From: Syncephalis fuscata S228 | Taxonomy: Eukaryota; Fungi; Zoopagomycota | DNA length: 64,000 bases | Assembly (NCBI GenBank): GCA_025786725.1 | Contig: JAHLTZ010000048.1 | Coordinates: forward strand, 62,001-126,000 | Reading direction: 5' to 3' | In this document: positions 1 through 64,000 of the stretch, piece after piece | Layout: each line of letters opens with the position of its first letter | How positions within the stretch are numbered: position 1 is the stretch's first letter | Notes under the pieces: model-generated | Seen by the model: only the letters and a program-made list of their open reading frames with translations | Told to the model about the DNA's origin: nothing | The model's database searches: none | Translations under genes and position numbers: made by a program

Positions 1-5835
<5,835 letters not shown>

Positions 5836-6251
5836 AAATGAATAAAGTGACATTTATGATTGATCTGTGGCACATAAGCATGTATTGGTTATTGGTGTAA
5901 TGATTAAATAAAACTCACCACCTGTCACTATGTTCAATAGAACGAATGTGTAGTTCAATTACGCAAATACTGTTTAATATAATTATTTGACTTCCAAGAT
6001 AATAGTAAATATATTGTAATACAAATCAACTGCATGGTACATCTTAATTTAGTTTACAATAACTGTCATAATGCATCGTAACAAGTGCAACAGCATGTTT
6101 ACTAATGGCAGTTGTTGTTGTTTATAAAGTGGACTATAGCTAGCAAGTTTTTATACATAATTCAATGTGTAAATAAAAGCAAGTATTTTAAAGTATTTCT
6201 GCAATTTATCTAGTTTTATTTAATGACAAGTATATCAAGTATAATTCAAAA

Positions 6252-7580
6252 CTACTCGATTAGTTTGGCATAAGTCATCAGCTCTTCATCGGTAGTAAAA
6301 CGTTCATAGCATTCCTCGTCGATTGGAGTGCAAACTTCAATTGCACCTTTGGAAGCGCCTGGTGCTGGTGGAGTATCGAAAATAGTGACTGTTGATATAA
6401 TGGGATACATGTACCGACGATAACGAACTGGTCGGCCATCGCCAAAGTTCATGTCGTAATATCCTACCTTTGTCCAGTCTGTGCTGGAGAAATCAATACA
6501 GCTTATCCAGTTGGAATCTTTATTAACTATCGATGTGTCAGTGCCATCGTCTGTTTGCCCTAAAAAACTTTCTATGCTTTTTGCTTTGCCAGCGAGCACT
6601 GTTTGACGATATGCTGCAGCCACGTTGCCAAGTGTGTTATTTACAACCTGATCGGCCGGTATTATAAGACTCGAGGCGTGGAACACATTGCCGAAATAGT
6701 TATCGGGAAAGTTAGACCAGTGGGGGCGCATGTTAACAACAGAGAACATGCCTATGGTCTTGCTGTGGGGGATGTTTCTTGCGCGCACGCTTGCTCGCCA
6801 CATCAGCATTAGCACAACATCAAGCGTAGAAAACCATTTCTCTTTTCGTTCTTCTTCGGCAATCAAACCGCCTGCTGTGGTTTTTAACAGTTCAAGGCTT
6901 TCTGGACTAAATTTAAATATCACGACCTTTTTGTTGTTAACTTCGTGGGTAAAAATCGATTGATCATCATGTGGCGGCCTAGCCTTGTTTGCTGCGGCGC
7001 TGGCCTCCAAGCTTAAGTTAAAAAGCTTTCGATTATGATTTGGTGGCAAAGGAATGTCTCCGCGTGCGAATGCAGCCCATGCATTTAGTAGCAATGACCA
7101 ACCATATGCATCTGAGACCATATGGTGGCATGCTGTGCATATAACTAGGCCAGAGTTGTTTGCGAAGCGTGTCACACGGACAACAAATAGAGGCATTTCC
7201 TTAACCGTCCATGGCTCAATAGCTTGAAGCTCGGAAGAAATACTTTTCTGAGGCCAATCTGGCTCGAATTTTGAAATATCATCGTCCACTTGGGCTTCGG
7301 TATAAAGAACACCTTTGCTTGAAGGCTGGACTTCATAGGCATTGCTCTCAAGACGTACTATTTGGCCACATACGATTGGATATTGTTCGAGTGCCTTCCG
7401 AAGAGACTCAATTAGCACTTCAGCCGGCATAAAATTCGTCTTTTGCTGACTGTTTTTGTAGAAGGTAAGATTCTGTATACAGTTTGGACCGGGAATATAA
7501 TCGGCATGGCTCAATGGATGTGTTTGCGCTGCATCATAATTATCTGGCAACACCCATGTATCTTTATGACTTAAAATCAT
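6252..7580 (-). CDS. BAHD/transferase-family CoA-dependent acyltransferase (TRI101-like), single exon
   Basis: Uninterrupted ORF; the first ATG is at 7580 (the track's 7604 start is a TTG). It has the catalytic HxxxD (CHHMVSDAYG), NYFGN, and a DFGWG-like motif (DMNFGDGRP). Confidence 0.88.
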   Translation of the reverse strand: MILSHKDTWVLPDNYDAAQTHPLSHADYIPGPNCIQNLTFYKNSQQKTNFMPAEVLIESLRKALEQYPIVCGQIVRLESNAYEVQPSSKGVLYTEAQVDDDISKFEPDWPQKSISSELQAIEPWTVKEMPLFVVRVTRFANNSGLVICTACHHMVSDAYGWSLLLNAWAAFARGDIPLPPNHNRKLFNLSLEASAAANKARPPHDDQSIFTHEVNNKKVVIFKFSPESLELLKTTAGGLIAEEERKEKWFSTLDVVLMLMWRASVRARNIPHSKTIGMFSVVNMRPHWSNFPDNYFGNVFHASSLIIPADQVVNNTLGNVAAAYRQTVLAGKAKSIESFLGQTDDGTDTSIVNKDSNWISCIDFSSTDWTKVGYYDMNFGDGRPVRYRRYMYPIISTVTIFDTPPAPGASKGAIEVCTPIDEECYERFTTDEELMTYAKLIE

Positions 7581-8526
7581 ATTGCTAGCAGTAAAATGGG
7601 TCAAAGGAAATATTAACTAAAGAAAAGGCTATGGTGTCGACTTTGCAGTTAGGTTGATGGATACCCAATACCAGGATGTTCAACATTGACGCTGAATTTA
7701 TAGGCAACAGTGTCTAGATCAATTGTAGTTTATCATGAAAAGTGAGCAATGCAGCAAACAGGTTTACATGTAACCGCCAAATCATATGCTAAAGCAATAG
7801 AAAAAATTGTGCAATTTATGTATACTATTAACAAAGATCAGTCTTTTTGGTCTAGATTGAATTCCAAAAAAGGCAGGGTGTTAACTTGAGGCAGCTACCT
7901 TATACCAGTTGGCACATTCTAGAATTATGCGGCAATGGGATCTAGAACAATCAATGAAAGCACATGCACTATCGCTGCACTGAAATAATAGCTTTTGGGT
8001 TTAAATTCAATAAATTTTGCCATCATGCTATGACTTGAATACGACAATACTATGTGTATTTTGGTAGTTATTACATTGTAAATATACATAAGACTACAGC
8101 TTTAATTATTGTATACATGTATTTTTTAAATACTAGATACAAGTAGTTTGAATATTGCGTATAGTCGATACACAAATTAAATAGCCCATTAAAGTATCAA
8201 TCAATTATTTAAAACTGTAAACTGTGTAAAATAATCGACATTTTACATATAATATATGTGCTCGACCGGCAATTGCTTAGTATGGAGCATTATTGTTAAA
8301 TGAATATCGATTAGAAATTTATGTATAAATATGTATAAGTGATGTATATTGTTTATGGCAGACAAATTATAAAATGCTTATAGCTGCTCAAATATAAGAA
8401 TTAAGTATAATACTAGTAATTTATTTAATCGTTTTTTAATTTATTTCTGCTATTGTTTTTGTGAACAGTTGGTTAAAATTTATTATTATTTAGTGTTAAA
8501 TGACTAACATTTATCTATTCATTATA

Positions 8527-8672
8527 TTTTGTTGTATGTAACATGAAATACTATTTAATATTTGTTTTAATATTGAAAATAGTGCAGATTAATTAAGACT
8601 CCACTTGATTCAATCGGAGTTAATATGACACTGTTTCAACAAACCACTTCTCAGTAATAAAAACTGATTGAC
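8527..8672. repeat. Dispersed ~150 bp non-coding repeat, copy 1
   Basis: Shares blocks GTAACATGAAATACTATTTAA, GTGCAGATTAATT, ATTCAATCGGAGTT and TAAAAACT, in the same order and orientation, with 28172-28325. Confidence 0.85.
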
Positions 8673-8819
8673 GATTTATTGTTCGAATTACTAGTATAGA
8701 ACATATTACTCGATCGATTGAGTTCCCCAAGCTTGAATCAAGTCTTTAGCAATAGTTAACCAATAATATCGTCGTATTAAAACTTTACAATTGACTTTTC
8801 TTTATTTTGTCTTATTACA

Positions 8820-9756
<937 letters not shown>

Positions 9757-9902
9757 TAGTCAATGCATCAATACCAGTTAAAACATTAAATTAATCTATT
9801 CAATACAATTCATTGTTAACATAAACAAAAATATAATCTGAAATGTTTATTAATTAGGCTAATTGTTTAGTCAACTGGAAAAATATATATTATCAGAGCA
9901 GG

Positions 9903-11033
9903 TTAATAGTCATCGTCGTTGTATTCACCGTAGCTGTCGTTCTCTTTATCACCGCCATCAGCTCCATATGAGTCGTTGTTGTTGTCATAAGAGTCGGCGT
10001 CATCATATGATTCGTTGTCATAAGACTTGTCATCGTATGATTTTACATCACCATCGTAATACTTGGCGCCATCATCATAATTTGCTGCGCCATCATCATA
10101 CTCGTTATGGTCATCGTAGACACCGCCTTCGTGGCCATATCCTTTGTGATAATCTTCATGATCAAATAGACCGTGATGACCATCGTGACCAAATAAGCCA
10201 TGATGGCCGTCGTGACCAAATGGACCGTGATGACCATCGTGACCGAATGGACCGTGATGGCCATCATGACCAAATGGACCGTGATGACCGAATAAGCCGT
10301 GATGACCGTCGTGGCCGAATGGGCCGTGATGACCGTATGGAATATGTGGGCCATAGGCAAATGGACCTTTGTGATGTGGATTATGATGTCCATGATGCTT
10401 GGGGAAGTCATCATGGTGTGGATTGTGATGTCCATGAGGCTTGAATTCGCCATGGTGTTCTGGCTCACTAAGCTTATGGCAAATTGGGACACCACAGGCT
10501 TTGCAGGTATGTGCAGTAAGTGAGCAGCCATATCCATATGGGCAGCCCATGCAAAGAACATGTGAACAGTCTACGCACTCAGTTGTAGGGGGAGTGATTG
10601 GTGGTCGTATAGTTGGAGGCTCAGTTGTTGGAGGAGTTGTTGGAGGTTGTACAGTTGGAGGCTCAGTTGTTGGTGGCGTAGTTGGAGGTTGTACGGTTGG
10701 AGGCTCAGTTGTTGGAGGCGTAGTTGGTGGCTGTACGGTTGGAGGTTGTACGGTTGGAGGCTCAGTTGTTGGAGGCGTAGTTGGTGGCTGTACGGTTGGA
10801 GGCTCAGTTGTTGGAGGCGTAGTTGGAGGCTCAGTAGTTGGAGGCTCAGTAGTTGGCGGCGTAGTTGGTGGCTCAGTAGTTGGAGGAAGTGGAGCAATAG
10901 CTGGTGGATCTTGCTGCTGGAAAACAAGGTCATTTCCTACTGCTATATCTCTCTTTAAAGGAGCAACAGCATTGCTTAGTGTCGCTGCAGACACCAGCAA
11001 AGATACTAAAAGTATAGTGCAGCCAAACTTCAT
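9903..11033 (-). CDS. Secreted modular protein A: signal peptide, Pro/Thr stalk, 8-Cys Opy2-like domain, His/Gly repeats, Asp/Tyr tail
   Basis: Single-exon 376-aa ORF. Hydrophobic N-terminus (MKFGCTILLVSLLVSAATLSNA), a KR dibasic site, PPTT/EPPT/VQPPT repeats, CVDC..C..C..C..C..C..C at 10479-10577, GHDGHHG(P/L)F repeats and a YDD-rich C-terminus. No TM segment or GPI-like tail. Confidence 0.88.
   Translation of the reverse strand: MKFGCTILLVSLLVSAATLSNAVAPLKRDIAVGNDLVFQQQDPPAIAPLPPTTEPPTTPPTTEPPTTEPPTTPPTTEPPTVQPPTTPPTTEPPTVQPPTVQPPTTPPTTEPPTVQPPTTPPTTEPPTVQPPTTPPTTEPPTIRPPITPPTTECVDCSHVLCMGCPYGYGCSLTAHTCKACGVPICHKLSEPEHHGEFKPHGHHNPHHDDFPKHHGHHNPHHKGPFAYGPHIPYGHHGPFGHDGHHGLFGHHGPFGHDGHHGPFGHDGHHGPFGHDGHHGLFGHDGHHGLFDHEDYHKGYGHEGGVYDDHNEYDDGAANYDDGAKYYDGDVKSYDDKSYDNESYDDADSYDNNNDSYGADGGDKENDSYGEYNDDDY
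10160..10335 (-). repeat. Coding 27-bp tandem repeat GHDGHHG(P/L)F in protein A
   Basis: Repeated ccgtgatgaccatcgtgacc-like units on the + strand. Confidence 0.9.
10582..10885 (-). repeat. Coding tandem repeat (PPTT/EPPT/VQPPT) in protein A
   Basis: Recurrent gttggagg/gttggtgg 12-15 bp units on the + strand. Confidence 0.9.
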
Positions 11034-11243
11034 TTTGGCTACAATAATAAGTTATTTATTTGCAGTATTGATTTGTATAATAAAACTAGTCAATGTTGGA
11101 TATAATTTAAAAATGTGATAACGCCAGACTGGTATTTATGCAACAACTAAGCGCAATTAAAAATATATTCAAATGGTTCTAAGATTGTTCCTGCATGTCT
11201 CGTTTCCCTGGCTTGTTCAGGCGAGTGTAAGTCCTATGTATGT

Positions 11244-11496
11244 AATCGGCCCCTTTGTAAATGAAATCGGCCCCTGTTAAACTTACTATAACTGTATTGG
11301 TAAAGTTTCCTTAGCAATGGCTTTATTGCCAATCAAATCGCCGTTTAAGGCTACTCAGGGGCAATAGCGCCAAAGGAGATGAGTAAATTGGGAAACGCTT
11401 TGACTACGGGCTCAATACATATACAAAGGAGTACGCTTTAGATGCATGGTTGTTAGGATAACCGAAGCTGTGTGCTTTGCCTGCCTGTACCCCCCT
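11244..11496. promoter_or_regulatory. Cluster of four STRE-like CCCCT/AGGGG motifs, including an 11-bp direct repeat AATCGGCCCCT, in the divergent intergenic region
   Basis: CCCCT at 11250, 11271 and 11492; AGGGG at 11357; AATCGGCCCCT at 11244 and 11265. Function is inferred from yeast Msn2/4 STREs. Confidence 0.4.
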
Positions 11497-12100
11497 GTAA
11501 TGTAGAATATCCATGCTGAACATGGATAGAGATACAGGTGTTATATAACATTATCTATTATTGAATTGTTTTACTGATTGACTGATTAATAACTAATGAT
11601 AGTATTTTAGTTATTATAAAAGTGCAAAGTTGATATTTAATTTGAGGACTGATTTATTTTGATATCATTAACTTTATAATCAACAAAACAATAGAGTATT
11701 GTATTTTATTGTGCTGTTTATTAGCTAATCCAATTTATAACTAATAAGAAATTACTAAACAAAAATATTTATATTAATAAATAATTTAAAGCATTAAAAC
11801 ATTTAAAACATTGTGCTCATATTACTAAAATGGGTAAATCGATCTACGTAGTCTGTACAATAATTACAAAAGCAACATGTAAATAAGATACAGTGATATT
11901 ACATCATATTTTACATCACACTGAAGGTCATTTATACACATTAATTTGAATCTTGGCATTGGCCAAGTCTTGGCGAGCAATGATATAGTAAATGTAAATA
12001 AATTCATTTTTATTCTCAGGAGTTTTTTAATTATAATATAAATATTAAGCTTAGTGTTATGCGTTGACACTCGTTGTTAAAACATAGTAAACCGTTAATA

Positions 12101-12774
12101 ATGCAGTATTTCTCTCTATTTGTGGCGTCACTTGCGTTTGTTGCTTCCATACACGGCGCAAATGCTGCGGCCGTACAGCAAACTGATGTAGCCTTACCAC
12201 AAGCCGATGTAACTTTACCGCAAACTGATGGCCGTACTCAGTCATCAGGTCTCAACTGTTTAAATTGCCCTCTTGCCGTAAGCTGCAGTTCTTGTCCAAC
12301 AGGTTTTGTATGTGTCGTCAAACCAGGCAACTGTTACGTATGCCCAACAGCGGTATGCGTCCGGCCTCATAACAATGGCGACGAAGATCCATTTGATAAA
12401 GACCATCATCTTGGCGACTTTGATCCATTCCACAGGGACCATCACTTTGGCGGCGAAGATCCATTCAACAGGACCATCACTTTGGCGGCGAAGATCCATT
12501 CAACAGAGACCATCACTTTGGCGGTTTTGATCCATTCCACAGGGACCATCACTTTGGCGGTTTTGATCCATTTGGCAACCATTTTCCACATGATCCATTC
12601 TACGCAGGAGCACTACTTCCTTGGTGGCTGCACCAACGACCATACGGTGACTGGTCATGGGACCATGATCATAACGATCTTGATCACTTTGGCGGTGGAC
12701 TGGATCCATTCGATAACGATGAAGAGCACTATAAAAACAAACAAGTAAATGGCGTACAGTCTCCTACTGTATAA
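12101..12774 (+). CDS. Secreted modular protein B: signal peptide, 8-Cys Opy2-like domain, DPF(H/N)RDHHFGG repeats (1-bp frameshift at ~12471)
   Basis: ATG at 12101 (MQYFSLFVASLAFVASIHGANA) and CLNC..C..C..C..C..C..C at 12257-12358, followed by 36-bp repeats. One unit reads caggacc where the others read cagggacc or cagagacc. Restoring that base keeps the repeat frame open to ..DEEHYKNKQVNGVQSPTV* (TAA 12772-12774). Confidence 0.82.
12387..12573 (+). repeat. Coding 36-bp tandem repeat (DPFxRDHHFGG[EF]) in protein B
   Basis: About five copies of gatccattcNacagNgaccatcactttggcggN. Confidence 0.9.
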
Positions 12775-13082
12775 TTTCAACTATGTGTTCCAATTGAGCT
12801 ATACTAAATCATTAAATAAAACTTCAATTCTCCAGTTTATTGAATGTGATATCGCTATCATTTCATTCCATATTTATTTATTTGCTATAAATACTATAGC
12901 ATTAGTAATAACTGCAACGACAGCAATGGCCGACTGCACAATGTCGTCATGAGCCCTGGCCACCACTATTATTCCATATATTGTCTTATCGCTTCTTTCA
13001 TCTATCGCTTCTTCCTTTCACTCCACTGTATTCATGTGACAAGAAGACTGTAACGGGTTTTTCTTAAATATATATCGCATTC

Positions 13083-13137
13083 TGATTGGACCACGCTGAT
13101 TCGCTGCCTATTTTCTCACTAAATGCTTACTGATTGG
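13083..13137 (-). promoter_or_regulatory. Two CCAATCA boxes upstream of HAP2
   Basis: TGATTGG at 13083-13089 and 13131-13137 (reverse complement CCAATCA, the Hap/NF-Y consensus). Confidence 0.5.
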
Positions 13138-13905
13138 TGCATTTTTGCCAAATCACATAGTCTCACAAGCCGTTGCTCCTTCTAACACCTCCCACCAACC
13201 AGACGCTTTTACTTTCCTTCCTCTTCAATCAATACGCACTAAAATAGCCACCCACTTTTAGGCCATCCCGCCCACCAACCAGACGTCTTCTTTTCTCCTG
13301 TGCTTATTCGCTAGCCAACCGGACTTTTCCTGTGGTCCACTCATATTGCCGCATTGTCAGGTTAGCACGGCTTTTGTTGGCCAACAGACGGTTATACAAG
13401 CAGCAAGTTACTTTTGCAGTAAAAGTGCAAGTTGCTGCTTTTCTTGTAGACGAATCGCAGTACACGATAGGAACTAGCCTGGTAAGTAACCGACTGTTTA
13501 TGCAGCAACTGCATAGCTGTCTGCATTCGCTTTCCTGTACTGTCGACTACGCAAGGGCTGCTTGTCGTGAATCATTGATTTGTTTTGGCTGTTACGCCAG
13601 GTGTCATAGTACGACGAACCAGCTATTGCCTACCGGCAGCTTGCTGCATAGTGTCGCGACTCCTTGAGGAAGGAGGAAGAGAGGAGGAGGACGACGACGA
13701 CCAAGCTGAAAAGGAAACAGACTGATGCTCCCACTGTGCAGACAACGAGGCTACTGGTGCTAACGGCTGCTTTGTTTAGATTACTACTACTACTACTACT
13801 ACTACTACTACGCATATAGTCGCGACTTGTAACGTAGATTGGCTTGTCAATTTTTTTCGAATCAACAAACACGTCAGCAATCACAAAAATAGTAGCATTT
13901 ATAAT

Positions 13906-14839
13906 ATGTCCTATTCTACTTCCAGCGGTAATGGCAATCACGTATCTGCCACTCATGTCCATGGCGGCAATCCATCGCCGGTAGCCGCGGCCGCGGCAGC
14001 AGCGGCGGCAGCAGCAGCCGGTGTAGCATCTCCAAACGGTGTACCCGCCTCACCCACTTACGCACCGCCACTATCGCCGTATCAAATGATGATGCCAACG
14101 CAAATGCTTGGCTATCGTATGCCGGCACCGCTATCAAGTGGTTCGACAGGCAGTGTACCTACAAATGCATCCGCCATTGACTCTGTATCGCATATATCGG
14201 CAATGCAGCCACAGCAGGAGGAAGAGCCGCTTTACGTGAATGCAAAACAGTATCATCGTATTTTGAAACGACGTGCTGTTCGTGCTCGTCTTGAAGAGCA
14301 GAATCGACTTGCCAAACAACGCAAGGTAAGCAGAACAAACAAACAAAAAATAGACGGCTACTATTGCTATGTCAATATTCGTTATTTTTCTACTTTCAAC
14401 TTGCTTACCATTGCATCTATAGCCTTATTTACACGAATCGCGACATCGACACGCTATGCGACGACCTCGTGGGCCAGGTGGTCGTTTTCTTACAGCGGCT
14501 GAGATTGCCGAACTTGAGAACAAAAAGCCGGGTGAAGAACATTTAGGCCATGATGATATGTCAATGCTAGGCAGTTCAGATCACTTGCACATTAAGCGAG
14601 AACACGATCGTCACGAGATGGAACCGCATGAACATGTGCTACTTCGACAAAATATTCTTAGTGCAGCCGATCTAGCCAATGGCAATCACCACCATCATCC
14701 AGCCACTCTACTACCAGATACGCATCACCAGGCAAAAGCGAAGCGGCCTCGCCGTTCATCAAAGACCGAAGGATTAAGCAATGTACCCATGCTTGGACAG
14801 CAAGGCAATGGCACAGCCAAACCAAATGGCGCCAATTAG
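13906..14839 (+). CDS. HAP2: CCAAT-binding factor subunit B (HAP2/HapB/NF-YA)
   Basis: EEPLYVNAKQYHRILKRR..RK|PYLHESRHRHAMRRPRGPGGRFLT is the CBFB_NFYA core. One coding intron at 14325-14421 and a probable 5'UTR intron at 13482-13779. Confidence 0.96.
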
Positions 14840-15523
14840 CAACTAATAACTCGTTTCATTTATTAGATGGATTACATTGAATAGTTACATTATGTGTAGC
14901 CAATTCCATCGCTGTTATTATTGTCGTCGTCTTTATTTTGACATCTTTTGTACATCTTTTTTTGTTTGTTGCTGTCATCGTTATTACTGACGGATGAGTG
15001 TCTATGTGTGTGCACACCTATGCTTATAAATGACAGAGATTACAGTATGGTTGATGTTTTCTTCTTCTACTTTTACTACTACTTTTAAAGAGTAATAGTA
15101 ATACTCGTTTTTTATCTATTGAATCTAATGGATCACCATTGATTTATTTGTTTTTGCCTTCACTTTAGCCAGAATAAAATTATGAACGAAATGATATCAA
15201 TAGTATTTATTTATATTTAATTTAGACGAATAAATTATGTCAATATTAATACATAATTTGTATTTATTTTATTTGTGTGTGGATGCAATCTTAAAAAGAA
15301 AAAAAGAAAAAAGAAAAATAGCTTTTCTTCTACACTCTTTTCTTTCAATAGTCGCCGACCATAACGACAACAACAACAACAACAACAACAATAGTAGCCA
15401 CTATCCGTTATACTATTTTCTTTTACGAATTGAGCTGTTGTTTTTATTGCTGTTATTATTATTAGTACACCTCCTAAGGGTCTTTAGACAATAATATTGT
15501 TGTTAGATTGCACCTTCTAGTCC

Positions 15524-18500
15524 ATGGTCAGTGTGGATCGTAAAGATACGTCAACGATGACGGCAAAAGGTGGACAAAAGAAACGCCATGCCAGTGATGC
15601 AGAGGCAACACGCCCAGCTAAGAAGCAAGCAGCTAATGCTAAGAAGCAGAATGCTTCTACTACGGCATCTGCACCTGCACCACCAACTACAAGTGCAACA
15701 ACAGCCATCGTGCAAGACTTTCCTCGTGGTGGTGGCACAGGTATGACACCCATTGAATACCGTAATGTGGTTAAACAGGCTGAACGTGATTTATTTGGCG
15801 AAGTAAGTCTATTAAAACGATTAAATGTTAATTAACCATAGCCATATTAATCAACAAATGCATTGTTATTAGAATGAAACACCAAACAACAACAAATCAT
15901 TAGATCCATCGAAGAAAAAGCAACAACGCACGCCATTAACAGATGAACAACATAAAGAACGTAAAAGACAACAACGCGAACGCCGCAATGTGAAGAAACA
16001 TAAACAAGAGTCACAAACAACAGCTGATACTTCAAAGACCACTGATGATGATACTGAAGACTATACCGGTCCACATCATGTAGCCGGATTAACATTCAAG
16101 GTATGAATCCATTACACTGATTGTTATTAATATAGTTACTAACGCATTAATACATTAATAATAGAGATTGGCTATTGGTACATTGTTACTGGGTATGATT
16201 AACAAGATTGGCGATCTTCATTTGACAGTCGCCTTACCCAATAATCTAACGGGTCGAGTGGCCATTACTGAAATATCTAATGAAATCACCCGTCGAGTTG
16301 AAGCAGCCGCATTAAATGACGACTCAGATGCTAGTGGTAATGACAGCGATGCTGATAATGATGCCATGGATGTCGATAATACACAAGCATCTACTCGCGG
16401 TCTACCCAATCTATCATCCATGTTCCATGTTGGTCAATGGGTTCGATGTGCCGTGGTAGGTCTTGAGTCAAATGACGAAGAAACAGATGGTAGATCCAAA
16501 TCGAATGTCGGTCGTAAAAAGGCTCGTAAGCATATTGATCTAAGTCTTCGTGTTGATCAAGTCAACTCCAGTGTTGCACCACTTGATCTTATTATCGGCT
16601 TTACCATTACAGCAGCCATTACAAGTCTCGAAGATCATGGCTATCTACTTGATATAGGCATGGCTAATAAAACGGCCTTTTTATCCCGTAAAGAAGCGAG
16701 TGAATACGAGACACGCTACAATAATGGCCGTCCATTACAGTCGGGTCAGCCTATTGTTGTTATGCTTATCGATAGTGCCACCAATACATCCGCCCGTGTC
16801 CTACAAGTAACTGCTGATCCAGATCGTATTACTAAAGCAGTCATTAGTGAACCCCTCTCTAATGTACAATCATTATTGCCGGGTGAGCTCGTTAATGCAC
16901 GTATTACACGTGTACTCCCTAATGGACTGGCCTGTCGGGTACTTGAATTCTTTGATGCCACTATTGACATTATGCACATTCCTCGTATCATGACTGCCAC
17001 TTCAAGTGAATCAGCTCTACGTCAAAAGTACAAACCAGGTGACAAGGTAATTTATATACTAATAACTAACGATTGAATACTAATAATATGCGATAGATTG
17101 TTGGACGCATTCTATACGTTTCATTGTCATTGGCTCATAAATCCATTGCACTTACTTTATTGCCCCATGCATTGGACAATGGACCACCTACTCTATCATT
17201 ACCCGAGATGAAGCAGGAACAACAACAACAACAACAACAACCATCGAATCTATCCAATATTGGATATGGTACTATTATTGAACAAGTAACTGTACGTAAA
17301 GTAGAGAATGCTATTGGATTATGGTGCAATATGGCCAGTATGCCTGATACGCCAGCCTTTGTTCATGTAAGTTGATTAGTCTATTTAATAAATATAAATG
17401 CTAATGTTAATATATCGAATAGATTTCCCGTGTATCTGATCGTCATTTACAAAACTTATCTACGGGTAATTGGGCACCTAATACAGTACATCGTGGTCGC
17501 ATCGTTGGATATGACCCTGTTGATGGTGTTGTCCAACTATCTTTACAAGCATCTGTACTTGGCTGTGCCTATTTACAGATTAGTGATCTACCGGCCGGAG
17601 AGAAGATTAAATGCACGGTTAAGAAGCTAACTGCTCATGGCATGGTGGTTGATATCACCGATACACCATTAACAGGATTTGTTCCATTAATGCATCTAGC
17701 CGATGTTGCCCTACTTAAACCAGAGAAGAAGTTTAAACATGGTGACCGTATTGTGGCCCGTGTTCTATCCACTGATGTTACAGAGAACCGTGTACTATTA
17801 ACACTTAAACGTACACTGATTCAATCGGACTTGCCACTATTAACCCAATACACTGAGGCACCTATGGGTGAATTTGTTCATGGCTACATCACTGCAGTTA
17901 AACCATTTGGCTGTACTATTGGATTCTACAATTCAGTTAGGGCACTCTGTCCCTCCGAGAACTAAGGTAGCCAATAGTATAGCGAGTAATTCTATTTACT
18001 AATAATATGTCTAGTGAAACGATGATAGAGAATCCGCAACAACATTTCCAAGTGGGCCAACCGGTGCGTTGCCGTATTCTATCCGTTGATCCAGCTCAAG
18101 AGCGTATGAGAGTCAGTCTACGTACTCATGTCTCTATGTTTAAACCTGAACAATGGTCAGCCATTCAAGTGGGCCAATTGGTTAAGGGCCGTATTGTAGA
18201 GATCAGTTCCGATCATATTTGGCTATCTCTCGTTGAATCAAACATACGAGCTGCATTACCATTGGGTCATTTATCAGATCATTTGACACCAGCCCATTTA
18301 CAACGTATCCATTCTACTTTAGTGGTGGATCAAATGTTGGATCAATTAGTTGTTGTGGCTAAACAAGAATCACGTGGTCATTTACTCGTATCACGTAAAC
18401 CACTGTTGATTCATAGTGTGACATCGAATACTGTACCCACTAGTATTGATTCCATCAATGTTGGTGATATCCTTCCTGGTTATGTAGGCAATGTCACTGA

Positions 18501-21500
18501 ACATGGTGTATTTGTCAATTTATTGAGTGGTCATAATGCAAGAGTGGCCAAATCTTATTTATCTGACCAATTTATTGCATCACCTTCAGATCATTTTACA
18601 CCACAACAATCTGTATTGGGTAAAGTGACGCGTATTGATCGTGAACAACAACGAATCGACATCACATTGAAGCGATCCATTGTACAGCCTACCATTGAAC
18701 AGAGCCATCTCTTTATTCAATCCTATTTTGAGACTGAATTGACAACGACATCGATTACAGATATTGCGCCAGGTCAATTAATAGATGGTACAATTGAACA
18801 ACAACAGCCATTTGGATGGATTGTACAACTTGAACATGGTCTATCCGGTTTCATTACTCTCGATCAATGTAAAGGTAAGCTATTATATAGATAATATACT
18901 ATAGATGCATGTTAATTGGATGATTAGATATGACCTATAAGGTTGGTGATAAGATAAAGGCTCGTGTATTGGATGTCGATCATGAACGAAAGATCGTTGA
19001 TTTATCGGTTAAACCTGTCCTTGTTAATATACCTGAAGAGGGCAAGAATAAGAAGAATAAGAAGAAGAAGTCGGCCAAGACTGCCACTGCTGAGCAATTG
19101 GCCACGATTGAATTAATTAAGGAAGACTATTTGGTATTGTCGCTACCTCAATTAAACTATCAAATTGCTTTCATGGCCACTAAAACATTTAATCAACGAG
19201 AGAAGCCGTTTATGCGTTATAAACCAGGTCAACAAATAACAATTCATTTACTGCCTGAATCAACCTTGCCTCATCGTGTATTGGCTACTATGATGACGAA
19301 TACTGAATCTACATCCACCAGTGGTAATAATAATAACACTAGTAATAACACTAGTAATAACACTAGTGAAGCAACACAACATCTACTTAATATTGCTGGT
19401 ATTGATTTATCAACACGTCAATTACAATCACCAATTGATGGATCACTTACTATTATGGCCGATCTTCATCCAGGTCGTCAAACAAGTGTGCGCGTATTAT
19501 CGGTCAAACAAGCACAGATCAATGTACAATTGGCCGATAACTTAAAGGGCCGTATTCATATGACGGAGTTATTTGATAACTTTAATGATATTCCTGATCC
19601 ACAACATCCATTGGCTCATTTCAAATCAGGCCAATTATTAGAGGATGCTACTGTTGTTGGATGGCATAGTATACGTAGTCATAAAACACTAGCGATTAGT
19701 CATCAGAATGCTACAGCTGGTGAAGCCGTTGATTTAACACTTCGACATCATGAACAACAGCCATATACACCGCTAACGATCAAAGATATGAAGGTGAATG
19801 ACACGGTTATTGGATTTGTTAAAAAGATTCAAGATAACTACATCACCGTATGTGCAGCTATCGAGCCATCATCAGCAAGTAATATGCGTATTGAAGCATT
19901 AGCTGTATCACGTCATATGGATACAGTACAACACCTTGCACGCTACTTCACCAAGAATATGGCTGTTCATTGTCGTGTACTCAATGTTCATCCCACAAAG
20001 TGTCATATTACACTAGGGGTCATTTCCGGTGACCATCCACCTATTCTCTCGTTTGATGATATTCAATTGGGTGATATCATTGCGGGCCAGGTTCATTCGA
20101 TTAATGCCGAACATGGTTTAAGTATTCATTTGGGTCGTGGTATATTTGGTCGTGTTGGTCTATGTGATCTATTTGATGATTATAAAGAGGATCCAACAAC
20201 ATCATTTACTAAACAGCAATTAGTAGCCTGTGCAGTCATTTCGCTTGATAAAGAGAAGAATCATATTCAATTATCGCTACGTCCCTCGGAAGTGTCACCA
20301 GATACTGCCTCTACTATTGTACACCCGATACTTAAATCGGCGAGTGACGTTACACCCGGTGATTTAGTATATGGCTATGTACGTCGTATTACCGATAAAG
20401 GTTGTTTTGTCAGTCTAGGACGTGGTCAATTCGATGCTATGGTTAAAATTACCGATATGTCCGACCAATTTATTAAAGATTGGAAGTCATTGGTTAAAGT
20501 AGGACAGCGTGTACAGGGACGTATTCAACGGTAAGTACCTAAATATAAATAGATCAATAGGTGTATTAATATTATAATAGTGTGGATGCATTATCGAATC
20601 AAGTACAAATGTCGCTTAAATCATCGAGTGTCACCGGTAATGGACGTCGTGCTTTAAGTGATTTTAAGAAAGGCGAAAAAGTCAAGGCTATTGTAAAGCG
20701 TATTGAATCATTTGGTATTATGCTAGATATTGATAATAGCAGTGCCAGTGGTCTATGTCACATCTCCGAGGTAGCTGATACACCTATTGATGATTTGAAA
20801 CAAGTCTATTCAGTGGGTGATCAAGTTAAAGCGGTTATACTTCAAGTGAACAAGAAGCAGAAACGAATTTCATTTGGTTTAAAAGCAACTTATTTTACTA
20901 ATGAAGATATTATTTCTGATAGTGAAGAAGAAGAAGATGATGATGATGAGGAGGAGGAGGAGGATAATGAAGATGAACAAGATGATAGCGAAAATGATGA
21001 TGATGAAGATGAAGATGAGGAAGATGAGGATGATGAAGATGGTGAAGATGGTGAAGATGTAGACATGTCGGATGTAGAACAGAATGAAAGTGAAGATGAA
21101 ACTATGCAAGATACACCAGCACTGTCACTTGATCTTCAAGGATTTAGTTGGGATGGTGCCAATGATGATTCAGATTCAGAAATACAATTAGAAGCATTAA
21201 CATTATCTGATTCAGATCAAGAAAAGGAATCGACTAGTAAAAAGAGCAAAAAGTCAAAGAAGAAAGAAATTGACTGGGATGTGACAGATGTGACGGCAGA
21301 CTTGGCTGATTCAGCACCGACTACAGCAGCTGATTATGAACGTTTATTGGTTGGCTCACCGAATAGCTCCTATTTATGGGTCAACTATATGGCATTCCAA
21401 CTGCAAATGTCTGAAGTTGATCGGGCTCGTGAAATTGCTGAACGAGCACTTGGCACAATTAATATGCGTGAAGGCCAGGAACGGGCCAATATTTGGCTAG

Positions 21501-22280
21501 CTCTACTTAATCTTGAAAACAAATACGGTACGACGGAATCACTGGATACTGCCTTTCAAAAAGCACTACAAGCCAATGATCCCAAACATATTACGATGCA
21601 ACTCGTCGGTATTTACGAACAATCTGATAAATTTGAGGTAAGTTTTTAATTTAGATTAGTAGGGCAATTATTAAAATGATTTATTAGATGGCTGAGACAT
21701 TGTACAAGACTATGACAAAAAAGTTTAGTACCAGCGCCAAAGTATGGACTCGTTTTGGTCTTTACTATCTGCGACAGAATAAAATTGATGCATCGCGTCA
21801 ACTGTTGCAACGTTCACTCAAATCACTACCTAAACGAAAGCGTAAGTTGAACCTTATTAATGTTTGATTAGTTACTAATAGTAGTATTTTTTATAGATAT
21901 TAAGGTGATTAGTCGATTTGCTCAGATGGAATTCAAGCATGGTGAACCTGAACGTGGCCGTACCATCTTCGAAGGTATTATGAATAATTACCCGAAACGA
22001 CTCGATTTATGGTCAGTCTATCTTGATATGGAGATACGCACAAAAGAAGAGTCGATTATTCGGTAAGTATAAATGGGCTTAGGATTGAATACATTTAGCT
22101 AATATAGCTATCTTTTTCTTGTTTAGACGTCTTTTCCAACGGGTTATTTCGCTAAAGTTTTCATCGAAAAAGATGAAGTTTTTATTTAAGAAATGGTTAC
22201 AGTGGGAGCAGTCCATTGGATCAGAGGAAGGCGAGGCCGAAGTAAAACGACAAGCACTTGCCTACGTGCAATCTGTCTAA
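15524..22280 (+). CDS. RRP5: rRNA biogenesis protein Rrp5 (multiple S1 domains plus C-terminal HAT/TPR repeats)
   Basis: N-terminal DFPRGG, repeated S1 domains and an acidic linker. C-terminal region ADYERLLVGSPNSSYLWVNYMAFQLQ..ARE..ERGRTIFEG..KKMKFLFKKWL. Stop TAA at 22278-22280. One frame break at the C-run ~17952. Confidence 0.96.
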
Positions 22281-22362
22281 TAATAACCATATTAACCATA
22301 GCAATAATAGCGATAATAAAATATTTGATTTGAGTAAAAGTTTATTTTAGTTAGTTACATGG

Positions 22363-23311
22363 CTAGTAAAGACGATGAGCAGGCCAATGATAATTGATAA
22401 TGACAGCACTGTCATTATCGCTATTATTTGCAGATGATGAATTGGTTGTATATTGACTGTCGTAAAAGTCAGTTGAATCATTCGTTTCAATTGTACTATT
22501 TACACCTATCGATGAATGACTAGCAATTGATGTTGATTGATAGGCTGTACAGCCAGTGCTATTACTTGATTCATTTGATGACAATGTACAATAGTAGATA
22601 GGCGATGATGTAGAGCTTGATACTGTAACATTATGTATGCCTAATGATGGACTACTACTTCTTAATTGGTGGCTATTTACGGCGGGTAATTCGTGATAAG
22701 ATGTTGATACTTTACCGCGATGGAATATACCTGGTGGCTTAATAATGGATGGTGGTAGTGTATACAACTAGTAAATACCATTAATGTAATGCTTCTATTA
22801 ATTAATAGTTACTTGCTGTTAATCGAGTGGATTCCAATTCACTGGCTGACTATGATTAAGTTAAATGTATGGTTAGCAGATAGTATGGCTTATTGCTAAG
22901 ATGTTACTACATTTAACGGTTTATTGTGCTGTTTTTCGTGTAGTTTGTAACACGGTGGTTCATTTAATGCTTTGCGGATATGGCGTTGGATTGACGCTAG
23001 CCATAGAGGCAGTGGATGCTATTAAAGTATGTAGTTAATGCATATATCTGGATATATAGTCGAATAGACCTACTTCAGCTGTTAATAGTGTTATAGGTGG
23101 CGATATATCTAACCTATCAATGTTAGCTATTATAATATAACTATTGCTTTACTTTACCTGTAGATGGTTGCCAAATAGTTGGCATATAGACAGTAGACAG
23201 GGATACGGGCGAGGATCTATCGTTAAATACGGGATCGATTGGCAATATACTTTGTTGTTGTTGCTCTCGCAGATAACGCTCGACTTGTTCATTTTTATAT
23301 TCAATATTCAT
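22363..23311 (-). CDS. Hypothetical Ser-rich protein, about 5 exons
   Basis: In-frame splice model MNIEYKNEQVERYLREQQQQ..|DISPPITLLTAE|HPLPLWLASIQRHIRKAL..|SASELESTRLT|LYTLPPSIIKPP... The last intron (22768-22816) is GC-AG. No family recognised. Confidence 0.6.
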
Positions 23312-24736
23312 GATAAATTGATAAAATATCTGTTGACAAATTGTATTAATTAAATTTAAACTAAAAGGTAGATTGTATAAAGCATTATTGATTAATCGTT
23401 ATAGTGTTTGTTTTTTGACACCAATTTTATTACCCTATATATTAAATTACGATCCAAGAAGGCGATAGCATGATCATATACACTACTGTAAAGGGCATAA
23501 CATATTATCAAAGTATCGTATTCTACATTAATAAATATATGGAACACAAAGTAGAAGTACAAACTTTTAGAATTATAGCATACAGTTACATATGGAATAT
23601 CAATAGGAAAATGGTGTATAATAATATTGAGTTAAGCGCGTGTGTGTGTATATCGGACCAAATCTTCAGCAATAATTACAGCAGATTATGATTGCTAATT
23701 AGCAAGTATCAATTACTTTCATGCCATTCGTTCATTTCAATAACGTTTTTTGTTATACATTTATTTTTTGGTTTATACTTATTCTTCTCTTTATTATGAT
23801 GTTTTTTGTTTGTTTTAGCAGCGCTATTAGCTATTACGCGCACTCAGTTGTCAATTTGATTGATGTAAAACTATCAAGGGGTACACCATTTGATTACGAT
23901 TGTAATATACTATTACCAGTATAGTAAACGTTGATTGTATAATGGTGCTGATTCTGAAAGTATCAATGGTATACTTGAAAATGAATATAATCAATTACAC
24001 TATTAACATATATTGTTAAAACATTCATACACAGAGTTGTTACCCGAATAAAGATATTACTACAGTCACGTCAATTCATATTTGCAACCAATACTAGTAT
24101 TTTTGCTTGACTAATAGTTGCTGATTGTTAGATACAAATAAATGTAGACATAGATATGATAGCTTATTCAAACATAACTAAGATGGAACCATGTGTTTAT
24201 TACTAAAGCTTTCATAGCTGAATAGTCACAGCTAAATGCGGACTTGTGGGTAATATAATGCCGCCATTGATTAAAAGACAAATAAATTGGAACATTGACT
24301 AGAACTTGGTATATGAATAAACTGATTGGCAACTGTCGGATGGTCTTGTTTTCTATTAAATATATACCTAAAGTATGCTGAACTAGCAGTTCAATTACAC
24401 CACCAATATTAACGTCTTGGAAGCGCGGGTTAATGTTTGCCTATACATGTATTTGTAACATATTATACAATCAATTTATGATCTACCAATACAAAATGTC
24501 ACTTACCGGCTATTCGTATTAATTTGGTAACACACACGATACACAGCATATAATTAGTAGATGACCAATTAGTATAGAATACCACTTACCAACTATTGAC
24601 ATTGAATTGATGATACCTATAGAGCGTAGTATGTGATTAACACTATACATCATTACAACAATAAAGAAAGTAATAGGTTTTATTAGCTATTAATAACAAG
24701 TATGACTATTTATAAAGTAGGAAGACTAGCTTATAG

Positions 24737-26406
24737 CTAGTTACAACCAGTATCATTATTATGACTATTATGTTTCGATATGATGGTTGATATTGTACAC
24801 GTATATTTATACGGAATAGATGGCTTCATCGTAGCATGGAGTACAGCTTTATGGAATTCATCGGGTTGCCATAGTTTGTCTGTCTGTGCTGTCGTTTGTC
24901 TCCATTGGTTTGTGTACGATTGCATCCATCGGCGGAATTGTTTATTGCCATTGCATCCGTATAAGAAGCCTTGTAATGGGCGAAAAGCCAATGTCGGTCG
25001 ATTGAGCACAACGAGCCATGACTTAATAACATCTGAGAAAATATTATTATCAAGCGAGTATGAGTAAAGTTAGCATCACCTACTTAAATATGCATCTAAT
25101 ACTTGGCGTCTATCAGGAATATCTGCTACATTAAACAATTCTAACGACGATATATTGTTACAACTATTAGCTTATAGCGCTGAGTAATGAATATAAATAC
25201 CATGGTCAAGCGTTTGAATAAACATTGGGTCTTCTCGAACTAACACTAATAATAAGCATATATTATCATGTAATTACAAGCCACTTACATCGTCGGCCGA
25301 GCATGACACCATCGACATGTGCCAATTGTTCTTTGATTTGATCAACGGTAGTAATACCACCATTAAGAGTGATGTGTAGGTGTGGCGCTATTTTGCGCAG
25401 CATATATACTCGTTCATAGTTAATTGGTGGCACTGTACGGTTTTCTTTGGGCGACAGTCCCTTTAGGTAAGCCTTGCGAGCATGTACAATAACATGATCA
25501 AGTGCCGTGTCAGCCAGTAAAGTTTGTACCTAAACTAAGCATTAGTCTAAGAGAAATTACATTCATGTCGTCTTGATTTAAAGCATAAATAAATCCGGCT
25601 AGATACTAACAAATTGTATAAAATAAGCATCGCTATCGAGTTCGTCAACACCGATACGACACTTGACCGTGAATGGTATTGACCGTCGTCTACTATCGAT
25701 GGTCCGGAGAATTGTGTGCACTTTCTGTGGTGATTTCATTAATGCTGCGCCAAATTGACCGGCCTATTCGGCGGTCAATGTTATATCTTTGTTAGACGCA
25801 ATGTGTAAAAATAAATATCAGTGTGAAGTGCTCTTTACCTACCTGTACACTATCGCTAGGACAACCTAGATTTAAATTTACTTCTGGATATTGAGCATCG
25901 GCCAATATTTCATAAGCATCAGCCAGTTCTTCTGGATGCGAACCACCAAGCTGCACAACGGTGCGTGGACATGGCACACCGACATTCTCGTAAACGGCAC
26001 CAATACCTTGTTCGTGAGCCAATCGTATAATTTTACGGGCTGGCTGCATTTCCGTGTAAAAGGCGTGATGTAAATGATACCCACCACCACTTGGTGATGG
26101 TGCAAGTGGTGAAGCTAGCCGTAGCAATTGTAAAAAGAAACGATCGGTCACATCGATCATGGGCGCAACACTTATGGGCGCTCTACCTGGTGAATCGTGT
26201 ACATTTTTCGATATCAATCGTTGATGGCTGTTATCCTGCCTGTTTGCCTGAGTAGAAGGCGCGGCATTGCTATGGTTATGACGAACACAATCGACAAAGC
26301 GGAATTTGTGTGTTTTTATATTTCTACTTCCATTAGTTAACCTGACTGCCTTGGTGTAAAGCCTCATAGGCTGTACTTGACAGTAATGAACTGGGTGGTG
26401 AAACAT
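24737..26406 (-). CDS. tRNA-dihydrouridine synthase, DusA-type, with a probable organelle-targeting N-terminus
   Basis: [33 protein letters not shown] (catalytic Cys), [47 protein letters not shown] and VDGVMLGR across about 6 exons. The N-terminus is basic and poor in acidic residues. Exact start (26406 or 26367) and 3' end are uncertain. Confidence 0.9.
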
Positions 26407-28171
26407 TTAAAAAGAAAAAGAAAAACCTCAAAATGCTACACAAATGGTAACAGTGGATGTAACACAGTATTATTTTTCAAGTGTTTTTTATTTTAAAAGC
26501 TAAAGTATAGCAATATAATAAGTAATAATACTGCTATTTCACCTTTAAATCTCCACATCAATGCAATTCTAATGGTGATAACTAAGCAAAAAAAACTAGT
26601 GCTATAAGGCAGAAAAACTAATGCTTATTGTGTGGCAGTCCTAACCACACGTCAATAACAATTTAGTGTTAGTTGTCGGTGCCATTTTTTAAAAACTAAC
26701 AATAAAAACTTGTACAGCAATTTGCATATATCATTATACTTACAGACATTATGTCAATTTAATAAAATACAGCGGTGTTTATTTAAGAATCTAAAGCAAT
26801 GGTGCATGTTTAAAATATAAACTGGTAGTACATATAGCCAAAAAGTACGTAACTAACGGCTAGTCACGAATACTGACACCGGCTACAGTGCCAGTTCAAA
26901 AAAAGTAGTGCAACAATCAAACTCCCGATGCAATATTGTTTAGTCACAGCTGGCTACTCGCCAGGAAGAAGTATTGATGAGCGGAATTGTTCAGGAGGTA
27001 AAAAAGAGCAAAGAAGAAGGCAATCAGTGGAGAGGTAACAGCGCATACAACAGCTAACACAGCCATTGAGCTAGCAATTGTGCACATACAGCAGTAGCAA
27101 TAATAGCATATTACACTACTGTACTTGTGCTAAAAACATTAAGTGACTATGTTAGCAGTCCAATTTACTACTATTGCTGGTGTATGCGTACAGCAGCTGT
27201 ACATAATGACTGAAAAAGATATATGCTACTAAAAACACTATATGCTTTGGTCTGTCATAGATCGTCGCTGTAGTTTGTATCAGCAACAGTTTTTGCAATC
27301 TTGAAAGTAGCATATTGTACTGCTACTATTAAGATTATACATACTACTGCCAAATGACCTGCAATAGTGACCTATAGTAAAAATAAAGCATACAACGAGT
27401 TTTCAATAACATATATTCAACACAGCATATGACAAAGCCAAGAATGCACTTGCTATATTAACAAAGGTACCAATACCAATGATCGAAGCAATGAAAATTA
27501 TTTATAAAAAAGGTTAGATTACAAAAGAGCAATGCAAGTACATAGTGTAAATAGTGTTTGTACATAAATATTAGTCAGTCAACTACTAGCACTATTTACG
27601 TAACATATATGGAGTGTACAAGTATATGCAATGGATATATGCTATCAAGTGTGAAGAAAGAGAAAGGAAATGTGATGACGTAGATTGTGAGATGTGGACC
27701 CTGTTTATAAACAAAAGAGTTTAATTGATTAATAAATGGTGTGTAAATAATAAAAATCATTTGGCCCCCAAAACTAAGCTATCATTATAGAACATGCTTA
27801 TCAATAGATAATGTATAATAAAAAGATTAAAACCATTTAATACCAAATTTCATTGTTATAGAACATGCTGCCAATATAATACTGAGCATAACAGGAAAAT
27901 ATAATAAAAGTCGATGCTTCTTAAAGACAAGTGTAGGCATAGAAGGTGTCACTGTTAAAATAATGAAACATAGTCATATTTTAGAAGATGAAGCAATAGA
28001 CCAATAATTTATATGAATAAATAAATAGTGCAATGTTAATGCCAGCAGAAACATGCAAGTATATTCAGTACAATGGCCAGTGGTGAATCAAGGCCTTCTG
28101 ATTTCTTACCGCCTATTATTATAAAAATCAAATTGACACTGTTGCATCAACATCATAATTAAATCATAACA

Positions 28172-28325
28172 TTTTATTGTAAGTAACATGAAATACTATT
28201 TAACATTTATCAACACTAATATTGGATATTGGATATTGTGCAGATTAATTGAGACTGATTAATTCAATCGGAGTTGATGTAGCACTACAACAAATCACAC
28301 TTATTAGTAGTAAAAACTAATCAAC
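28172..28325. repeat. Dispersed ~150 bp non-coding repeat, copy 2
   Basis: Colinear match to 8527-8672 with small indels. Confidence 0.85.
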
Positions 28326-28480
28326 TGTTTGTTATTTTTTTGTACATTTTATACTGCTATTACTATATTTGGCAATATATACATACAGTTTAAATTATAT
28401 TATATATTGGTTACACTTTATTAATAAACAAATTATGACTAATTTTAACAATTCAAAACTATTTTATTTGATAACAGCTA

Positions 28481-29681
28481 TTAAGCCAAAACATTTCGCA
28501 AAGAAAGCGGGCAAACCTGTTTTGTTGAACGGAAACCAGCATAATCGCTGTGAGTCTCCCATCCCTCATTCGTGCATACTTGAGCACTTGAGCATTTGGG
28601 GTCCAAATCTCCTTGGCACTGCACCATACCAAACTCAGTTGGTTTTGGTATATAAATCTCATTAAATTTACTAGAATGAGCTGCACGCTTTTCTGGAGTC
28701 AGGCGTCGGTCTTCATCATGTGCAATAAATGGAACAATATCGTTGGCTGCCACCACACGATAAAAAGGCGCGTTGATCACCGATGCCGTCCAGTCGTCAA
28801 AGGCAACATTTCCAATTATGGGCTCGCCATAGGTGTAAACGAATGAAACTGGTATTTGTCGTTTCTGCTTCATATAGACAGCGGCTAGATGGCCAAGTGC
28901 ACCACCGAGTGAATGTCCTATTAATGACGTTCACAATCATAAGTAACCAGCAAGCGTATTTTTGCTATTTTAACAACTTACCAACAATGACAATAGTGTG
29001 ATTGGGATTCTTCTTGTAGGCATTTTCCAAAGCATCTCCTGCAGCCGCAAGCTGTGATATGGCCACGCGCTGGTAGCCAGAAAACACTTTGGCATCCTTA
29101 GGCGTATCTCCAAAATAATTGCTTTCTGGCTTAACACGTCGGTTGTCGGCTGAGTCTAGATAGTTTTGCATGTGTGCTGAGCCTCGGAACGCAAGCACTA
29201 TAGAGCGTTGATGCTCATTGACGGCCACATAGTGAGAAGTATTGTTTTGATCGTAGTGACTAGTGACTTCAAAACCACCAACAAGCAGAGCTCGTTTATT
29301 TGGGCCTAGATGGACATTTGAAAGCTTGCTTGCTGGATAGGTGGAGTTGCAATATGTCATAGCCGCATAGAAGGCATGTCGATAGATCATTTCCTCGGAG
29401 TTGGCGTTTGTTACATTTGGCTGGTTGAATTGTGGGCGAACGCGGTCATCTACGCGAAGGCAGGCGGCTTCAACTTCCTCTGGAGATGCAACTGGTCGTG
29501 AACGTCCGGCAGCACGATTGGCAATATGAATACTATTTTGGGTAAAGCGCCAGGTGCTACATTTTAGTTGATTTGCATGTGTAGTCACGGCGTTGGTCAC
29601 GGCGTTGGCCACTGAACTAAAGGATGCGGCATAGGCTGCTAATGGCGAAGCCAATAAAATATAAATAGCGCTGTATTTCAT
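28481..29681 (-). CDS. Secreted class 3 lipase (Rhizomucor-type alpha/beta hydrolase)
   Basis: Signal peptide, IVLAFRGS lid region, nucleophile motif IVIVG|HSLGGA split by one intron, YTYGEP, YRVVAANDIVP and a C-terminal catalytic H (THSDY). Confidence 0.92.
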
Positions 29682-32023
29682 ATTATGTAAACACGATTTA
29701 CACTGTTTGGGATATGATATGGTATGATGCTATTGCTCAAATTTAAGATTGTAATACCAAAATGCTACGCGATGATAAAACAAACACGATAATGATAAAA
29801 ATAGTGGATGCTACTGATAAATAGAAGTGCTACTACAACATAGTTTTTATAGCAAATGTAACAAATACAAGTACATACTTGTACTTGCAGAGCATAATAG
29901 CAAAGACGGGTACCATCGCTGGGTCATGGCATTAAACCACCCTTTGCTCTTTGTTTCAGTATTTCAGGTAATGTTGGTGGTTTATTTTTAGAAACAATGA
30001 AAATAACTAGTTTTTCCAACTGGTCATGGTACTTTCGCCTATTCTATGACTTCGATTTTACAGCACAAAGAAATGCATTTCTTTGTTTCGTTAAATGATC
30101 CAATGACTAGACGTTGGAAGTTCATTGTATCTACTATTTGCCCACTACTTTATACTATTTTAAGCAAGTAACCATGACGATTCGTGCTCAAACAATGTAT
30201 TTTTATATATATAGGTGTATATATGATTCTTGCTCATAAATAAAGGTTTAACGTCTAGTAAACTGTGTGTACAAGCATTAACAAAGCTTGTCAAGAGATT
30301 ACAGCTGGTTATTCCATCAATAAATGTATTCTAAACGGTGTATATTATTGACGATTGCCAAATTAAATTACATCTATTAAGTTTAAAATATATATGATTA
30401 TAAAGAATAATATAAAATTATGATGGTGTCGATATGCAATATATAACTGGAAAGTTTAATCATTATACTTTATAAAAATGTTATCAGATTAAAGCAACAG
30501 TACACAGAATTATCTGTTGCACCTTATAAGAATATTGGGAAAATACGCAAAAGGTACCAAAGATTACTAAATAAAAAATACAACGTTTGGCCAATCACTA
30601 CTGTTATTAGTATTACTATTGTTATAATCAGCGCTTTAGACAAAAAATGGGCCAAAGCTGCGCTATACTATGTAGAAAATTCACCAATGATGGCCAATAC
30701 TATACCGGTTTCAGCCATCATTTGTATATTTCATCAGGTACTCTTTATTAATACCCTTTGTTAGTAAAATAGTTTAGCGGATATCCAAGTTTTAGAAATC
30801 CAAATAGTACTTTGCCGGCTACCTGGGTTTAGTTGAGTAGTAAAGCTTTTATATAAATAGTGAGGCCGAGATCTAAAACAAATTAGGACTTGAACTGAAA
30901 TAAAATAATGCCAGGCGGAGTTTTATTGTCGTCATCCCAATTAGTAATGCATCTCTCTTGTTCTCACATTGCTTTTTTCTTTCAATCGCATCATAGTGAC
31001 TGTACAGCACGCCACTTTTCTCCTTTGTCCACTTTCAGCAAAAAAACGTTTCTTTACTGCTCAATTAAAAACATATTGATGCAATCTATGTACTTTTTGT
31101 TGCTGTAGCGTGTTATCTATTCGCGTGAATGGCAAGGTACTCCAAAAATTTATCGGCAGAAGACTGTCATGCTGAAGACGAGGAACGCATTCAGCTTCTT
31201 ACTAAACAAGATAATGTTGCTAGCCCCAGCGTAGCTAATAATGACGACCTTGCTGATAAACAAGGCATGCTACCCCAGGAGCAAATACTACATCCAGTGG
31301 TATCCGGTTTACAACTCAGGCGCCGTTTTATCGCGGTGTTGCTTATGGTAGGTGTTGTGCCATGTACAGTAGTGCCGTCTGAAGCAATGTCTCGTATTTG
31401 CACCTATCCACGCTCAATACGTCTTCTCAAATGCCAGCTCTTCCATCTTCCCTTTCTGGCGACTCGTGGAACGCTTATAACCTGTTTGGGATTATATGCG
31501 CATGTCGATTACTGTAACGAGCAATTACCAGCTGCTCATTATAATCCACGCCATTTAGCACTTAAATAACCATAATGACTTGCTTTCTTTTGGCAAGATA
31601 ACAACTCCTTCATCTGCTGCTTCGTTTTTGCTATAAATACTGTTGAAAAGACAGGCAACAGGTCATTGACTTAGTAGTTTACGCCCATTACTTCCCCCCC
31701 TCCCCCTGAGCCCTTATTTCATCGTAGTACACATCTTCTTTTCATATTTAGTGTTCAACGATTGCAGTAAATCTACCATCTTTACACTTTTTTCAACATA
31801 TTACATCGCTTATTCACACGTACTTCTACATCCACACTATTTTGCCAGTTTTACTAATTATAGTAATCCGCTACATCGCAACATTTGATTGCTTACAACT
31901 ACACTATATCACTATCTATTACACGTAGAAATAGCTGGTTAAATCTTTACACCGTTGCAGAAGTTTCGATTACTACACGTTGTAATTCAACACTATTGCT
32001 GCAACATCTAACTAAACATCATT

Positions 32024-34555
32024 ATGTCCACCATAGACGCTAACGGTGGACGCAGGCGCACCACCTTTGCATCAAGGAAAAGCACAGACGATGATGATAG
32101 TGATAACAACAAACACACTGAGCTGCTATCAAAAAATGGAGAAATTAGTGATGATGAAGCATCAGTAATAAAAACTGCCACCGGATACGCCGCAACTGGA
32201 GATGTGCCACACTTTACAGTAAGTGAAAATACAACATTTTACACACAAATTGCTTATAATATAATTTGCTATGTCTCCTTATTAATTGCAATTCAACTAA
32301 CTACCTAATTTAGTTTCGTGCCGTATTTGTTGGCTTATTGATTGGATCACTTCTTTGTTTTACCAATATGTATTTCGGCCTTCAAACAGGATGGATTTCA
32401 ATGATGTCGCTACAATCCTCATTACTTGGCTTTGCTATTTTCAAGCCTCTTAATCGATACCTACGTGTTCCTTTTGGCCCAATTGAAAATGTATTACTTC
32501 AAACAACTGCAGTAGCAACTGCTACGATGCCACTAGCTGGCGGCTTTGTAGGTATTATTCCTGCACTTACTAAACTTACGCTCGAAGAAAGCCCAAGCGG
32601 CCCAATAAGACCAACATTTGGCCAGCTACTTTTTTGGGGTTTTGGTATTGCATTTTTCGGTGTGTTTTTTGCTATTCCCTTGCGAAAGCAAACAATTATT
32701 AAGGAAAAGCTACGCTTTCCGTCGGGTACTGCCACAGCCCAAATGATTTCACTATTACATCAACAGCCCGACCCTACTGAGGAAGAGGAAAAAAACAAAG
32801 GTCACAAGCTGCCTGCCTCTGGTAAAGAAATAGATGTAGCGGATGATTATTCCACTGTGGTTTCCTCGAATCAACTAAGCACTCCAGAAGACTATGAACG
32901 TGATTGGAAATCTAAAATGGTTGCACTATACTGGTCATTTGGCATTAGTGGCGTTTACACATTGGTATCTCATTTTGTACCAGTTATTAATGCTCTTCCG
33001 TTGGGCGATTGGATTACTGGATTTCACGTTCCGTTTGCAAAGTGGAACTGGTACTTGACTCCATCTTTCAGTTACGCCGGTCAAGGAATTATCATGGGCC
33101 TTCACACGACTATATCTATGCTGGCTGGTGCTATTGTTGGCTGGGGTATTCTCGGTCCTGCTGCTCACGCAAAAGGATGGGCGCCCGGCAACGTTAACGA
33201 CACTGTCGATAGTCCTAGAAGCTGGATTCTTTGGATATCACTTGCCATCATGATATCCGAATCCCTCGTATCTTTATCGGTTGTTACCATAAAGGAAGTG
33301 GCTAAACGCTGGCAAGACCGCCAGGAGGCCCGCCAACGACAAGACGGTGCTACAGAGGCTCAGAGGCAGCGTGAACAGCATCAGCTACTACTAGACGAAG
33401 ACGAAAACTTACCTGCTTACATGAAAGTACCAGATTGGGTCACCTACGGTGGTTTGGTAGTCAGCTCAGCTCTATGTGTTGTTGCAGCCAGTGCTGTCTT
33501 CGACATCACTTGGTACGCCAGCCTTCTTTCGGTAGTTCTTGCCTGTTTCTTTAGTATTATAGCAGTGAGTATTTAAAACCTTAAAATAATTGGGTAATCA
33601 CGTGTTTAGTAGTTAAATAATACATCGGCTGTTAATGGTGCTACACGCTGTGCACTCAGTTAATTACTTAATTATGTTGATTATTTAATTCACAACTACT
33701 ACTATTATTTATACAATTAAACTAACAATAATTTTAATTGTATTGTAGGTTCGTGCACTTGGAGAAACTGATTTAAATCCAGTTAGTGGTATTGGTAAAC
33801 TTTCTCAAGTCATTTTTGCCGGCGTCGCTCCTGGAAATATTATAGCCAATCTAATTGCCGGCGGTATCGCCGAGGCCGGCGCACAACAGGCCGGTGATAT
33901 GATGCAAGATCTCAAAACAGGCCATCTGTTGCATGCATCGCCACGCGCACAGTTCTACGGACAGCTAGCCGGTAGCTTTTTCTCAGTCATTGTAGCGGTC
34001 CTATCCTATTGGGTGTTTTCTACTGTATACACAATCCCGGGACCTGAATTCACAGTGCCCACTGCAGATGTAAGTATTGCATGGCTTTCAATATCAAATT
34101 ATACTGACAAAGGCCTGCATGGCGTTACTTCGTAGATATGGTTGAAAATGTCACGTTTGGTTAATGGCCAGCCTTTGCCGCCTAACAGCGTACCGTTCAT
34201 TATTGGTTCGGCTATTTTGTTTGCCATTCCTCCACTTCTTGAGCTAGTGCGCCCAAATGCCCGCTTCCTGCGCTATCTTCCTTCAGGAATTGCATTTGCC
34301 ATGGGGATCTACACTACACCAAACTACGTAATTCCACGCTTCATTGGCGCTTTGGGTGCTGAAATCTACAAGCGTTACCGCACTAATAAGGACCCATCGG
34401 TAGCTCGGTCACTTCGGGTACTTATCATTGTCGTTGCAAGCGGCTTTGTCTTAGGCGAAGGCATAATAGCACTTGTAAACCTCATTTTATCAGCATGCCA
34501 TATTAAAGCGGCCACTTGCGCTGGATGTATCCCGGGTACCTGCCCAGGATGCTAA
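32024..34555 (+). CDS. OPT-superfamily (YSL-like) oligopeptide/metal-chelate transporter
   Basis: HFT|FRAVFVGLLIGSLLCFTNMYFGLQTGW, ENVLLQT, LRFPSGTATA, RALGETDLNP, AQQAGDMMQDLKTGHL, ASGFVLGEG. Three introns. Confidence 0.94.
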
Positions 34556-37500
34556 TAGTCTGCATCGATAGATGTAGTATTATTATGGCCGTAACTCCGC
34601 GTTATTCGATTTGATACTGCCTTATAATTTTGTTAACATGTAAATCTAACATTTACATTGCATTACAATTGTTTTGTTTCCATTCAAATGCAATATTGGT
34701 TTATTTGTTGCATGGTTAGTACCTCAATAAAACAGACTTTGTATGTGTGCACTGCAGAGTCCCAGTTTTCAAAAGCTAGCCCCCTTGCGTATCTGCCATG
34801 TGCCTCCATTGACGTGTACATATGCTTGCGCAAACTGCATAAAGTGCATATGATTTCCATTTAAAACATATACTTGTTTGCTGTAGAATCAAGTCATGTA
34901 TGTTCTATATGTTTAACAGATTGCTAGGATAGTTGTTGATACGTCAATAATGCAAGCTGACGCATGATCACTGTTGCGCGGCTAGGCTTAAACTTCCGTT
35001 TTATGTGTAACAACAATTGGTTCTTGTGCGCGCAGTCCTTCAGCAAAATCACATGCATATTGGTTCCTGCAATAAAACATCGCTACCCGTTTTATTTGCT
35101 CAATTTGGAACAGTCTTATTCAACAATACAGTAAAAATTTTGCAGTGACATTTATTGAAGCTTGCATACGAAGCAATAGTTGCAAAGTAATGCAGCTGTG
35201 TTGATTTACGCGTCAGCCATTAAGGTAGACTACTTTATGGGGCAATTGGTTTTATTTTAATTCACCACTTAGGCTTTGTACTCACTTATTTCAAACTCCG
35301 ATGTAACATAATCATGTTGCATTTGACTAAAGTGATTGACCGTACATAACAACCACATAGGATTAGAGCACTGACGCCTGTGGTATGACTGCTCGAGTAC
35401 TCGGTATTGCAGTACGCAGCTAACATGTGGCAGGTGCATCTGAACGATGTTCAGGGTGTTGACCAGTAAGCTTGAGTGCTATTTCTACTTTGGAACTCGG
35501 CCTTAGTCAACACGCATATGAAGAGCCAGTGAATGACAGAGATAGCCAAAAAGGAAAGAGTGCATACAAGGCGCTGTAAAGAAAGATAGCACGACAGCAC
35601 TGCTTTCAGCATCATCAGCATCATCAGCATCAGCATCATCATCACCATCATTATTGCTACGACAGCAATGATTACTGCACCTATTAAATCAATTTCCAGT
35701 TTTTCAATTTCCACATGTATATTTGGACAAGGTTGTCGGCTGTATCACTGAACAATGTGGCACAGGACCGGTTTGAATCACACGGACAGTTAGGTAGTTG
35801 ACTTCATTGACGCCTGATCGTGCCAATAAAGAATTCAAGGGTTTAGTCTTTTGTTTAATTCACACTATTTTTTGCACGCTAACCGGCTCAAGTCGTACAC
35901 AAACATTCTCCGAGAATAACTAGAAAAACACATTTAGCGTGCTTCATCAGAAATATCTTTATCCATTTGTACATATTTCATTACCCTCAAAGTCAGGTTG
36001 ACCACTTAGTTCTATGCTTTGCACGCTAGTAGTCTCTGCCTTATTGGGACTGTTTTTTGCACTAACATCCTTTTCTTTCCGACGCACCTGTTCAGGGGGA
36101 CTGAATTGCGCAGCTACGCGGCAGAACAATATTATAAATTAACAGCGATAGTGCTTGCCATCGGCCAATTTTGTCCATCTCATTCCTTCCATCTTAAACT
36201 CGCCCAATCCACTTATCTACCGCTTCCTTTTCCTTCATCGTCGCTATTTCTATTTTTGCTACGATTCAATATATACCGCGTTCGTCTCGTCATTCTTTTC
36301 TGCGTTAACTTTACATAAATATATATATACTCTTGTTCCTTCATCTCCAACTTTATCGCCAAAGTGGTGCTTCCTTTTCTTTTCACTGTTTTTTATTGAA
36401 CAAGCAAAGTGAAGCAACATTGTTACGTGTTTCTACAATATCGCGTAACGGCAGGTTCAATTTACGTACTTTATATGTAAACTGCCTCGACATAAAGTTG
36501 AAGTGTTCAATAATTACAAACATACGTTATTCTTTAGTCAATCTGACTTACGTTAAAGCCTTCAATCTGAATCTAAGGTAACATAGTTTTGCTATTTGTG
36601 ATAATGCTAAGCAGTATAAAAACAAAAAGTTGTGCAAACCATATTGGTATATTAGACTAATCCTGCAGCTGTTTTTATTAAATTAACATAATCATACAAT
36701 CAATTTGATTTATTTATAGCTAGTTTCAATTCACCTCGACGTACAACAAAATAGTTTTATTATTTTTACGGAATTATTGATTTAATAGGTAACTATCTAG
36801 TTAAATAATTCAAGTATTGAAAAATTACTATACTAATTGCTGCTGTTTTTACTATTTGTTTTTATTACCATCATTGTTACCAATATCGTTGAATATTATT
36901 ACCAATTATTGTTATTGTTGTTGTTGTCATAATCACCATAATCAATATTATCAACAATATTACTGCTATTATCGCTAATTATCATACCGCCATTATCATC
37001 ATCATCATCATCACTATTATTAATAATAATATTAAGTACAAACTTGTTAGGCAAACCTGGTTATTTTAAAAAAAACCATCATAGACGTCTACACAAAGTG
37101 AATTGAAGTAGTAAATTAAGCAGGTTAGTGATTAACTAAAATTTATTAGTATGATTACCCTTAGTATAATTATAATTATAACTACAAGTGCTACTACTAT
37201 TATGCAATATTCATTAGTAATACTTGATATGTTTGTAACTATTGCGCTACTTAAAATAATTTGGCGCCAATATATTACAAAAATTCAATAACAGAGGTGG
37301 AAAAGCAAAATCTAAAAGCAACTGCTTTTATTAATTGATATCGTCGTAAATTAAACAACAATAGCATAGCATACTATTAGTTTTACCTTTTGCTATGTAA
37401 TAACTTTTAATTTAAACATAGCATGGCAACTTTCACATGCGCATATCAAACACGTTTGAGCTAATAAGCATGATTGTTCGGCGTTTAAACGTTATTGTTT

Positions 37501-40500
37501 GTTGTATGAAAACTACATGCACGATTGTAATTCTTATTTGCCATCATGGAGTCTGCGCCAGTCCGGATTCTGGCAGACATTTGCATGCGACTTTTGGCTA
37601 GACAGACACAAGTCTGCGTCTAAATTTGTTGATTATTCTTGAAATTTTATTCATGCCTATTCTGCTCAGATCAGGTGCCAATACTATCCTGTTACTGCGC
37701 CTATTTATCTAATGAAATGAATACACATCTAATTGGGCAGATGGCCGTGTTACGACAGGTTTGTAATATAAGTGGGCTTGATACTTTAAAGTTACGTCGG
37801 TATCATATGGTCCGCGTGCCGTGCCCGTTACATGCGAATCGTGCTAAGAACAGCTGCCAGTGCGTCCCAAGCTTCTGTTTTTACTTGTATAAAACCATTG
37901 GTCATACATTTGGCCATCGCTAGAGTACAGCTGCACGCGACCGAGCACACGTACACACGCATAATATAGAAACAGTAGCGAACTAGTACATAAACATATC
38001 GTTATTTATTTCGTAACTGCACATGTTAGTCTATGCGTGGATATGTGCAGCCCCAAAGGTCGTCTTTCATGCGTTTGCAAACCACCTCTTACTCCCGTCA
38101 CACCTCTTTCACTAAACAATGAGTCCCTCCCCATACACACACATACACACACATTCACACACGCGCCTACAAGTCGAATCATGGCTATTATTAGTTTGAT
38201 TTCCAATTTTCAATTTTATCGAGACTCACGCGGTATCCACGTATCGTGCGTCAGGTCCAATGCATTTACATACTCAAGACCTGATATCCCATATGGATAT
38301 GCCTACCATTACTATACTTTTTTGACTTGAAAATGGCTATTGCGTGTTGTTATTATTTCATGTCAATGATTTCTAATATTACTGGCTAATTATCTTTTAC
38401 AACGCGTTGGTTCCTTTTCTTTTTCGCCGTTGTATTGCAAAAAATCTATATACATCGTTGCTACCTTTCTAGACGTCGGTTTACAGCCTTTGTTTCTTTA
38501 CAGCCAGTATAATTGGGCACACAATACTTGGTCTGGCTGGTCAAGTAGCGTATTCTGACAGGAATTACTTTTACATTACATTGGTAAGTGCAATGAGTTT
38601 TGAAAAACAAATATTATATTGCCTGCCAAGTACGCTGCATGGTTTTATAACAATTCTACAGTCTGATATTCTTCGAAGTTATTATTACTATATATATATA
38701 TATATTGCTCATTCGTGCGTACTACTTTGAAACTTATGTTTATTTCCACCTATATTATAATATACACATGTATGAGCAACTGATGTTCTAAGAGCACCCG
38801 CAAACAATGAAACTGAGGGTGCACATTAGGCATAGTGATAGGAGAGCGATCGAAGTGTAGTGGCAAGGCCTACATGGCACTGATTTCGGTGCTAGCATCG
38901 CCGTGTTATCACATCTATTTGCGGAATGATTGCCATATTTTCCTCCTTCATGACTTCCTACCAAATCTGTATAATTTCGATGCTTCGCAAGCCATGCACA
39001 TGACTACTGTGATGTAGCGATCGACCCGCTGGCCGTGAATTCATCATTCTTCGTAGCATCTTCACCTATTTTGTGACACTTTGATCCATTTATAGTCAGA
39101 AATATACGGATTTACTTGCACTGGCTTCTATTTCTTTTATGCTATAATGCTTTGCTAGTCGCATGTCTATTTGTGCGTATAGCTATGTGTGTGTTTTATG
39201 TGTGTTTGGTGTATGGGCTTGCGCGCACTACTCGCCTTGATGTGTTCTGTTTCTGCACGTTCTTCATTACCGTGACCGGTATGCGGATCCTTTTCGATCG
39301 CGACCCGTTTCCACTTCTGACGCCAGGCTTATCGATTTCGTCCAATCTTTGCCCTAAACGTTCATAGATCATTCGCTTTCTCAATTGTTTGTGTACTCTC
39401 GGATATTGCAGACAAGCCAAAGGATTGGCCAATACAGGTGTGAGTCTTTCTAATAGCTTATGGATGGGCCAATATGCATCAGTTCGATCAGTGCCATCAT
39501 TGCTTCCATGTGCTCGCCTGGTGGGTCTTAACTTTTTTCTGCTTCTCCTTTTTTGAAAGCTATTTTCTTATTTGCCATTGAGTTCGCGTCTTCTCCTTTT
39601 ATACGATTTCTTTATTATTAATGTCGTCTGGTTTATCATAAACTGACTAAAACACTTGGCAATTATTTATCTAGTCTGCCGCAACAGCTGGATCACACAC
39701 ACACACACACACACACACATTTACGATTGACTTGGGTGAGTAATTAGTGATATTTTACCCATCGATATTGGCCATTTGAATGGTCAATAGCCTGCATTTT
39801 ATAGTGTTATATAATGCCAAATTCTATAATCGTTTTATTAATTATAAGTAACCAAATTAAGCAATGCTTGTTGCTCAATCATCGGCACTGGCTGCGATCG
39901 ATGAATACAGCAAACCAATTGTGTTTTTCCCGGTTGTATATTGACAAATAATGACAATTTTTATCCATATCTGCCTTTGCTTGCGAATATTTCTATATGT
40001 GCTGTCTGTGCGTTGCTGCCTATTGAGGGAATTGGTGCTGCCTATGGTTGGCATTATTCTTAAAAAGGCCAATTTATTAATCCTGTCGAAACACAATTTA
40101 AAGCTCCGCTTAACTCCATATGGACCATGTTGCCATTCCAAATGGTTTGATCCACAATCACATCCTATCACCCCACTCAGCCCGTATTCTTTCTAATTCA
40201 AGCGAACCAACAATCCGTAACAGTACTTTACACTTCCCTTTAAATATTGATCGATCGGCTGTGTTTGTTCAGACTAAACAAAAGTCAGTTTATTACGGTG
40301 TATAGGAACGGACTGATGGGCGTGTAGCTAATATGATAAATGATAACTGTGGTTCAGTGTGCTTACCCGTAGTCATTGTTGGCAGCTATCGTACCATCTA
40401 GCGTTAGTCTTGTTATTTTCAATAATTAGCGTAATGTAGCGTTGATATGCGCTAGAATTCATGTGTAAAGCTATAATGATTCGTTGCTTGGCATTGTAGC

Positions 40501-40784
40501 GATGCTTGGCAGATTGTGCTGCTACAATATAGTATTTGCCAAGTCAGCTTATTAACCGTTATTTGTACAGATAGGTTTTTGAACAACCATCATCTAAAAC
40601 CAAAGATTTGTATCGGCAGTGGCCCCGGTAAATTATCTAGGAAGCCAATCAGCAGTAACTCAGCGCCGACAGTCTTTTATTGGTTTACTTTTTACGTCTA
40701 AATCAACTGGTTGTTAGACGTGATTTCATTACTCTTGCAATTTAGAACGTAGCGTGTTTATTCCCAACATAATATTTACACATC

Positions 40785-43700
40785 ATGCTTAACCCGAAAA
40801 AAACCGGCTTTACCGTCATGAGTGATCGGAACAGTCTTGTTGGCACAGCTGCGCAACGACTGTCGTCTGCATTGTCTTCATCGTCTTCACCATCGTCAAT
40901 ATCGTCTTCACCGGTTGTATCCACATCATCAACACCGTCCTCGCCCATTACTGGTTTTAGTGGTGATACGGGCAATACAAAAGTATCCAATCGGCATCGT
41001 CCGCCATGCTTTTGGGCCTTACTTTCCAATTGCGACCTAAAATTTGTATACGTGTCTCAGAGTATCAAACTTGATTGTGATAAAACAGAATTGATCAATC
41101 CGTCTTCTACATTGGATACCAATTCAACAATGATTGACTCAAATGGCGATCACGTAATGACTGATACTTGTTCCATTGCAGCCAATGGTGCAGTTTCACT
41201 AACAACTGCTGCAATAACACCCACAGCCACAATAGCAAGTAGTGATAGTAATGGTAATGCTGGTGGTAATAGTGAGAAAAAGCTACATATCAACACACAG
41301 CATAGTCACGCACATATAACAGGTGATGTATATAGTGGATCAAACACAGATATGGCCATAGAACAAAACTATCAGTGGCTAGTGGATACATCCTTTTTTG
41401 AACATATCCATCTAGAGGAGGTAGCAGCTGCACGCGCTGACCTTGGTCATTTTGTTGCTCAAAAAACACTGTATGGCTCAATCACTCGGTAGGTAGAATA
41501 TAAATATTTATTTGTAATAGTTGATAGTTGCTTACAAAGCAACACGCTACTAGTTGTCGCTTCCGCATGCCAAAAACCGCAAATACCAAAGGTCTAGCTG
41601 CATCGGTAGCGGCCGAACAGCCACGCGATAGACGTTTAACGCCACTGACTACACCCACTGCTGCTCATGCTACAGGCTATTTTGATCAGCCGGTAGCACA
41701 GAACAGCTGGAATAGTGCACAAAACAGATTGACCCCATCCACTTTGCCGCCACTGTCATTCGAGCCTCGTTCGGTCGATCAGCAACAGGTTATTAAAAGT
41801 GGCGAAGAACAGGATTATATTGTTATGGATGTGACAATGAACGTTGTGTGTGACACATTGGCATTAGCATTTTTTCATGTGGTCGATGACAGCAATGGTA
41901 AGAACTGCTGTGATACTGTCCTCACTGCAAAAGTAAGTTGCAATGCATTGATAATAAACATAGTAGTAATTATCTATTTAATTATTAAATGGTGTAGGAC
42001 ATTGAGTTTCTACACACTCGGCTTAATGGATTATCGCCTCCTATTACACCCATCGAGTCTCGTATTATTTCGGGCACGTCATGTGCAGCACCCATTAGTA
42101 CTCGTGTATTACAAATTCAATCAGCTACCACAGGTCAAGTACTATTCCTATATCCACCAGACAATCTACGACGACTAGCTTCAGGTACCGAGCTGCCATC
42201 GGCCAATATAAACGATTGGTGTAGTCGCCTATTCTATCCAAGCGATTATCGTAATCTACATGATAAAGCAATGGCTGCGGCACAAGATAGCTTTGGCAAA
42301 GGCCATATGGCATGCCGGCACGTTTGTTCCCGTCTACGTTTTGATACAGTTCATGGCACACGTGTTGCTGAGTGTGTGGCCACTCGTTGGGGTAGTCTTA
42401 TATTCAAATGTACTCAGCTTATTGGCAGTGAGGCTGAAATTGCGCGCCGTGACGATTTAGGCGGTGGTGTTGGTGAAACAAGGCTGTTACGCCTGTAGGA
42501 CCATTTGCTACGACACAGCAATCATCTTCGTCGGCGTCGTTTGTTCCAGCCAACGAGCCTAATCGATCAGATTTATCGCTGCCGCTTCCAAAGCCTAGAG
42601 AGGATGTAAAAAATCTGATATCTTGTTCTACAGAAGGCAGTGTTATGACGCGTTGCCAGTCAGTGCCAGACTTTATGGCACATAGAACAACAGAAGCCAC
42701 ACTGATTCGGCCATCGCTTTCACGCATGGCTACTACAACAGCGGTTACTTTATGGCCAAATATGACAGCTGCACCATTGCATTCTATGTCAACGTCCAAT
42801 GCTCTGCCTCTTTTACCACAGAGCCAGCCTTCAAACCAATTGCCTACAGCCTCACTTATTCATTCAGGCAATCTAATATCATCAATGGAGCAGCAAAGTC
42901 TACCTTTAGATCATATGACCTACAATGCACCGCCCTATACGCCAACAGGTAATATACAGCTACCTTACTACCAACATGGCATTGAGGCGAATGATCCGAT
43001 GATGTGGTCAGAAGAGCTAAGGACGGGTCACGGATTAGGCCCGTCGGCTTCAACACCAACGGCAGTTACATTTGCGCAAAATGCTGCACATACTGGCAAT
43101 CATAACGTATCATTCCCCATCCCCATACGACAACGTGAACTGCCTAGTCATGGTAGCTATCATAGCGGTAATAGTAGTGGCGGTGGCAGCAATAATAGTA
43201 TAGAAAGTAAGCAATGTGAACAGTGTGGTACTATGCGTAGTCCAGAATGGCGCCGTGGTCCAAGCGGTCATAAAACGTAAGCATCATTATTAATAGAAGT
43301 ATTAATACTAATGTATATATTGATTAATAATTATTGACGTGTTTATGTTTATTAATACGCAAATTTAATAGTTTATGCAATGCTTGTGGCCTTCGATACT
43401 CTCGATCTTTGGCACGTGCTGGCAAATCAGTACAAAGTCAGCGTAATTTGGGATTAGCGGCCCATTCATCGGCTCAGCGTCCACTTGATTCGTCTTCTAT
43501 TGAGGCACGAGGCTTGCACCACCATGCCGATGGCCACGGTTCAGTCATTTTACCAGCAGCGCCATCATTCTTGCCTTCTTTCTCTACACCTGCAACGCCT
43601 ACTGCATCAACACTGCCAACAACATGCTCCACGCTATCACAGTCCATTACGGCTAGATCTATACCGATGGACGCTAGTTACGACAATAGTCATGCTATAG

Positions 43701-43990
43701 CTATGCATTCTATAGCACAGCTTCCATCGCATCTCTATCGTCATCACCAGCAACAACAACAGCTCCAACATCACCCATCGTCTGCCTATCATGCTAATCA
43801 CTCATTAGCCGCTCATTCGGACTGGTCCCGAGCTACACATCCGCACTACGGTCCAACACCAGCGGATCATTCAAACTTGCAAGTAATGAACCAAGAAACT
43901 TCATCGCCGGGATATAATACCGGCAATACCATGACATCACACCATTCTATGATGTCTAATTCTAATGGCCACAGCGCGCATGGTGTATAA
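40785..43990 (+). CDS. GATA zinc-finger transcription factor (C-X2-C-X18-C-X2-C) with N-terminal PAS-like folds
   Basis: Zinc finger CEQCGTMRSPEWRRGPSGHKT|LCNACGLRY. PAS-like segments CFWALLSNCDLKFVYVS and SFFEHIHLEEVAAARADL. Three introns and one frame break at ~42477. Confidence 0.88.
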
Positions 43991-44450
43991 TCAGTGTAAA
44001 ATGGTAATGACAGGATATTTAAAATCTTTATTTACATCAATTCTATTTAAGCTGGCTTCTTTTTTTTATACATCCACTTGAATATTAATTGATGGCTATT
44101 CTGCAATTGTCATTATTTCAGTAGTTTTTTCTTTTTTGGTCCATCTTTACGGGATGATGCTCCACTATGCATCGTTTGTGATTTGAGATGGCGTTTTCTT
44201 GCTATCTTTATATCTTTTCGTTTAAAACAATTATTATTATGTAAGCAAGTCAATTTCATATATTGACCATCATTTTTACTACATTTTTAACATGACCACA
44301 CTAACTACTATCACTGAATTATTGCACTATTTGTTCTTTTTATAATAGGCTATGGATGACACCTGTCTACCGTAACTATTATCTAATTAAGAGCAAACAT
44401 AACGTTGCCTTGCTATTTCTTTCTTTCCTCTCTTTCTCAATCTTTTAATA

Positions 44451-44490
<40 letters not shown>

Positions 44491-44791
44491 GGTGTGTCTG
44501 TTTATCGTCTTGGTGCCGTCTGCCTTTAGCTATTTTTTAACCATGACTAGTATATTATTCTATGTCAATCCTATTATTTCTAATGGTTTTATTTATATTG
44601 GCATTATATTACATGTTAATGACAAATTGGAACCATTTAGTAAACCAGCATTTTAATAATAATCTTATTTGAATTCGTATAAATATTAACGATATGTATT
44701 GATGTGTCTATGTTTAACGCTTTAAAACTTACGTTTCATAATTCAATGGCCATTGCTGTTCATTTGTTTCTTTAGTGCCCAATACGCTACA

Positions 44792-46803
44792 ATGTCACCC
44801 ATTACTTCCAATCAACCAGTTCATAACAATTATGAAAGACTTGTTGAACCTGAGGCTGGTAGGTACTTTTACAGGTACTTGTAATCTTGTTAACTGTAGC
44901 CTCAAATGACGTTAATAGAAAGATTCAGCTTCAATAACCGAATTGCTTTCTTTGTAGCCGGTAAGCTTTAAATGAATTTAAATAAACATCCAACAGCAAC
45001 TATCGTTGTGGTTGTTATTACTATTGCCATTGTTGTTAATACTATTACTAACGCTAAATAGGCTGGTAGGTTATATTAAATAGTTGTACAACAGCTTACA
45101 TTCTCATTAGTATGAATAATCTGGCTTATGTGGTCATTCTTTCAGCTGCTTTGGATATTGTTGGTCCTAATGTACCAAAGGTAAATTTTTTATTCTTGTG
45201 ACTGCACTCTACTCATATCATTTGCATTAGGGAGCCGTATTACTAGCCAATATACTTCCATCGTTATTTGTTAAATTAACTATGCCGTATATCATTCATG
45301 CAATCCCTTACAAGTACGTTTATTGCTTTACTGATTGTACAACCTATTAATTAAAAGTTATACAGTATACGTATTCTTAGCTGCACATTATTGTCACTAG
45401 TCGCGATGCAGGTAGCTTTATATACATAATAGATTGGTAGCATTAGTAATATATATATATATATAATGATTAGACAATTGCTTGGAGTGGATCCATTGCT
45501 ATGAGTATGACAGGCATTATTATTGCATCAGCCAGTTCTGGCCTTGGTGAAATGAGCTGGCTTATGCTTACTTCGCTGTATCATCCACTTTCCGTATCTG
45601 CTTGTAGGAATATATGATAATTGAGTATTTATTATTAATAATATATACTAATGTGTTACTTTATTTACAGTTGCGTCAGGCACTGGTGCGGCAGGCGTAC
45701 TTGGTGCTGTCTCTTTTCTAGCTATGACAAGTTGGTTTGGCTGGTCAATGAGAGCTAGCTTGATGATTTTATCGGTAAGTCTGGCACGAGCTTGCTAGCT
45801 ACATTTTAGTAATAATACGACTATAGAGTCTACCTTTAAGTATGGCCGTTGCTTATTTTGTCATTCTTGGTCCACCTCTTAGTGCTATTAGTGCACAAGC
45901 AGATGAGGAAGTTAGTAAGTAGCCATTTAAACAATACTAATAATGAATGCGAATTGACAGCGATTTATACGGCTTATAGACACACATAACAATGAAAACA
46001 ATTACCAAGAGACAGCTACGGATGAAAACTACAAGTTACCGACAGAGATGAATCTATGTGAAAAGTTGCTATTGGCACGCTCATTGTTAGTTCCATATAT
46101 GTTGCCATTATTCTTTGTTTATTGGGCGTAAGTCTAAACATACAGTAGCCAAATATTACTTTGCAATTTATCAATCAAAAATAGTTAATCATTAACCAAT
46201 TAGCGAATATACGATCAATCAAGGTGTTGCACCCACACTATTATTTCCACTTGAAAAAACACCATTTAGACAGTTACGTGATGTAAGTGAATAATTATTG
46301 ACAGATATCATGGATAGCAATAGTAATTTATACTGTTACAGCACTATGTTACTTATCAGGCACTCTATCAAGTGGGTGTATTCATTTCACGTAGCAGTGT
46401 ATCTATTGCGCCCATTCAACGTCTATGGGTTCCTAGCCTGTTGCAAGTCATGCTACTAGCACTACTTATTGCACAGTCACTCAATCCATGGCTTCCTAGT
46501 ATATGGATATTATTTGTACTAATTCTTGGCGAAGGATTACTTGGTGGTAAGTAATCGTTCAACTCGCATTACTTGCCAATTAGCCAGCCATTAATAATGA
46601 CAATACTAGGCGCAACCTATGTTAATTGTTACTATCAAATTACCAAAAATGTACCATCTGTTTATCGTGAATTTTCACTTGGTTCGGTAGGTGCAGCCGA
46701 CAGTTTAGGCATTGCCTCGGCCGGTCTCATCAGTCTCTGGCTTGAAGGTGCGCTTTGTCAATGGCAACAAGCACATGGCAGTGAACTGTGCACCAATGCA
46801 TAG
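44792..46803 (+). CDS. BTN1: Battenin/CLN3 vacuolar membrane protein
   Basis: Spliced motifs [71 protein letters not shown] and REFSLG. Many short introns, including a 4-nt micro-exon at 45062-45065. Confidence 0.93.
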
Positions 46804-47320
46804 TCTGTATCTGTAAATACTTTCTATTAATACAAATTCAATTAATAAATAGTAATAAATAGTAATAATAAACAATAAATAATGTAATTAAACTGGATAA
46901 AAGACGTATTTATTTATCATAATTGGCTTGTGTTCGATTAAGAATGTAAAGCAGAAACTACGCATTCACTCGATTGTAGCGTTAAGAATACCGCTACTTG
47001 GCTTCATACCGGGTAATGATGCGCAGTTTCATTCATTCATGATGAAAGAAAACTTGACAGCATGATAAGGAAAGAGAGGGTGGTGACGAGATGGTGACGA
47101 TGATGACGATGGAAGGCCGGTCTTCTACTTGTCGCGGAGCGCTTGCAATCTTCAATTCTTTCAAGAAAAAATATAAGAAGCAACAATCATTCTGACGATT
47201 GTTCATCCCGTGCCTAATCTTGCCCGCTAACTGACCTCACCAACAGTACATCATCCAAATCATCCACCGTGCAAGCGCGCCTTGCAAAAAAAGTTGAGTT
47301 ATTTCGAAATAGTTGGTGAA

Positions 47321-48700
47321 TTAACCACGATACATGCCGTAATGGCCACCATCAGCGCCACCACTAGTATCCTTTTGGCGCGTGAGGATTGATTTGTAGC
47401 CTGGAGCTGGTGAAGCACCACGATGAGCCGTTCTATGCGCACCGGCGGCAGGCATACGTGATGGATTCATGCCATAATCGCCGCCAGCTTGGCCTGGAGC
47501 CATTTCATCAGCGGCAAGTACCTTGCGACGACTAGACACAGGATTAGCTGCAGCCATACCAGCACGTGGCTGTGGTACAAATGAGCTGCTAGATGGCATT
47601 TGGCGAGACGCCATACCAGCGCTGGGCTGCTTCAAAGCACGAGTTGACGAATGGCCTGAAGGTGGTACACCGCTTGCCGGCGCACCACGGATGTTACTCG
47701 GCATCATGCGACGGTCACGAGCATCGTGTTCATCACGATGGACACCCGGCTGAGCTGGTTGAGCTGCCTGTGGTGCTGGTGCCGGTTGTTGTCCCTGTGG
47801 CTTCTGGTCCTTGTCCAGCTTGAACATGGTCCAATCGAAGACGTAGTCGTATTGGAAGCCTTCACGAATAAACAGATCGCGGAATAGCTTACGCAGATAG
47901 CTGTAATCTGGCTTATCGTCGAAACGAAGACTACGTGTGTAGTTAAGATAGATGGCAAATTCGTTTGGATAGCCACGGCATAGTAATTCAGTAGGTGTAG
48001 TCATCTTCTTTTCCATAATACGGTCGTATTTCTGCTTCTTAGTGGCCGCCTTCAATCCTTGCCATGGCAAAGAACCGCGCAAAAAATACATAAAGACATA
48101 GCCTAACGATTCCATATCGTCACGACGGGACTGTTCGACACCAAGATGCGTATTGATGGATGCATAACGGGCTGTACCCGTCAAATTCTTATTTTCCCTG
48201 TATGGGATATGCAGATGAGTCTTTGGATCACGGTATTTCTTCGCCAAACCAAAGTCAATGATGTTCACCTGGTTGCCGCGCTTGCCAATGCCCATTAAAA
48301 AGTTGTCTGGCTTAATGTCTCTGTGAATAAAGTTCTTTGAGTGAGCATATTCGACACGAGAGATCATTTGATCGGCCAACAATAGAACAGTCTTAAGAGA
48401 GAACTTGCGGGAGCAAAAGTTGAACAAATCTTCCAAAGAAGGACCAAGCAAATCAATAACCATGGCATTGAAGTCGCATTCAACGCCATAATAGCGAACA
48501 AATGGAATGCCTACACCACCGGCCAATGTCTTGTACACTTTGGCCTCATACTCGAGCTGTGGATGACGTGCCTTGGTTGACTCTAGTTTGACGGCTACCT
48601 CTTCGCCGCTAACAATGTTGGTACCGAGATAGATGTCACCAAACGACCCAGAGCCGATTTTACGGCCAATTCGGTACTTGCCACCAACACGTAGATCCAT
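47321..48700 (-). CDS. HRR25: Casein kinase 1 (Hrr25/Hhp1/CK1 delta type), intronless CDS
   Basis: [48 protein letters not shown] and EQSRRDD. The C-terminal tail is Q/P/G-rich with no CC palmitoylation end. Confidence 0.96.
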
Positions 48701-50373
48701 ATTGACTTATTGATTGCACCTGTTGTTGTTGCTATTGATGCGATTGATGTTATGCTAAAGCTTTTAGAAACAGAAATAAAACACAATATGTGACAATTAG
48801 TATATATGTATTAAAAGCTGCACACCACAGCCAAATTGACTGATATCCAAAACAGTGCTGCAGATGGAATATATGCACGCTCAACCGGCAAAACCATTTA
48901 AGTAGACTTTGCAGCAATGCCAATCACTCTACCACTGAGATTAATAGCATACACTCGTCTATAGCCGTGCCATTCACTGATGCTCACCCAAGTCTAACTA
49001 GATATATGCGAATATACGTGTATGCGTATATGCTTATATATATATCTTAATAACGGTAGTGCAGCTATTAATTAAACAATAAACTAGTAGTAAATGTTTA
49101 AAAGAAGGCTGTTGCACGGCACGAAGCGTCAAAGAACGAAAAACTAAAAGGACTAGCGTTGGTTAACAAAGCTGAGAACCAGAAAAACACAAAGGGATTT
49201 AGATAGGTTAGATAGATTGATGGAGAAAGTGATGATGAAAGAAGTAAAGAAGAAAACCAAAGGTGTGTGTGTGCCAAAGTTGTTGCCGCGCAAGGAGAGA
49301 GAGAAAGAAGGAAAGCGTGGTGTGTATCAAAATTGGGGAAGTATTATAATTACAAGTATTACTGTTATAAAGACTACTAATGGTAATGTGTATGTGTGTG
49401 AGTATTAACAATTATGTCCAATAATTAGTAAAGATGAGTTATCTTTAGTTACTGTAGTGGTATCAATGTATTATATCTATTGTTACTATTCATAATAGCA
49501 ACAATGATATCAATATCAGTAACAGTAGTAGCAGTAATGGTAGTTGTAACACTATAGCTATAATTGATATAATGGCTGTATGGGTAAAGAAAGGAAATAT
49601 CAAGGTGTGGTGTGTGAGATTTGACAAGAAAAGATCGCCGAAATAGTAAAAAATAAAAGACACCAAAGGTGCATGTTATACACACGTACACACGTACACA
49701 CACACAATAACCAATGAACGAATCCATCAACCAACAAACCAAGTATATACACGAGGCATATAAAAGTATGATGTGTGTGTGTGGATTTCAAGCCCACGTG
49801 AGTTACAAGAATGCATGTAACTGTTAAGACGTGACAAACAATAAGTAAGGGGCTTTAGCCAAATGCCATACACATAAAGGAGAATCAAGGCAACTTTGAT
49901 ATGTGGATCCACTTGTCTGTGGCCAAGAATATATACAATCCATACCACATATACACACACGCGCCACAAGCTATGTTATGATTAAATAGAATAATAACAA
50001 TAATACATAATACATAATAGCAACAGTTGCAGTAGTAACAGTTGTCATAATAGATGTAATATTTATGTTGATAATAGTCGTTATCGTGATAATAGCCTGA
50101 CATGGCATACAGTCCCCACGCTTTACAATCAATCGTCCGTGTACCGCTTGGCTATATAGACACGGATATGTGCTACTTAGGACTTTGTTCAAGGCTTCGT
50201 TGCCATCATAGTATGCGTATAGGCGAGAAACAAGTCATGGCTTCAAATAATAAGAAGAGTAAGAATATACACCAAGATATTCTTATTCGACACGCTGAAC
50301 TAAAACACGCTGTTATAGTTACTTACCTTAATACTACACTATAGTAGTATTAGTAGTGTTTGTAATAATGTTT

Positions 50374-50434
<61 letters not shown>
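50374..50434. repeat. (GTA)n microsatellite, about 20 units
   Basis: Perfect gtagtagta... run in the putative CK1 5' leader. Confidence 0.95.
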
Positions 50435-51096
50435 CAATTTAGTTGAGAATGTAATGAAAGCAATTGAAAACGATACTAAGATGGCCGAGATGAAGGGAAA
50501 AGGAGTTAAAAGAGCATGAGAAAGCTGATGAATTTGTGTGGGTGGTTGTGTGGTATAACAATTATAATAAAAAGTGAGGAATAATGTGTGTGTGTGTGTG
50601 GTGACAATAGGCCAGTTGGCAGATTAGGAAAAGTACGAATGGACCCATCTAATTCTGTAGCATTTTCAATAACAGAAAGGAAAGTAGCAACAAAGCTAAA
50701 CAAGTTAGAATGGTAACTAGAATGACGTATAGTTTGTTGGTAGGCGGTTGCTATAGAATGCTTGTAATAATCAACAATTGATTTGAAAATCAATAAATTA
50801 TTTAATAAAACTATTAATTATTAATTACTTGAAAAATATTAAACAATTAATTAGTTGGCTAAGTTTATTGTCAAGTTGAATTCAAATAAACAGGCCTACT
50901 TGGAAATCAAAAAGTACCGTAACCTATACGGCAACAGTCACCGTATAGTGTATCTATAGATTTATCTGTAGCAATAGTAATTATTGTCTATTGAATACTA
51001 TTCATTATAATACTGATTTAATTTAATATCTTTATTGTGTTACAACTAGATCCAATACATTTTGGATCGTTAATTACTGACTGGCTGAATATAGGC

Positions 51097-51852
51097 TTAT
51101 AAATAAAAGAACCAGTCCATTCTTTCAACTTCAACTTCGCTTAGTGAAGTGCGGACAATAGTCCAGCACCATCCAATAGGAATCTGCGGTAGATTTTGAA
51201 CTGATCCTAATCGTGCACGTAGCTCGGGACTGACATAGAAAGCACGCGGATAGTTAGCTTTTAACATACGTTGAGCCGATACTAGTCGAGCTAATGACGG
51301 AAACCGAATCACTCGAACATTAGCATGGATTTCATTACACTGATAGAGTGGCGGTGGTTGAACATCGCTTGCATCGGCCACCTCAAACTCTTTCGAGTCT
51401 TTATTCTCGGCCATCTCTTCGTGTAACGACGATGGTATAGGTGCACGGGGCAGTGCTGCAGAGAATGATCCATTAGGTGAGTTGGCTTGGAGCTAGGCGG
51501 CGATCGTACAAGTTCCTCAGGCAATACGGTACCGCCACGCGTAAGTGCGCGGATCGTCGTATCAAATTCGCGAATATGATGGGCAAGAATACGCTTTTGG
51601 TTGCGTACTAAGCACAATGTTGGATGATGCAGCGGAACCCGTTTTACAGAACTCACTACACCCTCTGCCTTGTCAAGGGATATCATAAGCTCAGTACGCA
51701 GGAAATCGGCCAACTATAAAACAAACCATTAATAAGGTTGAATAAATCGATTGTCACATAGTATTTATACTTACGTCAGTCATAGCCATGCGATTAGTGC
51801 CAATAACTGGCGTGCTAGCCTTGTCAAATGGCATTCCTCCAATACTAGACAT
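51097..51852 (-). CDS. Hypothetical protein (2 exons, 1-bp frame break at ~51489)
   Basis: Exon 1 is MSSIGGMPFDKASTPVIGTNRMAMTD (51775-51852), followed by a GTAAGT..TAG intron. Exon 2 (LADFLRTELMISLDKAEG..) joins the ORF ending ..MDWFFYL* if one C is restored at SSQANS. Confidence 0.65.
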
Positions 51853-52468
51853 GATGAGCAGTAGTTGCTGGTCTTTAGTATGAAATTACAAGCAACGACA
51901 ACAGTTAGTGGCAGCAAATAAAACAAAATATACGCTTCAACACTGAAATATACGCAGTAGACTGGCCACTGCTAACGAATAAAGCTCAAAGGCAATACAG
52001 TCGACCGTAGAAAGAATTAATATTATTCAAGAACACGGGAAGAAAAGGCATGGGATGTGTGTATTTGTAGTGAATAGTCGTAGGCATGGCGGTCAGTTTG
52101 GTTAATACTGTTTATTCATATGATTGGCCAAACGATAGTACAACCGAACAATGTTGATTCGTTATTGGATGGCGGAGTGCCCTGGCATCCAATTCTTGGA
52201 CCATCATAAAAGGAAAGTAAGATTTTAAATTAAAAATAACTCTGTCAGTATGTGAGAGTGGTTTGTTCTTGTTTCAAGTTTAAACAATGATTTGATTTCA
52301 AATATGCAGTTGCACCGAAATATTAATAGCAATGCTTTGTTCGATACAAGAAAGTGCCAAGATTCAAGGACGATAAACCAGTATTTAAATTGATAGAGAC
52401 GAGCAATAGTGGCGACAGTAGTAATAATGAATTTATTTAGATTTAATTATCGAGGTAATAATGCTCGA

Positions 52469-53402
52469 CTAGGCACTAAATGGCCAAGGTGAAGCTTCCC
52501 AGTAGACGGCAACTCCCATGAGTGCCAGTGCCAGCAATACGGTAATAACAAAACAGGTACGGAATTCTTTACGCTGCCTTGTCTGCCCAGCTAATCCACA
52601 AGCCAAAGCAGCTACTAACAATAGAACAACGCTAATACCGAAAAATATACCAAAATACATTAATCGCTGAATAGCTTCGGCGCGTGGATTCTGCGGATCA
52701 AAGCAGGTCGGATAGCCTGCTTCTTCATCTCTAACACAGAGTCCAAGGCACTAGAATACATGTTAATGGCGAAGGGAAATAAAGCATTGTTGATCTAATA
52801 CTTACTTGTTCAGAACTATCGCATTGCGATAGTACTTTCTTGCGCCAGCGACATGCCTGAGCGTCGTCGCAGTAGGCATCGGGCCCACAATTACCTAGGC
52901 CGTTAAGTGTTGCGCGTACAAGTCGGCCTGGTACCGCTTGTTGATAACGATCAACGATCAGTTGCATTTGGGCCGTTGATCCTGGTAACGGGCAACGTTG
53001 ACAAGCGGATCCAATATTTACAATAGGTCCGGTATAATAGTTGCCACTGGGCAATGGCAAGGCTCGGCAGCCAATGGTATCGGCAGGCTGGCATGTAAGA
53101 CCGGTCGATGCAAGATAGCACATAAGATTTGAGGGACAGGTAAGATTATTAGCACAAGGGATGACTACATTGCCATCGCCCGAACCGGCATTCGATTGAG
53201 AATTGGCCCCGATAGATAGGAAACATAAGATAGAAAATAGAGTTAAAAGCGTAGCCATAAAGTAGTTGACATTGTTTGTTGGTGCAGTTTTCGTTCGCGC
53301 TTTACGTAAAGATGGCTTGCGTATCGATGTGGCTAATAATCGATGGTTGGTTGGTTGAGCTGCTTGTTGCTTGTTTGCCGTTGAGTTAGCCATTATATTC
53401 AT
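52469..53402 (-). CDS. Cys-rich ectodomain membrane protein with two C-terminal TM helices
   Basis: Hydrophobic signal or anchor (MATLLTLFSILCFLSIGANS) and about 15 Cys in the ectodomain. One intron (CDSSEQ|CLGLCVRDEE). TM segments MYFGIFFGISVVLLLVAALACGL and CFVITVLLALALMGVAVYW. Confidence 0.75.
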
Positions 53403-54006
53403 ATAGTTGGTTGTTGTTAATAAACAGCGATTTAATAAGTGTTAAGCAATAACAGATAGTAACATGTACACGAGTGTGAGATGGCAAGTAAATTCGTAAT
53501 TACAATAACGCAGTAAACAATAATGCGTTTACTAGCGTCAATTGAAACGTGCTGGGGTAAATAAATATAGGCGGTGTAGGTCGGCTAGGCAAGCTCAGCG
53601 TTAGAAAGGAAACATAGGTAGTACAGTATGGTTCGCGAAAGGTGATATGCCGTTCGCCTGTTCAGCTGTTATCCGCGTGACCATCAATATGGCGGTACAC
53701 CAAATAGTACCATTTTGGATCAGCATCTGTGAGATCTATTAGTATATAAACAAAATAGCTGCTTGCTGTTAGTAATTAGTGTTGATATTTGATATATGTA
53801 TTATTCTTGTAACCATTTGCATGTGACATTAACCGATCATTCAAGTATATGATGTATTTCTTGGTCATATCACCGTAACAGTAAAGCCATAATATTGGAA
53901 TGGTAACAATACGATCATCGTAGAAATGTAATATTTCTACTATTAATAGCTGATTACAACAAAATCGTCTCATTCTTAGGTATAATATCTTGAAATCTGA
54001 TAAAAC

Positions 54007-55013
54007 TTATTTTACAAATTTAATTGTAAATTATTGTGCTAATACTATGACAGTATTTTAATAGTGTTAATTTACTTAGTAAATTGTAAATAATATTATG
54101 CATAGCTTTACATGAAATCAAGCAGATTGTGCGATATTTTGCACGAGTATGCGCATAGCATATAGGTAGCTATTGGTAAAATATACCGTGATTGAGTTTT
54201 GTGATGGCGTAGTAATTGTGATAATACGCTAATAAATGCGCAAAATATCGGTTTTTTACCAATCATGGCTTATATAAACAAGATGCAGCAAAATGATTGC
54301 CGGATTCGAGCTCTCCATGCTTAGTTATACAGACTGGTATAAAAAATGAACAATGCTTTTTGCAAAAATGTTAGACCGAAAACGTAGTTACATAAATAGC
54401 TGTTAACAAAGATTTACGTCATATTATATATATGTTATAAATCGCCAATTTGCATAGGTATTTCTGCCTAGCAACTTTTATTATACTTGTTTTAGCATTG
54501 TAAAGTGTTTTGAATTTACTTTAGATTAATCTCATTTTAATATTAAAAGTTCCAAAATTATAAAATTGAATTACTTTCATTAATTAAAACATGCGAATTG
54601 CATTTCGGCCTAACATTTTTACAAAAATCATTGTTCCATTTCTTATACCAATCTGTATAACTAAGCATGGAAAACTCAAATCCGGCAATCATTTTGCTGC
54701 ATCTTATTTATATAAGCCATTTTCAGTAAAAAACCGATATTTTTGCGCATTTATTAGCGTATTATCACAAGTACTACACCATCACACAATACAATATGGT
54801 ATATTTGCCAATAGCCACCATATGCTATGCATATTGTGCAAAATATCGCACAATCTGCTTCATTATATGTAAAATTGTACGTATTTTAGCAACAATATAT
54901 TAATTAAACATTGCTGTTGGTTTTGCTATTGCCTTTTACCACCTAATTACACTAAAAGCACCTTTTAATATTGCTAAATACTGTCATATCACTAGCACAA
55001 TGCTTTGTAAATA
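54007..55013. mobile_element. Foldback / MITE-like non-coding element with long imperfect inverted arms
   Basis: Inner arms ~54108-54381 and ~54603-54872 are reverse complements (e.g. AAGCAGATTGTGCGATATTTTGCAC vs GTGCAAAATATCGCACAATCTGCTT). Outer arms 54033-54059 and 54975-55001. No coding capacity; no TSD identified. Confidence 0.75.
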
Positions 55014-55652
55014 ACAAATAACGCCATTTTGCAATGTTTATGGATATTGTGTGTTGCAGCTAATTTTATGCACTATAAACTCAACACTGCTAAGTGTATA
55101 CCTTCCATTGTTATTTGTCCTACTCTATGTCATTTATTTTGTAGTAGCCACTTACTATTCATAGCCGCTATCCGTTTGTGCCCAGCTCAACAAAAAATAT
55201 TATTCATTTATTGAGTCATATACGCGGATAAAACAAGCAATATGAGTACGCATATATTCAGTACACATATATGCTCTATTCACCTATATCATTTATAGCA
55301 AATATAGCTAATGATAGAATTTAAATGCTTTATATTGTTTTATTTTTAATATAGCTTCATTAGTTTATATGACTGATCATATTGTTACAGCTATTTGTTT
55401 TATGTAAATTAATGGTGTTATATGTTATAGCTTTGCTATATTTGACTGTTTAATCATTGTTTACGATATATTATTTCTGGATTTATAACAGCGTATTTCT
55501 AATTTGTGGCACTTAATCTGTATCTTTAAAAAATTGCGTGTTACTGTAATGGCATACTTTTAAAATCTATTTTGTCAGTTTGGTAATAGCAGACTAAGAA
55601 TTTAGTTAATAAAGTATTTTTGTTTAAAATAAAAATGAGGATTATTGGAAGT

Positions 55653-56872
55653 TCAGAATGCTTTTTCATCTTTGTGGATTGACCCGCAAGATGGCAGTGT
55701 TTCATCATCAGATATCAAATGCAGCTTATATACATTTGACTCTCTGTGAATGCATTTTGGACTAGCAGTACTAGTAGATATAGCTATTACTGAAAATAGT
55801 GCCAAATTGAAAATCCCGCGTAGTGGTGTGCAAATATCGCGTAATATAAACATAAAATATATTTTTATGCCTGCAAAAACAAGTAGTCGATTAATAAAAA
55901 GTGAAATCCTAAATAAAAACAACAATTGAATATATCTTAATAAAAAAAATCTGCTAACTGACCAGCAAAAAATGTATATTATAGTAAATACAATGGTGAG
56001 TATTGAAAATCGTTGCAAATATTGTTTAGCTGATTCTTTAGATGTTTCATCGCGTGAATTATTTTGTAATCGTTTATATACTCTATAATAAATAATACCG
56101 GCCCATATAAAGCTAATAGTATTTAATATAAAGACTATAAAAATAAATAGGTGAATCTGCATAAATTGCAAGCTGGGATAATTGTCTGTTATCCAGCACC
56201 TAATTCAATAGTTGTTAGTATATTCGATATGTTGCCCTTTCCTTTACTTACCATCCCATCATATGGCCGTATATTAGGCCATATTTTGCTGTACTATAAA
56301 CCAATAGAGGAACAAATCCATTAAGAGTTGAAATGATTGCAATGGTAATAAATGAAATAGTATTTAACTTGCGAATGCGTTTGAGCGATAAATGTTTTAC
56401 AACAATAAGAAATAGACTAATGCCGATTAACAAATCGCCCAATACACTCCATGCTATTCCGGTTTGTAGAATTGCGGCCTGATACTGACAAATGGGATGT
56501 TCGGCTGGAGAATCAATAGCGAAGCTACATGGAAAACAAATAGTTTAATTAGCATGGCCGATAGGGCAGTTGTGCTCGCTTGCCCCATCAACGTACAAAC
56601 CAATGATTTGTCCAATACAACTCATGATGTCGCCGTAGGCATTAAAATACATGATACGAGCGATGGGCGTGCGGAATCGAGCAGATATATGATAGCTCTA
56701 GGTTGTTGCTACTAATTTAGTTTATCGCTATAGTGTAACACCATCGTATTTCTAGACAGAAGACCAGTTGACTTACCACTACAATCGCTAAAGCACCCAG
56801 AGTGCCCAATGCGGATGCCACTAGTGTACACAAATTAAGCACAGCCAATTGATCTTTGTTAAAATTAGTCAT
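55653..56872 (-). CDS. 7-TM GPCR, cAMP-receptor-like (CAR/Git3-like) family
   Basis: TM1 VLNLCTLVASALGTLGALAIVV, RFRTPIARIMYFNAYGD, ICQYQAAILQ, YGHMMGW|CWIT and TM7 CTPLRGIFNLALF. Several introns. Confidence 0.8.
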
Positions 56873-58488
56873 TGTTATAAATTTTTATATAGACAAGCGT
56901 TATGATAATTATTTGATGGTATTGACAATAGCTATACGGAAATAAAGATTTGGCAGTTTTTTTGAGAAAAGTTGTTAGAATTTTAGAAATTTAGAACATA
57001 TTTCGCTTTTAAACTAGCTAAGGCCTTACTATATGGTCACAAGATAGGATAGTGGGCATGGACTTGCGCATGTATATGTTTGCGTGCATAAACCGGATTG
57101 GCTACTTGCTAGAAATTTATGCTACTTTTATCTGTTATAACCACTATTTACAAGTTATGGAGCCCACAAGTTTTCAGCACACATCCAACTATTTCAATCA
57201 ATTAGTGAGGTTTTTGCAAAGCTTTCTTTTGCTTTATAATTACACCAAAGTTTTCTATATTTGCTAAATGTACAAAATGCTAAGCTAAATTTAATAGCTA
57301 TATTTAAATTTTTACTTTCACTATTTACCAAGCCATACTATACTATGACATCAGTGCCAATCTATCTAATTTTTAACAGCCCTTTAATATTACATTCACA
57401 ACTTATGTGAAAACAATAAATTCATTAACATCAAATAAATAGTCAGTTTTATTTGTGATCTGGTCTACTTGCACATGATTGGTGCACATCTAGTATGATA
57501 TTAATAAACTGTATTGTAACAATAGCCGCTAGATAGATGGAAAGAAAGGTAGTCTATATTTTATTTAAAAGACCGGACATTAGCATGAAGATAGTAAGCT
57601 GTATTGAAGCTAATAGTAGATTAGTAAAAATGTATATGTTTATAAAATAATAATTTTAATTTAAAATAATGGTGTTAATCTTTTATATCCTAGCGTAACC
57701 AGAGTAGATATAAAAAGGCGCAAACTCTGCATTTGATTGTTATTACTACAATATACATAAAATCCATATATTGTTAAAGTACCAAAAGTATATTGATATT
57801 TTATTATATATAAGTAAATTCTGTTTTTTTAAATTTGGCACAATAAATTAATACAGTTTATACGTGTTCGATGTTGGCCTAAAAGTGCAGCGCTTTTAAC
57901 GATATAAATATAGGCATGATGTTGCAATATATTAATTTACGTTTTTGTTCGGAGCTTAAATTTATGCTTGAATTATTCTACACTATAATGTTGTTATTAA
58001 AGCTCATGCATTGTTATAAACACTTAAAATAATACAGCGGACTAATAAACAGTTTAATACCTTTTACTACAAATCAATCATTATAATATTTAATCTAACT
58101 AATAAAATAAGTCATGTATTAATAACTTTTTTGTTTTCTAATTGATATAACAACAATAATGGCAATTCGCTAAAGACGAATCAACTATTAACACTCACGT
58201 GGAACACAATTGCGGAGAAGTTAAGGTGATTTTTATTGGTTTACATGAGACAACGGTTTCGTCATCTATTCCTCAACCAGTCACCGTCATCATTATCGCT
58301 ACTTCTATAAATCCATTCTTCCATTATTATTATTATTATTGAAGTAACAACTATTCTGTTGATACCGCGTGGGTCTTATTGATTTATCGCGTTTTCTTTC
58401 CTCATCCTCACCTCTAGGTTATTTCAGTTTCATCACCGAACATTGTCATACTACTTTCAACTCCATCATCCTTACAAGAACGGCCACC

Positions 58489-59698
58489 ATGTTGGCTAAA
58501 ACGCTACTTCGTGCTACTAAGTTGCCGGCTAGACGCATTGTTGCCGCGTCGACCTATGGACAACTTCAGCGACAAAGCTGCAGTCCTGGCCTAGTCAGCT
58601 CGTTGTCATTCTCTACATCTTCTAGAAGAGCCGACTCATCGAGTAATTCTGACGACGCCACTGATGCTACGCAAAAAAGTGCAGCTTCTCGTGCAGCAGG
58701 CAAAGCATCCCAGCTCGTAAGCTCGCTACTACATGGCTCGAAGGCTGCCAAAGGGCCTGGTGATCATGAAGATGTATCTGAAACATTTTCCAAAGTATTG
58801 GCACGAGGCAAATATGTCCACGAACTGCAACGTAAGTTTAAATAGCTATTTTATTAGATAGTAGCTAATAGATAGATACCAACCATTACAACTATAGGAC
58901 ATAAAATCAAACCAGAATGCGTGGATGACTATGCAGCGCTAGTTGCGGAGCATTTCCCATATATTGCCAGCGGAGATCAGCAAGACGTAAAGCTATGTGG
59001 CTCATGGATGACACAAATCGGTGACCAAGACGAAGCGATGCATATTTGGGAATATACCGGCTATACCGGCCACGACACAGCCACACGTCGTTTGCAACAA
59101 GATCCCAAGCATGCCGCGTTTCTACGCAAGCTTAGTCCTATGCTACGCTCACGGTCAAATCAAATATGTCTGGAATTTGCCTTTTGGGCCACAATGGCAC
59201 CTAGCTTCCATGGTGGTGTCTATGAACTTCGTAGCTATCGATTAAAGCCGGGCAATCTACTCGAATGGGAGACAAACTGGTAAGTAGCCCTTGCTAAACT
59301 GTATGTCCAGATGCGTCAACATTACCTGTATAGGCGACGTGGCTTGGAATGCCGTCGACAGTTCTGTGAGCCTATTGGCGCATGGTTCTCGCAACTAGGC
59401 CAACTAAACTACGTTCATCATATGTGGCAATACCCGTAAGTAGCATTTATACACGTTAGCACAGAAATAATAACATCACAACAATATTTAGTGACTTGGA
59501 AAGCCGCAAACGCACTCGTGAACAAGCATGGAGCGTTAATGGCTGGGCCGAGACTGTATATAACACTGGTAAGTATTTGTATTTATTGTCGCTCTTGACT
59601 ATCATTAATCATTTACCCTATGCGCTATGTTAGTACGTCTTATCGACGAAATGAATGCGGTTATTCTCACGCCATTGCCATTCAGTCCGCTAAAGTAA
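58489..59698 (+). CDS. NIPSNAP-family mitochondrial protein
   Basis: Presequence MLAKTLLRATKLPARR, FSKVLARGKYVHELQ, LCGSW..IGDQD..HIWEY, VYELRSYRLKPGNLLEWE, IGAWFSQLGQLNYVHHMW and terminal LTPLPFSPLK*. Confidence 0.93.
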
Positions 59699-60002
59699 AG
59701 AGCAATTCATGGCAAAAGCAAATCGCACACTCTATACTCTCTCATCATTACAGAAATAAACTGTCAGATTTAAACTGTGAATCCTGCTTTCATTCTTTGC
59801 ACAGGCATTCGTACAAACGCGTTTGTCTCTTATTCTGCGTCACTTTTCATCTGGCGTCACCGTTCATCGTGCACGCGTGGATTCAACAACAAACATTATC
59901 GCTTTTAGTTACTATACCGTAGCGATCTACAATTGATTGCACGATCGCGATTGAATCTATAGTGCTTTCAAGGCGCGATTGCCGCCGGGTTTGTACGTAA
60001 CA

Positions 60003-63000
60003 ATGGACTATCAATTTGATGGTAAGTAGAAGAAGAATCATCAACGTTTACAGCAAGCTGGAACAAGCGATGAATATTATATTGTTCTATATATTCATAT
60101 ACTGACGTGACTAACCAGTGTATGCGTCCGAGGCTGATCTACTTCAAGATGGCACAGGCCAAACCATGCTTGACGAAGAGGACGACGATGAAATCACCCA
60201 GGAAGATTGCTGGGCCGTCATCGGCTCATTCTTCGAAGACCGTGGTTTAGTACGCCAACAGCTCGACTCGTTCGATGACTTTATTATGACAACGCTACAA
60301 GAGATTGTCGATGAAAACTCCAATACGGTATTGCAAACATCGACTATTAATCAAGGCACAGAGGAGGAAGTTACCAAACGGTATCATATTGAGTTTGGTC
60401 AAGTCTATTTGTCCAAACCGTCAAATACAGAGGCTGATGGTAGTACTGACGCTCTTTTACCGCATCAAGCACGTCTTCGTAATCTAACATACGCTTCACC
60501 GATTTATCTTAATATGCGCAAGCGTGTTATGGTAGCTGACCCGAATCATCCCCGTAATCGAGATGGACAGGGTGAGATGTTTATGGAAGAAGAACGTGGT
60601 GAAGGCTATGAAGAGCCATGGACCAAAGTGTACATTGGTCGGGTAAGTTGTTTATAATATATTTAATTAAATGTGTATTAATAATATTACTATAAAATAC
60701 AAAATATAAAATATAGATTCCAATTATGTTGCGATCTAGATTTTGCCATTTAAGCGAGTATAAAGAAAATGAATTGTATAATTTACAAGAATGTCCACAC
60801 GATCAGGTAATACGCTACATAAATAGCATTTAAGCTCATTTATATTAACCAATTAATAATATCAATAATAGGGTGGCTATTTTGTAATTAATGGCTCAGA
60901 GAAAGTACTAATTGCTCAAGAACGTATGGCCAGTAATCAAGTCTACGTGTTTTCAAAGGCCCAACCATCACCGTATAGCTATACGGCAGAAATCCGCTCA
61001 GTTCCTGAACGTGGATCACATCATTCGTCGTCACTTAACATTAAAATGATGAGTAAAAGTGCCGATAAAGGTGTAAGTAGTGTGAATAACACTAAATCAT
61101 ACTGTACTCAATCAACTATTTGTAATTAGACTACCGGTCAATATATACGCGCTACACTGCCATATATTCGCCAAGATATTCCTATTGTTGTGGCATTCCG
61201 TGCTTTGGGCCTTATTGCCGACCGTGATATTCTAGAACATATCTGTTACGATCAAAACGACGAAGCAATGCTTGAAATGCTACGTCCATGCTTGGAAGAA
61301 GCCTTTGTTATTCAGGATCGTGAAGTAGCACTGGATTACATCGGTCGACGTGGCACTACCGTTGGTGCTAATCGCGAAAAGCGTATTAAATACGCCAATG
61401 AAATTCTACATAAAGAATTACTGCCACATGTTGGTACACAGCGTCATAATGAAACACGTAAAGCATTCTTCTTTGGCTACATGGTACATCGCCTATTACT
61501 TGCGGCTCTTGAACGACGCGAACTAGATGATCGTGATCATTATGGTAAGAAACGACTTGATCTGGCCGGTCCACTTATTGCCGGTCTATTCCGTATGTTA
61601 TTCCGCAAACTTACCAAAGATGTGGGCAAATACTTGCAACGAGTCATCGACGAGAATCGTGACTTTAACTTGACACTGGCTGTTAAATCGACCACACTAA
61701 CCAATGGCTTGAAATACTCATTGGCCACCGGTAATTGGGGCGACCAAAAGAAAGCAATGCAGGTAAATAGTTAAAACTAGACTGCCTATAGACTATTTGG
61801 TTACTAATAATGACAATAATAACAATAACAACAACAACAATAATAATAATAGGCCCGTGCAGGTGTCTCTCAAGTATTGAATCGATATACATTTGCCTCA
61901 ACACTATCTCATTTACGTCGATGCAATACACCTATTGGACGTGATGGCAAGATTGCCAAGCCACGTCAGCTTCATAATACCCATTGGGGCATGGTCTGTC
62001 CAGCAGAAACACCTGAAGGCCAAGCATGTGGTCTAGTAAAGAATCTGGCTCTAATGACACATATATCTGTGGGCGCACCATCACGCCCAGTCATTGAATT
62101 CCTTGAAGAATGGGCACTTGTCAATCTAGATGAAATGTATGAGACCAAGTCGTCAGATGCCACTAAGGTATTCGTTAATGGTGTCTGGGTGGGTGTACAC
62201 AACGATCCATCTCAACTGGTCAGTGTATTCCGTAATTTCCGTCGACATGAAACGGCAGCCACTCGTGTATTCCAAGAAGTATCTTGTGTACGCGACATTC
62301 GTGAACGTGAGTTATGGATGTTCAGCGATGCAGGTCGCTGTTGCCGCCCATTGTTCGTCGTAGAACAGAATCGACTTAAAATTACTAAACAACAAGTACG
62401 CGATCTTGAAATACGAGACGATGAAGGCAAACGTACACAGGGGTGGAATCGACTTATATCGGAAGGTGTTATTGAATTTATCGATACAGAAGAAGAGGAA
62501 ACTACGATGATTTGTATGTCGCCAGAAGATTTGGCTGAGGCACGTGAATACTACGAGACAGGTGTGCCACGTCCACCATCGCGTGATCCAGCTGCTCGTA
62601 TTCGCACTACTATTTACTCACATACATGGACCCATTGTGAGATTCATCCATCGATGATTCTAGGTATTTGTGCATCCATTATTCCCTTCCCTGATCACAA
62701 TCAGTCACCGCGTAATACTTACCAGTCGGCTATGGGTAAACAAGCCATGGGTGTCTATTTGACAAATTATCAACTACGTATGGATACACTGGCCAATATT
62801 ATCTATTATCCTCAAAAGCCACTTGTAACGACACGTGCTATGGAATATCTTAAATTCCGTGACTTGCCTGCCGGCCAGAATGCTACTGTAGCCATTCTTT
62901 GTTACAGCGGTTATAATCAAGAAGACTCGGTTATTATGAACCAGAGTAGTATTGATCGTGGTTTATTCCGTAGTTTGTTTTATCGTAGCTATATGGATCA

Positions 63001-64000
63001 AGAGAAGAAGATGGTAAGTAGTGGCTATTGATGAATAATCAGTCATTAATACATATATATATATATATAATGATACTATAGGGCGTAACGGCTATGGAAG
63101 AGTTTGAAAAGCCTCATCGCGACAATACATTGCGTATGAAGCATGGCACTTATGATAAATTAGAAGAGGACGGCCTTATTGCACCGGGTGTACGTGTATC
63201 TGGCGAGGATATTATTATTGGTAAAACAGCACCACTTCCTGATGAAAGTGCTGAGTTGGGACAGCGTACAAAGCAGCATTCACGTCGAGACATTAGTACG
63301 CCATTGCGTAGTACTGAAACGGGTATTGTTGATCAAGTGATGATTACAACGAACCAAGAAGGTGTTAAATTTGTTAAAGTGCGTGTTCGTAGTACGCGTA
63401 TTCCTCAAATGGGCGGTAAGTAATAGCAATACCGTTGTTAGTAACTATAACCAATTAGTATGGCGTATTAGATAAATTTGCTAGTCGACATGGACAAAAA
63501 GGTACTATTGGTATTACGTATCGACAAGAAGATATGCCATTTACTGCTGATGGCATTGTACCTGATTTGATTATTAATCCACATGCTATTCCAAGTCGAA
63601 TGACTATCGGGCATATGGTCGAGTGCTTATTGAGCAAGGTAATTAATAGCTAAGCTACCATTGACTATGTTAACTAATATTTATGCTTCTAGGTTGGTAC
63701 ATTGACGGGCAGTGAAGGTGATGCTACACCTTTCACCGATGTTACAGTCGATGCCATTTCAAAGGCACTGGCTGCTCATGGCTACCATCAGCGTGGCTAT
63801 GAAGTGATGTATAATGGCCATACGGGTCGTAAACTAACCGCTCAAGTATTCCTGGGTCCAACATATTATCAACGATTAAAGCATATGGTCGACGATAAGA
63901 TCCATAGGTAAATAGACTAATGGGCTAATGGGCCAGTAGTCCTGTCACTAATGTATATAACTAATCATATAATAAATAGTCGTGCCCGTGGTCCAGTACA
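60003..64000 (+). CDS. RPB2: RNA polymerase II second-largest subunit, 3' end outside window
   Basis: [93 protein letters not shown] and [14 protein letters not shown]. Confidence 0.98.

Follow-up and report, generated by a model that had tools for sequence, protein, structure and literature searches.

What kind of proteins are encoded by the two divergent genes, A and B, at positions 9903 to 12774 of the window (the whole stretch of 64,000 nucleotides analysed here), and what might these proteins do? The source genome is that of Syncephalis fuscata, an obligate mycoparasite; an organism of this kind had been guessed correctly in the original prediction. The layout in question, a secreted protein in which an Opy2-type eight-cysteine module is joined to His-rich repeats, appears to be undescribed. 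Our best joint explanation, offered tentatively and with somewhat less than even confidence, is that A and B are real, transcribed and lineage-specific genes for secreted proteins, and that their His blocks are metal- or pH-responsive and have a role at the surface. The features that bear on this explanation are as follows.

9903-11033, minus strand: coding sequence of gene A, 376 amino acids plus stop, one exon (single open reading frame)
10968-11033, minus strand: signal peptide of A, residues 1-22, MKFGCTILLVSLLVSAATLSNA (small residues at -3/-1; read by hand)
10950-10955, minus strand: Lys-Arg of A, residues 27-28, a possible Kex2 pro-peptide processing site (from reading of the sequence)
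10578-10901, minus strand: Pro/Thr repeats of A (PPTTE/PPTVQ), a mucin-like stalk, residues 45-152 (composition, 42-nt units)
10479-10577, minus strand: eight-cysteine Opy2-like module of A, residues 153-185 (PF09463 below cut-off; Cys register)
10119-10478, minus strand: His/Gly/Phe block of A, residues 186-305 (27/54-nt tandem units)
10164-10334, minus strand: 19 uninterrupted Gly-X-Y triplets of A (GHH/GPF/GHD/GLF), residues 234-290, within the His block
9906-10118, minus strand: acidic Tyr/Asp tail of A, residues 306-376 (composition)
11034-12100: intergenic region common to the divergent genes A and B, 1067 bp
12101-12166, plus strand: signal peptide of B, residues 1-22, MQYFSLFVASLAFVASIHGANA (KD19 1.6, ANA-A motif; read by hand)
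12167-12256, plus strand: linker of B, 7-residue units QTDVALP/QADVTLP (TRF period 21 at 12179-12230)
12257-12358, plus strand: eight-cysteine Opy2-like module of B (PF09463, own-genome profile, predicted fold)
12386-12591, plus strand: DPFxRDHHFGGx repeats of B, 36-nt units (tandem-repeat analysis)
12458-12492, plus strand: short repeat unit 3 of B, 35 nt, one G missing at 12471-12472 (unit comparison)
12592-12774, plus strand: degenerate repeats, Trp/Tyr patch and acidic tail of B, in frame 3 (stop 12772-12774)

Much of this layout had been predicted and is borne out by the analysis. The genes stand head to head at the expected distance of about 1.07 kb, the cysteine strings quoted for the two modules are exact, and tandem repeats are confirmed in both genes, as 27/54-nt and 42-nt units in A and as 36-nt units in B. 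Signal peptides can likewise be recognized by hand in both proteins, with a hydrophobic core (KD19 of 1.93 at residues 5-23 in A) followed by SNA-V in A and ANA-A in B. Past the signal peptide, no membrane helix was found in A (best 19-residue window, 0.77) or in frame-corrected B (1.41, within the Cys module); the C-terminal ends of both proteins are not hydrophobic, which makes a GPI signal improbable, in keeping with the soluble products first envisaged. The stalk of A is composed mainly of Pro (42%) and Thr (34%), its His block of His (31%) and Gly (23%), with a calculated charge that moves from -6 at pH 7 to +26 at pH 5, and its tail is rich in Asp (31%) and Tyr (18%), with a pI of 4.05. 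B has few Tyr, and both proteins are net acidic overall. No second copy of the A His block or of the B repeats was found in the S. fuscata genome. A cluster of secreted genes at this locus was considered and rejected, the neighbours being an acyltransferase, a methyltransferase, NF-YA and an RRP5-like gene.

Contigs of the probable RNA run X1 cover both genes. Their depth is 11 on A, 0 in most intergenic bins and about 350-3600 in bins along most of the coding sequence of B (1400-3600 for the part running from Cys module to tail), where the assignment of X1 to RNA is a guess and expression can be gauged only poorly from contig depth. The pattern fits RNA and not DNA, and transcription of B appears to be very high. 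One X1 contig (9864-10631) is colinear with the genome across A and shows no joints, and contigs of X1 and X2 span 10954-11308. The two read differences within the genes, at 10560 and 12382, are both synonymous.

Both genes had been described as intronless, with no frame break mentioned for this pair. A is indeed a single open reading frame; the frame of B, which starts at the ATG at 12101 on the plus strand, is broken by its third repeat unit, which reads AACAGG-ACC where the remaining units have CACAGGGACC or AACAGAGACC. Because this unit is 35 nt long, frame 1 enters out-of-frame text and stops at 12746-12748, and the stop at 12772-12774 is accessible only in frame 3, that is, after a one-base correction. 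The degenerate DPF/HF motifs of B carry on in frame 3 only. With KD19 values of up to 2.0, the text read out of frame is hydrophobic, so that the predicted lack of a membrane helix is valid for A and, in the case of B, for the corrected frame only. An intron behind the frame change was rejected, since the interval from the last frame-3 stop up to the shift contains no GT and no GT...AG pair fits. A frame-restoring G behind 12470 is present in one X1 contig, at a depth of 576 out of 2175, and as a frame-intact transcript form thus exists, the break most probably reflects either a mistake in the assembly or variation between alleles; the canonical Opy2 gene, on contig C279, has a second likely homopolymer indel of this assembly. 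On the other hand, the extra G is missing from roughly three quarters of the depth of X1 at 12470, and a contig of X3, from a second study, also has the short 35-nt form, with one repeat unit fewer, so that a real frameshifted allele is possible. B would then have been frameshifted recently and be either a pseudogene or a still-transcribed variant whose product ends in out-of-frame hydrophobic text, and its mRNA would not be expected to decay, since the gene is intronless and the shifted-frame stop lies only 26 nt ahead of the normal one. We regard such an allele as unlikely, given the contig that restores the frame, the persistence of the degenerate motifs in frame 3, the other homopolymer frame break in the assembly and the depth of merely 3.5 in X3.

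Is the module really of the Opy2 type? The Pfam family Opy2 (PF09463) has a gathering cut-off of 22.1 bits, and B scores around it, with 21.8 bits for the whole protein and 24.1 bits for the isolated six-frame match, while both scores of A (15.5 and 19.5 bits) lie below it. Each module matches the profile over its whole length (1-35), with per-genome E-values of 0.002 for B and 0.058 for A. Against a profile of 16 other modules of the same genome, B reaches 28.9 bits, compared with 11.2 bits for the best of 2000 Cys-preserving shuffles; A reaches 10.3 bits, a score surpassed by one in 1000 of its shuffles. Both conform to the frame C-x2-C-x4-7-C-x2-4-C-x5-C-x6-C-x2-C-x4-C, and all eight cysteines of each are in register with the 16 other modules, including that of the canonical gene. 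Six cysteines are invariant among the 18 aligned modules, Cys1 and Cys6 being jointly absent in three, and the A module is 27-36% identical to the others.

The predicted structures point in the same direction. An AlphaFold model of the B module (pLDDT 85.4) finds as its best ESM Atlas match a cluster of Ascomycota Opy2 N-terminal domains (TM 0.72, rmsd 1.8 Å, 42 residues), 90% of whose members carry PF09463, in a comparison with predicted structures on both sides. The AF2 model of the A module (pLDDT 85.3) has the same two strands as B. No solved structure matching the module emerged from the PDB profile, Foldseek and VIA-align searches: the one match from the sequence-profile search was a weak one, to the CREMP motif of eggshell membrane protein 9pgb (E 0.009), Foldseek against the PDB gave only weak furin-repeat/R-spondin rows (E >3), and the wide VIA-align search nothing at Z >=2. 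Taken together, the profile and model comparisons support an Opy2-type module in B, while for A the assignment from profile and cysteine register is marginal; the predicted class thus holds better for one gene than for the other, and neither protein is an Opy2 orthologue. Both are without the membrane helix that follows the CR domain in Opy2 (B in its corrected frame), and they have no cytoplasmic part and hence no Ste50-binding tail. The Opy2 biology given with the original prediction, a membrane anchor whose Cys-rich domain engages Msb2/Hkr1, is correct, yeast Opy2's Cys-rich (CR) domain having as its sole known activity the binding of the HMH domain of Msb2/Hkr1 (PMC13233613).

A and B belong to a larger family. 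At least 11 genes of the S. fuscata genome contain the module, about 21 modules in total, and a membrane helix is found in only one of them, the canonical anchored Opy2 on another contig (C279), in which the helix IAIGGVCGGIGVAAIIAGLVWY is followed by RQKRRNK. Most of the others encode plain small secreted proteins with one to four modules. A second divergent pair lies on C1, and the family grows by local duplication; in terms of the own-genome profile, A falls far below the small multi-module proteins. In this lineage the module may simply be a disulfide unit in widespread use, and the occurrence of the Opy2 CR domain outside membrane anchors and in multi-copy arrays bears on the annotation of PF09463.

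A third His-repeat paralogue, 'hypothetical protein BDF19DRAFT_434964 [Syncephalis fuscata]', is located on contigs C339/C336, in copies whose repeat numbers differ by two units, and scores 24.4-30.3 bits against PF09463. Like A and B, it has a signal peptide and one CR module followed by His-rich tandem repeats and an acidic region; unlike them, it is built of HFEGHHGGYPGEHHxx units, contains a further region with Cys and ends in a long acidic stretch at the C-terminus. It has also been annotated, while neither A nor B turned up in protein collections. The His-rich units of the three proteins are unrelated in sequence. The three nevertheless align pairwise over the module and on into the first part of the His block (E 6e-4, 9e-7 and 2e-4), which suggests that the CR-His layout is ancestral to them and was not gained several times. 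The existence of a third His-rich gene supports the earlier idea of old paralogues that kept a His-rich block.

Beyond this genome, the following searches returned no relatives of A or B. A word search of 5.8 billion proteins gave no matches to A residues 150-310 or B residues 1-124, and the third paralogue was represented in that set by its own S. fuscata entry only. A phmmer search with A residues 148-376 against 1.84 billion proteins yielded neither a Cys-module relative nor a self match among the best 150 of 1547 matches (E <=0.001); all of these 150 fell on the Gly-X-Y stretch, and the four inspected were all collagen-like proteins. An ESM Atlas feature search with A and with a three-module paralogue gave no usable match, and the B tail matched nothing in the PDB. 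The exact products of A and B as assembled are not on record, in a collection that may omit S. fuscata records, and searches of the literature on PF09463, on secreted Opy2 domains and on Opy2 in Zoopagomycota/Mucoromycota found no paper. As no orthologues are known, conservation is unusable as an argument for A and B, and secretome surveys of S. fuscata would probably have missed both, since they are apparently absent from the public protein sets searched. To our knowledge, almost nothing has been established about the molecular means by which zoopagalean mycoparasites act on the fungi they parasitize, and the family of A and B offers concrete secreted proteins, apparently highly expressed, of such a parasite.

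How might these proteins work? In the explanation that we favour, A and B would enter the secretory pathway by their signal peptides and be released without a membrane anchor or GPI signal, as members of a family of secreted proteins that is assembled from the CR module and expands by local duplication. Each would consist of one four-disulfide Opy2 CR-type domain followed by repeats rich in His, Gly, aromatic and acidic residues, which are probably disordered. The CR module could serve as a stable protein-binding handle and the putatively glycosylated Pro/Thr stalk of A as a spacer, while the many HH pairs of the His block would enable it to bind divalent metals (Zn, Cu, Ni), and its charge would change sharply between pH 7 and pH 5. 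From this presumed metal binding and charge switch we infer that A and B may be metal-scavenging or buffering, pH-switchable matrix or adhesive proteins, with the hyphal or haustorial surface of the parasite as the likely site of action. The HH-rich repeats of histidine-rich glycoprotein and of the zincophore Pra1 bind Zn, Cu and Ni. Binding of these metals by HH-rich repeats is likewise attributed to the fungal effector Dld1 (via PMC9610748). Our best guess is that A and B are secreted metal- or pH-responsive proteins at the parasite surface, where the blocks rich in His point to the capture of metals or to assembly triggered by pH. The three His units are unrelated, and A and B are net acidic; a non-metal role of these blocks, in self-assembly or cross-linking, fits equally well. 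A cationic antifungal peptide of the histatin kind is unlikely, since at pH 7 the repeats carry a net negative charge.

Other explanations draw on the same observations. A and B could be structural proteins of the wall or spore surface, with His, Tyr, Gly and aromatic repeats that are cross-linked (dityrosine, His-metal bridges) or self-assemble, in the manner of other His/Gly-rich proteins that harden or coacervate, and with the CR domain as a folded end domain. This is possible, if on balance rather unlikely: the sequence of a Pro/Thr stalk, a His/Gly block and a Tyr/Asp tail, laid out like a block copolymer, the apparently very deep transcript coverage of B and the fast change in repeat number (one unit fewer in X3, two units between C336 and C339) agree with it, as does the faint resemblance in motif between the module profile and the eggshell membrane protein named above, but B is Tyr-poor, known motifs for linkage to the wall, such as a GPI signal or Pir repeats, are absent, and the searches made revealed no homology to known wall proteins. 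The His block of A might, moreover, fold into a short triple helix of the collagen kind, in which case A would be a fibrous, trimeric protein of the surface. The 19 uninterrupted triplets, a score of 34.5 bits against Pfam Collagen PF01391 (cut-off 27.2) and the phmmer matches described above speak for such a helix, which we nonetheless find very doubtful, since Pro occupies just 4 of the 38 X/Y positions, the others being His, Phe, Asp or Leu and thus often bulky, and the triplet period follows automatically from the 9-residue repeat unit. The collagen period is not a property of the family, because B, which has no PF01391 match, and the third paralogue are without a Gly-X-Y period.

The known binding activity of the CR domain leads to a further proposal, which goes back to the original prediction and in which the soluble modules are decoys or ligands for the HMH domains of Msb2/Hkr1-type signalling mucins, of the host or of the parasite itself, and alter HOG/filamentation MAPK signalling where parasite and host meet, or tether the protein to the mucin. 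The Opy2-type module and its sole known activity, HMH binding (PMC13233613), the obligate mycoparasitism of the organism, the expansion of the module in anchorless secreted proteins next to a single retained anchored copy and the apparently very high transcription of B would all suit such a role. However, the modules are little like canonical Opy2 beyond the Cys frame, the small multi-module proteins point to a generic structural building block, and the His-rich block has no obvious part to play in a decoy, which leaves the proposal quite improbable in our view. Its most specific form, that the CR domain was recruited as a secreted family and that A, B and the C339 protein bind the HMH domains of host Msb2/Hkr1-type mucins and blunt or hijack the osmostress or filamentation signalling of the host, with the His block as a switch that depends on pH or metal, is more improbable still. 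If true, the mycoparasite would have turned the ligand-binding domain of its own MAPK anchor into soluble host-interface proteins; as the known fungal partners of the CR domain form one class, the signalling mucins, the hypothesis is directly testable.

Returning to secreted metal- or pH-responsive surface proteins as the preferred explanation, we may compare A and B with known systems. In histidine-rich glycoprotein (GHHPH repeats) and in Pra1, tandem HH repeats stand beside disulfide-rich domains and act in a metal- and pH-dependent way. These proteins are of animal or ascomycete origin and have no detected homology to A and B, so the likeness is one of analogy only. Metarhizium MCL1 is a collagen-like protein (PF01391). 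A, with its 19 triplets, also scores above the Pfam cut-off for such proteins, but its block is Pro-poor and His/Phe-rich, the triple helix is putative, and B lacks the period. DELD proteins are Ala-rich and helical and end in a C-terminal RSIDELD motif. They are without a Cys module and have no sequence relation to A and B, in which the RSIDELD motif is absent and the eight most frequent residues of the His-rich blocks do not include Ala. Dld1/DELD of Serendipita indica nonetheless resembles A and B as a secreted fungal protein with regularly spaced His and a symbiotic or parasitic lifestyle, and Dld1 is there described as a secreted His/Ala-rich effector with a proposed role in metal-ion homeostasis (Nostadt 2020, via PMC9610748). 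Within the S. fuscata genome, the small secreted proteins on C1, C350, C235, C307 and C361 share the signal peptide, the module and the lack of an anchor with A and B, but carry one to four modules and no His-rich block. Finally, A and B have the eight-cysteine frame of S. cerevisiae Opy2, a match over the whole length of its profile (for A, below the cut-off) and a predicted fold that is likewise small, two-stranded and disulfide-bonded; unlike the Opy2 anchor, with its membrane helix, Ser-rich juxtamembrane region and cytoplasmic Ste50-binding tail, they are predicted to be secreted and to combine this module with His-rich repeats.

Genes A and B are divergent, 1067 bp apart and built on a shared domain plan, in agreement with the original prediction; A is a single open reading frame (ORF), whereas B is frame-broken in the assembly at a 35-nt repeat unit. 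Their features, in window coordinates and with the signal peptides of both called by hand inspection, are as follows.

Features of genes A and B
9903-11033, minus strand: gene A, one ORF of 376 aa
Gene A, N-terminus: MKFGCTILLVSLLVSAATLSNA, signal-peptide-like
Gene A, aa 27-28: Lys-Arg pair
Gene A, PPTTE/PPTVQ repeats: ~108 residues, 42% Pro and 34% Thr
Gene A, Cys module: CVDCSHVLCMGCPYGYGCSLTAHTCKACGVPIC, 33 residues
Gene A, His/Gly block: 120 residues, 31% His and 23% Gly
Gene A, tail: 71 residues, 31% Asp and 18% Tyr
12101, plus strand: ATG of gene B, 1067 bp from that of A and directed away from it
Gene B, N-terminus: MQYFSLFVASLAFVASIHGANA, signal-peptide-like
Gene B, linker: short, 7-aa units
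Gene B, Cys module: CLNCPLAVSCSSCPTGFVCVVKPGNCYVCPTAVC
Gene B, repeats: 12-aa units DPFxRDHHFGGx

A hydrophobicity scan found no hydrophobic stretch past the signal peptide and no hydrophobic C-terminus in A or in frame-corrected B, which bears out the predicted absence of a membrane helix. The architecture thus described puts a known domain into a new arrangement, and the family that has it is lineage-specific.

The Pfam Opy2 profile (PF09463; 35 positions, cut-off 22.1 bits), against which the predicted module was checked, aligned end to end with both A and B. In whole-protein searches A scored 15.5 bits (E 0.023), under the cut-off, and B 21.8 bits (E 2e-4), just under it, and in a six-frame search of the genome the scores were 19.5 bits for A and 24.1 bits for B, the latter above the cut-off. 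Against a profile built from 16 other modules of the same genome, B scored 28.9 bits and A 10.3 bits, the top score among 2000 Cys-content-preserving shuffles being 11.2 bits; 1 of 1000 shuffles of A outscored A itself. From its score relative to the shuffles, B appears to be a solid member of the PF09463 domain family, and A would be a divergent member that has preserved little beyond the Cys frame. AlphaFold models based on an 18-module alignment reached a pLDDT of 85 for the A and B modules, with the same two strands in both. Among ESM Atlas representatives, the best match of the B module was a cluster, largely from Ascomycota, named Opy2 N-terminal domain protein (TM 0.72, rmsd 1.8 Å, all 42 residues), with PF09463 present in 90% of its members; no similar solved structure was found by PDB profile, Foldseek or wide structural search. 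Three modules of the alignment (L014, L015 and L018), each the first in a multi-module protein, are without both Cys1 and Cys6 and keep the other six. As the two residues are absent together, this pattern suggests that they form one disulfide, and that a six-Cys subtype exists.

The repeat units of B start at 12386, 12422, 12458, 12493 and 12529 (spacings 36, 36, 35 and 36 nt), and the unit at 12458 reads AACAGG-ACC as against CACAGGGACC or AACAGAGACC in adjoining units. Because of this 35-nt unit, frame 1 of assembled B enters out-of-frame text and stops at 12746-12748; frame 3 carries on the His-rich repeats, degenerate DPF/HF motifs and an acidic tail, with a stop at 12772-12774. An intron as the source of the frame change was ruled out, since the interval in which it would have to start holds no GT. 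The out-of-frame text (12472-12748, frame 1) is hydrophobic: the 19-residue window at aa 138-156 reaches 2.0, and the one at aa 189-207 reaches 1.78. A naive prediction from the assembled ORF would give membrane helices, loosely resembling the layout of Cys-rich module then helix in canonical Opy2; this hydrophobicity probably arises incidentally from the shifted codons.

Read evidence came from contigs of three small public runs (X1, X2 and X3). In X1, labelled possibly RNA, contig depth, a poor gauge of expression level, was 0 in most intergenic bins, just 0.7-3 immediately upstream of the ATG of A, 11 on A (via a colinear 768-nt contig at 9864-10631) and about 350-3600 in bins along most of the B coding region (1400-3600 from Cys module to tail), a pattern expected from RNA and not from DNA. 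One X1 contig (depth 576/2175) carries an extra G behind 12470, exactly the base restoring the frame of B. At 12382, the synonymous third position of the Asp94 codon in B, X1 has C and T at roughly half each, which suggests two haplotypes in the sample. In X3, from a separate study at a depth of ~3.5, one contig has T at 12382, is without one 36-nt unit (12432-12467) and, where the flanks of that deletion meet, retains the short GG form. Given these two contigs, the intact and short forms of B may be allelic, or else the short one may be an error that recurs at low depth. That the frame break is an error, or belongs to an allele with an intact partner, seems reasonably probable, and it is improbable that B is a truly broken gene or a broken allele. 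The reads also differ from the assembly in A at 10560 (His158, third position, synonymous). Downstream of the B stop, a 654-nt X1 contig (depth 158) enters 12830-12900 and beyond, and represents either an extended 3' UTR or a transcript of its own ahead of the NF-YA gene at 13906. X1 and X2 contigs covering 10954-11308, up to 275 nt upstream of the ATG of A, point either to an extended 5' UTR of that gene or to DNA present in the two runs.

The proposed genome search for the Cys pattern, run on the 29.4-Mb assembly, yielded at least 11 genes with about 21 modules between them, listed here by contig.

Cys modules in the S. fuscata assembly
C279: 1 module; canonical Opy2 with Cys-rich module, Ser-rich region, membrane helix IAIGGVCGGIGVAAIIAGLVWY, then RQKRRNK
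C1 gene 1, 163349-163938, minus strand: 4 modules; signal peptide; divergent from C1 gene 2, ~4 kb away
C1 gene 2, 168085-168471, plus strand: 3 modules; signal peptide
C350, two tandem genes: 2 modules each; signal peptide
C235: 2 modules; signal peptide
C307: 1 module, in a separate exon
C361: 1 module; probable signal-peptide exon upstream
C339 (near-copy on C336): 1 module; signal peptide, (HFEGHHGGYPGEHHxx)n repeats, long acidic end
C315, gene A: 1 module
C315, gene B: 1 module

The C1 pair is divergent like A and B, and the C350 genes are tandem. The canonical Opy2 gene (L002, G000:C279:240702-243806, minus strand) can be read through to its helix only with a frame change at an A5 run that follows the Ser-rich part, likely a second homopolymer indel in the assembly. 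The third gene in which the module precedes a His-rich block (CR-His) exists as near-identical copies of 590 and 558 aa, L004 (G000:C336:105-3209, right at the beginning of its contig) and L005 (G000:C339:281505-284609). Two 16-aa repeat units and a small number of substitutions distinguish these copies, for which haplotigs, an overlap or recent duplication could each account. This two-unit gap, like the X3 form of B, one unit short, shows the number of repeats to be labile. The His-rich units of A, B and the C339 gene are mutually dissimilar, with no further copy in the genome, and pairwise alignments among the three genes carry on past the module into the first part of the His block (E 6e-4, 9e-7 and 2e-4). 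The simplest reading of these sequences would be one ancestral CR-His layout with later repeat turnover. The Cys-module family as a whole expands through local duplication.

No relative of A or B was matched in a word-indexed set of 5.8 billion proteins, and the sole database match of the third paralogue was 'hypothetical protein BDF19DRAFT_434964 [Syncephalis fuscata]'. A had no self match in the protein sets searched, which may omit records of this genome; A and B thus appear to be absent from these sets, though another protein from the same genome is present. No paper on secreted Opy2-type domains or on the CR-His architecture turned up in a literature search. The neighbours of A and B, comprising a BAHD-type acyltransferase, a methyltransferase, NF-YA and an RRP5-like gene, are all ordinary. 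The acyltransferase ORF (6252-7604, minus strand, 450 aa) matches the Pfam Transferase family (E 9e-45), an enzyme type uncommon for a zygomycete-grade fungus.

For A and B, the analysis establishes the genes, secretory architecture, domain identity and family, plus probable transcription. S. fuscata lives on other fungi as an obligate haustorial parasite, and the secreted products would be placed at the parasite surface, where they might act as a metal- and pH-responsive matrix, adhesive or metal scavenger. The computed charge of the His block of A is -6 at pH 7 and +26 at pH 5, and A has 13 HH pairs. In histidine-rich glycoprotein and Pra1, comparable His-rich blocks serve as binding sites for Zn, Cu and Ni. 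Dld1, a secreted fungal His/Ala-rich protein, affects metal homeostasis (as cited in PMC9610748). The charge swing, the HH pairs and these three precedents favour the metal- and pH-responsive reading, which we put forward tentatively, as possible rather than probable.

It is unlikely that A and B are instead cross-linked structural wall or spore proteins. When aa 148-376 of A were compared exhaustively with 1.84 billion representatives, there were 1547 matches at E up to 0.001, the best 150 of which all lay on query aa 68-187, the His/Gly stretch; the four inspected among these 150 were collagen-like proteins from bacteria or viruses. They drew attention to 19 unbroken Gly-X-Y triplets in the His/Gly block, which exceed the cut-off of the Pfam Collagen profile and speak for a collagen-like trimer of A, a reading that we nevertheless consider very unlikely. 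Equally remote is a role as decoy or ligand for the Msb2/Hkr1 mucins, as the original prediction had it. Its assignment to Opy2 is right at the domain level, given PF09463 and the fold match, but does not extend to A and B being Opy2 proteins: unlike these two, which have no membrane helix, the canonical Opy2 on C279 joins the Cys-rich module to a Ser-rich region and a membrane helix.
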